A stretch of 64,000 nt of DNA from positions 1,280,001 to 1,344,000 of the forward strand of contig OZ244720.1 of the NCBI GenBank assembly GCA_965219085.1, in the 5' to 3' direction. This DNA is from Dehalococcoidia bacterium. Its GTDB lineage: Bacteria; Chloroflexota; Dehalococcoidia; UBA2979. Positions 1 through 64,000 of the stretch are shown here, piece after piece. The translations under genes and the position numbers were made by a program. The notes under the pieces are model-generated. The model was not told the DNA's origin. It ran no database searches and was given only the letters and a program-made list of their open reading frames with translations. How positions within the stretch are numbered: position 1 is the first letter of the stretch; every line of letters begins with the position of its first letter.

Positions 1-2
1 AT

Positions 3-245
3 GGCCTCGTCTGCGGCCTCTGCGCTGGCCGCACCCGCGACGCGCTCACCGGCGTCGAGGGCGTGCAGGGCGTGCAGGTCGACCTCGAACGCGGCGTCGC
101 CGTCGTGGAGCACGAGGGTGATGCGCCAGGCCTGGCCGCGTTGCAGGGAGCGCTGGACCGCGCGGTCGTGGCGCGCCCGCTTCGGAAGCTCCTCGACCGG
201 CTCGCGCACCCTCGTCGGCCTCGTAGTGGGCGCACGACCGTCTGA
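3..245 (+). CDS. Heavy-metal-associated (HMA/CopZ-like) domain protein, 5' partial
   Basis: Frame from position 3 reads GLVCGLCAGRTRDALTGVEGVQGVQVDLERG: GxxCxxC plus the GV..V.V.L HMA pattern; extends ORF 63..245. Confidence 0.75.
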   Translation, partial: GLVCGLCAGRTRDALTGVEGVQGVQVDLERGVAVVEHEGDAPGLAALQGALDRAVVARPLRKLLDRLAHPRRPRSGRTTV

Positions 246-1135
246 TGGCGAGCGCAATCACGATCGGCGCGCACTGCTCGGCGTCGGGCGGGCTGTGGAA
301 GGCCGCCGAGCGCGCGATCGCCATCGAGGCCGAAGCCGTGCAGCTCTTCGGCAGCTCGCCCCGCGCGTGGCGCCAGACGCAGCACAAGCCCGAAGCGTTC
401 GAGCGCTTCCGCGAGATGAGTGCCGCGGCGGGCCTCGCGCCCGCCTGGCTGCACGGGACCTACCTGGTCAACCTCGCGGCCGACAGCGAGCAGCAGTACG
501 AGTGCTCGATCGACTCCGTGATCGGCGCGCTGACCGTGGCGCACGAGGCGGGCGCGGCGGGCGTGGTGCTGCACACCGGCTCGCACCGCAGCGCGGGCCT
601 CGACGCCGTGCTGCCACGCGTGCTGACCGCGATCGAACGCATCCTGGACGGGTCGCCCGGCGACGCCACGCTCGCCCTCGAGACCTCGGCCGGGCAGGGC
701 GGCACGATCGGCTCGTTCGCCGATCTCGGGCTCATCCTCGGCGAGGTGCGCTCACCGCGCCTGCAGGTCTGCGTCGACACCTGCCACGTCTTCGCGGCGG
801 GCCACGACCTGCGCACACCCGAGGGCGTCACGGAGATGGTCGAGCTGTTCGACGAGGAGATCGGCCTCGAGTGCCTCGCCGTGGTGCACGCCAACGACTC
901 CAAGGGCGAGCTCGGCGGGAACCGCGACCGTCACGAGAACATCGGCGACGGGGCGATCGGCTACGACGGGTTCCGCGCGGTGCTCGAGTCGATGGCGTTC
1001 GCCGGCAAGATGTTCCTGCTGGAGGTGCCGGGCATCGACAACGACGGGCCGGACCTCGCGAACGTGCGGCGGCTCAAGGCCATCCGCGACGAGGTGACCG
1101 CCGCGGTCAGGCACGGCCAGGGGCCAACGGACTAG
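245..1135 (+). CDS. nfo: Endonuclease IV (AP endonuclease 2)
   Basis: GAH.S..GG, HGTYLVNLA, HTGS, LETSAGQG, DTCHVFAAG, HANDSK, DRHENIG motifs. Confidence 0.95.
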   Translation: MASAITIGAHCSASGGLWKAAERAIAIEAEAVQLFGSSPRAWRQTQHKPEAFERFREMSAAAGLAPAWLHGTYLVNLAADSEQQYECSIDSVIGALTVAHEAGAAGVVLHTGSHRSAGLDAVLPRVLTAIERILDGSPGDATLALETSAGQGGTIGSFADLGLILGEVRSPRLQVCVDTCHVFAAGHDLRTPEGVTEMVELFDEEIGLECLAVVHANDSKGELGGNRDRHENIGDGAIGYDGFRAVLESMAFAGKMFLLEVPGIDNDGPDLANVRRLKAIRDEVTAAVRHGQGPTD

Positions 1136-1488
1136 GGACGCACGTCGCGGGGCTGGTTCGCGAGCGCGCGGAACTCATCCTCCCAGTGCAGGACCTCGAC
1201 GAGCAGGTGCGAGGTGAGGCCCCAGCGTTCGCCCACCGGCGCGCCCTCCGCCTCGAGCTTCACGAGCAGGCGTTCAGACATGGTGCGATGGTCCATGGTG
1301 GCGTCGTTGTGCTCGTTGCGGATGATGACCTCGAACTCGAAGATCGCGTCGATCATCTCGGCCGAGACGAACCCGCCGAACTCGTCCGTGAGTTGCTCGG
1401 CGATCCAGTTGGCGCACTCCTCGGCGAGGCCTTCGTCCATGGCTACGCCGAGGGGATCGTCCGGTGCTGCGCTCGCGTCGCTTGTCAT
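1132..1488 (-). CDS. Hypothetical acidic protein
   Basis: Protein-like ORF, GGAG RBS upstream of ATG 1488, follows the PPOX gene. Confidence 0.7.
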   Translation of the reverse strand: MTSDASAAPDDPLGVAMDEGLAEECANWIAEQLTDEFGGFVSAEMIDAIFEFEVIIRNEHNDATMDHRTMSERLLVKLEAEGAPVGERWGLTSHLLVEVLHWEDEFRALANQPRDVRP

Positions 1489-1492
1489 CTGG

Positions 1493-1933
1493 TTACTCCG
1501 TCGTTCCACCCTGCTCAACGAGCCAGGGCCCCCAGCCGCCGAGCCGCTCGGCGGCGATGCGCACGAGCAGCCGCGGCGCGCCGGCTCCCCGAAACTGTGC
1601 CAGTAGTTGCTGCTCGCCAGGCTCGGTGAAGCGCTGGCCGAGCTTCTCGATATGCTCCTCGGCGCCCTCCGGCGTCATGGCGGTGACCCGGCCATGCACC
1701 AGCAGGTACGACAGCGGGTTGCCGTGATCCCGCACGCTCACGATCACGCGCGGATCGTGGCGCATGTTGCGGACCTTCACCCGCCCGTCGACGGTGTTGC
1801 ACAGCAACCCGTCGCCCTCGACGTCGAACCAGAGCATCGAGGTCTGTGGTGAGCCATCCGGGTTCCTCGTGACGAGGCGTCCGTAGGCGCGATCCTCGAG
1901 GAGCCTGCGGGCCGACGGCGGGATGGCGATCAT
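1493..1933 (-). CDS. PPOX-class F420-dependent oxidoreductase
   Basis: LVTRNPDGSPQTS..W, GRVKVRNMRHDPRV motifs. Confidence 0.9.
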   Translation of the reverse strand: MIAIPPSARRLLEDRAYGRLVTRNPDGSPQTSMLWFDVEGDGLLCNTVDGRVKVRNMRHDPRVIVSVRDHGNPLSYLLVHGRVTAMTPEGAEEHIEKLGQRFTEPGEQQLLAQFRGAGAPRLLVRIAAERLGGWGPWLVEQGGTTE

Positions 1934-2072
1934 GCAGGCCTTTCGTGCTGCGCGACGGCGGGGTGGCGCCCACCCGCGCGATCATACCGGCGGCGGCGGT
2001 TGCGCCAACCTGACGTTGACGGCAGGTTTGGGCGAACCTACCCTGACATACCCGCCCACCGATGCGGCGAGC

Positions 2073-2162
2073 CGGCCTGATGCGCGCGGCTGCGCGCAGT
2101 GTCGGCCAGATGCGCGCGGACGCGCGCAGTGTGGGCCTGATGCGCGCGGACGCGTGCGGGAA
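2073..2162 (+). repeat. Three tandem 30-bp imperfect repeats
   Basis: cggcctgatgcgcgcggctgcgcgcagtgt / cggccagatgcgcgcggacgcgcgcagtgt / gggcctgatgcgcgcggacgcgtgcgggaa. Confidence 0.85.
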
Positions 2163-2168
2163 GCGCCG

Positions 2169-3620
2169 ATGACTGCTCGCCCCGTCACCGCCGACGACGC
2201 CGAGCGCCGCTCGCCCGGGCAGCCCGGCGATCCGGCCGCGAACGGCGCACCGCCGACGCAACCGGGAGGGCCGCCGGCCAACGTCGCTCCTCCGGGCCGC
2301 CATAGCGGGCCCGGCGGCGGACCCCCGGGCGGCCCCGGCGGGCAGAACCCCGGCCTGCGGCGCACGTTCTCCGCGTTCAAGTACCCGAAGTACCGCCTGC
2401 TCTGGATCTCGATGGCCGTCGGCATGACGGGCATGCAGATGCAGATGATCGCGCAGGGGTTGCTCGCCTTCGAGCTCTCGGGCACGTTCACGGCGGTCGG
2501 CGTGCTGGCGATGGCGTGGGGCGTGCCGCAGTTCTTCTTCGCACTCCCCGGCGGCGCGATCGCTGACCGCATGGACAAGCGGCGCATCCTGCTCATCACG
2601 CAAGTGGCGGTGATGGCGCAGGCGATCGTGATCGGGCTGGCAATCACCACCGACGTGATCTCGCTGCCGATGCTGTTCGTGGTCGGCGTGTTCATGGGCG
2701 CGACATTCTCATTCAACATGCCCGCCCGCCAGGCGTTCATCCCCGAAGTCGTGCCGCGCGAGCAGATGATGAACGCCATCGCGCTCAACAACACCGCGAT
2801 GAACGCCACGCGCATCTTCTCGCCGCTCGCGGCCGGGCTCTTCATCTCGTGGTGGGGCTTCGACGTGACCTACTACATCACCGGCGCGATGTACGGCGTC
2901 GGCTGGATCACCGTCATCCTGCTCCCCCGCAGCACCGCGCACCTCAACCGTGAGAAGCGTGGCATGTTCGACGACATCGGCATCGGGCTGCGCTACGTGC
3001 GCGACATGCCCGCGCTGCGCACCTTGATGTTCATGGCGTTCGTGCCGATCCTGCTCGGCATCCCCTACGTCACGATCCTCCCCGCGTTCGCGCGCGCCGA
3101 CCTGGGCCAGGGCGAGTTCGGGTTCAGCCTGCTCGTCGGGCTGTCGGCGGTGGGAGCGCTGCTCGGCTCGCTCGTCATCGCGGCGCTCAACCCTCGATCG
3201 AAGCTGCCGCTCATCCAGAGCTTCCTCGGGGCGGGCTGGGGCGCCGGCCTCGTGCTGCTCGGCCTCGGCTCGGCGGTGTTCGGCTTCCCGGGCGCGCTCG
3301 CGGCGATGCTCCTGCTGGGCGTGTTCCAGATGGGCTACATGGCGCTCAACAACTCGATGCTGATGATGACCGCCGCGCCCGAGTACCACGGGCGGGTGAT
3401 GAGCCTCTACATGCTCACGTTCGGCATCTTCCCGCTGATGGGCGGGCCGCTCGGTGTGCTCGGCGACGCCATCGGGGGGTTCGCGACCTTCACCGTCCTC
3501 GGCGTCGCGCTCGTCGTCTTCATCGTGCTGATGGCCATCGTCGGCGGGCAGCCTTCGCTCTCGCCCCGGCGTGCGAAGTCGTCGCACGAGGGCATCGCGG
3601 AGGCGGAGGCCACCGTCTGA
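2169..3620 (+). CDS. MFS transporter (MFS_3-like) with Pro/Gly-rich N-terminus
   Basis: GGAIADRMDKRRIL motif A, PARQAFIPEVVP, about 12 hydrophobic segments; start uncertain. Confidence 0.9.
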   Translation: MTARPVTADDAERRSPGQPGDPAANGAPPTQPGGPPANVAPPGRHSGPGGGPPGGPGGQNPGLRRTFSAFKYPKYRLLWISMAVGMTGMQMQMIAQGLLAFELSGTFTAVGVLAMAWGVPQFFFALPGGAIADRMDKRRILLITQVAVMAQAIVIGLAITTDVISLPMLFVVGVFMGATFSFNMPARQAFIPEVVPREQMMNAIALNNTAMNATRIFSPLAAGLFISWWGFDVTYYITGAMYGVGWITVILLPRSTAHLNREKRGMFDDIGIGLRYVRDMPALRTLMFMAFVPILLGIPYVTILPAFARADLGQGEFGFSLLVGLSAVGALLGSLVIAALNPRSKLPLIQSFLGAGWGAGLVLLGLGSAVFGFPGALAAMLLLGVFQMGYMALNNSMLMMTAAPEYHGRVMSLYMLTFGIFPLMGGPLGVLGDAIGGFATFTVLGVALVVFIVLMAIVGGQPSLSPRRAKSSHEGIAEAEATV

Positions 3621-3644
3621 CGGCCTGCCGTGGAGTGGGCGCCG

Positions 3645-4469
3645 CTACGCGGGCTCGAAGACGAGCTGGAACTCCATCACGCCGAATTCGTCGATGGCGA
3701 GCACGATGAAGGGCCGGGGCGCCACCATCTCGTAGTCGCCAAACTGGATCCCGATCGATCCCACCACCACCACGAACCCGCCCGTGCGCTGCCCCTCGAG
3801 CGGGATCGTGACCTCGCGGGTCACGCCGTGGATGGTCAGCTCTCCGACGGCGTCCACCGTGATCACATCGCCCTCGGCGGGTACGGCGTCAAGCGCGATC
3901 GGTTGCGTCAGGGAGAATGACGCGGTGGGGTACGCAGCCGTCTCGAGGCCGCGCGTTTCCAGGGCGCGGTCGCGTCGCGAGTCGTCGCTCACGAGCCTGG
4001 TCACATCTGCCTCGATCTCGACGACGGTAATCGTCGCGCCGTCGAAGGCGAGGGAGCCGTTGACGGCGCTCGTCCGCCCGACGGCCGTCTGGACGCCGAC
4101 GTTCAGGAGCTCCTCGTTGACGCGGTAGCCGACGAAGGTCTCGCCCTCACTGGAAACGACCCACTCGCCCGTCGGATCGTCGGGCCAGACGGCTTCAGCG
4201 GCCGGCTCCTCGGTCGCGGTGGGCGTCGCGGTTGCCGCGGGCGTCGACGCGGGTGCGGACGCCGCGGTCGCCGTCGGGTCGGGCGTCGACGTGGCGGGCG
4301 CCGTCGTGGGCGTGGGGGTCGCGGTCTGCTGCACCGAACTCACCGCAGTCTCGAGACTGACGGGGGCCGGCGCGGTGTCGCGGATGACGAAGTACCACAC
4401 GCCCGCCGCGACAACGGCGACGACGACAACTGCCAGGATCGCGATGCGTGTGCGCGTCTGAGTGAGCAT
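3645..4469 (-). CDS. YceI-family membrane-anchored protein
   Basis: N-terminal TM, Thr/Pro linker, VGYRVNE, SDDSRRD, GELTIHGVTREV. Confidence 0.88.
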   Translation of the reverse strand: MLTQTRTRIAILAVVVVAVVAAGVWYFVIRDTAPAPVSLETAVSSVQQTATPTPTTAPATSTPDPTATAASAPASTPAATATPTATEEPAAEAVWPDDPTGEWVVSSEGETFVGYRVNEELLNVGVQTAVGRTSAVNGSLAFDGATITVVEIEADVTRLVSDDSRRDRALETRGLETAAYPTASFSLTQPIALDAVPAEGDVITVDAVGELTIHGVTREVTIPLEGQRTGGFVVVVGSIGIQFGDYEMVAPRPFIVLAIDEFGVMEFQLVFEPA

Positions 4470-4703
4470 GGACGTTCTCCCCCGACCGGTCGGCTACCGC
4501 ACCCTGCCCGGGCACGGGCGTGATCAGGGTACCGACTGCGGAGCTAGGAATCCTCTGAGCAAGTGGACTGGCGGCGGCGATTGCTCCCCGGCAGGTTGTA
4601 TTGGACAAGGAGGACCGCAGGGGAGGGGGCCGGGGGAGGGCGGGGGCCTCTTTTGCCTTCCCGTCGCGCCTCGACGAGCGCGCGGAACGCACTGCTCGCC
4701 GGG

Positions 4704-4956
4704 TCAGGCGAGTTGGGGCTCGGCTCGCAGCAGGTTCGTCAAGCCCAGCAGCAGCGCCAGCCGCTCCCGGTTCTTCGCCAGACCGCGGTAGCGCAGCTTG
4801 TCGTAGCTGAAGCGCCGCTTCACCGCGAGGAAGGGGTGCTCCACCTTCGCCCGCAGCGACGCCTTCGCTCGCTCCGCCCGCGCCTCCGCGCTCCTCGGCT
4901 CAAGCAGCCGCCTCAGGCCGGGCCGCAGCGCCACCCGCCACTCGACCTCCGACCCC
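4704..4956 (-). pseudogene. IS5 transposase C-terminal fragment
   Basis: GSEVEWRVALRPG...KASLRAKVEHPF...RYRGLAKN...RAEPQLA, homologous to the + strand copy. Confidence 0.85.
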
Positions 4957-4961
4957 GTTCG

Positions 4962-5654
4962 ATGCTCGAGTTCGCCGGTCTCAGCCTCTCCGAGCCGATT
5001 CCCGATGAGACGACGATCCTCAACTTCCGCCACCTGCTGGAGCATCATCAGTTGGGAACGGCGCTGTTCGCGACGATCAACGCGCACCTGGCGCGGCAGG
5101 GTCTGCAGGTGCGCGAGGGCACGATCGTGGACTCCACGATCATCAGCGCGCCGTCATCGACGAAGAACCGCGAGCGTGCGCGCGACCCCGAGATGCACCA
5201 GACCAGCAAGGGCCGGCAGTGGTACTTCGGGATGAAGCTGCACACCGGCACGGATGCGCGGACGGGGCTGGTCCACAGCGTGAGCACGACGGCGGCGAAC
5301 GTCTCCGGCGTGACCGAGGCGCATCGCCTCTTGCACGGCGGTGAGACGGAGGCGTGGGGCGATGCCGGCTACCAGGGAGTGGAGAAGCGCCCGGAGCACG
5401 CGGGGTCGGAGGTGAGCTGGCAGGTGGCGCTGCGCCCGGGTCTCAGGCGGCAGCTGGCGCCGGGGGGCGCTGAGGCGCAGGCGGAGCGGCGCAAGGCCTC
5501 GGTGCGCGCCAAGGCTGAGCATCCGTTTCTCTACGTGAAGCGGCACTTCGGGTACGCGCAGGTCCGCTACCGGGGTCTTGAGAAGAACCGCCAGCGTCTC
5601 ATGCTGCTGCTCGGCTTCACGAACCTGTTGCGCGCCGAGCCTCAGCTCGCGTGA
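4962..5654 (+). pseudogene. IS5 transposase, N-terminally truncated (DDE domain retained)
   Basis: PDETTILNFRHLLE, VDSTII.APSSTKN, RDPEMHQT, GDAGYQG, AEHPF; N-terminal part absent. Confidence 0.9.
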
Positions 5655-5791
5655 TCGCGGGAGCCGTGCGTCCGGAATCGCCCGCCGGAGCGCTTCCGGA
5701 GCGACATGGAGGCGAGACCACCCCCTGAACCGCGGCTCGGCACGCTGATCGATCCGCACCGCGCCCGACACGCCACCTGATCAGACCATCC

Positions 5792-6643
5792 CTAGTACTG
5801 CTCGGCCGGCTCGCCCACCTGCTCCAGCTCGATAACCTCGAAGTCGTCGTCGTCGAGGTCGCCGAGGCCGCGCGCGCTGCCGCCGTTCGCGCTGCGCGCG
5901 CGCTCGTACAGCTCGAAGAGCGTGCGCTTGTGCGGGCGCTTCGCGCCCAGCGGGCACTCCTCCCACGCCTCGTAGTCCTCGTCGCAGTAGCCAAGGCGGA
6001 ACTCGCCGCACTTCGGCTGGATGTAGCGCGCGAGCTCCGGGAAAGCGCGCTTCAGCTCGGCGCGCATCATCGCGACCACCTTGCGGAACTCCCACTGCGC
6101 GCGCGTGCACAGCCGCAGGTCGGCGATGTGCAGGAGTTCGAGGTAGTTCACCGTGACCTTGAAGTTCGTGTTCGTCGCGTTCGGCAGCAGGAAGCGCGCA
6201 TCCTCGGCCGGCACGCCGGAGTCGACGAGTTCGCGGTAGGCGTTCCCGGCGGCCTCGACGGCGTGCTCGAAGGCCTCCTCCTTGCCGGCCCGGCGGATGC
6301 TCTCCGGGGTGGTGAAGGGGAACGTGCCGTCCTTGTACGTGACGTAGCGCTGCGACTGCTGCTCGAACGAGATACCGATGTGGTGGCGCACGAACTGGTG
6401 CGAGAAGGCGCGGCTCACACCGGAGATGCCGAACTCGAACCAGATCTGCTGGAGGGGCGAGGCGTGCCCCGTCGCCAGCCGGGTGTCGATGAAGTCCTGC
6501 ATCTGCTCACGCGAGATGCGCCCGTCGGCGATGCGCGCCTCGATCTGCGCGGGCGTGAGCGCCGAGTAGCAGACACGGAACGCGGTGTAGAGCGTGCGCA
6601 GCGGATCCGGCGTGTGGTCGATCAGCGTCACTTCGATGGTCAT
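5792..6643 (-). CDS. thyX: FAD-dependent thymidylate synthase
   Basis: GH.SP, GVSRAFSHQFVRHH...SQRYV, EDARFLLPNA, RLCTRAQWE. Confidence 0.92.
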   Translation of the reverse strand: MTIEVTLIDHTPDPLRTLYTAFRVCYSALTPAQIEARIADGRISREQMQDFIDTRLATGHASPLQQIWFEFGISGVSRAFSHQFVRHHIGISFEQQSQRYVTYKDGTFPFTTPESIRRAGKEEAFEHAVEAAGNAYRELVDSGVPAEDARFLLPNATNTNFKVTVNYLELLHIADLRLCTRAQWEFRKVVAMMRAELKRAFPELARYIQPKCGEFRLGYCDEDYEAWEECPLGAKRPHKRTLFELYERARSANGGSARGLGDLDDDDFEVIELEQVGEPAEQY

Positions 6644-6694
6644 GGTGCACCCCCGCGCGGCGGGGACAACGACCCGGCGAGTCCCGCCGAGCCG

Positions 6695-6724
6695 ATTATA
6701 TGATCAACTGCCTGTACGCGTCGA
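6695..6724 (-). promoter_or_regulatory. Putative sigma70 promoter of thyX
   Basis: TCGACG-N18-TATAAT on the minus strand about 50 bp upstream of the start. Confidence 0.5.
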
Positions 6725-6749
6725 CGGAAGCGCTCAGACCCGTGTCCGG

Positions 6750-7142
6750 TCAGACGGACTCGATAGTGAGGCCCTCGATCCGCTCGAAGTGGCGGCGGTT
6801 GTTCGTGAGCACGGTGAGGCTGTGCCGCAAGGCCGTGGCTCCGATGAACAGGTCGAGGTCGCCGATGAGGTTGCCTTCCGCTCGAAGTCGCCTCCGCTCG
6901 CGCCCGAAGATCCTGCCGATCTCCTCGTCCACATCCAGAAGGTCCACTCGCTCCAGGAAAGTGTCCAACTCCTGCTCACTCCGTTGTGGATCCACATCGC
7001 CCTGCACGCCATCGTACAGCTCGCCGAGCGATACGACGCTCAGGCCGACTCCGTCCGGAGTCACCTCAGCGATGCGATCGACAACACGCGCGACCTGGTG
7101 CATGTAGTCGATCACCCAGTCCGTGTCCACGAGGTACTGCAC
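6750..7142 (-). CDS. vapC: VapC-family PIN toxin
   Basis: YLVDTDWVID, ELYDG, DLFIGATA, LTNN.RHFERI; GTG start. Confidence 0.92.
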   Translation of the reverse strand: MQYLVDTDWVIDYMHQVARVVDRIAEVTPDGVGLSVVSLGELYDGVQGDVDPQRSEQELDTFLERVDLLDVDEEIGRIFGRERRRLRAEGNLIGDLDLFIGATALRHSLTVLTNNRRHFERIEGLTIESV

Positions 7143-7146
7143 GGCG

Positions 7147-7416
7147 CTATGGCGCCGGCGGTTCGCGGGAGCCGGTGATGCGCGCCTCGTAGAGCATCCG
7201 CTTGAGCTCCTCGGGATCGTGCTGGCCCACCCAGCCACCCGCCCCGGCGCGCATCGCTTCCGGGTCACGATTGGCCGACGGCTTCTCGTCGACGGTCAGG
7301 AGCACCTCCTGATTTTCGGCGAGGTCGACCTCGTCCAGTGGCTCAAAGACGCCGTTCGAGTAGCGCGCCCTGACGCTCCTGAGCACCATGATCGTCTCCC
7401 GTGGCTCCTCAGCCAT
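7147..7416 (-). CDS. AF2212/DUF104-like antitoxin
   Basis: VRARYSNGVFEPLDEVDLAENQEV; directly upstream of vapC; alternative start 7389. Confidence 0.85.
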   Translation of the reverse strand: MAEEPRETIMVLRSVRARYSNGVFEPLDEVDLAENQEVLLTVDEKPSANRDPEAMRAGAGGWVGQHDPEELKRMLYEARITGSREPPAP

Positions 7417-7453
7417 CTTCGCACAGCCGCGACCCGTCGACAGAAGGGCGGGG

Positions 7454-8017
7454 CTAGCTCCGCGCTGCCCGCGTCGAGACCGCGAGCGACTCGTGCAGGC
7501 AGGCATCGCACGTCTGCTCGTGCAGCCGGCGTTCGAGGGCGAGTGACTCATTGAGCCATTCCCGGGGTTGCGGCTCACCGGGCACCCGCAGCGCGAGGTT
7601 GCTCCGCGCCGCCCGGACGCCGAGCTCGGCGGCGACCTTGATGGCCGTCACCTTGTAGTGGCGCGACAGCAGATACGCGTCGTCCGAGGTCAGCTCGCAC
7701 CCGCCGCCCGCCCCGTGGCGCTCCACGAGGCCGTAGAAGTGCAGCCAGAACCGGCGCGAATGGTGCTCGGCCGGCGGCAGCGTGAGGTGCGCGAGCTCGT
7801 GCAGCAGCGTCGACGCGAGCGCCGCGTGGCCACGGTCCGCGGGCGCCCGGATCACGATGCGGCGACGGCGGTGTTCCGCCCAGCTCTTCGGCCTCGGATC
7901 GCCCCAGCGCCACTCGATGCGGCAGTGGCGCCGATACCCCGCCTCGTCCAGCACGTGGTGCGACAGGTCCTGTGCCCACTCTGGCGTCGGCAGCATGGGG
8001 AAGAAGATGTCGGCCAT
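7454..8017 (-). CDS. Hypothetical zincin-like protein (HExxH)
   Basis: LLHELAH...HSRRFW, as in SprT/YgjP/WLM-type minigluzincins. Confidence 0.6.
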   Translation of the reverse strand: MADIFFPMLPTPEWAQDLSHHVLDEAGYRRHCRIEWRWGDPRPKSWAEHRRRRIVIRAPADRGHAALASTLLHELAHLTLPPAEHHSRRFWLHFYGLVERHGAGGGCELTSDDAYLLSRHYKVTAIKVAAELGVRAARSNLALRVPGEPQPREWLNESLALERRLHEQTCDACLHESLAVSTRAARS

Positions 8018-8075
8018 CGCGCGCCCAGTCTGCACCACGCTCGGCGCTGACGCGCGCCGCCGCTAGCATGCCCCC

Positions 8076-8519
8076 ATGACTGCTGCGGTGTGGCGCGTCG
8101 GCGGCGAGGTGATCGAGCGCGAGGAGCTCCTCGACGGGCGCTGCCAGGTCGTGCTCGACGGCGAGGCCGACCCTGCCGGCGCCACCGACGAGGCAGCTGC
8201 CGAGGGCGTCGCGTTCGCCGTCAGCCTCGTCTGGCTGCTCGGCCGCGAGGGGGCGGTCCCGCTCACCGAGGGCTACGTGACCGTCGCCGGTGACGCGGGC
8301 GAGCTCAACGCCTCGCTCGACGCCGGCAGCGTCGAGGCGAGCGATGAGACAGGGGCCGCCGCCGTGCGCGCCCGCTTCGTCGTCGACGCCGCCGAAGGCG
8401 ATCTCAGCGGCTTCCCGCAGTTGCGTGGCGACCCCGCGAGCGGCGCGCGCGTGACGTGCGACATCGAGGTCGGGACGGAGTCCTGGAGCGGCGAGTTGCG
8501 GCTCGAGGAGCCGGGGTAG
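8076..8519 (+). CDS. Hypothetical protein
   Basis: Protein-like acidic ORF filling the intergenic space. Confidence 0.6.
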   Translation: MTAAVWRVGGEVIEREELLDGRCQVVLDGEADPAGATDEAAAEGVAFAVSLVWLLGREGAVPLTEGYVTVAGDAGELNASLDAGSVEASDETGAAAVRARFVVDAAEGDLSGFPQLRGDPASGARVTCDIEVGTESWSGELRLEEPG

Positions 8520-8547
8520 GCGAACCGGCCGCCATCCTTGGGCGAGG

Positions 8548-9513
8548 CTACCTCGGCATCAAGAACCGCGCCGCGAAGCGCCAGAGCACACGGCGCAAGC
8601 GGAACGACAGGCGCGAGCGGCGGTCGCTCATCGTCTGACCGATGCGGCCCGTCGCCTCCGGCTGACCCATCGCGATGAACTGCCGCCAGTCGCGCAGCGA
8701 CGGCTCGCGGTCGGCCTTCACCTCCGCGGGCGCCTCGAAGCGGTCTAAGTCCCCGAAGCCGCGCGGCCCGTTGGTCATGACGCTCAGCCCGGCTGCCTGC
8801 GAGAGGCACACGCCGCCCGCGACATCCCAGATGCTGGGCGCGGTGAACACGGCGTACTGAAAGATGCCGGCCGCGACGAACGCACACTCGATGGCGACCG
8901 AACCGGTGACCCGGATGTCCCAGCCACCGAACCGCCCCGGCGACCCGGCCGGGCCCGCACCCAGCTTGCGACTGACACCACTCGTCGGCCGCACCTGCGG
9001 CATCATCTCGCCCTCGAAGTGGAGTGCACCGCCGAGGTGCGCGTGGTAGACGCCGGGCCGCAGCGCGTGCCCGGTCGAGCACCAGATCGCTCCGACGATG
9101 GGCAGCCCGTGGTGGAGTACCCCGATCGACACCGCGTAGAGCGGGAACCCGTTCACGAAGTTCGTCGTGCCGTCGACTGGATCGACCACCCACACGAACG
9201 CCGCGTCGCGGTCGGGGTGCGTGTCGACCTCCTCACCGAGGAGGCCATGGTCCGGGAAGCGCTCGCCCACGCGCTCGCGCAGGAACTGCTCGACCGCCCG
9301 GTCCACCTCGCTCACGGGGTTCGAGGGTGGCCGGCCGTCCTTGCCGGCATCCTTGTACTCGACGGCGATCTCGCGGGTGAGCGTCTCCATGATGCGCTCG
9401 CCCGCCATCCGCGCGAGCTCGACGGCGACCGTCTCGACCTCCAGGAGCTCCGGCTCCGGGGGCGGCGGTAGGCCACCGGCGGCGGCCGGCGAGGCCCCGG
9501 TCACGCCCGTCAT
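8548..9513 (-). CDS. Inositol monophosphatase family protein
   Basis: LGEE, WVVDPVDGTTNF, WDVAGG motifs. Confidence 0.92.
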   Translation of the reverse strand: MTGVTGASPAAAGGLPPPPEPELLEVETVAVELARMAGERIMETLTREIAVEYKDAGKDGRPPSNPVSEVDRAVEQFLRERVGERFPDHGLLGEEVDTHPDRDAAFVWVVDPVDGTTNFVNGFPLYAVSIGVLHHGLPIVGAIWCSTGHALRPGVYHAHLGGALHFEGEMMPQVRPTSGVSRKLGAGPAGSPGRFGGWDIRVTGSVAIECAFVAAGIFQYAVFTAPSIWDVAGGVCLSQAAGLSVMTNGPRGFGDLDRFEAPAEVKADREPSLRDWRQFIAMGQPEATGRIGQTMSDRRSRLSFRLRRVLWRFAARFLMPR

Positions 9514-9615
9514 CGCGCGCCTCGCACAGCAGCGCGCGACCGCGTCGCTTGGCGCGGCGTGGCTGCGTTCGCTAGCCTCGGCTGTAACAGTGGCGCCGAG
9601 TGGGCAGGGACGCAC

Positions 9616-9801
9616 GTGGCGGACGACGACTGGGAGTACTCAACAGAGGGCGAACTCGACCCGGATCTGACCGAGGAGTCAGGGTACGCGTATTGGGATC
9701 CACCAACCCGCCGGTTCTGGACTCCGACGGTGCTGCGCATTGGCGCCGCCTTGTTGATCGCCTTACTCGTTGGCGGAATCGTCCTCGCCGTCATCAACTG
9801 A
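9616..9801 (+). CDS. Small single-pass membrane protein
   Basis: Acidic N-terminus then a TM segment; GTG start after AGGGA. Confidence 0.55.
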   Translation: MADDDWEYSTEGELDPDLTEESGYAYWDPPTRRFWTPTVLRIGAALLIALLVGGIVLAVIN

Positions 9802-9933
9802 CGAATCGGAGCCGTACTCGATCGCCTCGCCGTTGTCGCCGCCAATGACGCCGAGCTTGCGGAGCGCGAACGCGGCCGCACCCGCCGCCGCGGCCAGCAC
9901 GATGAGCATGCGTAGCAGTCCTCGAACCGGCAC
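9763..9933 (-). CDS. Small membrane-anchored protein
   Basis: Hydrophobic N-terminus, acidic tail, GGAGAGG upstream of GTG. Confidence 0.5.
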   Translation of the reverse strand: MPVRGLLRMLIVLAAAAGAAAFALRKLGVIGGDNGEAIEYGSDSSVDDGEDDSANE

Positions 9934-10033
9934 GGTGTAGCCTCTCCCGCCGCTGTGGAGCGAGGGCAGGCCCCGCGCCTCGCGCATTGTCGCAGCACGC
10001 GCCGACGCATGCCACTCGCGCCGATGTTCGTTT

Positions 10034-11404
10034 GTGATCGCGCGTGTCGCTGCCGCGCGCTGTTGTGGTACGTTTGATCTGCGGCGGGTAGCAAGAGAGG
10101 CGATCTTGCGCGCCCTGCTTCGCACGTTGACCCCGATCCTGATGATCGCCCTCGGCGGTTTCGTCATTGCGCAGGCCGAGGCCACGCCGAGCCGCGCGAT
10201 CACGACCTCGACACCGCCCGCTCAGGATGTCGTAGCCCTGCCGACCACGCCCGAACCCGCACCGCCCGTGGCGGTGCAGTCCGACCCGGACCCCGCGCCG
10301 CCGGACATCACCGGCGACCTGTATGACCCGCTCGATCCGCTCCTCGGCGCCGCGTACGGCACGGACACGCCCAACGACGCACCGCCGACCTCTGCGGCGC
10401 TCCGACCGACCACCACCTCGGCAGACGGGACCGATCCCCCTGCAACCGCTTCGAGCTTCACGATCGAGGGCTACGACCTCCTCGAGGTGCTGCTGCGCAT
10501 CACCGGCACCCTGACCACCACCCCCCCGACGGCCGGGGAGCCGCCGGCCGCTGCGACCACCACCACCGCGACGCGCCCGATCGCGGTCTCACCGGGCGCG
10601 CAGACCACACCAGGGACCGGGCCGCTCCAGCCGTCGGTGTTCGAGCGCGCGCAGATCGTGTCGTTCTACGGCTACCCGGGGGTCGGGACGATGGGTGAAC
10701 TCGGACTGCACACACCGTCCGGCGCGGCGGCGGCCGTCGCACGCGTCGCCGCCGAGTACGACGCGCTCAACGGCCCGCGCGAGGTGATGCCCGCGCTCCA
10801 CCTCATCGTCGCCGTCGCGCAGCGCCACCCCGGCAACAGCGGGTTCTATCTCCAGCGTATGAGCGACGAGCGACTCAGCGAGTACGTCGAGGCCGCGCGC
10901 GCGGCCAACATCCTGCTCTTCGTCGACGTGCAAATCGGGTGGTCCGACGCGCTGACGGAGGTCAAGGTGCTGGAGGACGTACTGTGCGAGCCCTTCGTCC
11001 ACCTCGCGCTCGACCCGGAGTTCGCCACGAAGAGCACGGGCGACGCGCCGGGCGTGGCCATCGGCGTGCTCGACGCCGCCGATGTGAACGCGGTGCAGCA
11101 CTACCTCGCGGGGCTCGTGCGCGATCACGATCTGCCGCCGAAGGTGCTGGTGCTGCACCAGTTCCTGAAGGGGATGCTCACAGGGGTCGACCAATACGAC
11201 GACGTGGCCGCAGTCGACGTGACCATCGACATGGATGGGTTCGGCAGCCCCGCCGTGAAGCTGACCAAGTACGACCTGTACGCCACCGCCGACTACGCCG
11301 AGCGGGCGGCCATCAAGCTGTTCTACCACTGGGACGCGCCGCTCATGACGCCGGGGCGCCTGCTGTCCCTGGACAACCCGCCGGACCTCGTGATCTACCA
11401 GTAA
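10034..11404 (+). CDS. Exported protein: Pro/Thr linker plus conserved uncharacterised domain
   Basis: Signal-like segment; FYGYP...MGELG, DVQIG, HLALDPEF, LHQF, DMDGFG, KLFY motifs; start uncertain. Confidence 0.8.
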   Translation: MIARVAAARCCGTFDLRRVAREAILRALLRTLTPILMIALGGFVIAQAEATPSRAITTSTPPAQDVVALPTTPEPAPPVAVQSDPDPAPPDITGDLYDPLDPLLGAAYGTDTPNDAPPTSAALRPTTTSADGTDPPATASSFTIEGYDLLEVLLRITGTLTTTPPTAGEPPAAATTTTATRPIAVSPGAQTTPGTGPLQPSVFERAQIVSFYGYPGVGTMGELGLHTPSGAAAAVARVAAEYDALNGPREVMPALHLIVAVAQRHPGNSGFYLQRMSDERLSEYVEAARAANILLFVDVQIGWSDALTEVKVLEDVLCEPFVHLALDPEFATKSTGDAPGVAIGVLDAADVNAVQHYLAGLVRDHDLPPKVLVLHQFLKGMLTGVDQYDDVAAVDVTIDMDGFGSPAVKLTKYDLYATADYAERAAIKLFYHWDAPLMTPGRLLSLDNPPDLVIYQ

Positions 11405-11482
11405 GGCTCGCTCGCGGTAGGCTGACAGCCGGGCTCCGCGTGTCCCCACGCGTCACCCGGCCGGGGAGAGGTGTGCCGAGCG

Positions 11483-12976
11483 ATGGAGAACGGCGCCGCT
11501 CCGCTCGCCGTGATCGACGTCGGCTCCAACTCCGTCCGCCTCCTCATCGCCAGGCCGCTGCCGGGCGGCCACCTCGACATCCTCGACGACGCCCGCGCGA
11601 CGCTGCGCCTCGCGCGCGTGGTCGACGCGCACGGCGCGATCCCACCCGACGTGATGGAGCAGACGCTCGACGCCATCGGCGACTTTGTCCGCCTCGCCTC
11701 GCACGCCGGGGCCGAGTCCGTCCGCGCGGTCGGTACCGCGGCGCTCCGTGACGCCGCCAACACCGACGCACTGACCAGGGAGCTGCGCGCCCGCTGGGGC
11801 GTCAAGCTCGAGGTGCTGAGCGGCAGTGATGAAGTGCGCCTCGCCAGCCTCGGCGCCGTGTTCGGGCTGCCCATCACCGACGGGCTCCTGCTCGACCTCG
11901 GCGGCGGCAGCCTGCTGTTGGCGCGCATCGAGGACCGCAAGCCGGTGAAGACGTGGTCGTTCCCGTTCGGCACGTTGCGGGTGACCGACCGCTTTCTCTC
12001 CGCGGACCCGCCCGACGAGGAGGCGATGACGGCGCTGCGACGCCACGTCCGCCGCGAGCTGCGCGCCGCCGGCGTGCCCCGGCTCGGCAAGGGCGAGGTG
12101 CTGGTCGGCACGGGCGGGACCGTGCGCAACCTCGCGAACGTGAGCCGACGCCGGCAGCGCTACCCGATCTCGCGTCTGCACGGCCACTCGATCACGATCC
12201 GCAGGCTGCACCGGCTCACGCGCCTGCTGGCGCGGATGTCGCTCAAGGAGCGTCGTGGCGTGCGCGGCCTGAACGCGGACCGCGCCGGGATCATCGCGGC
12301 CGGAGCGCTCGTAGTGGACGCCGTGGCCGCCCACACCCACACCGACGCCGTGCTCGTCGCCGGGCAGGGACTGCGCGAAGGCATCGCGCGGTCGCAGTTC
12401 GTCAACGAGCTGCCACCTGCCAGCGAGGTGCGGCGTGGGTCCGTGGAGGTGTTCGCACAGCGGTTCGGCGACGCCGAGACGAACAGCGCGCACCATCGCG
12501 CCCGCCTCGCCGTCTCGCTCATCAAGCACCTCGATCCCGACGCGGGCGAGGAGGTGCACGAGACGGTCGAGTACGCGGCGATGCTGTACAACGCCGGCCT
12601 GCAAGTCGACTTCTACCGCCGCGCCGGCGCCACGACGGCCATCCTGCTGGACGCCAACCTCTCCGGCTTCTCGCAGAACCAGATCGCGCGCGTCGCCGCC
12701 GCCGCGCGGCTCGCGCGCCGCCCGACGTGGGAGGTGCGCACGCTGCGGCCGCTGCTGGCGCCGGAGGACGAAGCCGCGCTACACCGCGCGGGTGTCGTCG
12801 TCGCGCTGGCCGAGGAGCTGCGCCGCCGCTCCGGCCCCAAGGGCGTGCGTATGTCGACCAAGCGTGGCGACCTGCGCATCACGCTGCCCGGTACGACCAC
12901 GTGGAAGCCCGGCAACCTCGCCGAGCGCCTGCACGCAACCTTCGGCGTGGGACTACGCATCTCGGGCCGAGACTAG
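11483..12976 (+). CDS. ppx: Ppx/GppA exopolyphosphatase
   Basis: VIDVGSNSVR, GTAALRDA.N, DLGGGS, GTGGTVR, GLREG. Confidence 0.92.
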   Translation: MENGAAPLAVIDVGSNSVRLLIARPLPGGHLDILDDARATLRLARVVDAHGAIPPDVMEQTLDAIGDFVRLASHAGAESVRAVGTAALRDAANTDALTRELRARWGVKLEVLSGSDEVRLASLGAVFGLPITDGLLLDLGGGSLLLARIEDRKPVKTWSFPFGTLRVTDRFLSADPPDEEAMTALRRHVRRELRAAGVPRLGKGEVLVGTGGTVRNLANVSRRRQRYPISRLHGHSITIRRLHRLTRLLARMSLKERRGVRGLNADRAGIIAAGALVVDAVAAHTHTDAVLVAGQGLREGIARSQFVNELPPASEVRRGSVEVFAQRFGDAETNSAHHRARLAVSLIKHLDPDAGEEVHETVEYAAMLYNAGLQVDFYRRAGATTAILLDANLSGFSQNQIARVAAAARLARRPTWEVRTLRPLLAPEDEAALHRAGVVVALAEELRRRSGPKGVRMSTKRGDLRITLPGTTTWKPGNLAERLHATFGVGLRISGRD

Positions 12977-14553
12977 CGGTCGAGCGCCTCGCGCTCCACG
13001 ACGGCCCTGAAGCGCCGCCACTCGCGCCGCAGCCGTCCATGCGTCTCCGGGAACACCTCCGCGACCGAGCGCACCGCCTCGCGCTCGCGCTCGGCGAGCC
13101 GACCCATCGCGAGCACCGTAGAGGTTGGCAGCGACTCGTCCGTTGCCGTGCGTTCGAGGAGGTGAAGAGTGGTCACCGCGTCCTGGCGGCGTCCGAGCTC
13201 GTCCTGTGCCTGCTTCAGCGCAGCGACGAAGGGGCTTGTGGCCCCGCCGTACAGGCCGGCGGTGAACTCCGTCGCGTAGCGGATACGCTTCGCGCGGATG
13301 CGGGCGTCGTGGTAGTCGTCGTCCGGCGAGTCGGGACCGACCTGCCTCGCGACCCGGTTGAAGCGCCTCCAGTGCTTGCGCAGCAGGTCCGGCGCGGCAT
13401 GCACTCCAGGCGTTGCGCCGGCGGGCGTCACCGCTCCCGCGCGCAGCAGCGCCATCGTCACTTCAACGAGACGCGCGTGGCGCGGCGAGTCGAGCGCGTC
13501 GAGCATCCGGCCTCGCGCCCCCTCGCGCCGCGCCTCGAGCAGCTCGATGAGCGGCGTGAGGGACGACTCGTCGGGGCCGCCGCCGAGCGCGGCGGCCTCC
13601 TCGCGCAGCCACGCGATCTGCACGTCCAGGTCGCGCACCTCGCCCAGGGCGTCCGCCACCCACCCGAACTCGCGCCGCAGCGCACGCACCTCGGGCCGCA
13701 ACACCGGCGCGAATACGGCCAGCGCAGTGCGCATCCGCCGCGTTGCGACGCGCATGTCGTGCAGCGCCTCGATGTCCTCGCCGAGCCGCGTGCCGGGCTC
13801 GTTGGCGAGGAAGGCCGTGCACTGCCGCCGCAGCGCCGCGTATGCCACGGCTCCAAGCGTCCAGGTCGGCTCGACCCGAGACGGGCCAAGGTCGGGCAGC
13901 CCGGCCGGCGACCGTCCCGTCGCGGTGAGCCCGATCGCGAACTTCGACGTGGACGCCCGCTCGAACCCCTCGACGCTGCCGAGTGCCGCGGCGAGCTCCT
14001 CGACCGACGCGAGCGCGGCCGGGTCGGCAAGCTCCAGCTCGATCCGGCGCAGCGCGAGCGTCGAGCCGCCCGCGGTCTCCACCTCGGTCGCGTCGAGGGC
14101 GACCTCGGCGATGGGGCGTGCTGTGCCGTTGGAGTGGACGTCGAACGTGCGGCGCTCGGTGCGCAGCGAGAACAGCCCCGCAAGCTCGCCCGGTCCGACG
14201 ACAGCGCGTACGCGGCGCGCGACCGGCCCGGCCGACGCGAGCAGCGCGGCGTGGCCCGCGCGGGCGAGCGGCTCGTTGATCTCGCGGCGGCGGTACGGAC
14301 CGTCCGACTGGTCGCCGAACCCCTTCAGGGTCGCCTCGACCGTCCCGCCCGACTCGCGCAGCCGCAGCGCGAAGCTCGCGCGGTGGAACGCCCAGTCGGT
14401 GGTGTCGAGGTACTCGTCGAGGAGGACGCGCGTCTTCGACGGCGCGAGCGTCAGCCGCAGCGTGGCCGCGCACGCGCGCAGCGCACGCTCGGCCGCGGCG
14501 AGGTCATCCACGCCAAACTGCCACTCGACCTCAATGCCGTCTGTTGCCGGCAT
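12973..14553 (-). CDS. CYTH plus CHAD domain protein (polyphosphate-related)
   Basis: IEVEW, YLDT, ALRLR, IELEL (CYTH); LHDMRVATRRMR, LGEVRDLDV, HDARIRAKRIRY, QDELG..QD (CHAD). Confidence 0.92.
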   Translation of the reverse strand: MPATDGIEVEWQFGVDDLAAAERALRACAATLRLTLAPSKTRVLLDEYLDTTDWAFHRASFALRLRESGGTVEATLKGFGDQSDGPYRRREINEPLARAGHAALLASAGPVARRVRAVVGPGELAGLFSLRTERRTFDVHSNGTARPIAEVALDATEVETAGGSTLALRRIELELADPAALASVEELAAALGSVEGFERASTSKFAIGLTATGRSPAGLPDLGPSRVEPTWTLGAVAYAALRRQCTAFLANEPGTRLGEDIEALHDMRVATRRMRTALAVFAPVLRPEVRALRREFGWVADALGEVRDLDVQIAWLREEAAALGGGPDESSLTPLIELLEARREGARGRMLDALDSPRHARLVEVTMALLRAGAVTPAGATPGVHAAPDLLRKHWRRFNRVARQVGPDSPDDDYHDARIRAKRIRYATEFTAGLYGGATSPFVAALKQAQDELGRRQDAVTTLHLLERTATDESLPTSTVLAMGRLAEREREAVRSVAEVFPETHGRLRREWRRFRAVVEREALDR

Positions 14554-14712
14554 GCTGGGGATCTCCGGCCTGGTTACGTCACCAAGTCTACGGGGGCGCG
14601 TCGAGCGGCGGCGAACGACGCGCGAGGCGCCAGGCGAACTAACGAGGGCTTAGCTGAAGATGCTGTAGGCTCCTCGCTCGTGGGGAATCAGTTCCTGCCG
14701 ACCGGGTCGGAC

Positions 14713-15399
14713 ATGCGCGCCTACGCCGCAGAGGCGACGGGCACGTTCCTGCTCGTCTTCGCCGGGCCGGGCGCGGCGGTGATCAACGAGGTCTCCGGCG
14801 GCGCGGTCACACACCTCGGGGTCGGGCTCTCGTTCGGCCTCGCGGTGATGGCGGCGATCTTCGCTACGGGGCACATCTCCGGCGCGCACATCAACCCCGC
14901 CGTCACCCTCGCCTTCTCCGTCGCCGGGCACTTCCCGAAGCGGCACGTGCCGCCCTACATCGTCGCGCAGCTCCTCGGCGCGTCGGCGGCCGCGCTCGTG
15001 CTGCGCTGGCTGTTCGGCGTCGTCGCCGACCTCGGCTCGACCGTGCCGACGGGCGGCGCCGGGCAGGCGCTCGGCCTCGAGGTGGTCATCACGGCGTTCC
15101 TGATGTTCGTGATCATGGCCGTCGCCACCGACCTGCGCGCGGTGCGCGACCACGCCGCGCTCGCCATCGGCGGGTACGTGGGCCTGGCCGCGACGTTCTC
15201 CGGGCCCATCGCGGGGGCGTCGATGAACCCGGCGCGCTCGTTCGGTCCCGCGCTGCTCTCCGGGACGTGGGTCGACCACTGGGTGTACTGGGCCGGGCCC
15301 ATCGCCGGCGCGCTGCTCGGCGCGGCCGTCTACATGCTGATCCGCAGCGGCCACCCGCCGGCCGACGAGCACGACCTCGACGAACCCGCGGCCGGATGA
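14713..15399 (+). CDS. MIP-family channel (aquaporin/aquaglyceroporin, AqpS-like)
   Basis: SGAHINPAVT and GASMNPARSFGPA NPA motifs. Confidence 0.93.
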   Translation: MRAYAAEATGTFLLVFAGPGAAVINEVSGGAVTHLGVGLSFGLAVMAAIFATGHISGAHINPAVTLAFSVAGHFPKRHVPPYIVAQLLGASAAALVLRWLFGVVADLGSTVPTGGAGQALGLEVVITAFLMFVIMAVATDLRAVRDHAALAIGGYVGLAATFSGPIAGASMNPARSFGPALLSGTWVDHWVYWAGPIAGALLGAAVYMLIRSGHPPADEHDLDEPAAG

Positions 15400-15821
15400 C
15401 CACGCGCGTCCTCTTCGTCTGCACCGGCAACTCGGCGCGCTCACAGATCGCCGAGGCGCTGCTGCGCGAGCGCGGCGGCGACGCGTTCGAGGCGCACTCG
15501 GCCGGCACCGAGCCGGCCGGGCTCAACCCCCTCACCGTGCGCGTGCTCGCCGAGGACGGCATCGACGTGCGCGACGCCGAGTCCACCCACGTCGACGCGT
15601 ACGTGGGCGCGCCGTGGGACTACGTGATCACCGTCTGCGACCGCGCCCGCGAGTCCTGCCCCGTGTTCCCCCACGCCGGCGATCAGCTCCACTGGAGCCT
15701 CGAAGACCCTGCCGCCGCCGGGGGCGACGAGGCGCAGCGCCTCGATGCGTTCCGTGCCACGCGCGAGGAGGTGCGGGCGCGCATCGAGGCGTTCGTAGAC
15801 GAGGTCACCGCAGCCGGGTAG
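15396..15821 (+). CDS. arsC: Thioredoxin-coupled arsenate reductase (LMW-PTP fold)
   Basis: CTGNSARSQ P-loop, SAGTEP, TVCDRARESCP; ATGA overlap with the aquaporin. Confidence 0.9.
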   Translation: MTTRVLFVCTGNSARSQIAEALLRERGGDAFEAHSAGTEPAGLNPLTVRVLAEDGIDVRDAESTHVDAYVGAPWDYVITVCDRARESCPVFPHAGDQLHWSLEDPAAAGGDEAQRLDAFRATREEVRARIEAFVDEVTAAG

Positions 15822-15825
15822 GCGC

Positions 15826-16500
15826 TTAGTAGGTCGAGACGTCCATCTCGGTGAGCTCTCCGGTGACGGTGAACACCACGCGCTCGGCGATGTTCGTGGT
15901 GCGGTCGGCGATGCGCTCGAGGTTGTGCGAGACCCACAGCAGGTGCGTGCATGGCTCCACCGTCGTGGGGTCCGCGATCATGATCTGCACGAGGTCGTGG
16001 TAGACGCGGTCCTGTAGCTCGTCGACGCCGTCGTCGGCCTCGCCCACGCGGTGCGCGGCTTCGACGTCGCGCTCCACGAACGCGTCGAGGGAGTTGCCGA
16101 GCATCGCGCGGGCGCGCACCGCCATCTCCGGGATGTCGACCAGCGGCTTCACCAGCGGCTCGTTCGACATCATCTGCACGATCGCGCCGATGCCCTTCGC
16201 GTGGTCGCCCATGCGCTCGAGGTCGATGTTGATCGAGAGGACGGAGATGACGACGCGCAGATCGACGGCCATCGGCGCCTGCTGGGCGAGCAGGGTCAGC
16301 GCCTGCTGGTCGATCTCGTAGCGCGTGCGGTTGACCTCGGCGTCGTCGCGAATCACCGCGTCGGCGAGCACGGTGTCGCGCTCGACGAGCGCCTGCATCG
16401 CGCGCTCGATCTGCCGGTCCACCATCGAGCCCATCTCGATGACGCGATCCTGGAGGTGGACCAGGTCGGTTCGGAAGTGTTCACGCGGCATGCGGACCAT
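15826..16500 (-). CDS. phoU: Phosphate signalling protein PhoU
   Basis: P.AVDLR, DLERMGDHA, LERIADRTTNIAE. Confidence 0.95.
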   Translation of the reverse strand: MVRMPREHFRTDLVHLQDRVIEMGSMVDRQIERAMQALVERDTVLADAVIRDDAEVNRTRYEIDQQALTLLAQQAPMAVDLRVVISVLSINIDLERMGDHAKGIGAIVQMMSNEPLVKPLVDIPEMAVRARAMLGNSLDAFVERDVEAAHRVGEADDGVDELQDRVYHDLVQIMIADPTTVEPCTHLLWVSHNLERIADRTTNIAERVVFTVTGELTEMDVSTY

Positions 16501-16575
16501 GATTCAGGGTAACCACTTCTGCAAGGCCTGCTCGCCTCCGCCCGGGGAGGGCGCCGAGCCGGACATCGCTCGGGG

Positions 16576-17457
16576 CTAGCCGAAACGACCGGTGATGTAC
16601 TGCTCGGTCCGCTCGTCGTGCGGGTTGAGGAAGATCTGGTCGGTGTCCTCGAACTCGACAAGGCGACCGACCAGGTCGTCACCCGCAAGCAGGAACGCGG
16701 TGCGGTGCGAGACGCGCGCTGCCTGCTGCATGTTGTGCGTCACGACGACGATCGTGTAGTCGCTCGCGAGGTCCTCCATGAGGTCCTCGATGCGCTGGGT
16801 CGCGATCGGGTCGAGCGCGGAGCACGGCTCGTCCATGAGCACGATCTCCGGGTTGACCGCGATCGCCCGCGCGATGCACAGCCGCTGCTGCTGACCGCCC
16901 GAGAGCGCGAGGCCGGACTTCTTGAGGTCGTCCTTGACCTCGTCCCAGAGCGCCGCGCGCCGCAGCGACTCCTCGACCAGGCCGTCCAGGTCGCCCTTGA
17001 AGCCGTTGATCCGGGCTCCGAACGCGACGTTGTCGTAGATCGACTTCGGGAACGGGTTGGGGCGCTGGAAGACCATCCCGACCACGCGCCGCACGTCCGG
17101 GGGGTCGACCTCCGGCCCGTATACGTCCTGGCCGTCGATAGTGACCTCGCCCTCGATGGTCACGCCATCGATGAGGTCGTTCATGCGGTTGATGCAGCGC
17201 AGGAGCGTGCTCTTGCCGCAGCCCGAGGGGCCGATCAGCGCCGTCACGCGGTTGCGCGGGATGTCGAGCGATACATTCCCCAGCGCCTGGTGCGAGCCGT
17301 ACCAGACGCTGAGGTTGCGAATCTCGACCGCCGGCATGGCCGTCGCGCCGTCCTCAACGCCCTTCGGCTGGAACGTCACGCCCGCCGTGGCCGCTCCGAC
17401 GCCACTCGCGGTCGGAGTCGCAGTCTGTTCAGTTCCGTCCGTCACGCTATCGACCAT
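16576..17457 (-). CDS. pstB: Phosphate ABC transporter ATPase
   Basis: [44 protein letters not shown]. Confidence 0.97.
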
Positions 17458-17492
17458 CCTTCACCGCCTTCTGCAGTGTCACGTGCATTGCA

Positions 17493-18416
17493 TCAGCGCC
17501 CATAGCGGCGTCCTGTCCACTGCCGCAGGAACACGGCGAGTGCGTTCATCGAGAGCAGCACGACCAGCAGCACGATGATTCCCGTCGCGGCGAGGTCGTG
17601 GAAGTCGGCCTGTGGCCGGCTCACCCAGTTGTAGATCTGGATCGGCATGACCGTGAACGGGTCGAGTGGGGTCTCGGGCCGGAAGGCCACGAACGTCAGC
17701 GCCCCAATCATGATCAGCGGCGCCGTCTCGCCGATCGCGCGCGAGAGCGCGAGGATCGTGCCCGTCATGATGCCGGGGAACGCCTGCGGCAGCACGTGGT
17801 GCCAGACCGTCTGCCAGCGCGTCGCGCCGACGCCGTACGACGCCTCGCGCAGCGACGGCGGCACGGCCTTGATCGACTCCTGCGCCGCCACGATCACGAT
17901 CGGCAGGATGAGCAGCGCCATCGTCGCGGCTCCGGCGAGGATCGAGCGGCCGAGGCCGCCGCCCACGCTCGGGCCGATGCCGATGGTGCCTCGCACGAAG
18001 ATCTGGAGCCCGAGCAGCCCGAACACGATCGACGGCACCCCGGCGAGGTTTGAGATGTTGACCTGGATGATCCGCGTGACGACGTTCTTCGATGCGTACT
18101 CCTCCAGGTAGATCGCCGCGCCCACGCCGATCGGGAAGGCGAGGACCGCCGTCGTGCCGATGAGCCAGAGGCTGCCCCACAGCGCGGACTGGAAGCCGGC
18201 CCGCTCGGGGAAGCGCGACGGGAAGTTCTGCAGGAACTCCCAGCGCAGGAAGTGGTTGCCGTCCGTCCACACATCGAAGAGCAGGAACGCCAGGAAGACG
18301 ATGCCGACGATCGTCCCGGCCATGCAGAGAGCGAGGAACCCGCTGCCGACAGTCTGCCGGAATGACAGCCGCGGGACATAGCTGTCGCCGGTCGCGGTCG
18401 TGTTTCCGGCGGCCAC
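17493..18416 (-). CDS. pstA: Phosphate ABC transporter permease
   Basis: [22 protein letters not shown]. Confidence 0.95.
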
Positions 18417-19351
18417 TAGTCGTAGACCTCCCGGAAGCGCGCGGTGACCCGGGCTGCGATGACGTTCATGACCAGCGTCATCACGAAGAGCGTCAGCGCC
18501 ACCGCGAAGATCGTCCGGAACTCAATCGTCCCGTGCGGCGTATCGCCGAGCGAGACCTGCACGATGAACGCCGTCATCGTCTGGATCGACTCCAGCGGGT
18601 TCCACGTCAGGTTCGGCGTCGACCCCGCGGCGATGGTGACCGCCATGGTCTCGCCGACCGCGCGCGAGGCGGCGAGGATATACGAGGCGATGACGCCGCT
18701 CAGTGCCGCCGGGTAGACGACGCGCGTGGTCACCTCGAACTTCGTCGAGCCGACGGCGTAGGCGGCCTCGCGCAGGTCCTGCGGCACCGCGTGCAGCGCG
18801 TCGTCGGAGAGCGAGGAGACCATCGGGATGGTCATGATGCCGACGACGATCATGGCGGCCGCGGCGTTGAAGATCGTCGGCTCAGCGAACGTGTCGAGGA
18901 ACGGCGTGACGGCGGTGAGGGCGAAGTAGCCGTACACCACCGTCGGGATGCCCGCGAGGATCTCGAGGATCGGCTTCAGCACCGCGCGCACGCCGGGGCG
19001 GGCGAACTCCGAGAGGTAGATCGCCGTCACGCTGCCGATCGGCACGGAAATCAGCGAGGCGCCGATGGCCACCATCAGCGTGCCGCCGATGAGCGGCAGC
19101 ACGCCGAATGCCTGGTTCGTGTACAGCGGGGTCCACTTCGTGCCCGTGAAGAACTCCCACGGGGAGACGTCACCGAAGAACTGCAACCCCTCGATCACGA
19201 GGATGGCGACGATGCCCATCGTCGTCAGCACGGTAATCGCCGCGCACAGGAACAGCGCGTAGCCGATTGCCTGTTCCAACAGCCGGCGGCCACGCCGGCG
19301 CTGGAACAGCGCCGCCTGCGGCCCGCCTGCTGCTGCCGGTCCGGCAGCCAT
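18416..19351 (-). CDS. pstC: Phosphate ABC transporter permease
   Basis: [21 protein letters not shown]. Confidence 0.95.
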
Positions 19352-19381
19352 CAGTCGCGTTCTCCTCGCTCGCGTCCGCCC

Positions 19382-20362
19382 CTAGCCGCCGATGGCGGCT
19401 TCGAGGCTGGCGCGGGACTCGGCCAGTTCACTGCCCACGATGGGGGTGTAGCCAACGTCGGACACGAGGGCGATCCCCTCGTCGCTGAGGAAGAACCGCA
19501 CGAACTCGCGCACCTGCGGCTTCTCGGCCAGCGATGCGGTGTTCACGTAGATGAACAGCGGCCGCGCCAACGGATAGCTGCCGCCCGCGACCGTCTCGTC
19601 CGACGGAATCACGCAGCCCTCGCCGCCGTCGACCGCGACGACCTTCAGCTTGTCCTGGTTCTCCGTGTAGTAGGCGTACCCGAAGTAGCCCGCTGCGTGG
19701 TCCGTGCCGGAGATGCCGGTCACCAGCACGTTGTCGTCCGTCGAGTTGGTGTAGTCGGCGCGCGACGCGCCGCCCTCGCCGTTCACTTCCTCGGTGAAGA
19801 AGTCGAACGTGCCGGAGTCGGTGTCGGGGCCGAACAGCGTGACCTGCTCGCTCGGCCAGCTCGAGCGGACCTGGTTCCAGGAGGTCACGCTGCCCTCGGA
19901 GTCGGGGCTCCACAGCGTGCTCAGTTCGTCCATCGTGATGCACTCGACGAAGTCGGCCTCGGGGTGCGCCACCACGGCCAGACCGTCGAGGCCGACGCGC
20001 AGCGGCAGGTACTCGATGCCCGCCTCGGCGCAGGCTTCCACTTCGCTGTCCTTGATGGGGCGCGAGGCGTCGGAGATGTCCGTCTCGCCGCTACAGAACT
20101 TCTGGAAGCCGCCGCCGGTGCCGGAGACGCCGACCGTCACGCGCACGTCCGGCGCGACGGAGCGGAACTCCTCGGCGACCGCCTCGGTCACCGGGAACAC
20201 CGTGCTCGAACCGTCGATGGCGACCGAGCCGGAGAGCTTCTCTTCCGCTGGAGCCTGCGTGGTCGGACCGTCATCGTCACCGCCGCACGCCACGACCAAT
20301 AGCGTCGCGGCCACGACCAGCCCTGCGAGGGAGAACAGTCCCCGCGCGCGCTTCCAATCCAT
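19382..20362 (-). CDS. pstS: Phosphate-binding lipoprotein
   Basis: Lipobox VVAC, IDGSSTVFP, SGTGGGF, DSGTFDFF, YPLARPLFIY. Confidence 0.95.
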   Translation of the reverse strand: MDWKRARGLFSLAGLVVAATLLVVACGGDDDGPTTQAPAEEKLSGSVAIDGSSTVFPVTEAVAEEFRSVAPDVRVTVGVSGTGGGFQKFCSGETDISDASRPIKDSEVEACAEAGIEYLPLRVGLDGLAVVAHPEADFVECITMDELSTLWSPDSEGSVTSWNQVRSSWPSEQVTLFGPDTDSGTFDFFTEEVNGEGGASRADYTNSTDDNVLVTGISGTDHAAGYFGYAYYTENQDKLKVVAVDGGEGCVIPSDETVAGGSYPLARPLFIYVNTASLAEKPQVREFVRFFLSDEGIALVSDVGYTPIVGSELAESRASLEAAIGG

Positions 20363-20473
20363 CAGCGTGTCACCTTCCACCAGGCGCGTTCATGCGCCCG
20401 CCGGCTGCGCGGTGGCGTGCCCCTGCTCGCCTGATCGTCGAGATTCCGCCATATGGCGATGCTCAGACGCTGG

Positions 20474-20492
20474 AGTTAAGGCGCGATTAACG
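20474..20492 (-). promoter_or_regulatory. Putative Pho-box-like direct repeat upstream of pstS
   Basis: TTAA at 20476-20479 and 20487-20490 (11-bp period) in very GC-rich DNA. Confidence 0.45.
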
Positions 20493-20507
20493 TGAGACGC
20501 GGGCCGG

Positions 20508-21527
20508 TCAGTCGTCGCGCAACGGCGCGGCCATCGGGTTGAAGCACGCCACCATGTGGCCGGGCTCCAGCGGCGAGAGCCGCGGCGCCGGCTCGATCCG
20601 GCACTGCGCGACCGCCTTCGGGCAGCGCTCGAGGAACGGGCACTCCTCGGGCAGGTCGGCGAGGTCCGGCGGCTGGCCGCGCATCGGCTGCAGCCGGCGC
20701 TCCCGGCGCTGGATGCCGGGCAGGCTCGACAGCAAGCCGTACGTGTACGGGTGCTTCGGCGTACGGAAGATCGACCGCACGTCCGTCGTCTCCACCACCT
20801 CGCCCGCGTAGACCACGGCGACGCGGTCCGCGAGGCGCGCGACGACGCCGAAGTCGTGCGTGATCAGCAGCACCGCGACATCCTGGTTGTCGCGCAGCTC
20901 CTCGAGGAACGTGAGGGTGGTGTCCCGGATCGCGGCGTCCAGGGAGGCGGTCGGCTCGTCCGCGATGATGACGCGCGGCTGCAGCGCAGTCGCCATCGCG
21001 ATCATGACGCGCTGCGCCATCCCGCCCGAGAGCTGGTGCGAGAACGACTTGGCGACATCGCGCGGACGAGGCAGGAAGCGTCCGAGCACCTCGATCCCTC
21101 GCTCGTACGCCTCGCCCTTCTCGACGCCGTGCGCGCTGAACACCTCGGCCACCTGATCGCCGATACGCAACGTGGGGGTGAGTGCGGCCTGCGGGTCCTG
21201 GAAGATCATCGAGATCTCGGCCCCGCGAATCTCGCGCAGCGCCTGCTCGTCCTCGAACGGCACGGGTGCGCCGTCGTACTCGACCGAGCCGCCATCGATC
21301 GTGGCGTTCGAGGGCAGCAACCCGAGCAGTGCGAGGGCGATCGAGGTTTTGCCGGACCCGGACTCGCCCACGAGCGCGAGCGTCTCGCCGGGGTACAGCT
21401 CGAAGCTGACATTGCGGACGGCGTGGACGAGCTCATCCTCCGTCTGGTAGGCGGCACTCAGCCCGCTCATGCGGACGATGGGTTCACGACGCAACTGAGA
21501 TGTGACGGTGAACCTCCCCCGGTACAC
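20508..21527 (-). CDS. Oligopeptide/dipeptide ABC transporter ATPase (OppD/DppD-like)
   Basis: GESGSGKT, LSGGMAQRV, DEPT, HPYT, C-terminal Cys cluster; start uncertain. Confidence 0.92.
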   Translation of the reverse strand: MYRGRFTVTSQLRREPIVRMSGLSAAYQTEDELVHAVRNVSFELYPGETLALVGESGSGKTSIALALLGLLPSNATIDGGSVEYDGAPVPFEDEQALREIRGAEISMIFQDPQAALTPTLRIGDQVAEVFSAHGVEKGEAYERGIEVLGRFLPRPRDVAKSFSHQLSGGMAQRVMIAMATALQPRVIIADEPTASLDAAIRDTTLTFLEELRDNQDVAVLLITHDFGVVARLADRVAVVYAGEVVETTDVRSIFRTPKHPYTYGLLSSLPGIQRRERRLQPMRGQPPDLADLPEECPFLERCPKAVAQCRIEPAPRLSPLEPGHMVACFNPMAAPLRDD

Positions 21528-21545
21528 CGCGGGTGAGCAGACAGC

Positions 21546-22673
21546 CTAGCGCATCTCCGCCGGGTCGAGCCCCCGCTCCGTGCACCACTCGGCGTAGGCG
21601 GACGGCAGGATCTCGGACGGCTTGATCTCGCTGCGGCCGCCCCAGAACACGTTCGTGTAGCCCACCTCGATGCCCGCCTCCGCGAGATGCACGTCGATGG
21701 CGGCCTTGTGGTCCAGCAGGAGCTGCTTGTCGGTGCCGTGCGCGACGCCCATGACGTTGACGTGGCGGAACTCCGGCCCGCCCTCGCGCCAGTAGGCGTG
21801 TGTCATCACGTGGTGGCGGCCGACCTCGCGCCCCGCGTCGATCTCCCGCCCCGTCGGGACGGACCAGTGGAAGAGCGCGTTGTAGCGCGTCACCGGCGCG
21901 GCCCCCGCCACACGCTTCACGTGCTCGAGGAACGTCGAGAAGCGCCCGAGCACGCCGCGCTCCCCGAGCGCTTCGGCGGCCTCGTAGAAGCCGTCGAGGC
22001 TCATGCCCGCCTCGGCTGCCCGCGGCGCCCACAGGTCCGGCGTGAGCTCGTCGGGCGCGAACTCGCGCTTGAGCGAGGCGATCACGCGCCACTGCTGCTC
22101 GCTGAGCTCCTCGATCTCCGTGTCGATGACGGCAGCGGGCTCGTCGATGCGGCTGCCGGGTTCGACGCCGCGGCGCCGGACGTGGCCCACGCCGAGCGCG
22201 AACAGCCGCTTCGCCGGCATCAGCCGGAAGTGGTCGGCGCCCACGCGGCCGGCGAGGTGCTCGCAGTGCCGGCCGAGCGAGTAGCCGACCGGCACCTTGA
22301 GCGTGGTCCACAGCCGGTACTTCGAGCCGGGCGTCACGGCGTCCGTCGTGCGGATCACGACGTGCCCGGAGAACGGGTCCTCGCGGAACATGAAGTCGAA
22401 CGCCTCGTGGAGGCGGTCCTCGGGCACCTGCCATGCGACGAGCGCGCCCGGCGCGAGCTTGTTCACGAGCAGCGTCTGGCGCACGCGACGGATCACGCCG
22501 GCTTCTACCATCGCCCGGATGCGCTCGATGACGACCGGCAACTCGACGCCGGACTGCGCGGCGATCTCGCCGAGCGGGTCGCGCTGGAAGCCGCGGATGC
22601 GGTCCTCGGAGACCGCGAGGATCGCGGCGTTTGTCGGGTCGTCGACCGCGACGGGGACGGTGTCCGTCGTCAT
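21546..22673 (-). CDS. Two-repeat Lrp/AsnC-like protein, siroheme decarboxylase (AhbAB/NirDL)-like
   Basis: Two HTH plus ferredoxin-like repeats with GHVVIR...YRLWT and THAYWR...NVMGVAH, matching the H-x-Y-x-R NirDLGH/AhbAB pattern. Confidence 0.7.
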   Translation of the reverse strand: MTTDTVPVAVDDPTNAAILAVSEDRIRGFQRDPLGEIAAQSGVELPVVIERIRAMVEAGVIRRVRQTLLVNKLAPGALVAWQVPEDRLHEAFDFMFREDPFSGHVVIRTTDAVTPGSKYRLWTTLKVPVGYSLGRHCEHLAGRVGADHFRLMPAKRLFALGVGHVRRRGVEPGSRIDEPAAVIDTEIEELSEQQWRVIASLKREFAPDELTPDLWAPRAAEAGMSLDGFYEAAEALGERGVLGRFSTFLEHVKRVAGAAPVTRYNALFHWSVPTGREIDAGREVGRHHVMTHAYWREGGPEFRHVNVMGVAHGTDKQLLLDHKAAIDVHLAEAGIEVGYTNVFWGGRSEIKPSEILPSAYAEWCTERGLDPAEMR

Positions 22674-22981
22674 GGGCTTGCCGCCGCTCGGTCGGTCGCC
22701 GGGACCTGCCACGCCTCCATCGACGAGACGATCGAGTCGTCGCGGAGTGCGCGGACCACGGCCTGAGTGTGGTCGTGCGCCATGTGCTCGTCGAGCGCCT
22801 CGCGCGACGCCCACTCCTCCAGTAGCACGAACTTGAGCGGGTCGCCCGGGTGGAGGTAGAGCTCGAAGCGGTCGACGGTCGGCTCCTGCGACGCGGCCGC
22901 GGCGTCGGTCCGCAGCACGTCCAGCAGCGCCTCGCGGCCCTCGGCGGTGGCGGTGATCAGCACCGTCGTGCGGATGCTCAC
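22670..22981 (-). CDS. Antibiotic biosynthesis monooxygenase (ABM) domain protein
   Basis: EP...F.L, FVLLEEWASREALDEHM..H; GTG start overlaps the upstream stop. Confidence 0.85.
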   Translation of the reverse strand: MSIRTTVLITATAEGREALLDVLRTDAAAASQEPTVDRFELYLHPGDPLKFVLLEEWASREALDEHMAHDHTQAVVRALRDDSIVSSMEAWQVPATDRAAASP

Positions 22982-23763
22982 GCCGCGCCGTCCGCCGGTA
23001 CCAGGCCGATGTGGGCCGCCAGGTCCTCGACGCTCGTGAGGCGGCGGCAGGTGAACATCGGCGTGTCGCGCTCCGTGTAGCTCGACGACTCCGAGTCGCG
23101 CAGCTCGCGCACGAGCGCGAGGAAGAGACCGGGGTCGTTGCCCTCGAAGGCGACGACGAACTCCTGGTCGTCGAGGCCGTATGAGTACGTTGTGTTGATC
23201 TGGATCTCGTGGTAGCGGTGGCCGACCTGGATGTGCTCGGCCATGATGCGCTGCCGCTCTTCGCCCGGCAGCTTGTACCACTCGCGGTTCTTCACCATCG
23301 GGTACACGAACAGGTAGTCGGCGACGCCGCCGTCCGCGCGCAGCCGGTCGCGCCCGCCAATGCCCTCGTGCAGCGGGTTCGAGTAGACCGACCGCATGGT
23401 CATCGAGAGGAACGAGTGCGGCCGCTCCAGCGCGGCGGCGAGGGGCGAGCCGAGCAGCTCGGCGTGCCAGTCCTGGATCGGCGCGAGCTCGTCGTTGACC
23501 TGCCAGACCAGGAAGTCCGTGTCGGCGCGCGTGCCGACCGTGGAGTAGATGCGCGTGAGCATCGTCGATGCGGAGTGCTCGATCAGGCGTGCGAGCTCGC
23601 CGGCGAGCGCCCGGCGCTCGGCCTCGGGAGCGGAGCGGACCTCGTCACGCAGCCGGTAGAAGCTGAACTTCACGGACTGCACGCCGCGCGGCGAGTGGCG
23701 CTCGCCCGCATCGGCGGTGGCCGGTGCGGCGTAGGTGTGCGGCGGGCGTTCGGTCGTGGTCAT
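22978..23763 (-). CDS. chdC: Chlorite-dismutase-family protein, likely coproheme decarboxylase
   Basis: YSTVGTRADTD, YPMVK.REWY, proximal His in MAEH, GLDDQEFVV; no distal Arg. Confidence 0.75.
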   Translation of the reverse strand: MTTTERPPHTYAAPATADAGERHSPRGVQSVKFSFYRLRDEVRSAPEAERRALAGELARLIEHSASTMLTRIYSTVGTRADTDFLVWQVNDELAPIQDWHAELLGSPLAAALERPHSFLSMTMRSVYSNPLHEGIGGRDRLRADGGVADYLFVYPMVKNREWYKLPGEERQRIMAEHIQVGHRYHEIQINTTYSYGLDDQEFVVAFEGNDPGLFLALVRELRDSESSSYTERDTPMFTCRRLTSVEDLAAHIGLVPADGAA

Positions 23764-23784
23764 GTGCTCACCCCCCAGGCGGCC

Positions 23785-24801
23785 TTATCGGCGCGCGGGC
23801 TGTGCGGCCTCCTGCTCGCGCGGCAGGCCGTAGTTGTCCTCGTACAGCGCCTCGACGCGGGCGGCGACGTCCGGCGCCACATCGGCGCAGTCAGACACGC
23901 CGACGAACTCCTCGATCTGGTCGCGGCCGTAGATGTTGGGGAAGGTGCTGGCGATGATGTCGTCCTTGAGGATGTAGCGCAGCGCCGCCTGCCCCAGCGT
24001 GCCGCGCGTGGCCTCGGTCAGGAAGTCGAGCTGTTCGATCTTCTTGAGCCCGTTGGTCAGCCACGAGCGCGGGCGGTGGCGGCGATGGTCGTTCTCGTCG
24101 AACACCGTGTCGATCGTGTAGGCGCCCTCGAGCATCCCCGAGGAGTGCGGTACGCGGACGAACAGCGACTTCTGGTGCTCGCGCGCTGCCTCGATGAGCG
24201 CGCGGCCGGGGTCGAGTTCGAGCGCGTTGTAGATGGTGTGCACGATCTCGACGGGCAGCTCGCGGATGGCGTACAGCCCCTCCTCGAGCCAGCCGATGGC
24301 AGGGCCGAGCGCGATGCCGACGGTGCGCACCTTGCCGGCCTCCCGCGCCTTGTCGAGGAACGTCCACACGTCGTCATTGAGCAGGTGCTCCATGCGCGCG
24401 TTGTGGATCTGGTAGCAGTCGATGCGGTCCGTGCCCAGCCGGCGCAGCGAGCCCTCGAGTGCGCGCTCCATGAAGGCCGGCTCGAAGCAGTGCGGCGCCT
24501 CCTGGTGGCCCTCGCGGCGCTGGCCGATCTGCGATTCCCAGTCGTAGCCGAACTTCGTCGCGACGACGATCTCGTCGCGGTCCGCGCCGGGGAACGCCTG
24601 CGCGAGGATCGTCTCGCCGCGGCCGTTGCCGTAGGTGTCGGCGGTGTCAAAGAAGTTCACGCCGCGGTCGAACGCCTGGCGCAGCAGCGTCACCGCCTCG
24701 GTGTCGCTGAAGTTGCCCCACCATCCGGCGGAGACGGTCCAGACGCCGAAGCCGACCTCGGAGACCTCGATGTCGGTGCCTGCGATGGCGCGGTAACGCA
24801 T
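23785..24801 (-). CDS. Aldo/keto reductase
   Basis: GFGVW, FDTADTYG.G, ATKFG, SLRRLGTDRID.YQIHN. Confidence 0.93.
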   Translation of the reverse strand: MRYRAIAGTDIEVSEVGFGVWTVSAGWWGNFSDTEAVTLLRQAFDRGVNFFDTADTYGNGRGETILAQAFPGADRDEIVVATKFGYDWESQIGQRREGHQEAPHCFEPAFMERALEGSLRRLGTDRIDCYQIHNARMEHLLNDDVWTFLDKAREAGKVRTVGIALGPAIGWLEEGLYAIRELPVEIVHTIYNALELDPGRALIEAAREHQKSLFVRVPHSSGMLEGAYTIDTVFDENDHRRHRPRSWLTNGLKKIEQLDFLTEATRGTLGQAALRYILKDDIIASTFPNIYGRDQIEEFVGVSDCADVAPDVAARVEALYEDNYGLPREQEAAQPARR

Positions 24802-24969
24802 AGGACCCCCCACGTGCCGACCGTCGCGCCAGTATGCGGCGAGCCGCCGTTGCAAGCGCGCGAACGAGGGCGGAACCCGCACGCGAATGCCCGTTTTGCA
24901 CAGGTTCGCGAGGGTTCGACCGGGCTAGCCGTATCATGGCGTCTGAGCCCCCGCGGCAGGAGCCGTCCG

Positions 24970-25428
24970 ATGTCCGAGACCCCCCGGATCGACCTCTCAC
25001 CGGCCGCCCGCGCCGCCGTGCGCGGGCTCGCCGCGCTGTGGGGGCTCGGACTCACCTCGCTCATCGCGGGCGGGGTGGTGTGGTGGCTCGTGCTCGGGCC
25101 CGGTGCGCTCGCCGATCCCGTGCGGAGCGCGATCGCCATCGTTGCCGCGATCGTGCTCGCGGCTCCGGGGCTGCTGCTCCTGCACTTCGAGCGGTCGCTG
25201 CGCCGCGCGGCGCTGATGATCGCCGAGCTCGCGGACCGGAACGCCGCCGGCGAGCGGTTCGACGGGCCACCGGGGTTCTTCTTCCGCTCGATCCGGCTCG
25301 CGATGCGCCGTCGCGGCATCGGGGTGCTCGCAACGCCGTGGTACTGGGCTGCGGCAGCGTGGGGATTCGGCGCCTCCGTGGTGCTCATCCTCGCCGCACT
25401 GGTGCTGGTGGCTGCGGCGGTGTGGTAG
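24970..25428 (+). CDS. Hypothetical membrane protein
   Basis: Three hydrophobic segments, AGGAG RBS. Confidence 0.65.
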   Translation: MSETPRIDLSPAARAAVRGLAALWGLGLTSLIAGGVVWWLVLGPGALADPVRSAIAIVAAIVLAAPGLLLLHFERSLRRAALMIAELADRNAAGERFDGPPGFFFRSIRLAMRRRGIGVLATPWYWAAAAWGFGASVVLILAALVLVAAAVW

Positions 25429-25564
25429 GCGCCGACGAGCGGGGCCTCTTCGCGCGTTCCGGTAGCCAATCGAGCCGCGGATCCGGTAGACGTGGTGCAT
25501 CAGGAGTGACTGTTACCGACCCCGCGCGCCTCGGGGCCCCGGTTGAGCGTCCAGCGACCATTCG

Positions 25565-25596
25565 TTGAGCGCACACGTGAGTCAGTTTATACTCAC
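25565..25596 (+). promoter_or_regulatory. Sigma70 promoter with overlapping inverted-repeat operator of the vapBC pair
   Basis: TTGAGC-N17-TATACT; GTGAGT-N8-ACTCAC (25577-25596); ATG 6 nt after the -10. Confidence 0.7.
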
Positions 25597-25599
25597 ACT

Positions 25600-25848
25600 A
25601 TGAGTAAGCGGCTCCAGGTCATGATGCCAGACGACGAGTATCGCGCGGTCGCGGATATCGCGAGGCGCCAGGGGAAGCCCGTGTCGCGCATCGTGCGCGA
25701 CAGCCTCCGCCGCACGGTGGCCGAGGATCTGCAGGTGGCGCCGGAGCAGCGCATCGCCGCGGTGCTGCGCTTTGCGCGGTTTGCCGGCCCGACCGGGGAC
25801 ATCGATCAGTTGCTCTCCGAGATCGAGCGCGGCCGTACGCTCGCATGA
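25600..25848 (+). CDS. vapB: Ribbon-helix-helix antitoxin
   Basis: MSKRLQVMMPDDEY...S..VRDSL; ATGA overlap with the toxin. Confidence 0.85.
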   Translation: MSKRLQVMMPDDEYRAVADIARRQGKPVSRIVRDSLRRTVAEDLQVAPEQRIAAVLRFARFAGPTGDIDQLLSEIERGRTLA

Positions 25849-26240
25849 TCTATGTCGATTCAAACGTGCCGATGTACCTCGTCGGCGCCGAACACCCACA
25901 CAAGCAGCGCGTCGTGGCCCTCGTCCCGCAGCTCATCTCGGCGCGCGATCAACTCGTCACGAGCGCCGAAACGTTCCGGGAGATTCTGCATCGCTACCGG
26001 GCACTCGGCGACGGTGACCACCTCAGCGCCGCGTACGACGCGCTCGATGCGATGATCTCGATGGTTGCCGATGTGACCAGGGATGACGTCGATCAGGCGC
26101 GCGCCCACTCAGGGCGGTACCCCCGCCTCTCCTCCCGCGACTGTCTGCACCTCGCGGTCATGAACCGCATCGGCTGTAACACCATCTGGAGCTACGATAC
26201 GGGTTTCGATGCAGTGGGCGCGCTCCAGCGCGTCGCCTGA
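25845..26240 (+). CDS. vapC: VapC-family PIN toxin
   Basis: IYVDSNV, EILH, RDCLHLA, SYDTGFD. Confidence 0.92.
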   Translation: MIYVDSNVPMYLVGAEHPHKQRVVALVPQLISARDQLVTSAETFREILHRYRALGDGDHLSAAYDALDAMISMVADVTRDDVDQARAHSGRYPRLSSRDCLHLAVMNRIGCNTIWSYDTGFDAVGALQRVA

Positions 26241-26452
26241 GGGGCACGTGCAGGCGCACGGCGCCCCGATCGCTCATGGATCTCGGCTAAGGCCGAAACC
26301 GTGTAAGGTGAGTGTGCGGCGAACGACGCCGCGGCCTCAGTACCTCTACTCTGTCGTTTCACCCGAGCGCCCGCGTCGAGCCTGAGAGAAACCAAGGATC
26401 GTCCTCGCGGGCGCATCCGCTACGTCGGCGTGGCCGACAAGGAGTGAGACGT

Positions 26453-26755
26453 TTGGCTCAGAAGATTTACGTAGGCAACCTCCCGTACTCGGCGACCGAG
26501 AGCGAAGTGCAACAGCTCTTCGGCGAGTACGGCGAGGTGCTGTCGGTGGCCCTGCCGACCGACAGGGAAACGGGCCGGGCACGGGGCTTCGGCTTCGTGG
26601 AGATGGACAATGAGGCTGCCGCGAAGGCCATCGCGGGCGTCAACGGGAAGGACTTCGGCGGTCGAATGCTGAACGTCAACGAGGCGCGGCCTCGCGAGTC
26701 CCGCGGCGGCGGCGGTGGCGATCGCGGCGGCTACGGCGGCTACGACCGTCGCTAG
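26453..26755 (+). CDS. RRM RNA-binding protein with Gly-rich tail
   Basis: RNP2 IYVGNL, RNP1 RGFGFVEM, LNVNEARPR; AAGGAG RBS and TTG start. Confidence 0.93.
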   Translation: MAQKIYVGNLPYSATESEVQQLFGEYGEVLSVALPTDRETGRARGFGFVEMDNEAAAKAIAGVNGKDFGGRMLNVNEARPRESRGGGGGDRGGYGGYDRR

Positions 26756-26959
26756 CGGCCATTTCCTGGCACGTGGGCGCAGGCCCTCGGGTGACTGACC
26801 GCCAGGACACACGTGGGGAGAGCCCGGCTCGACCGCCGGGCTCTCGCCATGACCCGCACACGCGTCCATCCCTCACACGAGAGGCCCCATGCCGGTCCCC
26901 CCATTCATCGCCCGGACGGAGCGCCAGCGCTCCGACGCGACACGCCACGGCGAGACGCC

Positions 26960-27124
26960 GTGAGTGAAGTCGCGACGTGTCCGAAGTGCGACCGCCTCCT
27001 CATGGGTAGTGCGCGCACCTGCGTCGTGCACGGCGACCAGCTCGACATCGGCGGCCGCACACCAATCCTCGAAACCGTCGCTGACCAGCGGCGCCAGAAG
27101 TCGAAGCGACCACGGCCTCGCTAA
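26960..27124 (+). CDS. Small putative zinc-finger protein
   Basis: CPKC...CVVH with a basic tail; GTG start. Confidence 0.5.
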   Translation: MSEVATCPKCDRLLMGSARTCVVHGDQLDIGGRTPILETVADQRRQKSKRPRPR

Positions 27125-27196
27125 CCCCTACCCGGATCCGCGCGCACCGCGCCCGACACCACCTCCTCTTTTTTCCCGACGAACGGAACCAGTCCC

Positions 27197-28672
27197 ATGT
27201 CTCTCTTCACACGCAGTTCCGCTGCGCCCACACAGATACCCACGTTCGATGACGCCCCCGCGCCCAGCGAGGACATGGCGTCCTCGCCGAACGGCACGGG
27301 CCCCGTCGCGACCTTCGAGGCGCTGGGCGTCCCGGACGACCTGACCGCGGTCCTGAGCAAGGCCGGGATCGAGCACCCCTTCCCGATCCAGACGCTGGCC
27401 ATCCCCGACGCACTCGCCGGCCTCGACATCTGCGGGAAAGCGCAGACCGGCTCAGGCAAGACGCTCGCCTTCGGACTGCCGCTCGTCGAGCGCACGAAGA
27501 CCGCGCGGCGCCGCCGCCCGCACTCGCTGGTGCTGGCGCCCACGCGCGAACTCGCGAACCAGATCGCCGAGGACCTCACGCCGCTCGCGGCCGCTCGCGG
27601 GCTCTGGCTGACCACGATCTACGGCGGCGTCTCGATGTCGCGGCAGGTGCGCGCGCTCCACCAGGGCGTGGACATCGTCGTCGCCACGCCGGGGCGGCTC
27701 AACGACCTCCTCGAGCAGCAGGAACTGTCGCTGGAAGCCGTCTCATTCGTCGTGGTGGACGAGGCCGATCAAATGGCCGACATGGGGTTCCTGCCGCAGG
27801 TCGAGCGCATCCTCCGCCAGATCGAGGGCCGGCCCCAGACGCTGCTGTTCTCCGCCACGCTGGACGGGGCCGTCGGCACGCTCGTGCGCCGCTACCAGCA
27901 GAACCCGACCCGCCACGAGGTCGCTTCCGCCACGCCCACAGTCGACCAGCTGGAGCAGCGCTTCATCGGTGTGCACGCTGACGACAAGGTCGACGTGGCC
28001 TCCGAGATCTGCGCCGCGGCGCAGCGCGCGCTCGTCTTCGTGCGCACGACCCGCGCGGCGGACCGCGTCGCGAAGCGGCTGGGGCAGACCGGGCTGCAGG
28101 TCGCGGCCATCCACGGGCGGCTCTCGCAGAACCGTCGCGAGGCCACGCTTGAGCGCTTCCGGCGGGGCGCCGCGCCCGTGCTCGTCGCGACCAACGTCGC
28201 CGCGCGCGGGCTGCACGTCGAAGGCGTCGATGTCGTCGTGCACTTCGACCCGCCCGAGGACCACAAGACCTACCTGCACCGATCGGGACGCACGGCACGC
28301 GCGGGCGAGGACGGCATGGTCGTCACACTCGTGCTGCCGGAGCAGCGGCCCGACATCGCCACGCTGCAGCGCGACGCCGGCACCGATTACGCCGTGGTCG
28401 AGATGCGTGCCGACGATCCCAGGCTGCGCGATCTCGCGTCGTGGGAGGCGCCCCGCGAAGACCGCGGCAGGTCTCGCAACAACCGCAGCGGCGGCGATCG
28501 CGCGGGCTCGCGCGGCGAGGCGATCAACGGCGGCGCGGCCCGACGCCCCGCAAGCCGGCAGTCCGGGCAGCCGCGCGGGCAGCGCGGTCGCGGCGCGCCA
28601 CGCGGAGCGGGTGGCAACTCGGGCGGCGGCGGATCCCGCCCGGCGGGGCGGCGGCGCGCGGCGACCCGGTAG
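27197..28672 (+). CDS. DEAD-box RNA helicase
   Basis: AQTGSGKT, PTRELA, TPGR, DEAD, SAT, HRSGRTAR; Arg/Gly-rich tail. Confidence 0.96.
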   Translation: MSLFTRSSAAPTQIPTFDDAPAPSEDMASSPNGTGPVATFEALGVPDDLTAVLSKAGIEHPFPIQTLAIPDALAGLDICGKAQTGSGKTLAFGLPLVERTKTARRRRPHSLVLAPTRELANQIAEDLTPLAAARGLWLTTIYGGVSMSRQVRALHQGVDIVVATPGRLNDLLEQQELSLEAVSFVVVDEADQMADMGFLPQVERILRQIEGRPQTLLFSATLDGAVGTLVRRYQQNPTRHEVASATPTVDQLEQRFIGVHADDKVDVASEICAAAQRALVFVRTTRAADRVAKRLGQTGLQVAAIHGRLSQNRREATLERFRRGAAPVLVATNVAARGLHVEGVDVVVHFDPPEDHKTYLHRSGRTARAGEDGMVVTLVLPEQRPDIATLQRDAGTDYAVVEMRADDPRLRDLASWEAPREDRGRSRNNRSGGDRAGSRGEAINGGAARRPASRQSGQPRGQRGRGAPRGAGGNSGGGGSRPAGRRRAATR

Positions 28673-28689
28673 GCTGGCTCGCGACCCGG

Positions 28690-28976
28690 TGGGGACGACA
28701 CCGCGTCGACCAGCACCCACGACGCAGCCGAGCGGCGCCGGGAGCACGACCGCCACGTCGAGCGGTTCGGATAGCTCGAGCACGACAAGCGACGACTCCG
28801 CCTCGGACGACAACGGGGACGGCGCGCCCGCTGAGGGCGCGGGGATGCTCGTCCAGGACCCGGAACTGCCGTACCCGCACCAGTCCCGGAGCCTGCCGGG
28901 ATCCCGAAGCCAGGCGGAACGCTCCGCGTCGGCGTGACGTTCGACGCAGTTGCCCTACGTCTGGCTCGACAAGTAG
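28690..28976 (+). pseudogene. Internally deleted remnant of the downstream SBP gene family
   Basis: MLVQDPELPYPHQ, frameshift, GGTLRVGVTFD then directly WLDK-stop; no start or Tat signal. Confidence 0.85.
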
Positions 28977-28998
28977 TCACGTCGCACGGGCAACCGAC

Positions 28999-29026
28999 GA
29001 GCGGGCGGCCACGTGGCCGCCCGCTC
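28999..29026. repeat. 28-bp perfect palindrome after SBP remnant (copy 1)
   Basis: gagcgggcggccacgtggccgcccgctc. Confidence 0.85.
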
Positions 29027-29130
29027 CACGTTCACCAACTCCCGAGGAGGGCTGCGCGCTTGACTTTGATGGGTATCCTCTACGGTTAATGGCAAGCGTT
29101 ATAGCGCGCGCAGCTCCGGGGGGTGCAGGC

Positions 29131-31005
29131 ATGAACGAGTACAACGACGAAGCCACGACCACGTGGTGGGCCTCGGCCGTCAGCCGGCGGACGCTGCTCC
29201 GAGGCGGCATCCTCGGCGGGGTGGGCCTCGCCGCGGCGGCCCTCATCGGCTGCGGCGGCGGTGACGACGACGACGACGATGACGATGACGCGTCCACGAC
29301 GCAATCGAGCGGCGGGACCACCAGCGACTCGACGAGTTCGAGCGACTCGTCGAGCACGACCAGCGACGACTCGGCCACCGACGACGAGGACGAAGCCCCC
29401 GCCGTGGGCGAGGGCATGCTGGTCCAGGATCCGAACCTCCCGTACCCGTACCAGTTCCCCGAGCCGGCAGGCCTGACGCCCAAGAAGGGCGGCACGCTGC
29501 GCGTCGGCGTCACCTTCGACGTGGTCACGTTCGACCCGACGCTCTCGGCCGCGGGCGGGACGATCACCGTCCCGAACATGGTCTACAACAAGCTGCTCGG
29601 GATGGTGGACGGCGTCCAGAAGGACCCGTTCAAGGTCGAGCTCACGCCCGAACTCGCCGCCTCATGGGAGCGCTCGCCGGATGGCGCGACCTGGACGTTC
29701 CAGATGCGGGACGACATCACCTGGCAGAACAAGGCGCCGCTGAACGGGCGCCCGTTCGTCGCCAGCGACGTGAAGTTCGCTCACGACCGCTACGCGGAAG
29801 AGGGCGTGCACCGCTCGTACTGGGCCAACATCGGCTCCACCGAGGCTCCCGACGACCTCACGTACAAGATCAACATGCACACGGTGACGGCGGACTTCAT
29901 CCTGCCGCTCGCGAGCCGCTACCAGACGATCTTCCCGCGCGAGATCGTCGACGACGGCACCATCGGGAGCAACCCGGTCGGCACCGGGGCGATGATCCTC
30001 AACAGCGCCGAGCAGGGCGCGAAGATGACCTTCGACAAGAACCCCGACTTCTGGGAGCGCGAGGTGCTCCTGGACGGCGCCGAGTTCCTGGTGATGCGCG
30101 ACGTGGCCGCGCGGCTGGCGGCGTTCCGCGTCGGGCAGATCGACTTCGGATACGCGACCGGCAGCACGCTGCCGAACCTGCGGAACCTGCTGGAGACGAA
30201 CCCGGACGTCCAGATCAACCTGAGCCCGGTCACCTTCGGCGGCATCCCGTTCGGGATGAACCTCTCCAACCCGAAGTTCCAGGACGAGCGCATCCGGCAG
30301 GCGATCTGCCTCGCCCTCGACACGGACCTGATGGAGGAGCTGATCTACGAGGACCTCTCGAAGACGCTCGCCCTCCAGCCGTGGACCTGGGTCTTCGACG
30401 AGGAGCCGACGGTCGAGGCCGGCGACTTCGGCCCGTGGTTCGGCCGCTACGATGTCGCCGAGGCGAAGAAGCTGCTCAAGGCCGCGGGAGCCGAAGACCT
30501 GAGCTTCAACTCGATCTGGTACAACTACGGACCGCAGTACGACCAGCACACCGAGATCGTCCTCGCCAACTTCATCGCGGCGGGCATCGACATCAACTCG
30601 CGCAGCGTCGACTACACCGAGTTCAACTCGACGTGGGTGCCCGGCAAGCTCGAGGAAGCGACGACGACAGGCTGGCTGACCGCCGGCTTCGACGCCGACA
30701 ACGCGTTCTACAACTCGGTCCACTCGGAATCGCCGGGCAACCGCTGGCGGCTCAGCGACCCCCAGGTCGACGAGTGGGCGGAGGCCCAGCAGGTGGAGAT
30801 CGACCCGGACGTGCGCCGGGATATCCACCGCACGATGTGGGACTACTTCATGAACGTGATGTACTGGCCGCCGCTGCCCAGCGGGTTCAGCATCAACGTC
30901 TACCAGCCGTGGCTGCGTGGCATCCGTTGGGGCGGCACCGACGCCACCAACACCTACTACTACGACTGGGGCCACCAGATCGCCGGGGCCTGGCTCGACA
31001 AGTAG
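29131..31005 (+). CDS. ABC transporter substrate-binding lipoprotein (SBP family 5), Tat signal
   Basis: SRRTLL twin-Arg, LIGC lipobox, GGTLRVG, ELAASWE.SPDG, VGTG, WLDK end. Confidence 0.93.
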   Translation: MNEYNDEATTTWWASAVSRRTLLRGGILGGVGLAAAALIGCGGGDDDDDDDDDASTTQSSGGTTSDSTSSSDSSSTTSDDSATDDEDEAPAVGEGMLVQDPNLPYPYQFPEPAGLTPKKGGTLRVGVTFDVVTFDPTLSAAGGTITVPNMVYNKLLGMVDGVQKDPFKVELTPELAASWERSPDGATWTFQMRDDITWQNKAPLNGRPFVASDVKFAHDRYAEEGVHRSYWANIGSTEAPDDLTYKINMHTVTADFILPLASRYQTIFPREIVDDGTIGSNPVGTGAMILNSAEQGAKMTFDKNPDFWEREVLLDGAEFLVMRDVAARLAAFRVGQIDFGYATGSTLPNLRNLLETNPDVQINLSPVTFGGIPFGMNLSNPKFQDERIRQAICLALDTDLMEELIYEDLSKTLALQPWTWVFDEEPTVEAGDFGPWFGRYDVAEAKKLLKAAGAEDLSFNSIWYNYGPQYDQHTEIVLANFIAAGIDINSRSVDYTEFNSTWVPGKLEEATTTGWLTAGFDADNAFYNSVHSESPGNRWRLSDPQVDEWAEAQQVEIDPDVRRDIHRTMWDYFMNVMYWPPLPSGFSINVYQPWLRGIRWGGTDATNTYYYDWGHQIAGAWLDK

Positions 31006-31029
31006 CCACCCCGCCACGGGCAACCAACG

Positions 31030-31055
31030 AGCGGGCGGCCATTCGGCCGCCCGCT
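31030..31055. repeat. Hairpin after SBP gene (copy 2)
   Basis: agcgggcggcc-attc-ggccgcccgct. Confidence 0.85.
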
Positions 31056-31153
31056 TCGCGTCCACCACCTGCTCGCAGCGACGCTCACTTGACTGTGGTC
31101 GGTATGCTCTGCGGATAATAGCGAGCGTTAGACGCAGGCCTCGGGGGTGCAGA

Positions 31154-33019
31154 ATGAACGAACACAGCGACGAAGCCACAAGCACATGGTGGGCATCGGC
31201 CGTCAGCCGAAGGACGCTGCTCCGAGGCGGCATCCTCGGCGGGGTGGGCCTCGCGGCGGCGGCCCTCATCGGCTGCGGCGGCGGTGACGACGACGATGAC
31301 GACGACGACACCGCGTCCACGCAGTCGAGCGACGGGACCACCAGCGACTCGGCGAGTTCGAGCGACTCGAGCACCGCCTCCGACGACTCGGGTACGGACG
31401 ACGAGGCCGAAGCCCCCGCCCAGGGCGAGGGGACGCTGGTCCAGGATCCGGACCTGCCGTACCCGTACCAGTTCCCCGAGCCGAACAAGACGCCCAAGGC
31501 GGGCGGCACGCTGCGCGTCGGCGTCACCTTCGACGTGGTCACGTTCGACCCGACACTCTCGGCCGCGGGCGGGACGATCACCGTCCCGAACATGGTCTAC
31601 AACAAGATGCTCGGCATGGTGGACGGCGTTCAGAAGGACCCGTTCAAGGTCGAACTGAAGCCCGAACTCGCCGCCTCGTGGGAACGCTCGCCGGACGGCG
31701 CGACGTGGACCTTCCAGGTCCAGGACGGCATCAACTGGCAGAACCTGCCGCCGCTCAACGGCCGCCCGTTCGTCTCCGCCGACCTGAAGTTCGCTCACGA
31801 CCGCTACGCGGCCGAAGGCGTGCATCGCTCCTACTGGGCCAACATCAGCTCGACCGAGACGCCCGACGACAGCACGTACAAGATCAACATGGGCACGGTC
31901 ACCGCGGACTTCATCCTCCCGCTGGCCAGCCGCTACCAGACGGTCTTCCCGCGCGAAACCGTCGATGACGGCACGATCGCGGACAACCCGGTGGGCACCG
32001 GGGCGATGATCCTCAAGAGCGCCGAGCAGGGCGCGAAGATGACCTTCGACAAGAACCCCGAGTACTGGGAGCGCGAGGTGCTGCTGGACGGCGCCGAGTT
32101 CCTCGTGATGCGCGATGTGGCCGCACGGCTCGCCGCATTCCGCGTCGGGCAGATCGACTACGGCTACGGCACGGGCAACACGTTGCCGAACCTGCGCAAC
32201 ATCCTCGAGACCAACCCCGATGTGCAGATCAACCTCAGTCCGGTGACGTTCGGCGGCATCCCGTTCGGGATGAACCTCTCTAACCCCAAGTTCGCCGACG
32301 ATCGCATCCGGCAGGCCTTCACGCTCGCCTTCGACACCGACCTGATCGAGGAGCTGATCTACGAGGACCTCTCGAAGACCCTCCCCCTCCAGCCCTGGAC
32401 GTGGGTCTGGGATGAGGAGCCGACGGTCGAGTCCGGGGTGCTCGGAAAGTGGTTCGGCCGCTACGACGTCGACGAGGCGAAGAAGCTGCTCAAGGCCGCG
32501 GGGGCCGAGGACCTGAGCTTCGACTCGATCTGGTACAACTACGGCCCCGACCACGACCAGCGCACCGAGATCATCCTTGCCCAGCTGCTCGCGGTCGGCG
32601 TGGAGATGAACTCGAAGAGCGTCGACTACACCGAGTTCAACTCGACGTGGGTGCCTGCCAAGCTCGAGGAGGCGACGACCACGGGCTGGCTGACCGCCGG
32701 CTTCGACGCCGACAACGCGTTCTACAACTCGGTCCACTCGGAATCGCCGGGCAATCGCTGGCGGCTCAGCGACCCCCAGGTCGACACGTGGGCGGACGCG
32801 CAGCAGGTGGAACTGGACCCGGACGCGCGCCGGGAAATCCACAGCACGATGATGGATTACTTCCTGGAGAGGATGTACTGGCCCCCCATGCCGTCCGGGT
32901 TCAGCATCAACGTCTACCAGCCGTGGCTGCGTGGCATCCGTTGGGGCGGCACCGACGCCACCAACAGCTACTACTACGACTGGGGCCACCAGATCGCCGG
33001 AGCGTGGCTCGACAAGTAG
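31154..33019 (+). CDS. ABC transporter substrate-binding lipoprotein (SBP family 5), tandem paralog
   Basis: Highly similar to 29131..31005 along its whole length. Confidence 0.93.
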   Translation: MNEHSDEATSTWWASAVSRRTLLRGGILGGVGLAAAALIGCGGGDDDDDDDDTASTQSSDGTTSDSASSSDSSTASDDSGTDDEAEAPAQGEGTLVQDPDLPYPYQFPEPNKTPKAGGTLRVGVTFDVVTFDPTLSAAGGTITVPNMVYNKMLGMVDGVQKDPFKVELKPELAASWERSPDGATWTFQVQDGINWQNLPPLNGRPFVSADLKFAHDRYAAEGVHRSYWANISSTETPDDSTYKINMGTVTADFILPLASRYQTVFPRETVDDGTIADNPVGTGAMILKSAEQGAKMTFDKNPEYWEREVLLDGAEFLVMRDVAARLAAFRVGQIDYGYGTGNTLPNLRNILETNPDVQINLSPVTFGGIPFGMNLSNPKFADDRIRQAFTLAFDTDLIEELIYEDLSKTLPLQPWTWVWDEEPTVESGVLGKWFGRYDVDEAKKLLKAAGAEDLSFDSIWYNYGPDHDQRTEIILAQLLAVGVEMNSKSVDYTEFNSTWVPAKLEEATTTGWLTAGFDADNAFYNSVHSESPGNRWRLSDPQVDTWADAQQVELDPDARREIHSTMMDYFLERMYWPPMPSGFSINVYQPWLRGIRWGGTDATNSYYYDWGHQIAGAWLDK

Positions 33020-33039
33020 CGAGCACCGGCCCACCACCG

Positions 33040-33065
33040 AGCGGGCGGCCACGTGGCCGCCCGCT
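33040..33065. repeat. Palindrome after SBP gene (copy 3)
   Basis: agcgggcggccacgtggccgcccgct. Confidence 0.85.
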
Positions 33066-33210
33066 TCGCGTCAAACCCACTCGATGAGGGTCGGCCGAGG
33101 GATCGCCCCCGGCGGCCCGAGTGGGCGCGACAACCTGCTTCAGCCGCAGGCTCGCCTCAGCCAGCTATATTCAGTGGGCACCCGTGCCGCTTGCTCCTGG
33201 AGGTTCCCCG

Positions 33211-34143
33211 ATGGCAGACGACTACACCGACACCATGGCGGCGGCAGCCACCGCCGCGGGACTCGAACCCGCCGCGATCGTGGCTCCAACCGATCACTGG
33301 GTGGAGCTCAACGGCATCCGGTTCCACTACCTCGACTGGGGGAACGACCAGCTGCCGCACGTCGTGCTCCTGCACGGGGGATCGCTGACGGCGCACACCT
33401 GGGACATGGCCTGCCTGCTGCTGCGCGATTCATACCACCTGGTGGCGCTCGACCAACGTGGCCACGGTGATACCGAGTGGACGCCCGATGACCAACTGGG
33501 CGAGGACAACAACGACCTGATGCTGGAAGACACGCGGCAGTTCATCGAGCACCTCGGCTACGACCGCATGACGCTGGTCGGCATGTCCATGGGCGGGATG
33601 AACACGATTCGCTACGCGGCGCGCCACCCCGAACGGCTCGACGCGCTCGGCATCGTCGACATCGCACCCGAGACGATGCGCGAGGGGCAGCTCGAGATGG
33701 AGGCGTTCCGCAGCGCGACGGAGACCTTGCGCGCCTTCGACGACTTCCTGGAGCGCGCGATCAAGTTCATGCCGCATCGAGCCCCGGAGCACCTTCGCTA
33801 CAGCCTCACCCACAGCCTGAAAGAAGTCCCCGACGGCTTCACCTGGAAGCAGGACCACCGCCCTCGCGAAGGCATGGAGATGAGCGACGAGGAGCGCGAG
33901 GCGGCCCGGGCGCAGGGCGCAGACGATCTCTGGAACGACCTCCGCGCGCTGCAGTCACCGGTGCTGCTGTTCCGGGGCGCCGACAGCAAGATCCTGTCGC
34001 AGGACGCGGCGGAGCGGTCGGTGGCGGCGATGCGCGACGCGCGCATGGTGGTGATCCCCGCGGCCACGCACAACGTCCACTCGGACAACCCGAAGGATTT
34101 CGCGCGCGAACTCGACGCGTTCCTCTCGGCCGCGCTCCCGTAG
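33211..34143 (+). CDS. Alpha/beta hydrolase
   Basis: LLHGG, DQRGHG, GMSMGG nucleophile elbow, HNVH. Confidence 0.92.
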   Translation: MADDYTDTMAAAATAAGLEPAAIVAPTDHWVELNGIRFHYLDWGNDQLPHVVLLHGGSLTAHTWDMACLLLRDSYHLVALDQRGHGDTEWTPDDQLGEDNNDLMLEDTRQFIEHLGYDRMTLVGMSMGGMNTIRYAARHPERLDALGIVDIAPETMREGQLEMEAFRSATETLRAFDDFLERAIKFMPHRAPEHLRYSLTHSLKEVPDGFTWKQDHRPREGMEMSDEEREAARAQGADDLWNDLRALQSPVLLFRGADSKILSQDAAERSVAAMRDARMVVIPAATHNVHSDNPKDFARELDAFLSAALP

Positions 34144-34203
34144 GACACTCGAGGCGCCGCACTTCGAGGGCTCACGAAGGTGACGCTGAGGCGCGCCAGG
34201 CGC

Positions 34204-34761
34204 CTAGCTGGAAGAGGAGTCGCCCGGGCCGGTCGCAAACGTCGAGAAGTCACCGCCCTGGCGGCGCAGCACCTGCTCCCACAGGTCCGTCGGCTCCGGG
34301 TCGAACGGGTCAGCGGGCACCGCGTCCAGCACGAACCACGCCTGCTCGGCGATCTCATCCTCGAGCTGCCCGAGGGACCAGCCGGCGTAGCCGCTGAACA
34401 CGCGCAACCCCACCAGGTCGCCCCAGAAGTCGGCCGGACTGCCGTCGAGGTCGATCAAGCCGAGCTCGCCGGCTACCGGCGTCCAGCCCGCCGCTGCCGG
34501 AGCCTCCTCGCGCAGCCGGCCAATGGCAAGCGCGGCCTCGCGGCGTACCGGGCCGCCCTCAAACACCCGCGCGGGTGGCGAGGCGAGCGGGCCCCACTCC
34601 GGCGCGTACGTGGCGACCTCGACGCGGAATGGGCGGTTGAGGATGAGGCCCAGCACGCCGTGCTCGTTCTCGTCGCAGATGAGCACGACGGTCCGCGCGA
34701 AGTTCGGGTCGAGCAACGCCGGGGTGGCGACCAGCAGCTTGCCGACGAGGGACTCACCCAT
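34204..34761 (-). CDS. YqgE/AlgH family protein
   Basis: LLVATP.L.DPNF.RTVVL, GLILNRP, GGPV, GYAGW..GQLEDE. Confidence 0.93.
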   Translation of the reverse strand: MGESLVGKLLVATPALLDPNFARTVVLICDENEHGVLGLILNRPFRVEVATYAPEWGPLASPPARVFEGGPVRREAALAIGRLREEAPAAAGWTPVAGELGLIDLDGSPADFWGDLVGLRVFSGYAGWSLGQLEDEIAEQAWFVLDAVPADPFDPEPTDLWEQVLRRQGGDFSTFATGPGDSSSS

Positions 34762-34970
34762 GCCGCACCCTTCACGCACGCGGGCATACCGTGCTTCGCC
34801 CGGTCATCGCGTCGCTACGCGATGGTACGAACACGCGGCGGCGGCGCGCAAAGGGGGCAGCGTTGCCGCTGCCCCGTCGCGTGGCCCGAATGGCAGGTTC
34901 GCGCGCTACTTGTCCAGCCAGGCGTTGGCGATCTGCTTGCGGGCGTACGCCACAGGCCGCGCCGTCATCG

Positions 34971-36284
34971 CTAACGGTCGGCGTCCTCCGTGTACACGGT
35001 GCCGATCACCTCGTCGCGCTCGAGCTGCTCGTAGCGCTCCCGTGTGATGCCGAGCATGCCGAGCAGCACCTCTTCGTTGTGCTGTCCGAGTGTCGGCGCG
35101 GGGCCACGCACGGGCGTGAGCGGCATCCGCTCAAAGTGCGCCATCGGCGCGGGGTAGCGGCGCACGCCCGCCTCCGGGTGATCCACCTCGATGAAGAAGC
35201 CGCGCGCGAGCAGGTGCGCGTCCTCGAACATCTCCGGCTGGTGGACGACCGCCGCAGCCGGTACGCCGGCCGCCTGCAGCCGGTGCATCAGCTCGTCGTC
35301 GCCGTGCTGCGAGGTCCACGCCTCGACCAGCGGCTCGAGCTCGTCCTGGTGGCCGTAGCGCGCGGCCGCGCCGGCGAAGCGCTCGTCGGTCGCGAGTTCC
35401 GGCTGGCCCATCACCTCGCACAGCCGCGCGAACACCTCGTCCGAGGGCACCGCGAGCGCGAGCCAGCGGTCGTCGCCGGCGCAGCGGAAGACGCCGTACG
35501 GCGCCATCGATGGGTGGCGGTTCCCCCAGTGCGAGTGCGTGCGCCCGTTCATCTGGTAGTCGATGAGGCCGTACGCGGTGTGGTGGATGACCGCCTCGGC
35601 CTGGGACATCTCGATGAGCTGGCCCACACCGGTGCGCTCGCGCGCGATCAGCGCGATCTGCACCGCGGTCGCCACGTGCGCGCCGGCGTTGGGGTCGCCG
35701 TGGTAGATCGCCGGCGTCTGCGAGGGGTCGGAGTCACGGTAGCCGCGCAACATCGTGTGGCCGATGACGGCCTCCATCGTCGCGCCGAAGCCCTTGAAGT
35801 GCTCGTACGGACCGCTGATGCCGAAGCCCGGGAAGCGCACCATGATCAGCCGCCGATTGATCGCGGAGAGCGTCTCCCACGCGATGCCGAGGTTGTCGAC
35901 GACGTCGGCCGCGTTGTTCTCGATGAACACGTCGGCCTCGCGCACGAGGTCGAAGAACAGTTCGCGGCCCTCGTCGCTGGCGAGGTGGAGCGTGACGCTC
36001 TTGTGGCCGCGCTTGGCGAAGTTGAAGCCGGAGTGACGGTTCCAGAAGCCCTCGGAACCGTCGCGATTGAGGTAGATAGCGCCGGTCTGGCCGTCCATCA
36101 GCTCCGGCGGGATGTGCCGGTATCCCCCGCGCGTGGGGCTGAGGTGGCGGATCGACTCGATCTCGATCACCTCGGCGCCGAGGTCGGCGAGGATCATCGA
36201 GCCGAACGGTCCGGCCCACACGATCGCCTGCGAGAGGACGCGCACGCCGTCGAGGGGGAGTTGTCGGGGCTGCTCGGTCGTCAT
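34971..36284 (-). CDS. Family III CoA-transferase (CaiB/BaiF)
   Basis: LDGVRVL, WAGP, DLGAEVIEIE, ADVFIEN, APTLGQHN. Confidence 0.93.
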   Translation of the reverse strand: MTTEQPRQLPLDGVRVLSQAIVWAGPFGSMILADLGAEVIEIESIRHLSPTRGGYRHIPPELMDGQTGAIYLNRDGSEGFWNRHSGFNFAKRGHKSVTLHLASDEGRELFFDLVREADVFIENNAADVVDNLGIAWETLSAINRRLIMVRFPGFGISGPYEHFKGFGATMEAVIGHTMLRGYRDSDPSQTPAIYHGDPNAGAHVATAVQIALIARERTGVGQLIEMSQAEAVIHHTAYGLIDYQMNGRTHSHWGNRHPSMAPYGVFRCAGDDRWLALAVPSDEVFARLCEVMGQPELATDERFAGAAARYGHQDELEPLVEAWTSQHGDDELMHRLQAAGVPAAAVVHQPEMFEDAHLLARGFFIEVDHPEAGVRRYPAPMAHFERMPLTPVRGPAPTLGQHNEEVLLGMLGITRERYEQLERDEVIGTVYTEDADR

Positions 36285-37501
36285 CGTCCCGCCCCCGACA
36301 CCACGCCGCGCTGCGCAAGCACGGCGACGTCTTGCTTCGAGTAGCCGAGGCGCCCGGTGAGCACCTCGACGGTGTGTTGGCCGAGCGCGGGCGCGGGGCG
36401 CATCTCGCCCGGCGTGCCGTGCATGCGGAACGCGAAGCCCGGCAGGCCGACCGTGCCGCCCCCGGGCATCTCGAGGTGCTGGAAGAAGTCCCGCGCGGCG
36501 AGGTGAGGGTCGCTCGCCACGTCGGCCGTGGTGTTGATGGCGCTCACCGGGAGGCCCTGCGCCTGCCCGGCCTCCATCACCTGCTGCTTGGTGCGCTCCA
36601 GCAGCCACGGGTAGAACACCGCGTCGATCTCCGGGGCGTACTCGATGTTGAGGAGGTTCGGCACGAGGCGCTCGTCCTCGATGAGGTCGGGGCGGTCGAT
36701 CATGTTGCAGAAGCGGTCCCACCAGGGCGGCGCGCAGAGGACATGCACGTAGCCGTCGGTGACGGGGTACACGCCCATCGGCAACGCGGTCGAACGCGCC
36801 GACTCTTGCCGCTGGAAGAACAGCGACCCGGAGTACTCGTACGACGTGAGGTTCGTGCCCCCTCGATCCATCGAGGTGGCGAGGATGTCGTGCAGCGAGA
36901 TGTCGACCCGCTCCCCCGCGCCCGAGGTCTGCGAGCCGCGCAGCGCGCCGAGCGTGAACGCCGCCACCACGCCGCCGGCGAGGAAGAACGGGGCGTAGGT
37001 CGCGATCTTGAGCGGCTCGCGGCCCCACTCGGCCGTGATCGACAGCACCCCGCCCATCGCGTAGGCGAGCATGTCGTCGACCTCGAAGTCCCGGTACGGG
37101 CCGTCTTGTCCGAAGCTCGACACCGAGACGAGCGCGGCGCGCGGGTTGAGCGCCTCGAGCCGTTCGGGGCCAAGACCGAGGCGCTCGATCGCGCCCGGCC
37201 GGAAGCTCTCGATGACGAGGTCGGCCTGCTGTGCGAGGCGGCCGAGGATGTCTCGGCCGGTGGCGGTCTTGAGGTTGAGCGTGACGCTGCGCTTGCTGGT
37301 GTTGAGTTCCAGGAACATGCCGCTGCGGTCACGGTGCGGGATGTCGCCGGGGAACGGCCCCATCCGGCGCGACACGTCGCCGCGGCCGGGGTGCTCGATC
37401 TTGAGGACGTCGGCGCCGTGGTCGGAGAGCAGCTTGGTGGCGTACGGCCCGGCGATCGCCTGCGTCAGGTCGAGGACGCGGATGCCTTCGAGCGGTCCCA
37501 T
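36281..37501 (-). CDS. Family III CoA-transferase (CaiB/BaiF), partner subunit
   Basis: LEGIRVLDL, AGPYATK, LNTSKRSVTLNL, APALGQHT. Confidence 0.93.
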   Translation of the reverse strand: MGPLEGIRVLDLTQAIAGPYATKLLSDHGADVLKIEHPGRGDVSRRMGPFPGDIPHRDRSGMFLELNTSKRSVTLNLKTATGRDILGRLAQQADLVIESFRPGAIERLGLGPERLEALNPRAALVSVSSFGQDGPYRDFEVDDMLAYAMGGVLSITAEWGREPLKIATYAPFFLAGGVVAAFTLGALRGSQTSGAGERVDISLHDILATSMDRGGTNLTSYEYSGSLFFQRQESARSTALPMGVYPVTDGYVHVLCAPPWWDRFCNMIDRPDLIEDERLVPNLLNIEYAPEIDAVFYPWLLERTKQQVMEAGQAQGLPVSAINTTADVASDPHLAARDFFQHLEMPGGGTVGLPGFAFRMHGTPGEMRPAPALGQHTVEVLTGRLGYSKQDVAVLAQRGVVSGAGR

Positions 37502-37598
37502 CGGCGGCTCCCCCGTGTGGCTGGGCGTGCTCGTGCAACGTAGGACGGCGCCCGCCGCCGGTCAACGTCCCGCGCCATACGCCGGCCCATCTCGCGGA

Positions 37599-37636
37599 CC
37601 GCGAGCCCCAAACGCCGCGGCCCCGTATGCTGCGAG
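37599..37636 (+). repeat. 38-bp direct repeat, copy 1
   Basis: ccgcgagccccaaacgccgcggccccgtatgctgcgag. Confidence 0.85.
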
Positions 37637-37708
37637 ACACCCACCACCAACCGTCGCGCAGCCCGCACTCACCGGGATGGTCAGACACGGTCGGCGAACC
37701 GTGCGCGG

Positions 37709-38221
37709 TTGTGGGGGAATGCCGTGGCAACCGAGCAACCCCCGGAACTGCTCCAGGAGTTTCCGGGCCTCGATCTCGCTTACGAGCGGGCCATGGCGTC
37801 GTACCAGGCGATCGCGGCGCGAGACGCGGCTACCGGTCAGCGCATCGACGGCCTACTGACGCTCACCGCGACGGTCACGCTGGCGGCACCGCTCGTCGTC
37901 GCCGCGACGGGAGCAGTCCCTCCCCTACAGTCCCCGCTCCTGGTGGCCGTCGCCAGCCTGTTTGCGACAGTGCTCGTGCTCGGGGTGGCAGGGCGAGGCT
38001 TCGTGGGAAGCCCAAAGTCCGTAGACCCCGCCGACCTCTACCAGTCCTGGATCGATCTGGATGAAATTGAGTTCAAGCTAGAAGCCCTGTACTGGGCGGG
38101 CGAACACTTCGCGCACGGGATGCGGGTCGTGTGGCGGAAGTCACTGATAGCTCACGCGATGACGACCCTGTTCATCGTCGAGATAGTCACGCTCCTGGCG
38201 TGGATCGCAAGCGACGTGTGA
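37709..38221 (+). CDS. Hypothetical three-TM membrane protein
   Basis: Two N-terminal TMs, soluble segment, C-terminal TM. Confidence 0.7.
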   Translation: MWGNAVATEQPPELLQEFPGLDLAYERAMASYQAIAARDAATGQRIDGLLTLTATVTLAAPLVVAATGAVPPLQSPLLVAVASLFATVLVLGVAGRGFVGSPKSVDPADLYQSWIDLDEIEFKLEALYWAGEHFAHGMRVVWRKSLIAHAMTTLFIVEIVTLLAWIASDV

Positions 38222-38496
38222 CCTCGAAGGTCCGCTCACCGGGAGCGAGTCCGGCGCGCCGGAGGCGGACGCCGCTTCGGGGGTCGCAGGCCTTCACTGA
38301 ACTCTCGGCCGGGGTCTGGCGCGCCACCCCTGCGGGGACGGTCGCTCTTCCCGATCTTCACGCGGCCCGGCGGGCGTCCGCCCTCCTTGATCTCCATCCT
38401 GGGATCCGGAGCGATCGTCAGCCTCTGCGGCCTGGATGCGGGCATCTTGCCTCCTGCCGCCATCAGTGTAGCCCAGGCGCGCCATCCCCAGCCGCG

Positions 38497-38534
38497 CCGC
38501 GAGCCCCAAACGCCGCCGCCCCGTATGCTGCGAG
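38497..38534 (+). repeat. 38-bp direct repeat, copy 2
   Basis: ccgcgagccccaaacgccgccgccccgtatgctgcgag (one mismatch to copy 1). Confidence 0.85.
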
Positions 38535-38573
38535 GCGGCCACGACGCCACAACGACGACAGACAGGGGGAGAC

Positions 38574-39158
38574 ATGGCCGACAACGCACTGAGTGCCATC
38601 GACGAGTTCATCGCCGCGCAGTCGGTCGACACCTCGGGCGACCGCTGGCGCACGCGACTCGCGCAGCCGCCGCAGGCCGACTTCGACGCGGGCAGCACTT
38701 ACTACTGGGACCTCGAGACGAACGTGGGGAGTCTGCAGGTTCAGCTCATGCCCGACGTCGCGCCGATGCACGTGTCGAGCACGATCTACCTGACGCGCCT
38801 CGGCTTCTACGACGGGCTCATCTTTCACCGCGTGATCATGGGATTCATGGCCCAGGGCGGGTGCCCCCTCGGCTCCGGCACCGGCGGCCCAGGCTACGAG
38901 TACGGCAGCGAGTTCGACCCCAGCGTGCGCCACGACCGACCCGGCCTGCTGAGCATGGCGAACGCGGGCCAGGGCACCGACGGCAGCCAGTTCTTCCTGA
39001 CGTTCGTCCCGACGCCATGGCTGGACGACAACCACACCATCTTCGGCGAGGTCATCGACGGCAAGGACACACTGCTGGAGCTGGAACGGGGCGGCTCGCA
39101 GGGCGGCGAAACCAAGCGAGCGCTCGGGATCACGACCGCCACCATCCGCGTCGAGTAG
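38574..39158 (+). CDS. Cyclophilin-type peptidyl-prolyl isomerase
   Basis: FYDGLIFHRVI.GFMAQGG, LSMANAG..TDGSQFF, HTIFGEV. Confidence 0.96.
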   Translation: MADNALSAIDEFIAAQSVDTSGDRWRTRLAQPPQADFDAGSTYYWDLETNVGSLQVQLMPDVAPMHVSSTIYLTRLGFYDGLIFHRVIMGFMAQGGCPLGSGTGGPGYEYGSEFDPSVRHDRPGLLSMANAGQGTDGSQFFLTFVPTPWLDDNHTIFGEVIDGKDTLLELERGGSQGGETKRALGITTATIRVE

Positions 39159-39286
39159 CCGGGTCAGGGCTGTAGCCACAACCACGGCGGTCAGACGCGT
39201 CGCTGTTGTGCGTGGTGCGTGCGCTTGACGGTGTTGCTACGCTTCTCTGGAGCGCTACGCTCCCACCTGTAGCGAAGAAGAGAGTG

Positions 39287-39517
39287 ATGGCAACCTTCGA
39301 CGCACACCGCAACTTGACGAGCGCCCTGGGCGACGAGGGGGCCGAAGCAGTCGCGCAGTACCAGGAAGAGTCGATGCGCGAGTTAGCCACTCGCGCCGAC
39401 CTCGCGGAACTGCGGGCCGACCTGTACCGAGCACTCTGGATTCAGGGCGGCGCGATAGTCATGATCAATGGCGCGATCGTCGGCTCCGCACTCGCCTTGG
39501 CGGCAGCGCTCGGCTAG
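39287..39517 (+). CDS. Small DUF1640/CCDC90-like coiled-coil membrane protein
   Basis: FDAH, LATRADLAELRADL, C-terminal TM. Confidence 0.65.
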   Translation: MATFDAHRNLTSALGDEGAEAVAQYQEESMRELATRADLAELRADLYRALWIQGGAIVMINGAIVGSALALAAALG

Positions 39518-39724
39518 ACGTTCCACACCACCTTCACGGCCCCCAACACGCCCGGCAGCCTCGTGGCGAGTCCGCCCGCCGTCGGCTCGAACGCCGGTAC
39601 GCGCCGGGCACAAACGAGGGCCGCGCCCTCGACGGCTCCGGGGAGCCATCGAAGCGCGCGGCCCTGTTGCGCTTCGCGTGGTGCGCCCGCGGGGTATCCC
39701 CCGCGTCTCGGCGCGCTGATGCGG

Positions 39725-40948
39725 CTAGCCGCGAGGCAGCCCCAGCCCGCGCGTGGCGATGATGTTGCGCTGAATCTCAGAACTGCCACCGGCGATCGTG
39801 CTCGGGATCAGGTGGAAGTAGTTCTGGATGAAGCGCGCGCCGTACGGCGTGAGCTCCGCTTCCGGGTCCCAGAGGTTCGAGTACAGCCCGAACATCTTGA
39901 TCCCCGTGCGCGCGATGCGCTGGCCCAGCTCCGAGGCGAACATCTTCGACGTCGACGCCTCGTAGTTGGGAATCACGCCCGCGGCCTGCATCGAGATGAT
40001 GCGGAACGCGAAGTTGAACCCCACCTCGGTCTCGACGTAGCGGTCGGCGAGCTCGGCCCGCACCGACGGCAGCATGCGGGACTTCGCGGAGCCCTCGTCG
40101 GTGTGCGCGTACTCGATCACGTCGTCGAGCTCGCGCCGCGAGGCGACCGCGCCGCTGATGTTCGAGCGCTCGTAGTCGAGCAGCGTCATGCCGACGTACC
40201 AGCCGCGGTCGATCTCGCCGACGACCTGGCTGACCGGCACGCGCACGTCCTCGTAGAACGTCTCGTTGGAGAAGTGCTGCCACGCGCCGCTGACGAGCGG
40301 GCGCACCTCGATGCCGGGCGTCTTCATGTCCATCAGCATGAAGCTGATGCCGCGGTGCTTCGGCGCGTCCGGGTTGGTGCGGACGAGCGCGAAGATCCAG
40401 TCGGCGCGGTGCGCGTTCGACGTCCAGATCTTCTGGCCGTTGATCACGAACTCGTCGCCGTCGCGGACGGCGCGCGTCTGCAGCGAGGCGAGGTCCGACC
40501 CGGCGCTCGGCTCGGAGTAGCCCTGCGCCCAGGCGATCTCGTTGGCCAGCGTGGCCGAGAGGAACTTGGCCTTCTGCTCGTCGGTGCCGTGCGCGATGAG
40601 CGTCGGCCCCAGCATCGAGACGCCCTGACCGCCGACGTCAGGCGCCAGCGCGCGGGCCATCTCCTGCTTGAGGATGAACTGCTCCATCGGCGTCATGCTG
40701 GCGCCGCCGTACTCGCTCGGCCAGTGCGGAGCGACCCAGTTGCGGGACGCTACAGCCTGCTCCCACTCGGCGGCCGCGGCCTTCGCCGCGGGCGAACCGA
40801 GGACGCGGTCGTGCTGCCAGCCACCTTCGTGGCCGAGCTCGCCACCCTTGTCGGCGATGTTCTTGTAATACTCCGGCAGGTTGTTCTCAATGAAGTCGTG
40901 AACTTCCTGTCGGAACGTTGCCTGTTCGGCACTGTCGGCCCAGTCCAT
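39725..40948 (-). CDS. Acyl-CoA dehydrogenase family protein
   Basis: QGYSEP.AGSDLASL, INGQKIWTS, TIAGGSSEIQRNIIA. Confidence 0.95.
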   Translation of the reverse strand: MDWADSAEQATFRQEVHDFIENNLPEYYKNIADKGGELGHEGGWQHDRVLGSPAAKAAAAEWEQAVASRNWVAPHWPSEYGGASMTPMEQFILKQEMARALAPDVGGQGVSMLGPTLIAHGTDEQKAKFLSATLANEIAWAQGYSEPSAGSDLASLQTRAVRDGDEFVINGQKIWTSNAHRADWIFALVRTNPDAPKHRGISFMLMDMKTPGIEVRPLVSGAWQHFSNETFYEDVRVPVSQVVGEIDRGWYVGMTLLDYERSNISGAVASRRELDDVIEYAHTDEGSAKSRMLPSVRAELADRYVETEVGFNFAFRIISMQAAGVIPNYEASTSKMFASELGQRIARTGIKMFGLYSNLWDPEAELTPYGARFIQNYFHLIPSTIAGGSSEIQRNIIATRGLGLPRG

Positions 40949-41145
40949 CCGTACCTCCTCGATCCGCCCACACGGGCGCGCTCATCGTGGGCGTTCCGAC
41001 GCCTCGCGTCAACGCCACGCATTCACCATGCGTCACCGAACCGGGCGCATACGAACGCCCCGGCCCGGAACGTGCCCATTCTAGCGATTCCGAGTGCCCT
41101 GTGTGCTACCTGCTCCGGGTTGAGCGGCCCGGGCGCACCGCGCTC

Positions 41146-41676
41146 CTAGCGACCCTGCGCCGCCAGCGCCGCCTCGACCTGGTCGAGGTGTCCATCGAGG
41201 TGCCCCGCCGCGCCACGCACGTGCTGGACGATCGAGCGGCGGCCCATCCCCGGGTGCAGCCCCGCGCGGCCCCACGAGGAGTCCGGGAGGTACTTCAGCA
41301 GCTCCTCGATCGCCTCGACTTCCTCGGTCAGCGAGGTGAGCAACTGCTCCGGCTCCTGCGAGGTCCACGCGTTGCGCTCCGCCTCCGCTTCGTCGTCGAC
41401 GACGGGAAGGACGGGGTCGGTCATCCACGCCATGCGCGTGACCTGGTCACGCAGCGCGCGCAGGTAGGCGATCATGTGGCCCAGCGCCCGCGACGCCGAC
41501 CACTCGCCCTCGGCGGGCTCGGCGTGTACAGCCGCGGCGCCCCTGCCTGCCAGCAGCTCGCGCGCACGCACGCCGAGGCGCGCCACAGCGTCGACATCGT
41601 CGACGTAGCGGCGGACCGCCCCCGTCACGAAGTCGATGCGGTTCTGCACGATGATGCGGTCGGGCTCGTTCGTCAT
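41146..41676 (-). CDS. DinB family protein
   Basis: GEWS...LGH, H..GH..Q His pattern. Confidence 0.8.
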   Translation of the reverse strand: MTNEPDRIIVQNRIDFVTGAVRRYVDDVDAVARLGVRARELLAGRGAAAVHAEPAEGEWSASRALGHMIAYLRALRDQVTRMAWMTDPVLPVVDDEAEAERNAWTSQEPEQLLTSLTEEVEAIEELLKYLPDSSWGRAGLHPGMGRRSIVQHVRGAAGHLDGHLDQVEAALAAQGR

Positions 41677-41721
41677 TGCTCGCCTGCCCTCATGTCGCCC
41701 GGGCGGCCGCGCGCCCCGTTA

Positions 41722-42192
41722 CTACCCATCGACGACCTCGAGCTCGAGCGCGAGTTCGACCGGCGACTGCAACGGCAGCGAGGATACGCCGAGCGCGAGC
41801 CGCGTGCCTACGCCGGCGTCTTCGCCGAAGGCGTCGCGCAGCAGCTCGCTGGCCGCGTTGATCACCTGCGGGTGCTCGCCGAACTCAGGCGTGGCCGCCA
41901 CGTAGCCGGTGAGCCGCACCACGCGCAACCCCTCGAGGCTGCCGCGCAGCGCCTTCACCGCCGCGAGCGCGTTGAGCGTCGCCACCTGCGCGGCCTCGCG
42001 CGCGGTCTCGACGGTCTGCTGCGCGCCGACGGTCCCCGGGTGCACGATCGCGCCGTCGCGCATCGCGACCTGGCCGGAGACGAACACGTAGGGGCCGGAC
42101 TGCAGCGCCGGGCGGTACATGGCGAGGGCGCCTGGCGGATCGGGCAGCGTGAATCCGAGCTCCTCGAGCCGTGCTTCGACACTTCCCATCAC
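41722..42192 (-). CDS. RidA/YjgF family protein
   Basis: VSGQV, INAASELL...FG, R.ALGV.SLP. Confidence 0.92.
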   Translation of the reverse strand: MMGSVEARLEELGFTLPDPPGALAMYRPALQSGPYVFVSGQVAMRDGAIVHPGTVGAQQTVETAREAAQVATLNALAAVKALRGSLEGLRVVRLTGYVAATPEFGEHPQVINAASELLRDAFGEDAGVGTRLALGVSSLPLQSPVELALELEVVDG

Positions 42193-42289
42193 CCCGCCTC
42201 ACGTTGCCAGTCGCCGGATTCGCGCGCGCCGAGGCTCGCGCCTGCGCGCCGTCCGGTCAAGGCTCGGCGCCCAGGTCATTCCGGGAGCG

Positions 42290-43180
42290 CTACGAGAGCG
42301 CGTCCTCCGGCAGCAGCCGGTCGAGGACGCTGTTCAGCTCCTCGTCGCCGCCGAAGTGGATCGTCAGCGTGCCGCGGCCGCGCGATCCGCGGCGCAGCGA
42401 GACCTTCGTGCCCAGCTCGCGCCGCAGCGCCTCCACGACCGCCTCGATCTGCGGGTCGGGCGTCGGCGCGCGACGCGGCTTGCGCCCGCCGTCGGCCATG
42501 CGCTGCGCGAGCCGCTCGGTGTCGCGGACCGACAACCCCTCGCGCTGCACGCGCGCGAGCGCGTCGAGTTGGTCGCCGGGGTCGCGCAGCGCGAGCAGCG
42601 CGCGCGCGTGGCCCTCGCTGATCGCGCCGCCGACGAGCGCGGTCTGCGCCTGCTGCGACAGGTCAAGCAGGCGCAGCCGGTTGGTCACCGACGCGCGCGA
42701 GCGGCCGACGCGTTCCGCCACCTGTTGCTGCGTCAGCCCGTAGTCGTCGACGAGCCGCTTGTAGGCGCGCGACTCCTCCAGGGGGTTGAGGTCCTCGCGC
42801 TGCACGTTCTCGATCAGCGCCAGCACCAGCTGCTCGCGCGGCACGCTCTCGCGCACCGTCACCGGGACGGCCTCGAGGCCGGCGGCCTGGGCGGCGCGCA
42901 GGCGACGCTCGCCCGCGATGAGCTGGAAGCGCGGTCCGCCCGGCGAGCCGGGCTCGTCCGGCAGCTGCGTCACGAGCAGCGGCTGGAGCACGCCGTGCTC
43001 GCGCACCGACGCGGTCAGCTCCCCGAGCGCGTCGTCGTCGAACGCCGTGCGGGGCTGCTCCGGGTTCGGCGCGATCGAGTCGATCGGCGCCTCGTACACC
43101 GCCCCGAGCGCGCCCTGCTGCGGCTCGACGGACGTGTCGGGGATCAGCGCGCTGAGGCCTCTGCCGAGCCCTCGCGGCAT
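42290..43180 (-). CDS. parB: Chromosome partitioning protein ParB
   Basis: GLGRGLSALI, NPEQPR, AGERRLRA, ENVQREDLNPLEE; alternative start 43228. Confidence 0.96.
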   Translation of the reverse strand: MPRGLGRGLSALIPDTSVEPQQGALGAVYEAPIDSIAPNPEQPRTAFDDDALGELTASVREHGVLQPLLVTQLPDEPGSPGGPRFQLIAGERRLRAAQAAGLEAVPVTVRESVPREQLVLALIENVQREDLNPLEESRAYKRLVDDYGLTQQQVAERVGRSRASVTNRLRLLDLSQQAQTALVGGAISEGHARALLALRDPGDQLDALARVQREGLSVRDTERLAQRMADGGRKPRRAPTPDPQIEAVVEALRRELGTKVSLRRGSRGRGTLTIHFGGDEELNSVLDRLLPEDALS

Positions 43181-43190
43181 GTCCGAGGAC

Positions 43191-44009
43191 CTACGTGCTG
43201 TCCGTCCCTGTCCGTTGGTATCCACCATGGGATGCCTCCGCGATGGGGAGTGCGAGTTGTTCGAGCAGCTCGTCGGCGAGCTCCTCGTAGGCCACCGCGC
43301 CGCGTGAGCGCGGGTCGTAGCGCTGGATGGGCAACCCGTGGCTGGGCGCCTCGGACAGCCGCACCGAGCGCGGGATGACGCTGCTGAAGGTATTGTCGAA
43401 GTGCTCGCGCACCTCGGCCTCCACCTGGTGTGCGAGGTTCGTGCGTCCATCGAACATGGTGAGCACGATACCGCGCACCATCAGCTCCGGGTTGAGGTTG
43501 CGGCGCACCAGTTCGATGGTCTGCGAGAGGTGCGCGAGGCCCTCGAGGGCGAGGTACTCGGCCTGCACGGGGATCAGCACCTCGTTCGCCGCCGCGAGGG
43601 CGTTGACCGTGAGCAGGCCCAGCGACGGCGGGCAGTCGATCAGCGTCACGTCGTAGCGCTCGGCCACGGGTTCGAGGGTGCGCCGCATCCGGAACTCGCG
43701 CGCCATCACCGAGACCAGCTCGACCTCCGCGCCCGCGAGGTGCAGCGTCGCCGGCGCGAGGTCGAGGCCGGGCGTGCCCGTCGCGACGATCGCCTCGGCG
43801 AGCGACTGCTCGCCCACGAGCGACTCGTAGAGCCCACCCGCCCCACGGCTCGCGCCCTGTCCGAGCCCCGAGGTGGCGTTGGCCTGCGGGTCGGCGTCGA
43901 CGAGCAACACGCGCAGGCCGCGCGCGGCGAGGCCGGCGGCGAGCGAGATGGCGGTCGTCGTCTTGCCGACGCCGCCCTTCTGGTTCACCACCGCAATCGT
44001 CAGGCTCAC
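43191..44009 (-). CDS. parA: Chromosome partitioning ATPase ParA/Soj
   Basis: NQKGGVGKTTT, DADPQANAT, DCPPSLG, RLSEAPSHG. Confidence 0.96.
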   Translation of the reverse strand: MSLTIAVVNQKGGVGKTTTAISLAAGLAARGLRVLLVDADPQANATSGLGQGASRGAGGLYESLVGEQSLAEAIVATGTPGLDLAPATLHLAGAEVELVSVMAREFRMRRTLEPVAERYDVTLIDCPPSLGLLTVNALAAANEVLIPVQAEYLALEGLAHLSQTIELVRRNLNPELMVRGIVLTMFDGRTNLAHQVEAEVREHFDNTFSSVIPRSVRLSEAPSHGLPIQRYDPRSRGAVAYEELADELLEQLALPIAEASHGGYQRTGTDST

Positions 44010-44872
44010 CGCGCCGCCCCCTCTGGTGCAGCGAGCGAACTCGCGATGTCGGGGAGGCGCACCGGCCCGGCGTGCTCGACGGTGGCTGCCGCCACCCGCG
44101 CGGCGAGGGCGCCCGCGCGATCCTCGCTTGCCCCGCACGCGAGCGCGGCCGTGAACGCCGCCGCGAAGGCGTCGCCCGCACCGGTCGTGTCGATGGGGGT
44201 CGCGGGTGAGGCGTCGACGTGCAGCACCTCGTGGCCCGCGCGATACACATCCGCGCCGTCCGCGCCGCGCGTCACCACGACGCGCGCGCACGACGCCACG
44301 AGGTCCTCGACGGCCCCGCGCGGCCACGGCGCGACTTCCTCGCGCGACAGGAACACGGACGTGCGCACGCCGCACGCGGCGAGCAGCGCCGCGGCCGGCT
44401 CAGCGAGGAGCGTCACCGCGCCGTCGCTCGCGCCGTGGCGCTGCAACCCTTGCGCCATAAGGGCGATCCAGGATGCCGGCAGTGCCGCGAACGACTTGAC
44501 GTCGATGTCGTCTGGGAGCAGCGGGGCGAGGATGAGCGCGTCCGCGTCGCGCCATGAGGCCGGGAGGTCTCCCGCGGTCAGCGCCCGGTCCGGCGTCGAC
44601 ACCACGCGCAGCCGACGCTCCGCGCCCTCCACGTCGTGCGCGAAGCGGAGGGCGGTCGTTGTGTGTACGAACTCGTGTTCGTGCACGTCAAAGGCTTCGA
44701 GGCTTGCGCGGGGCGGGGCCGAGACGAGCACGCGGGCACGGATACCGAGCGCTTCGAGCGCGCGCGCCGCGTAGGGCGCCGCCCCGCCGGGGCGGGTCGC
44801 GCTGCCGAAGCGGTCCTCGGTGACCGCTCCCACGACGACGAGCTGCGGCGGTCCGCGGCGTGCTTCGCTCAT
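44006..44872 (-). CDS. PfkB-family carbohydrate kinase
   Basis: PGGA, VTRGADG, DTTGAGDAFAA. Confidence 0.88.
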   Translation of the reverse strand: MSEARRGPPQLVVVGAVTEDRFGSATRPGGAAPYAARALEALGIRARVLVSAPPRASLEAFDVHEHEFVHTTTALRFAHDVEGAERRLRVVSTPDRALTAGDLPASWRDADALILAPLLPDDIDVKSFAALPASWIALMAQGLQRHGASDGAVTLLAEPAAALLAACGVRTSVFLSREEVAPWPRGAVEDLVASCARVVVTRGADGADVYRAGHEVLHVDASPATPIDTTGAGDAFAAAFTAALACGASEDRAGALAARVAAATVEHAGPVRLPDIASSLAAPEGAAR

Positions 44873-44895
44873 ACACGGCGGCCGGCGTGCACGAT

Positions 44896-46215
44896 CTACC
44901 GCTCCCCGGCCGTGTCCTCCTCGGTGTCCTTGTCCCTGGTGTCGTCGTCGGCGGCGTCCTCGTCCCGAACGTCCTCGTCCTCGGCGTCGTCTGCTCCCGG
45001 ATCCTCGTCCGCGGCTTCGTCGTCGCCGGTATCATCGCCGGTGTCCTCGTACTCACCCTCGCTGAGGTAGTCGTCGGCGCCGGGCTCGCCCGGCATCACC
45101 TCGACCTGGCGATCGCTGCCGCGGCCGACGCTTTCGGTGGCCACGCCAGCCTCTTCGCTGAGGGCGAGGTGGATGATGCGGCGCTCGGCGGCGGGCATGG
45201 GTTCCAGGGTGATCACATCGCCGGTCTCGCGCACCTCGTCGGCCACGCGATGCGCCATCTCCACCAGCGAATCCTCGCGGCGGCGGCGGTACCCCTCGAT
45301 GTCCACGCCGAAGACCATGTCCTGGTCGTCGTAGTTGCGGCCCACCATCACGTTCAGCAGGTACTGCAACGAGCCGAGCGTCTCGCCGCGGCGGCCGATC
45401 AGGAGCCCGAGTTCGTCCGAGGCGTCCTCGGTCATGCCGCTGACGTCGAAGATCTGCGTGACGCGGCCCTGGCCGTCGCCCGGCGTCTCCGGCTCGCGCG
45501 CCTCGATCTCGGTGTCCTCGAGGCCGAGCAGCGTCAGCAGGTCACGCAGCGCGCGTCCCGCGAAGTCGACCTCGTCCTCGGCGTCCGACGAGGGTTGCAG
45601 CGGTGGGTCTTCGGGAGCACCGGGCACCGTCGTCGGGACCTCTACGGCCGGGCCACGCGGTTCGCGGCGGTCGCCGCGTCCGCCCATGTCGCGCCCGCGA
45701 CCGCCCGAGTCCCTGCCACGGCCGCCCGCGTTCCCGCCGCGGCCACGCTGCCGGTTCCGGGGCTCTCCACGCGGGGCGGACCGCTCCTCGCGGGCGCCGT
45801 CCTCGGCTCCGCCCTCCTCGCGGGCGCGCTCGCGGCCCTCGCGGAGCTGATCCTCGCGGGTGTTGCCGTCCCCGTCGCGCGCTTCGCCGCCGGAACGGCC
45901 ACCGCCGCCACCGCCGCGGCGACGCCCACGCCGGCGCCGGCGTGGGCGTCCGTCGCGCTCACCATCGCCGCCACCGGGGGCGCCATCGCCGCCGCCACCA
46001 CCACGTCGGGCGGGGGCGCCGGTGGCTACGCCGGAGATCGAGTCGCCATGGGTGGTGACGCGGACGATCGCGTCCTCGCCGCCGATGCCGAAGAGGCCTC
46101 GCTTACCTTCGCGAATCACCTCGACGTCGACGTGGTCGCGGCTGACCCCGAGTCTGGCGAGCGCCCGATCGACGGCGTCGTCGACTGTTCGCCCGCTGAC
46201 CTCTTCGACCGTCAT
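44896..46215 (-). CDS. jag: Jag/EloR (KhpB) RNA-binding protein
   Basis: Jag_N (GRTVDDAV), long R/G linker, KH (LIGRRGETL), R3H (ERRIIH), acidic tail. Confidence 0.93.
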   Translation of the reverse strand: MTVEEVSGRTVDDAVDRALARLGVSRDHVDVEVIREGKRGLFGIGGEDAIVRVTTHGDSISGVATGAPARRGGGGGDGAPGGGDGERDGRPRRRRRGRRRGGGGGGRSGGEARDGDGNTREDQLREGRERAREEGGAEDGAREERSAPRGEPRNRQRGRGGNAGGRGRDSGGRGRDMGGRGDRREPRGPAVEVPTTVPGAPEDPPLQPSSDAEDEVDFAGRALRDLLTLLGLEDTEIEAREPETPGDGQGRVTQIFDVSGMTEDASDELGLLIGRRGETLGSLQYLLNVMVGRNYDDQDMVFGVDIEGYRRRREDSLVEMAHRVADEVRETGDVITLEPMPAAERRIIHLALSEEAGVATESVGRGSDRQVEVMPGEPGADDYLSEGEYEDTGDDTGDDEAADEDPGADDAEDEDVRDEDAADDDTRDKDTEEDTAGER

Positions 46216-47305
46216 CTGTCTCCCCTGTCTCTGCGGTCTCCCCGTTCGCCCCGGCGCTGGCCGCCTCGGGCGCATTGTCATCGTCGTCGGCCGCCTGCGT
46301 CGCGGCGCTTGTCGCGCCGCTGCCCGATGCGGCCAGCGCCGGCAGGCCGACGCGTTCCCGGACCAGGTTCGGGATGAGCGAGCCCCACGTGAAGTCGCCG
46401 GGGCCCACGAACACCCACTGCAGCACCAGGCCAATCAGCGTGCTCGCCGCCCAGTAGAGCCCGAGCCCCGCCGGCACCACCAACGCGAACCACCCGAACA
46501 TCGCGGGCAGCATCCACTGCATCATCTGGTTCATCTGCGCCTGCTGCGACCCCGGCCGCGAGAGCGATCGCGCCGACGAGATGCGCTGCGTCAGCCACAT
46601 CGAGGCAAAGATCACGGCCACGAGTAGCACGTTGCCGTTCGACGAGAGGTCCATGCCGAGGAACCCGGTATCGAACGGCAACGCCGACTGCACCAGCTGG
46701 AAGTCGTAGAGCCGGTCGCTGAGCTTCAGCACGTCCTCGGGGTGCTGGGACAGCGTGGTGCGGATCACGATGTAGAGCCCGATGAACACAGGGAACTGGA
46801 GCAGCTGCGGGCCGAGGCAGCCGAGCGGGTTCACCCCGCCCCGGATCGACTTGCGCGCGCGGTTCGCGGCGCGTGCCGGCGCGTCGGCCAGCTCGACGGA
46901 GTGGACGCGCGAGAGGTGGCGCTCGTACTCCTTGATCAGTTCGTCCTTGTTGGTGTCTTGCGCCTTCCAGTCGCACTCGACGGAGTGGCCGAGCACGGCC
47001 GCCGCGACGCCGCCGCCCTCGCACGTGAGGGTCTTGCGGCGGTAGAGCTTCATCTGCTCCTCGGAGCGCCGCTTCGGGTCCTTGTAGCGCTTCTGGATCG
47101 CCTCCATGTCAGGCTGCAGCTCCTGCAGCCCGCGCGCGGCGCGCAGCGTGCGCAGCGTAAGCGGGAAGGTGACCACGCGCGTGAGGATCGTGAACACGAG
47201 AATGGCGACGCCGTACGACCCGAACGAGAGCACGGTCAGCAGCACCATCAGGTTGATGAGCGGGTTCTCAAGGAACGTCTGCCAGACGGCGCCGATTGGG
47301 AGCAT
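46103..47305 (-). CDS. yidC: Membrane protein insertase YidC with an internal insertion
   Basis: YG.AIL.FT..R..FPL, LQP, GVNPLGCL, PAGLGLYW. Confidence 0.92.
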   Translation of the reverse strand: MLPIGAVWQTFLENPLINLMVLLTVLSFGSYGVAILVFTILTRVVTFPLTLRTLRAARGLQELQPDMEAIQKRYKDPKRRSEEQMKLYRRKTLTCEGGGVAAAVLGHSVECDWKAQDTNKDELIKEYERHLSRVHSVELADAPARAANRARKSIRGGVNPLGCLGPQLLQFPVFIGLYIVIRTTLSQHPEDVLKLSDRLYDFQLVQSALPFDTGFLGMDLSSNGNVLLVAVIFASMWLTQRISSARSLSRPGSQQAQMNQMMQWMLPAMFGWFALVVPAGLGLYWAASTLIGLVLQWVFVGPGDFTWGSLIPNLVRERVGLPALAASGSGATSAATQAADDDDNAPEAASAGANGETAETGETDDGRRGQRANSRRRRRSGARQTRGQPRPRRRRGDSRR

Positions 47306-47311
47306 GGCCGG

Positions 47312-48448
47312 CTAGCTCCCCTCGAAGAGGACGGTCGCCGTCCCGTTGCGGGGATCGACGGAGATCAGGTCGCCGCGGTCAGTGACGTACAGGATGGCTG
47401 ATTCTAGCACCAGCGGATCGCCAAGCAGCTTGCCCTCCGCCAGCGTCTCCTGCCACTGTCGCACGCCAGTTGCCGGGTCGAGCCCGAACAGCACGCCCTC
47501 GCGCAACGCGACGACGAGCACGCCGCCGGCCAGCACGGGCTGCGCGCGTATCTCGCTGTCGAGCTCCCGGAACTGCCACAACTCGTTACCGCTGCGGCTG
47601 TCGAGCGCGTAGACGGAGCCATTCGTCGTGGAGGCGTACAGCGTGTCGCCGTCGAGCAGCGGTCGCGACCAGAACCAGCCGTCTCCGTCGAAGCGCCAAC
47701 GCTCCGCGCCGTCGGCCAGCACGTCGAGTGCGTACATGCGGCGGTCGAGCGCACCGACGTAGAGCGTCTCGCCGTCGAGCAGGAGGTCGCCGGCGACGGC
47801 GCCCTCGAGTGCGAGCGTCCACAGCTCGCCGCCGTTGCGGTCGACGGCGCGCACGTGGCGATCGAGGCCGGCGACGTAGATGGCGGCGCCGCTCACTGCG
47901 GGCCGCGCCCAGAAGCGCTCCCTGCCCGCGGCCAGGCTCGCGCCGGTGGCGCCGGTCTCGGCGTTCAGGGGTATCAGCTCGCCGCCCTCGGTCGGCACGT
48001 AGAGGACGCCGCCGTGCAGGACCGGGGTGCCGACAATCTGGTCGGGCAGCTCGCGCAGCCATGCCACGCGTGGGCCGCCGCCCGTGATGTCGAGCACGAG
48101 GACCTGGCCGGAGAAGGCGGCGAGGTAGATGAAGCTGCCGTCGACGATCGGTGTCGCGTAGAACGCCTCGAAGTCATCGAGGTCGTCGCGGTCGACCCCT
48201 GCGGGGAGCGCGGCGTCCTCGGGGAAGCGCCAGGCAATGCGCGCCGGGCCGCCGCCGAGCTGGATGGCGGTGAACTTGCCGCGCTCTTCCTGCACGAGCA
48301 CGCTCCCCCCGGCCTCAACGGGTGCGGCCCAGCCGTCGGGGCTGCCGAGGTCCGTGGCGCAGCCGACGGCGAGCAGCACGAGCAGCGCGAGCGCACCCGT
48401 GAGCGGTGCGCGGGAGTGCGCGCGCAGGCGATGTTTCACGTGAAACAT
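47312..48448 (-). CDS. PQQ-like (BamB-like) beta-propeller lipoprotein
   Basis: Lipobox AVGC, repeated YALD...G.E.W motifs; start uncertain. Confidence 0.85.
   Translation of the reverse strand: MFHVKHRLRAHSRAPLTGALALLVLLAVGCATDLGSPDGWAAPVEAGGSVLVQEERGKFTAIQLGGGPARIAWRFPEDAALPAGVDRDDLDDFEAFYATPIVDGSFIYLAAFSGQVLVLDITGGGPRVAWLRELPDQIVGTPVLHGGVLYVPTEGGELIPLNAETGATGASLAAGRERFWARPAVSGAAIYVAGLDRHVRAVDRNGGELWTLALEGAVAGDLLLDGETLYVGALDRRMYALDVLADGAERWRFDGDGWFWSRPLLDGDTLYASTTNGSVYALDSRSGNELWQFRELDSEIRAQPVLAGGVLVVALREGVLFGLDPATGVRQWQETLAEGKLLGDPLVLESAILYVTDRGDLISVDPRNGTATVLFEGS
48432..48447. promoter_or_regulatory. parS site
   Basis: Perfect TGTTTCACGTGAAACA palindrome in the parAB-containing operon. 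Confidence 0.95.
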
Positions 48449-48480
48449 CGCGCGGAGGACGACGAGTGATCGCGTGCGGT

Positions 48481-48783
48481 TCAGTGCGCTTTCGACTCTT
48501 CAGGTTCGCCGGCGGGCCCGATCCCCGAGCTCAGAGGTCCCACGACGATGTGTGCCTCGTGATTGCCCCGGTACGGCGGAACCGGGTCGTAGCCCCCCGC
48601 GCGGCCGGGGTGACAACGCCCCAGCCTGCGCGCGGCGAGCCAGACCCCCCGCCACGGGCCGTGGCGATCGATGGCTTCGTATGCGTATTGCGAACATGTG
48701 GGCTGATATCGGCACGCCGGCCCCGTCCGCACGGAGATCGACCGCTGGTAGAAGCGGATCGCCGACTGCATCAGCGCCTTCAC
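48481..48783 (-). CDS. yidD: Membrane protein insertion efficiency factor YidD
   Basis: [25 protein letters not shown]. Confidence 0.96.
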
Positions 48784-49154
48784 GCGTTCTCGTCCATCCT
48801 CGCCAGCGCCTCGGCGATGGTCTCGCCGATGGCTGCGCGTAGCTCCTCGAAGCTCGCATGCGCGATGCCCGGGTTGGCCGAGACCAGCACGTCGAAGCCG
48901 CTTCCCGGCGGCAATGCGCGCATCAATTCGCGCAGCCGGCGGCGGACGCGGTTGCGGACAACGGCGCCGCCCACGCGGCGGCTGACGGCGAATCCGTAGC
49001 GGACGCGGCCCAGCCCGTTGCGCCGAACCCGAACAGCGAACAGCCGGTGTCGTCGCGCCCGGCCGCGGCGCGCCACCGCGTCGAAGTCCGCACGACGCCG
49101 CAGCGATTCAATCCGCGGGGTGGGACGAGGAGGCGCGCAGGCGGCCGGAGGCAT
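48780..49154 (-). CDS. rnpA: Ribonuclease P protein component
   Basis: [23 protein letters not shown]. Confidence 0.95.
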
Positions 49155-49174
49155 GGCACGGACCGCAGCCGTTG

Positions 49175-49312
49175 CTAAACCGCGAGGCGCGTGCGCCCGC
49201 GTGCGCGACGCCGCCGGATGACCTCGCGGCCACTACGCGACGACATGCGCGCGCGGAAGCCGTGCTTGCGCTTGCGCGGGAGTCGCTTGGGCTGCCAGGT
49301 CCGCTTCGGCAC
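49175..49312 (-). CDS. rpmH: 50S ribosomal protein L34
   Basis: [55 protein letters not shown]; absent from the ORF track. Confidence 0.96.
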
Positions 49313-49485
49313 GTGGCCGCTCCTTCGTGCACCTGCTCACAAGGTCGAATCCGAGTATAGGGTCGGCAATCGCGCGCGAGCAATCGCGCACCCCGCGGGA
49401 CGGGGGCGCGCGCAGCGGGCAGTGTTGGTAGACTCGCCCCACACGGCCGGTGCAGCGGCGGACGTGCAGTACGAGGAGCGGACGG

Positions 49486-49788
49486 ATGCGGGTGGCGGCA
49501 CACCTGAGTGCAGTGCGCGGGCGACTGCTCGCGGCGACCCTCGGCGTGACGGCGGCGGCGATGCCGCACGTCGCGGCTGCGAACCATGACCCGTCGCGTG
49601 CGCTGGCGGTTCCGGGTGACACCGGGACCGTGGTCGCGCTGGTCGCTCTTGGCATCGCGGCGTTGTTCGGCGTGACCTCGGTGGCCTTCCTGTACCGCAA
49701 GCAGCGCGGCCTGCACTGGGACTATCAGCTCCCGGACGGCGCGCTGTCCGAGGCCGAGGGCGAGTCCGCCGACCACGACAGCCACTAG
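49486..49788 (+). CDS. Small exported/membrane protein
   Basis: GAGGAG RBS, signal-like segment, one TM, His/Asp tail. Confidence 0.65.
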   Translation: MRVAAHLSAVRGRLLAATLGVTAAAMPHVAAANHDPSRALAVPGDTGTVVALVALGIAALFGVTSVAFLYRKQRGLHWDYQLPDGALSEAEGESADHDSH

Positions 49789-49853
49789 CCGCCGCCCATC
49801 CGCGGCGAAACTCGACCGGCCATCCGGCCGACCGAGCGAGCGAGGAGAATGAG

Positions 49854-50309
49854 ATGCTGGACCCAGGCGCACAGATGCCGGAGTTCTCGCTCCGCGATCC
49901 CGATCGGGAGCGATTCACGAACGAGAACCTGATGGGGGAGATCGCGGTCATCGCCTTCTACCCCATGTCCTTCACCGGTGGCTGAACGATGGAGATGGAG
50001 GGCTTCCAGTCGCGTCTCGCGGACATGGCAGCCCTCGGAGCCCGCGTGGTGGGCGTGAGTTCAGACACCTGGGCGACGCAAGGAGCGTTCGCCGAAGCGA
50101 TTGGGGCCGAGTTCCCGATCCTGTCCGATTGGCCGAACTACCGGACCATCGAAGCCTTCGGCGTCGGCGTGGAACGCGGCCCGACGGCCATGCGCGTGAC
50201 CTTCGTCTTCGGCGCCGACGGCGTGCTGAGCGAACGGTTCGACGGGCAGGGCGACATGGACGCGCACTCCGCGTTCGCCCTCGATGCGGTGCAGCGGCTC
50301 AACAACTAG
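49854..50309 (+). CDS. Selenocysteine-containing peroxiredoxin (AhpE/BCP-like)
   Basis: FYPMSFTGG-TGA-TME: in-frame TGA 49983-49985 at the PxxxTxxC Cys position; frame continues with GVSSD, FPILSD, RVTFV. Confidence 0.88.
49998..50036 (+). promoter_or_regulatory. Putative bacterial SECIS element
   Basis: GAGGGCT/AGCCCTC, CCA/TGG, GTC/GAC, GCG/CGC stems with apical GTCT, 12 nt after the TGA. Confidence 0.7.
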
Positions 50310-50463
50310 CCGCCGAACCGTCCATCCCGAAACGAGACCATCACCCGTCCGGGGTACCGCGCGCGGCGCGGCCCCGGATGGCGTGGCTGAGGGCCGCTTC
50401 CGCAGCCCTCCTTCGTGTCTGGTCGGCTGATGGTGTTCCGCGCCCGCAGGCGCGCCTGCCGGT

Positions 50464-50955
50464 CTAGGTCTCGGCGGGCTGGGGAGCCGCCAACTCCTCA
50501 TCGATCTCCGCGAGGCGCTGCTCGAGCGCCTCGAGACGCTCACTGAGTTCGGCGCGCATCTCTACCAGCTGCTCGATCTTCGGCTCGACGACCTCGAGCT
50601 GGCGGCGGAGCGCGGCCATGACCTGCTCCACGCGTTGGCGGCGCTCGGGCAGGTCGCGGTCGGGGCGGCGGGTGGCGCGGATCTGCGCCCGCAGCTCCTC
50701 AGCCTGGACCATCTCCTTGATCTCGGCGAGCGTGAAGCCGAGCAGGCCCTGGAGCTGCTTGATCAGCTCAACACGGCCAATGTCTGCGTCCGAGTAGAGC
50801 CGGAAGCCACCTTCCATCCGGTCTGCGGGGGTGACGAGGCCGCGCTCCTCGTAGAAGCGGAGCGTGCGCTGGGTGAGCCCGGTGCGCTGCGCCACCTCCC
50901 CGATCTGGTAGCGGGGCTCGGTCGACGGGCTGGCCTCGGGCACATCGTTGGTCAT
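50464..50955 (-). CDS. MerR-family transcriptional regulator
   Basis: YQIGEVAQRTGLTQRTLRFYEERGL, GFRLYS, GFTLAEIK. Confidence 0.93.
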   Translation of the reverse strand: MTNDVPEASPSTEPRYQIGEVAQRTGLTQRTLRFYEERGLVTPADRMEGGFRLYSDADIGRVELIKQLQGLLGFTLAEIKEMVQAEELRAQIRATRRPDRDLPERRQRVEQVMAALRRQLEVVEPKIEQLVEMRAELSERLEALEQRLAEIDEELAAPQPAET

Positions 50956-50962
50956 CGCCCGC

Positions 50963-50992
50963 ATCGTAGGAAGCGGTTGCGCGGCGGGTCAA
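50963..50992 (-). promoter_or_regulatory. Sigma70 promoter of the MerR gene, probably leaderless
   Basis: TTGACC-N18-TACGAT, 7 nt before ATG 50955. Confidence 0.6.
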
Positions 50993-51019
50993 CCGACCAA
51001 CGCGCGTCAACCTCGCGCG

Positions 51020-51757
51020 TTATAGCGGCTCGTCGTCGTCCTCGTCCAGCAGGCCCGGCCCGTGCGAAGGCACCAGGGCGTTGGGGCGATCCCCGCGCTG
51101 CTCGCGTGGGGCGGGCACCGCTGCCGCCGCGACGACCACCGCCTCTATGGCCGCGGCATCGCCCGCGACGAGCGCCACAAGCGCCCCGGCGTCGCGCCAC
51201 ACCTCGAGCTGCGTCGCGTCCACCGAGCCGTCGACGGACACGATCAGCGGCTTGCGCGTGAGGTCGGCGATGCGCCGCGTGAGCAGCTGGTCGCGCACCG
51301 TCGCCGCGGCGCGAGACGACGGGAGCAGGATCGCGTCGAGTTCGAGCGGCTGCAGCAGCCGCAGCTCCTCCTCGGCGGCCGCGGCGTCCGGCAGCAGCGC
51401 GACGTGGCCGAGATCGGGCCGCAGCAGCGCCGCCGCCTCGGTCTGCGCGTCGTCGAATACGAGGAAGTCCGCGCCCCCTTCGATGAGGGCGTCGGTATCG
51501 GCGCTCGTAGCGGCCTCGACGCGCGCCCCGACGGGGCGACCGTCGGCGGCCTCGATCACCGCCTCGATGTCCTCGGCGCCCACGAGCAGCGCGTCGGCGC
51601 CCGCGGCGGCCGCCCGCGCGGCGGCCTTGGCGCCGCCGACCTCGGCGAGGACCAGCACGTGGCGCTGCGACTCGGCGCCGCGGCCGCGCGGGCCGAAGCC
51701 GAACGGGACGGAACGGCGCTCAAGCGTGGAGCGGATCCGCTCGCGGAGTTTGCTCAT
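51020..51757 (-). CDS. Hypothetical protein, possible TIM-barrel fold
   Basis: Alternating alpha/beta pattern (GADALLV, GADFLVF). Confidence 0.7.
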   Translation of the reverse strand: MSKLRERIRSTLERRSVPFGFGPRGRGAESQRHVLVLAEVGGAKAAARAAAAGADALLVGAEDIEAVIEAADGRPVGARVEAATSADTDALIEGGADFLVFDDAQTEAAALLRPDLGHVALLPDAAAAEEELRLLQPLELDAILLPSSRAAATVRDQLLTRRIADLTRKPLIVSVDGSVDATQLEVWRDAGALVALVAGDAAAIEAVVVAAAAVPAPREQRGDRPNALVPSHGPGLLDEDDDEPL

Positions 51758-51809
51758 GCGGGCGTACTCACTTCAGGTGGGCGCAGGGTGCGCGCCGGGC
51801 GGTGGTGTG

Positions 51810-51884
51810 TGGAGCCGGCGGGGGGATTCGAACCCTCGACCTGCTGTTTACGAAACAGCTGCTCTACCTCTGAGCTACACCGGC
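51810..51884 (-). tRNA. tRNA-Thr(CGT)
   Basis: GCCGGTGTAGCTCAG...GCTGT-TTCGTAA-ACAGC...GGTTCGAATCCC...GGCTCCA cloverleaf with CCA. Confidence 0.97.
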
Positions 51885-52065
51885 CCGGCGTCCAGCGTAT
51901 AGCGTACCGCCGGGGTGGGTTTGAGGGGTAGGAAGCGTCACCGAACGTAACTAACCCCTGATCCACCGAAGAAGGGCGTGCGAGCGGCTGCGGTTGGGTG
52001 CTCCGCTGTAGCTGGGACAATGGGTTTTGCCGAATCACGTCACAGCCACAGGGAGCACCCATTCG

Positions 52066-53209
52066 ATGCTACCAACGAGCGACCCCGACCGGATAGACAT
52101 CGCCTTCGATGACGACCGCCTCGTGGACCACGCGGGCCTGCTGCTCCCGGCCACGCTCGCCCAGCATCTCGGTCTGCAAGAGCTCGCCGACAGCTGCGTC
52201 GACCTCGGTGACGCGCCGGGCCGGGCGAACGCCGGCGACAAGCTGCTGACCCTCATCGCCTCGGCGCTCGCGGGCGGCGACTGCATCGACGACGCCGATG
52301 CGTTGCGCGCCGGCGGGACGGCGAGCGTGCTGGGTTGCACGGTCAAGGCGCCGTCCACCCTGGGCACGTTCCTGCGCAGCTTCCGCTGGGGCCACGTCCG
52401 CCAGCTCGACCGCGTCAGCCGCGAGTTGCTCGCTCGCAGCTGGGCGGCCGGGGCGGGACCCGGCGACGCGCCGTTCACGATCGACCTCGACTCGACGATC
52501 TGCGAGACCTACGGCTTGGCGAAGGAGGGCGCCCGGCACCACGGCTACACGGGCGCGCGCGGCTACCACCCGCTGCTCGCGGTGGCGGCCGGGACGGGTG
52601 ACGTGCTGATGGCGCGGCTGCGCGAGGGCCGCGCCAACACTGCCCGCGGCGCCGCCCACTTCCTGCGTGAGACGGTGGCGCGGGTCCGCGCTGCCGGAGC
52701 GAGCGGGCAGCTCACGATGCGCGCCGACAGCGGCTTCTACAACCACGCGGTCGTCGCCGCCTGCCGCGCGCTGGATGTCCGCTTCTCGGTCACGATTCGC
52801 CAGCAACCGAACGTACGCACGCTGATCGAGGCGATCCCGGAAGCGGACTGGACGCCGATCCCGTACTGGCTGCCGGGCGGCGCCGCTGTCGCCGAGACGT
52901 CCTACACCCCGTTCCGGCACGCGAAGGACGCCAGCGCGGTCCGGCTCATCGTGCGGCGCGTGAGGCCGGCGCCCGGCTCACAGCTGGCGCTCTTCGCGAC
53001 GTACAGCTACCACGCCTTCATCACCGACCGCGCGGGGGAGATGATGGAGCTCGAGACCGACCATCGCCGTCACGCCGAGATCGAGAACGCGATCCGCGAC
53101 CTCAAGTACGGCGTCGGGCTCAACCATCTCCCCTCGGGCCGCTTCGCCGCGAACGCGGCATGGCTCGCGGTGCAGGTGATCGCGCACAACCTCGCCCGCT
53201 GGACGGCGC
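52066..53209 (+). pseudogene. IS1380 transposase, N-terminal part
   Basis: APSTLGTFL, IDLDST, GYHPLL, RADSGF, HAEIENAIRDLK.G.GL.HLPSG.F.AN. Confidence 0.9.
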
Positions 53210-53370
53210 ACATCCTGCTTCCAGGGGGCGCTGCTATCTCTGCCGCGTCCTCGATGGGACAAGTGGGTGCTCGCAGTCGCCCGTGCTCGGCATCACGTGC
53301 GTGGCTTCGTTCGCGCTCGGGTCTTCCTTCCTGATCTCCGGTCCCCGCCGGCTGAGGCGGCGCCTCCCGG
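53206..53370 (-). ncRNA. Candidate IS110/IS1111 bridge (seek) RNA region, truncated
   Basis: Non-coding region 3' of the IS110 gene; contains GGCAGAGAT identical to the element junction at 54568-54576. Confidence 0.5.
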
Positions 53371-54459
53371 CTACGCGGCCTCGCGGGCCACGGCGTGACG
53401 CAGCGGCTCGTAGACCTCCCCGCTCTTCCACAGCGCGAGCAGCAGCACCGCCAACCGCCTCGCGACGGCCACGACCGCGCGCTTCTTCGCGTTGCCCGCC
53501 CCTGTTCCCGCGTAGCGCTCACCCCAGCGACGCAGGTCGCTATCGGGTCCGAAGGGACCGAGGATGTAGTGCGCGGCCTGCACCAGCAGCCGCCGCAAGC
53601 CCGCGTCGCCGCTCTTGCCGATGCCGAGCTGCGGCGCTCGCTCCCCAGACTCCCGCTGCCGCGGCACGAGCCCGAGGTAGGCCCCCACCTCCCGGTTCTG
53701 CGGGAAGCGCCCCGGGTTCTCGATCGTCAGCACGAACGTGAGCGCGGTGATCGGCCCCACGCCGGTGACCTGGCGCAGCGCCGCGGTCTCGGGGTGGGCC
53801 TCGCACAACGCCTCGACCTCCCGCCCGGCCGCCGCGGTGCGCACGGTCAGCTCGCCAATCGCCTCCACCAGCGGCAGCAGCGCCGGGCGCAGCCCGTCGG
53901 GGATGTGGTCCGCCGTCTTGCGGTGAAAGGCCGCGGCCGTGCACGACGGCAGCGCGTCGCCGCAGGCCTTGACGGCCCCGCGCACGTGGTTGATGAGCAG
54001 CGTCCTCGATCGCACCAGCGCGTCGCGGGCGCGCACCACGGCGAGGTCGTGCTGACTCTGCTCGCTCCTGTGGCGGATCGGGGCGAGCAACTCCGGGTCG
54101 AAGCGCCCCAGCCGCGCCAGCCACGCGGCGTCGAGCCGGTCGGTCTTGCGCTGGCTGCCGGCGATCAGCGCGACCTGGCGAGGGTTGGCGACGACCACCT
54201 CATGGCCGAGGTCCGCCACGACGCGGCTCAGCCACGGCGAGCGCGGCCCCGCCTCGAGCACGACCCGCGCCGGGGAGAGGCCGGTCAGCGCTGCGCCCAG
54301 CGCCGCAGCCGCGGTGCGGACGCGCCGCTCGCGTATCACCTCCCCGCCGGCGCCGAGGGCGTGGACGTGCGTGTAACGATCGCCCACGTCGAGGCCGACG
54401 GTGATGGCGGGCCCATCCTTGCCTTCAATGCTCCGCGTCGTTGCGATATGCTGCTGCAT
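53371..54459 (-). CDS. IS110-family DEDD recombinase/transposase
   Basis: VGLDVG, VLEAG, KTDRLDA, GVGPITA, YLGLVPRQRESG, VAVARRL. Confidence 0.95.
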   Translation of the reverse strand: MQQHIATTRSIEGKDGPAITVGLDVGDRYTHVHALGAGGEVIRERRVRTAAAALGAALTGLSPARVVLEAGPRSPWLSRVVADLGHEVVVANPRQVALIAGSQRKTDRLDAAWLARLGRFDPELLAPIRHRSEQSQHDLAVVRARDALVRSRTLLINHVRGAVKACGDALPSCTAAAFHRKTADHIPDGLRPALLPLVEAIGELTVRTAAAGREVEALCEAHPETAALRQVTGVGPITALTFVLTIENPGRFPQNREVGAYLGLVPRQRESGERAPQLGIGKSGDAGLRRLLVQAAHYILGPFGPDSDLRRWGERYAGTGAGNAKKRAVVAVARRLAVLLLALWKSGEVYEPLRHAVAREAA

Positions 54460-54570
54460 GGCCGGTCTCCTACCTCGTCAAGGCTCTTCCGAGCCGCTCT
54501 TGGCCCATCGAGGCCGCTGTTTCAGGGGGCGAGTATCCCCCTTGAGGAGGAGGCCGGCCCTCATGCCATC

Positions 54571-54672
54571 TCTGCCCGGCGCTGGACCCTGCACCTCCCG
54601 AAGCGCTGGCCCTGGGCCGGGCAGTGGGCAGCCGCCCTGGCGCGGTTACGGGCGCTTCCGCTCCCGGCCTGA
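54571..54672 (+). pseudogene. IS1380 transposase, C-terminal fragment
   Basis: SARRWTLHLPKRWPWAGQWAAALARLRALPLPA-stop. Confidence 0.8.
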
Positions 54673-54882
54673 CGCCCGCTCACAGCGCCGGCCCGGGTCC
54701 GAGGCTCGCGCCAGCATGCCCGCGCACGCCTCGCGCACCCTCGCGCCCGCGCTCTCAGCGCCCCCGAGCCGCGCTGAGCGCCGGCTCCTCGCTCCGGCCC
54801 GCCCGGCGAACACCGACACACCTGCCGAACTCTCCAGCATACCGGCATCCCGCCCCCTCAAGCCTCGATCGGTGTATTCGGG

Positions 54883-55085
54883 TTAAGAAGGAGCCATCCC
54901 CGTACGGCCATTGCCCGCGCTGCTCGACACCTCTAGAACGGCGGCACGATCTACTCAACTTCAACGATCGCCCTTATTCCACCCCGTACGTACGGTGCGC
55001 CAAGTGTTTCTGGAGGTCCGGGAAGATCACTGACCCATACGACCGTGACCAATACCCCGAGGGAACGCTGGCTGGCGATAGATGA
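54883..55085 (+). pseudogene. Zinc-ribbon ORF fragment next to the IS end
   Basis: CPRC...CAKC, lower GC, no clear start. Confidence 0.4.
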
Positions 55086-55259
55086 CCCGGACGCAGGGCC
55101 CATCAACGCCGCTTAGCTATCTTGACGGCGCTGTAACCCCTATCCACTCGCCACGAGGGCAAGGCGCCGCACATGGCGCACGTCCGTTCCGCTATGCTTG
55201 ACACGGCCACACGACGTGATCGAGCCGACGCGACGCGGTCCGGGAGGCCCAGGAACGCC

Positions 55260-57359
55260 ATGACCACCCAGTCCAGGGTCGCGACGGCCGACGACGGCGC
55301 GCCCAGCGCCGCTCCACCTCCAGCCTTCGACCTCGACGCCCCCGAGTGGTACGCCAACCGCGAGCTCAGCTGGCTCGACTTCAACGACCGCGTCCTCGCC
55401 GAGGCGCGTGACCGCCGCAACCCGCTGCTCGAACGCCTCAAGTTCCTCGCCATCACCGGCAGCAACCTGGACGAGTTCTACGAGAAGCGCGTCGGCTGGC
55501 TGCGCCGCCTCGCCGAAACCGACCGCAACCAGCACACCCTCGACGGCATGTCGGTGGCCGACCAGCTCGCCGAGTCGAAGCGCCGCTGCCTCGCCATGCG
55601 CGAGGAGCTCGACGCGACCTGGGCACTCGACCTGCGGCCCGCGCTCGCCGCCGCGGGCGTCCAGATCGTGTCGTACGGGGACCTCAACGCCGGGGAGCAG
55701 GGCGAGCTGGAAGCGCACTTCAAGCGCGCCATCCTGCCGATCCTGACGCCGCTCGTCGTCGACCCCGCGCACCCGTTCCCGTTCATCTCCGGCGGCAGCC
55801 TCTCGCTGGCCGTCGGCCTGCGGCAGCGCAACGGCATGACGCGCTTCGCGCGCGTCAAGGTACCGCCCAACCGCCCGCGCTTCCTCGACCTCGCCGGCGG
55901 GCGCTTCGTGCCGCTCGAGGAGGTGATCGGGGCGCACCTCGGGCTGCTCTTCGCCGGCGTCCAGGTGATCGGCTGGCACCTCATCCGCGTGCTGCGCAGC
56001 GCCGCGGGCGGGACACCCGGCGAGGCGGCCGAGGACCTGCGCGAGCTGATCGAGACCCAGATCGAGCGGCGGCGCCTCGCCGACGCCGTCGCGCTCGAAT
56101 GCTCCTCGCGGCTCCCGCCGCTGCACCGCGAGCTGCTGCTCGACGAGCTCGAGCTCGACGAGTCGGACGTGATCGAGGTCGAGCACCTCGTCGACACGGC
56201 GGACCTGATGCAGCTCGCGACGCTGAGAGCCGAGGAGCTGACGTTCGCCGGCTTCACCCCGGCCATCCCGAAGCGCTTCGCCGCCGTCGAGGAGGACGGA
56301 CGGCTCTGGGAGACGCTGCGCGAGCGGGACCTCCTGGTGCACCACCCGTACGAGTCCTTCGACGCGACCGTCGTGCGCTTCGTCGAGCAGGCGGCGCGTG
56401 ACCCGCAGGTGCTGGCGATCAAGCAGACGCTGTACCGCACCTCGCCGGACTCGCCAATCCTCGAGGCGCTCATGAACGCCGCCGCCAAGGGCAAGCAGGT
56501 CGCGGTCGTCGTCGAGCTGACCGCGCGCTTTGACGAGGCGAACAACATCGAGTGGGCGCGCAAGCTGGAGGAGGCCGGCGTCCACATCTCGTACGGCTCG
56601 CCGGACCTCAAGGTGCACAGCAAGATCTCGCTCGTCGTCCGCGACGAGCCCCCCGGCGTACGGCTCTACGCGCACGTCGGCACCGGCAACTACAACTCGG
56701 GCACCGCGCGGCTCTACACCGACATCGGCATGTTCACCTCGGACGAGGCGATCGGGGCGGACCTCGTGACGGTGTTCAACCACCTCACGGGCTCCTCGGA
56801 GCCCCCGGTCACGAACGAGCTGATCGTCGCGCCGACGACCATGCGCACCGAGTTCAAGCGCCGCATCCGCCGCGAGATCGAGGCGGCCCGCGCGGGCCGG
56901 CCGGCGCGGCTCGTCTTCAAGATGAATGCGCTCGAGGATCAGGAGTCGGTGCGGCTGCTCTACGAGGCCTCGCAGGCCGGGGTCGATATCGACCTGATCG
57001 TGCGTGGCCTCTGCCGGCTGCGCCCCGGCATCCCGGGGCTGAGCAACCGCATCCGCGTGGTGAGCGTGATCGGGCGCTTCCTCGAGCACGCACGTATCTA
57101 CTACTTCGAGAACGGCGGCGATCCCGAGTACTTCATCGGCAGCGCCGACCTGATGAAGCGCAACCTCGACGAGCGCATCGAGATCATCGCGCCGGTGCGC
57201 GAGCCGGACCTGCAGGCGCACCTCTGGGACGTGCTGCAGGTGCAGCTCAACGACCGCCGCCAGGGCTGGCGCCTGCATGACCAAACGTGGACGCGCGACG
57301 ACGCCTGCACAGACATCGGCGTGCACGCGGACCTGCTCGAGCAGGCGCCCTTCGCGTAG
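55260..57359 (+). CDS. ppk1: Polyphosphate kinase 1
   Basis: NRELSWLDFN.RVL, HHPYESF, KQTLYRT, ARFDE, LKVHSK, GTGNYN, RFLEHAR, SADLM.RNL. Confidence 0.97.
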   Translation: MTTQSRVATADDGAPSAAPPPAFDLDAPEWYANRELSWLDFNDRVLAEARDRRNPLLERLKFLAITGSNLDEFYEKRVGWLRRLAETDRNQHTLDGMSVADQLAESKRRCLAMREELDATWALDLRPALAAAGVQIVSYGDLNAGEQGELEAHFKRAILPILTPLVVDPAHPFPFISGGSLSLAVGLRQRNGMTRFARVKVPPNRPRFLDLAGGRFVPLEEVIGAHLGLLFAGVQVIGWHLIRVLRSAAGGTPGEAAEDLRELIETQIERRRLADAVALECSSRLPPLHRELLLDELELDESDVIEVEHLVDTADLMQLATLRAEELTFAGFTPAIPKRFAAVEEDGRLWETLRERDLLVHHPYESFDATVVRFVEQAARDPQVLAIKQTLYRTSPDSPILEALMNAAAKGKQVAVVVELTARFDEANNIEWARKLEEAGVHISYGSPDLKVHSKISLVVRDEPPGVRLYAHVGTGNYNSGTARLYTDIGMFTSDEAIGADLVTVFNHLTGSSEPPVTNELIVAPTTMRTEFKRRIRREIEAARAGRPARLVFKMNALEDQESVRLLYEASQAGVDIDLIVRGLCRLRPGIPGLSNRIRVVSVIGRFLEHARIYYFENGGDPEYFIGSADLMKRNLDERIEIIAPVREPDLQAHLWDVLQVQLNDRRQGWRLHDQTWTRDDACTDIGVHADLLEQAPFA

Positions 57360-57495
57360 CCCCTGCACGCAGCCCCTGCACGCAGCCATCGAGGCGTCCC
57401 GCCTCGCACCGGCCCCGCCGGCGCCGAGCCTCAGCCGCGCCGAGGCCTCACACGCGTATCATCGGGCCGTACATCGCGTGTGGCGGGAGGCTGAC

Positions 57496-58281
57496 GTGGC
57501 GGACGAGCGAACCCCGGCGGGCCAGCCTGAGCTGGCCGAGCAGACCGTGCTCGTCACCGGCGCGGCAAGCGGCATCGGGCGCACGACCGCACTCGCCTTC
57601 GGCGCCGCCGGCGCGCGCGTCGTGCTCGCCGACATCGACGAGGCGGGCGCGGACCGGATCGCGAGGCAGATCGAGGACCGGTTCGGCGCCGAACCGCTCG
57701 TGCACCGGGCCGACCTCGCCGACGGCGCGGACATCCTCGGCCTGTACGAGGCAATCGACGACGCGTACGGCGGCGTCGACAGCGTCGCGAACGTCGCGGC
57801 GATCTATCCGAACGCGCTCACGGTCGACACGTCGGACGAGTTCTGGGACCGCGTACTGACGTTGAACCTGCGCGGCGTGTTCCAGTCGTCCCGCGAGGCC
57901 TTGCGGCGGATGGTGGCGCAGGGCCACGGGTCGGTCGTGAACATTGCCTCGGGCGCGGCGTTCAAGGGGCTGTCCGGGCTCTCCGCGTACTCGGCGTCGA
58001 AGGGCGGGCTCGTGGCGATGAGCCGCGTGATGGCCGTCGAGGTCGCGCGGCAAGGCGTGCGCGTCAACGTCGTCGCGCCGGGCCCGACGCAGACCGAGGG
58101 CGCGGCCGGGCGTCGCAGCGCCGAGGAGATTGCCGCCGCCGCCGAGCGCATGATCCCGGGCCGGATGATGCAACCCGAGGAGGTCGCGGAGGCGATCGTG
58201 TTCCTGTGCTCGCCACAGGCATCCGGCCTCAACGGCGCGATTCTCAACGTCAACGGCGGCGACTACCAGCCGACCGGCTAG
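57496..58281 (+). CDS. Short-chain dehydrogenase/reductase
   Basis: TGAASGIG, YSASK, VNVVAPG. Confidence 0.93.
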   Translation: MADERTPAGQPELAEQTVLVTGAASGIGRTTALAFGAAGARVVLADIDEAGADRIARQIEDRFGAEPLVHRADLADGADILGLYEAIDDAYGGVDSVANVAAIYPNALTVDTSDEFWDRVLTLNLRGVFQSSREALRRMVAQGHGSVVNIASGAAFKGLSGLSAYSASKGGLVAMSRVMAVEVARQGVRVNVVAPGPTQTEGAAGRRSAEEIAAAAERMIPGRMMQPEEVAEAIVFLCSPQASGLNGAILNVNGGDYQPTG

Positions 58282-58306
58282 TGCCGCCCGAGAGCGCACC
58301 CACCCC

Positions 58307-59668
58307 ATGACCATGCCGCGACCCATCGTGCGCGTGACGCACGCGGCCCTCCACCTCTCCGAGGACGGCCTGGCCGCCCTCGAGGCGCCGTTCCGCGGGC
58401 CCCGCGCGCCCAGCGCGCCCAGCGCGGCCATCGCCGAGGTCGCCGAGCAGGCCGCGCCGCCGAGGCAGGACCGCATCGGCGCGCTGCGCATACGCGACTT
58501 CCGCTTCCTGTTCATCGGCACCGTCACGTCGGGCTACGGGCAGTGGGCCACGATGATCGGCCTCGGATGGCTCGCGTACGTGCTCTCGGGCAATTCAGCA
58601 GCGCAGCTCGCATGGGTGGTCGCCGTCGGCGGCGCGATGCGGCTGTTGTCGGCGCCGTGGATCGGCGTGGTGCTGGACCGCTACCACCGCCGCTCGGTGA
58701 CGGTGTGGTCGACGCTCGCGAGCGCCGCGCTGGGCCTCGGGCTGGCCGTGCTGGTCATCACCGACATGGTCGCGTTCTGGCAGCTCTACGCATTCTCGGC
58801 GCTCGAGGGCGTCATCAGCAGCGCCAACCAGAACGTGCGCCAGACGTTCGTCTACGACGTGACGACGCCCGACACGCTCTCGAACGCGATCGCGCTCAAC
58901 GCGATCGCGCAGAACCTCTCGAGGATCTCCGGGCCCCCGCTCGCCGGCGCGATGATCGGGCTGCTGGGCACGGCGTCGCCGTTCCTGTTCATCGCCGTGA
59001 TGATGACGATCGCGACGTTCTTCACGCTCCTGATCAGCAAGTCGACGCGGCAGGCCGCGTTCGACACCGACAATCCGTTCCGCAGCCTGTGGGTGGGCAT
59101 CCGCTACGTCGCCTCGGACCGGCCGATGCTCGGCTTGGTGCTGTCCGGCGCGGTGCCGGGCATCTTCCTGTACCCGTACATCCCGCTGCTCCCCGTGTTC
59201 GCCGGGGAAGTGCTGGGCACGGGCTCGACGGGCTACGGGCTCCTCGCTGCCTCGGTCGGCTGGGGGTCGCTGACGGGACTGTTGGTGCTGTCGTGGCTCG
59301 GCGATGTGCGCCGCAAGGGCATCATTGCGATCTGGGGCCTGGTGTTCTATGCGGCCGCGCTCATCGTGTTCACGCAGTCGACGGTGTTCATCCTGTCATC
59401 GGCGATGCTCGTGGTGGCCGGCATCTTTCACGGCGTCGCGTTCACGGTGGCGCAGATCCTGGTGCAGGTGCTGGCGCGCGACGAGATGCGAGGGCGGGCG
59501 ACATCGCTGTTCCAGATGGGCTTCTCGCTCATGCCCGTCGGAGCGATCCCAATGGGGATAGCGATCGAGGCGTGGGGCGCGGCGACAGCGGTGGGCGGGT
59601 TCATCACGGTCGCGTTGGTGTGGTTCATCTTCATGGGCTTCTTCTGGCGCTCACTCCTCCGCGCGTAG
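58307..59668 (+). CDS. MFS transporter (MFS_3-like)
   Basis: GVVLDRYHRR motif, about 12 TMs. Confidence 0.9.
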   Translation: MTMPRPIVRVTHAALHLSEDGLAALEAPFRGPRAPSAPSAAIAEVAEQAAPPRQDRIGALRIRDFRFLFIGTVTSGYGQWATMIGLGWLAYVLSGNSAAQLAWVVAVGGAMRLLSAPWIGVVLDRYHRRSVTVWSTLASAALGLGLAVLVITDMVAFWQLYAFSALEGVISSANQNVRQTFVYDVTTPDTLSNAIALNAIAQNLSRISGPPLAGAMIGLLGTASPFLFIAVMMTIATFFTLLISKSTRQAAFDTDNPFRSLWVGIRYVASDRPMLGLVLSGAVPGIFLYPYIPLLPVFAGEVLGTGSTGYGLLAASVGWGSLTGLLVLSWLGDVRRKGIIAIWGLVFYAAALIVFTQSTVFILSSAMLVVAGIFHGVAFTVAQILVQVLARDEMRGRATSLFQMGFSLMPVGAIPMGIAIEAWGAATAVGGFITVALVWFIFMGFFWRSLLRA

Positions 59669-59686
59669 AGCCCCCTACGCCGCCCG

Positions 59687-60061
59687 CTACATGTATCGGC
59701 TGAATCGCGAAGTGCTGTCGATGGTGAAGATGAAGGGCCTCGGCGTCTCAGCAAACCGCTGCTCCATATCGTCCAGAGTTCCAACAATGACCTTCAACAG
59801 ATTCCAACGATTGAGCGTTTGCTTGTGTCCGAGAATGAAACAGCCAACGTTGTTGTCGAGGATCGCCCGGCGTTCGGCGTAGCGCCGCCTGATTTGCTTG
59901 TCGCGTGTCACAACCACCCAGCCCCGGCGACCTGCCTCGGCTAGCCATATCTCGTCTGCCGTGTCGTCAGGGAACCTCGGTTCCAGCCATTCGACATCGT
60001 CTCGAACGCACGCGAGTGCGTCGGCAATGTCGCGCGGTATGGAGCGATCGATGAAGATCAC
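59687..60061 (-). CDS. VapC45-like PIN toxin
   Basis: IFIDRSI, F..DTADEIWL, WVVVTRDKQIR..E; GTGA overlap with the upstream gene. Confidence 0.85.
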   Translation of the reverse strand: MIFIDRSIPRDIADALACVRDDVEWLEPRFPDDTADEIWLAEAGRRGWVVVTRDKQIRRRYAERRAILDNNVGCFILGHKQTLNRWNLLKVIVGTLDDMEQRFAETPRPFIFTIDSTSRFSRYM

Positions 60062-60738
60062 GCGGGGGTACGCGACGCCTCGAACTGGATCGCGTGCTCG
60101 ACTTCTTCGAGGGTGATGTTGAAGCCGTATGCAATGCGTTCCAGCGACTCGAGCGCTCGGACCTGCTCGAACACGATCTCGGTCCGAACCCCACTCCCAG
60201 CCACCACCGGAAGCCCAAACCCATAGCTGGGGTCGACCACGACGCGCCGATCGCGCCCGATCGGCCACCACCTGCGTACGAACTCTCCCTCGTACGCGAC
60301 TGTCTTGAGGAAAGGATCGAGGACCTCGGTCCAGGCCCGTTCACCCTTCCTCCGACCGATTCCAACTTCGACGAGCGCGTCGCCCTTCAGCACGAAGAAT
60401 TCGCGACCGTCTGTCTTGAAGCGTTCGGTGACCAGTGGCCGCGACAGGTCGAACATCACCTGGCACGACTCAACGGCCCTACGGATCGTGCGCAGCGACC
60501 ACCCAACGTCCTTGAGCCGACCGATCGCAGCAACCTCGATGAGATCGAAGAACGAGACGCCCGGCTCGTCGCGCTGATCGATACCTGGCGTCACAGGCGC
60601 GGCGCTGACTCGTGCTCCGTTCGACAGGTACGAGTAACCCCGGATCCAGCGCTTCGCAGTACCGCGCGTCACGCCGGCTATCCGATCGGCGTCGGCGTAG
60701 CTGTACATCGGGCGCTCGAAGCGTTCGTCGGGCGTCAA
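60058..60738 (-). CDS. VapB45-like antitoxin with DUF433 domain
   Basis: N-terminal HTH, SFFDLIE, VDPSYGFGLPVV.G.GVRT. Confidence 0.85.
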   Translation of the reverse strand: MTPDERFERPMYSYADADRIAGVTRGTAKRWIRGYSYLSNGARVSAAPVTPGIDQRDEPGVSFFDLIEVAAIGRLKDVGWSLRTIRRAVESCQVMFDLSRPLVTERFKTDGREFFVLKGDALVEVGIGRRKGERAWTEVLDPFLKTVAYEGEFVRRWWPIGRDRRVVVDPSYGFGLPVVAGSGVRTEIVFEQVRALESLERIAYGFNITLEEVEHAIQFEASRTPA

Positions 60739-60801
60739 CGATCCTGACCTTCCTTCTCGTAGCCAGATTAGCATGCAGGTGCGCACCACCCTCGACGCCA
60801 G

Positions 60802-61569
60802 CTACGGCATCCAGCTCCCGCCCGACACCGACAGCACCTGCCCCGTGATCTGCCGCGCCTCTTCCGAGGCGAGGAAGGCGATGGCGTTGGCGACGTCCTC
60901 GGGCTGCCCGAGGCGGCGCAGCGGCGTTGCCTCCGCCGACTCCTCGAGCGTCGTGCTGAGGTTGCGCTCCACCCACTCGGTCAGCGTCGTGCCGGGCGCG
61001 ATGGCGTTGACACGGATGCCGAGCGGCCCAAGCTCGTGCGCGAGCACCTTCGTGAACACGTGCAGGCCGCCCTTGGTCGTCGCGTACGCGACCGAGCCCG
61101 CGCCCTGCGCGCCCCCGGCCGTCGAGCCGATGTTCACGATGAGCCCGCCCGGCTGGCGGCCCGCCTCGATGCCCTCGCGCATCACCGGCGCGACCGCGGC
61201 GCTGCAGATGAAGGCGCCCGTGAGGTTCACCGCCAGCACCGCGTTCCAGTCCTCGAGCGTGTGCTCGAGGATGCCGCCGCGACGGTTCAGCCCGGCGTTG
61301 TTCACAAGCACATCGATGCGTCCCCAGCGCCCGAGCACGCGTTCGACGACGCCCGCGATGTCGTCGGCGTCGCTGACCGAGGCGAACGCGGCCATGAAGC
61401 GGTCGGGCTCGCGCGCCTCGCGCTCGGCGTGCTCGCCGATGAGCCGCTCGTGGATATCGAGCACGCACACCGAGTAGCCCGCCTCGAGGAGCCGTTCGGC
61501 GGTCGCGAAGCCGAGGCCGCGCGCCGCGCCGGTGATCACCGCGACGGGGCGGTCTGCGTCGTTGGTCAT
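60802..61569 (-). CDS. Short-chain dehydrogenase/reductase
   Basis: TGAARGLG, NNAG, YATTK, VNAIAPG. Confidence 0.93.
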   Translation of the reverse strand: MTNDADRPVAVITGAARGLGFATAERLLEAGYSVCVLDIHERLIGEHAEREAREPDRFMAAFASVSDADDIAGVVERVLGRWGRIDVLVNNAGLNRRGGILEHTLEDWNAVLAVNLTGAFICSAAVAPVMREGIEAGRQPGGLIVNIGSTAGGAQGAGSVAYATTKGGLHVFTKVLAHELGPLGIRVNAIAPGTTLTEWVERNLSTTLEESAEATPLRRLGQPEDVANAIAFLASEEARQITGQVLSVSGGSWMP

Positions 61570-61597
61570 CGTGGTTCCTCTCCCGGCTGCTCGGGCG

Positions 61598-62395
61598 TCA
61601 GCGGCCCTGGAACCGCGGGTCGCGACGCTCGGCGAAGGCGCGGAAGCCCTCCTTGCCGTCCTCGCTGGCGAGGAGCGGAAGCTGGGTCGTCCACTCGTAT
61701 TCGAGGAAGTGGCTCATCGACATGTCGGTCGAGCGTTGCAGCATGCAGCGCACGCCCGTGTAGCCCATCGGCGGGCCGTTCGCGATCATGCGGCCGTACG
61801 CCAGCGCCTCGTCGACGAGCTGGCCGGCGGGCACGACGCGGTTCGCGATGCCCCACTCGACGCACTCCTCGGCGGTCAGCAAGTCGCCGCTGTAGAACAG
61901 CTCGTGCGCCTTCGAGATGCCAACGAGCCGCCGCAGCCAGTAGGCGCCGCCGTAGTCGGCGGCGAGACCGCGCTTGATGAAGATCGACCCCATGCGCGCG
62001 CTGTCGGCCATGAGCCGCACGTCGCAGCACAGCGCGACGCCAAAGCCGGCGCCCACCGCCGGCCCGTTGATCGCGCCGATGATCGGCACGTCGGACTCCG
62101 AGAACGCCAGCGTGAGCCGCGTCGAGTTCCCTCGACGGTCGACGCGCTGGTGGCGCGGCGGCTCGCCCCCGTCCCCGCCCGCACCGCCGATCTCGGCGCC
62201 CGCGCAGAAGCCGCGGCCGGCGCCGGTCAGCACCATGGCGTACACGTCGTCGCGCTCGCTCGCCTCGCCAATCGCCTTCCCGAGCAGCGCCATCATCTCG
62301 ACGCTGAGCGCGTTCATGACCTCGGGGCGGTTGATGGTGACAAGCATGACGCCGTGCTCGTCGACGTTGGTGAGGATGGGTGGTTCGTCGGACAT
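61598..62395 (-). CDS. Enoyl-CoA hydratase/isomerase family protein
   Basis: INRPEVMNAL, GRGFCAG, AINGPAVGAG, F.E.R.P.F.G. Confidence 0.93.
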   Translation of the reverse strand: MSDEPPILTNVDEHGVMLVTINRPEVMNALSVEMMALLGKAIGEASERDDVYAMVLTGAGRGFCAGAEIGGAGGDGGEPPRHQRVDRRGNSTRLTLAFSESDVPIIGAINGPAVGAGFGVALCCDVRLMADSARMGSIFIKRGLAADYGGAYWLRRLVGISKAHELFYSGDLLTAEECVEWGIANRVVPAGQLVDEALAYGRMIANGPPMGYTGVRCMLQRSTDMSMSHFLEYEWTTQLPLLASEDGKEGFRAFAERRDPRFQGR

Positions 62396-62511
62396 GCTGG
62401 CTCCTCGGTCGCTGGGGGTGGGCGTGGTCGTTGTCGCGGGGGACCGTAGCACGGTGGCGGGAGCATGCCAGCGCCACGCGCTATGCCTCACGCGGTATTC
62501 AGGACGACCAC

Positions 62512-63015
62512 TTAGTAGTCCCAGCCACACTCGTCTGCGAACTGAACGAAGAACTCAGGGGTCCACCTAGCGTTGTAGCGCTGGAATGTAAGAAAGAGCG
62601 CCAACATGAACGCGGAGTCAGCTTCAGTGAGACCGCGTTCTTCGTTCGCCCCGAGCGCAACGAGCTCCAAGAAAGTCCTCACCAGCCAGCATTCGTTGTC
62701 ATCGGGGTACGTGGGTGCGAGAAGCAGCACATCCTCGAGATCAGCTTCGGTGAACTGCCTAGCAGGCATCGATGTCTGAATCTGGGTCTTGGACATGGGA
62801 CTCGGGGCTTGAGTTGCGACCTGGACTGCTTCGGTGGGTGAAGACCGCGCGCCTACTGGAGGCTCGCGATCCTCGCCGCCAGCCAGGCCAGAAGACGCAA
62901 TATACGCGAGGATCGAGATAGATATGACTGTCACCGCCAGAATCAGCACAACGGCAATGGAGAGCTGCTGATTCGAACTCAGCGACTTGAACCAGTAGAG
63001 CAACTCGGTACGCAC
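62512..63015 (-). CDS. Hypothetical single-pass membrane protein (lower GC)
   Basis: One TM then linker; composition differs from neighbours; start uncertain. Confidence 0.5.
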   Translation of the reverse strand: MRTELLYWFKSLSSNQQLSIAVVLILAVTVISISILAYIASSGLAGGEDREPPVGARSSPTEAVQVATQAPSPMSKTQIQTSMPARQFTEADLEDVLLLAPTYPDDNECWLVRTFLELVALGANEERGLTEADSAFMLALFLTFQRYNARWTPEFFVQFADECGWDY

Positions 63016-63255
63016 TCTTTGCGCTCCCGGTTCGGTTAGAGTCGGACAGGCGCACACCATACTCTAGGGTACTGGAAGGCCGGCGTCGCCCTCGGCACAC
63101 CTTGCGGGGAACCTGACCGGACCTCGCGGTATAGTGGGCTGTAGACCCGATTGACGCTCCCGTACACGTCATGGTCTCGCCGCGCCTCACCGGCGCCCGG
63201 CCGTCGGACCGGCACTGCGCGGAGCGCGCCCACGAGGGCGACGAGGGGACGCCAC

Positions 63256-64000
63256 GTGACCGATTTCGTCGCCCGATACGTGGGCTCGAAGTTCTTCTAT
63301 GGCTGGATCATCATCATTGCCGGCTTCGGGATGTTCATGCTCGGCGGCGGCCTCCTCATGCACGCCTTCGGCACCTACGTGAAGCTCCTCGAAGCCGACT
63401 TCGGCTGGAGCCGCACACAGCTCTCCATCGCCTTCTCCATGCAGCGCATCGAGAGCGGCTTCCTCGGCCCCATCCAGGGCTGGATGGTCGACCGCTACGG
63501 CCCCAGGGCCGTGATGCTCATCGGCATGGTGCTGTTCGGCTTCGGCTTCATCGCCTTCAGCTTTGTCGACTCGCTGCTGTGGTTCTACGTCGTGTTCGTG
63601 ATCATGGCGACGGGCCAGAGCTTCGGCTCGATGATGAGCCTCTCGGCCTCGCTCGTGAGCTTCTTCCGCCGCCGCCGCGGCCTCGCGCTCGGCATCGTCG
63701 GCACCGGGATGGCGACCGGCGGCCTCGTGCAGCCACTCGTCGTCGCGGGCCTCGAGGCGTGGGGGTGGCGCTCGATGGCGTTCGTCTCGGGCATCATCAT
63801 CCTCGCCGTCGGTCTGCCGCTCGCGAGCCTGGTGCGGCACCGCCCCCAGGAACTCGGACTCCTGCCCGACGGCGACTCGCCCGGCGGCCCGGCGGGCGCG
63901 AACGGCGCCTCCGCCAGCGGCCCGGAGTACCTCGAAGAGGTCAGCTTCACGGCGCGCGAGGCGATGCGCACGCGATCGTTCTGGCTGCTCTCGGTCGGCC
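63256..64000 (+). CDS. MFS transporter (OFA-like), 3' partial
   Basis: GTG start, FFYGWIII, FGWSRT, GWMVDRYGPR; runs off the window end. Confidence 0.9.
   Translation, partial: MTDFVARYVGSKFFYGWIIIIAGFGMFMLGGGLLMHAFGTYVKLLEADFGWSRTQLSIAFSMQRIESGFLGPIQGWMVDRYGPRAVMLIGMVLFGFGFIAFSFVDSLLWFYVVFVIMATGQSFGSMMSLSASLVSFFRRRRGLALGIVGTGMATGGLVQPLVVAGLEAWGWRSMAFVSGIIILAVGLPLASLVRHRPQELGLLPDGDSPGGPAGANGASASGPEYLEEVSFTAREAMRTRSFWLLSVG

Follow-up and report, generated by a model that had tools for sequence, protein, structure and literature searches.

The locus considered here, part of a window of 64,000 nucleotides of contig OZ244720.1, raises the question whether a mobile element that interrupts another mobile element encodes, in its own non-coding end, the RNA that directed it to this site. 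The 9-mer ATCTCTGCC is found exactly twice in the window, at 53236-53244 in the non-coding region downstream of a recombinase gene and at 54568-54576 at the junction with the interrupted gene, and the initial annotation had proposed that the internal occurrence is the target-binding loop of a guide RNA. When judged from its sequence, the feature is very probably an IS1111-type (IS110 family) copy whose long 3' non-coding region encodes a putative bridge/seek RNA of about 140 nt.

The element and the interrupted gene

The interrupted host is an IS1380-family transposase gene, of which the 5' part occupies 52027..53207 of the plus strand (ORF list; PF13701 DDE_Tnp_1_4, E 6e-47) and the 3' remainder, from ...SARRWTLHLP... 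to the stop codon, 54570..54672 of the same strand, as found by comparing the translation with uninterrupted copies. The uninterrupted homologous copy L100 has the same IS1380-type domain (PF13701). The IS1111-type element (copy c1) lies antisense within this gene, at 53208..54569 of the minus strand, as defined by the alignment of copies and empty sites. Its DEDD transposase/recombinase gene (53371..54459, minus strand; the ORF runs from 54459 to 53371) is open over 362 aa and has the DEDD/RuvC-like N-terminal domain and the C-terminal PF02371 domain by which the IS110 family is recognized (PF01548 DEDD_Tnp_IS110, E 1.3e-18; PF02371, E 3.5e-19; Pfam). It scores 232.9 bits with the NCBIfam model NF033542 'IS110 family RNA-guided transposase' (cut-off 140), and its C-terminal domain matches the transposase chains of IS621 and ISCro4. 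The translation contains GLVPRQRESG, which corresponds to the GL-P----S(T)G motif, a C-terminal domain trait of the IS1111 group according to the accessible portions of PMC11187229. The length of 362 aa is slightly above the 330-350 aa quoted for IS1111 transposases, and the similarity to IS5075/IS4321 is distant when judged by tblastn alone (25.5-25.9% identity over residues 21-300).

The ends of the element also have the hallmarks of the IS1111 group, for which subterminal repeats of about 11-13 bp with extensions of 7 nt on the left and 3 nt on the right are described (PMC11187229, accessible text). In copy c2, ATGAGGG(C/A)CGG is present at both ends as an 11-bp subterminal inverted repeat, the left end and the reverse-complemented right end agreeing at 10/11 positions, and the terminal extensions are AG+ATGGC on the left (7 nt, core included) and AGA on the right (3 nt). 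The window copy keeps only the left repeat (ATGAGGGCCGG, 54554..54564, minus strand), its right-end partner being deleted. In the complete copies, the non-coding 3' region measures 316-341 nt, compared with about 110 nt at the 5' end.

The left junction is formed by an AG core dinucleotide (54570..54571, minus strand), which is present once in empty sites and at both junctions of occupied sites; a contig joint in an RNA library, which skips 1574 nt and has two ambiguous letters, also bears on this core. The core adjoins the left target half GGCAG in IS1380 (54572..54576, minus strand), which is identical to the 3' strand of the predicted target-binding loop. When read on the minus strand, the 9-mer at the junction is composed of these five nucleotides of the target (54576-54572), the AG core (54571-54570) and the first AT of the element (54569-54568). 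The left end had initially been placed at 54576; the alignment of copies and empty sites moves it to 54569.

The target-binding loop module is located at 53226..53282 of the minus strand, with an outer stem (53282-53273 with 53234-53226) and an inner hairpin (53260-53247), and the initial minus-strand reading of this region, GCGA-GCACCCACTT-GTCC-catcga-GGAC-GCGGCAGAGAT-AGCAGC, is correct. The 3' loop strand, GGCAG+AG+AT (53236..53244, minus strand), has the left target half, the core and two nucleotides that are equal to the first two of the element, a handshake-like feature in the sense of the handshake-guide concept presented in the accessible part of PMC11208158. The proposal that this strand binds the target is upheld for GGCAGAG(AT), with the reservation that the last AT is the element's own end. 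The 5' loop strand, CACCCA+CT (53262..53269, minus strand), is the reverse complement of the AG core and the right target half TGGGTG. It had been suggested as a second guide, CACCCACT, and this is borne out by c2 and c3, whose right flanks read AG|TGGGTG, the window copy's own right flank being deleted. On the minus strand, the module is preceded by TGCCG (53288..53292), the 5' half of the closing stem P1, whose partner is situated immediately 3' of the donor loop in full copies and is lost here. The module is followed at 53208..53225 by a small linker hairpin (53225-53214) and by 6 nt that open the 5' strand of the donor loop; the alignment and the fold show that the element breaks off at this point.

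When compared with c2 and c3, the window copy ends at 53208, its last 153 nt being gone together with the adjoining 81 nt of IS1380. What is left is 1362 nt of the 1515-nt unit (element and one AG core), which differ from c2 at 5 nt over 1362 nt. The initial description of an intact DEDD recombinase splitting an IS1380 transposase holds for the ORF and the host; the element itself is not intact. Likewise, the missing IS1380 segment is real and corresponds to the 81-nt deletion, its codons being L-T-H-S... and not L-T-R-S as had been expected. CACCCGCT is, however, present in the relative L037, from another genome. The window copy, although its transposase gene is open, is predicted to be a dead, immobile remnant, because the donor loop, the 3' strand of the closing stem and the right end, with the right inverted repeat, are lost. 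It would have entered IS1380 by guide-directed insertion, and it later lost its last 153 nt with the 81 nt of IS1380; as such it is an ordinary decayed remnant.

In the complete copies, the closing stem would enclose two modules. The first would be the target-binding internal loop, of which the 5' strand would pair with the top strand of the target (right half and core) and the 3' strand with the bottom strand (left half and core). The top-strand complement is 5' of the bottom-strand complement, which is also the order described for IS1111 seekRNAs (PMC11187229, accessible text). The second module would be a donor-type loop, whose 3' strand copies the right end of the element and the core. It is possible that an excised circle (right end-AG-left end) and the target (left half-AG-right half) are joined by the RNA-loaded DEDD/serine recombinase, as suggested by analogy with ISEc11 and IS621, and exchange at the AG core would then result in the gain of the element and one AG. 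In such a circle, the joined ends would also bring a conserved TTGAC/TTGCGG box to a position 17 nt upstream of GAAGAT.

Guides and insertion sites in the genome

The genome has 11 near-full copies of the element (87-100% identity), all with open ORFs of 361-362 aa. They carry four types of guide pair, GGCAG-AG / AG-TGGGTG (type A), CCACC-AG / AG-CAGCTCG (type B), CCGCAT-AG / AG-CAGCCTG (type C) and TCAAG-AG / AG-CTACCGCC (type D), each of which fits its own insertion site; for type C, the right flank was first deduced from the guide and then found behind tandem right-end repeats. The sites, identified with Pfam, are in IS1380, IS3, a DUF772-type IS and a fragment of another IS110-type gene, at the coding stretches '...LTHSARRW...', '...RPHSSLG...', '...WASLKS...' and '...AHQQL...', respectively, and the orientation of the element is constant within each site type. 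There are three exceptions to the agreement: c4, a mosaic, has type A guides and is present in a type D site, the right flank of c11 departs from the guide, and the left half of c2 contains a single mismatch.

In 24 empty sites (6 IS1380, 10 IS3 and 8 DUF772-IS), the left and right flanks are adjacent and share one AG. Insertion adds the element and one AG, with no further duplication when compared with uninterrupted paralogues. The empty site predicted in the initial annotation, ...CACCCACTCTGCC..., is obtained when the flanks of occupied copies are joined, and the six uninterrupted IS1380 paralogues read CACCCACTC(G/C)GC(C/A), each being 1-2 nt off the left guide. The ten IS3 and eight DUF772-IS sites that fit their guides are still unoccupied, and therefore activity is low or absent now.

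The proposal that this is an RNA-guided element aimed at another IS is in agreement with guides that match their own sites, and such targeting is already known in kind for IS110/IS1111. Three outcomes had been named that would speak against it, namely an empty site that does not resemble the guide, other copies at unrelated sites, and a 9-mer that is merely the element's own core. None of these is observed, because copies with other guides sit in sites matching those guides. As read from the copies, the guide pair appears to have been rewritten at least four times in this genome, each version landing in a conserved stretch of the transposase gene of another mobile element. The near-identical recombinases, associated with four guide pairs whose occupied and empty sites match, form a natural reprogramming series, which helps to define the programmable loop positions in IS1111-type systems, these being less studied than IS621. 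That guides are directed at conserved coding motifs in other IS families also bears on the competition between mobile elements in one genome. Tentatively, and with the balance somewhat against it, one young IS1111-type lineage may be an RNA-guided 'IS that hunts other IS', this being a specialization and not just the survivorship of neutral insertions. If so, multi-copy selfish genes would provide safe harbours, with the inactivation of rival transposases as a by-product.

Guide-flank covariation and RNA structure

The match between loop and flank is above chance because guides and flanks covary among the copies and their relatives, and not because of the 9-mer itself. In the family-wide test, in which the 11 genome copies were pooled with 80 loci from other genomes, the left guide fits its own flank by at least 4 nt beyond the core in 38/60 unique pairs, compared with 27/3452 mismatched pairs, and the right guide fits by at least 5 nt in 39/61, compared with 25/3588. 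Among the causes of low scores in own pairs (22/60 left, 22/61 right) are internal mismatches, flank rearrangements and errors of parsing. The relatives span several phyla (Chloroflexota, Acidobacteriota, Gemmatimonadota and others). The predicted RNA, which has segments complementary to both target strands that covary with the target, has a defining property of a seekRNA or bridge RNA.

It could be argued that the agreement of guide and flank is a matter of history, a composite 'IS-in-IS' having been copied passively or the flank having been captured into the loop after insertion. The flanks of c7, c8 and c9 are near-identical (0-3 mismatches in 400 nt), such that these three could be copies of one composite. 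Nevertheless, the divergence between the hosts of c2 and c1/c3, and of c10 and c7-9, greatly exceeds that between the inserts; between c7 and c10, 25/400 flank positions and 2/1360 element positions differ, and therefore independent insertions are indicated. The same rule holds in the 60 unique pairs from several phyla, the two loop strands fit the two sides of a site that are contiguous only before insertion, and in related elements reprogramming of the RNA retargets the insertion, as reported in the accessible text of PMC11187229. A purely historical origin is consequently highly improbable. It is scarcely credible either that the 9-mer has no guide function and is the element's own duplicated core, a target-site duplication or a terminal direct repeat. 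The 9-mer alone is not significant, its two matches being reached in 9/100 shuffles as well, and the AT with which it ends is the element's own terminus; however, the internal occurrence, about 1.3 kb into the element, is part of a conserved internal loop, its sequence changes with the flank in copies that have other flanks, and the empty sites share only AG.

Guidance by an RNA is also in agreement with the structure of the non-coding region. Single-sequence folds of c2 and c7 give the target-loop module. In 41 relatives, 92.4% of the cells are paired, compared with 34-47% when the partners are slid, and 15/27 pairs are changed on both sides (compensatory); the observed values are reached in 0/500 shuffles. 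The outer stem of the target module is 99.2% paired with 3/9 pairs changed on both sides, and the inner hairpin is 90.9% paired with 3/4 pairs so changed (41 relatives). In the closing stem P1, 4/5 pairs are changed on both sides in the relatives. The G-U pairs of the structure agree with the transposase-sense strand. The invariant scaffold motifs GACTGCG, GCAGC and GAGTGCG are probably protein contacts, as would also be expected if the conserved 3' structure were a protein-binding or terminator element and the recombinase protein alone picked the site, but transposases that are 87-100% identical use four unrelated sites, with the two loop strands as the only systematic difference, which makes this alternative a most unlikely one.

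In the donor loop, the A/G position of the 3' strand [GA]AT[AG]GAAG agrees with that of the right end CAT[AG]GAAG in 36/36 parsed element types (10 skipped). Between the 5' strand and the left end, a mean of 3.38/5 pairs is obtained, which does not differ significantly from mismatched controls (3.05). With Rfam, no family is found at E<=1 for the complete copy L002, and the scan of c10 gives a group II intron only, such that a conserved RNA scaffold absent from Rfam is supplied here. Four metatranscriptome runs contained only 0.12-0.17 of the sampled words, and contigs of four RNA libraries, when placed on c3, cover parts of the gene and the non-coding region; this cover is silent on transcription, strand and ends, and its gaps are uninformative.

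Scope and comparison with known systems

The generality of IS targeting in the family was assessed with a crude test, in which the longest open frame abutting the left junction was considered for 20 of the 48 loci with distinct flanks. One of these (L039) has a transposase-type HTH, three have other hits (L044, subtilase; L082, aldo/keto reductase; L083, a weak DUF) and 16/20 have none. With 1/20 loci having a transposase-type hit in this crude test, IS-gene targeting as a general trait of the family is unsupported.

In the accessible literature, no description was found of this element or of guides aimed at transposase coding motifs; Supplementary Table 5 and the covariance models of Durrant and the supplementary figures of Siddiquee may already include the scaffold. 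The predicted architecture is the published seekRNA/bridge-RNA design of IS1111 elements. The observations provide a sequence-only confirmation that the seekRNA/bridge-RNA rule of 2024 extends to an uncultured and distant branch, represented by Dehalococcoidia-type MAGs and by relatives in Acidobacteriota, Gemmatimonadota and others.

When compared with the IS1111 elements for which a seekRNA is described (ISEc11, ISPa11, ISKpn4 and ISPst6; Siddiquee et al. 2024, PMC11187229, accessible portions), the element shares the DEDD transposase with the GL-P----S/TG motif, the long non-coding region downstream of the gene, the subterminal repeats with 7/3-nt extensions, the absence of target duplication beyond the shared bases, and the two short segments that are complementary to the target, first to its top and then to its bottom strand, and that overlap at the crossover. 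It differs from these in its hosts (Chloroflexota, Acidobacteriota and similar MAGs), in its scaffold, which is without an Rfam model, and in its targets, which are coding stretches of other IS transposase genes; the RNA is here predicted from sequence. IS5075 is similar in being an IS1111-type element with site-specific insertion into another mobile element, and in its copy L101 the non-coding GGATAGATTC repeats the right end CCATAGATTC, like the donor-loop 3' strand here, when compared by eye. By eye, only this right-end mimic, and not the GACTGCG...GCAGC scaffold, is seen in the IS5075 non-coding region, and its target is a transposon end, whereas it is a transposase coding motif here.

The comparison with the bridge RNA of IS621 (Durrant et al. 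2024, PMC11208160; Hiraizumi et al. 2024, PMC11208158; both as far as their accessible text describes it) shows differences in the position of the RNA, which is in the right end here and in the left end in IS621, in the order of the guides, which is reversed, in the core, which is AG here and CT in IS621, and in the single closing stem that here surrounds both modules; in addition, only the 3' strand of the donor loop clearly corresponds here to an element end. Both systems have two internal loops, for the target and, as predicted here, for the donor, and a shared dinucleotide core, in both the bases of the target loop past the core are equal to the donor end, as in handshake guides, and the C-terminal transposase domains are homologous.

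The window locus and the boundaries of the element

The IS1380-type transposase ORF of the window (PF13701 match) begins at position 52027 and is split by a minus-strand element, whose DEDD transposase gene (54459..53371, minus strand) is open and encodes a protein of 362 aa with matches to PF01548 and PF02371. This protein is matched by NCBIfam NF033542 ('IS110 family RNA-guided transposase'), and its C-terminal domain gives matches to the transposase chains of IS621 and ISCro4. The genome, a single contig of 3.3 Mb in which the window occupies positions 1280001-1344000, is very rich in IS elements: at least 9 IS1380, 11 IS3, 14 DUF772-IS, approximately 10 IS256-type, 6-7 of a second IS110 type and 11 near-full copies of the present element (c1-c11, 87-100% identity), all 11 having open 361-362-aa ORFs.

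When the ends of the copies are aligned, the left end of the element is ATGGCATGAGGG..., with AG directly before it, and the right end of the complete copies is ...CCCTCATAGA-AG. In the complete copies, the subterminal inverted repeat is 11 bp long, ATGAGGG(C/A)CGG, and the terminal extensions are 7 nt (AG counted) and 3 nt; the same rule of terminal extensions and subterminal repeats is given for IS1111 elements in PMC11187229. These boundaries are independently supported by the RNA-library contigs of one study, which include an uninterrupted form of IS1380, because the joint in these contigs skips exactly the 1574 nt inserted as c3 (with 2 ambiguous letters).

The window copy, c1, extends over 53208-54569 (minus strand) in the alignment of copies and is 3'-truncated, such that the initial annotation of an intact DEDD recombinase splitting IS1380 holds for the open ORF but not for the element itself. 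It differs from c2 at 5 nt. Besides the transposase gene, c1 still has the target loop in full, together with the linker hairpin and the 5' strand of the closing stem. Its losses comprise the right end, the right inverted repeat, the 3' strand of this stem and the donor module. Complete copies run 153 nt past the break point of c1, and the adjoining 81 nt of IS1380, present next to c2 and c3, are also gone. A single deletion accounts for both the lost right end and what had been noted as a missing IS1380 segment, and c1 is unable to form a circle or to make a complete RNA.

Guides and target sites

In the 3' non-coding region, two 11-nt loop strands are enclosed between an outer stem (GGGCGACUGC/GCAGCGCCC) and an inner hairpin. 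Four different pairs of loop strands occur among the copies, and in each case the flanks agree with the pair. In type A (c1-c3), the 3' strand GGCAG-AG equals the left flank, and the reverse complement of the 5' strand, AG-TGGGTG, equals the right flank. The corresponding left and right flanks are CCACC-AG and AG-CAGCTCG for type B (c5), CCGCAT-AG and AG-CAGCCTG for type C (c6), and TCAAG-AG and (C)G-CTACCGCC for type D (c7-c11). The right flank of type C was predicted from the guide first and then located behind four extra right-end repeats. In uninterrupted paralogues, the left and right flanks are directly adjacent, with one AG (6 IS1380, 10 IS3 and one diverged, and 8 IS with a DUF772 transposase domain, the host families being identified by Pfam). 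At the type B site, the target is a 60-nt fragment similar to the interior of another IS110-type transposase gene, with an IS256-type gene on one side and a further IS110-type gene on the other. As a local peculiarity of this genome, the targets of all four guide types lie in transposase genes that belong to other IS families. Around c5, the end of an IS256/Mutator-type gene lies on one side and a different IS110-family transposase gene starts 41 nt past the right end; six further copies of this second element carry CCCACCAG|CAGTTGATC internally.

For the window copy, the reconstructed empty site reads CACCCAC-TCTGCC in the IS1380 sense, in agreement with the initial annotation, which had also quoted the minus-strand motif correctly; the repeated 9-mer ATCTCTGCC occurs only twice in the window, at 53236-53244 and 54568-54576. 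The alternative guide suggested for an IS1380 version encoding L-T-R-S, CACCCGCT, is not that of the window copy and is found in L037, a relative in another MAG, as the 5' loop strand together with the type A 3' strand GGCAGAG; the flanks of L037 escaped parsing.

The six unoccupied IS1380 copies (295028, 767886, 1081575, 1803844, 2005458 and 3165482) each have 1-2 synonymous differences from the left guide. The two IS1380 sites matching the left guide perfectly (c1 and c3) are both occupied, and c2 lies in a one-mismatch site. Either the perfect IS1380 sites are saturated, or mismatches protect the unoccupied ones. Divergence is greater among the host copies than among the inserts, for example at 25/400 flank positions compared with 2/1360 element positions between c7 and c10, and therefore at least some insertions are independent events and not passive copying of composites.

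A protein-based scan gave 80 loci at 49-97% amino-acid identity, and the MAGs in which they lie are labelled Dehalococcoidia/Tepidiformaceae, Chloroflexia, Acidobacteriota, Gemmatimonadota, Eremiobacterota and Myxococcota, among others. Loop strands and ends were parsed by fixed scaffold motifs, without using the guides themselves; 4 loci have no recognisable loop and several lack one boundary. The match of the left flank to the 3' strand continues from the AG core by at least 4 nt in 38 of 60 unique pairs, compared with 27 of 3452 mismatched pairs, and the right flank matches the 5' strand over at least 5 nt in 39/61 pairs, compared with 25/3588. The low-scoring pairs include single internal mismatches, rearranged flanks and parsing errors. 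In a crude check, transposase-type domains are found in just 1 of the left flanks of 20 relatives, and the targeting of IS genes therefore does not look like a family-wide trait.

Several copies are rearranged. Right-end tandem repeats are seen in c3 (2 right ends, 59-nt unit), c5 (2, 76 nt) and c6 (5, units up to 322 nt), as well as in L039 and L076 of other genomes. Each extra segment has an internal AG immediately before it, in two cases inside the DNA encoding the donor-loop 3' strand, a pattern suggestive of recombination of the right end with internal pseudo-sites. Copies c10 (locus L010, ~3016-3930) and c11 contain, on the opposite strand, a group II intron of ~910 bp without an ORF (RF02003, 95 bits; RF00029, 44.8 bits), flanked by GAAAG and the right subterminal repeat of the element. 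Copy c4 is a mosaic, its first 100 nt being 94% like c6 and the part from approximately position 300 being ~100% like c2; an additional A is present at its left end (ATAGGC), and it carries type A guides yet occupies a diverged type D site in a DUF772-IS, probably as a result of recombination between copies after insertion. L018 and L024, each from another MAG, share a foreign sequence directly after GCGGATAG, at an identical position inside the donor-loop 3' strand, and it may be that another element targets this right-end mimic.

Predicted RNA structure and the donor loop

The structural alignment, comprising 41 of the 48 distinct non-coding regions, has five helices: a closing stem, the outer stem and the hairpin of the target loop, an invariant GCAC/GUGC stem and a second hairpin. 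Pairing is 92.4%, compared with 34-47% when the partners are slid; both sides change in 15 of 27 pairs, and none of 500 shuffles reaches even one of the observed measures. The G-U pairs lend support to the transposase-sense strand as the RNA strand. A complete copy of the element has no match among the Rfam families (E<=1).

Directly 3' of the GUGC stem, the second (donor) loop has [GA]AU[AG]GAAG. The polymorphic A/G of this strand is that of the right end, CAT[AG]GAAG, in 36/36 parsed element types (10 skipped), and therefore this 3' strand copies the right end and the core, in parallel with the target-loop 3' strand, which copies the left target half and the core. The opposite strand would be expected to pair with the left end and does so in part (GCC with GGC and UCAU with AUGA, for example), the overall pairing being no better than in mismatched controls (3.38/5 versus 3.05/5 pairs). 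In the target-loop 3' strand, the 2-3 letters after the core usually repeat the start of the element (AGAUGG versus AG|ATGG); in L019 and L068, two of the relatives, CU follows the core and the left end starts with CT. These letters resemble the handshake guides described for IS621 in PMC11208158, and they would account for the repeat of the initial annotation being 9 letters and not 7.

Proposed mechanism and comparison with known systems

Site-specific insertion at the AG core, the two-sided correspondence of guide and target, a conserved RNA-like structure and the right-end mimic are established by sequence. By analogy with the experiments on relatives, as described in PMC11187229, PMC11208160 and PMC11208158, the RNA would be transcribed with or after the transposase gene, bind the recombinase, pair with both target strands and the circle junction, and direct the exchange at the core. 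At the right ends, TTGCGG in this genome and a conserved TTGAC(A/G) in distant relatives are seen by eye 17 nt upstream of GAAG|AT (for example, c3 locus, ~3040-3080; L049-L091). GAAG with the left-end AT would form a putative -10-like hexamer, existing only across the junction of right end and left end in the circle, in agreement with the junction promoter of these families described in PMC11187229.

Every testable defining feature of the IS1111-type seekRNA elements is found in the sequence of this element, whose transposase has only ~26% identity to IS5075/IS4321. Natural reprogramming and the targeting of other mobile elements have already been described for the family, in PMC11187229 among others, and the element therefore adds to a known type of system.
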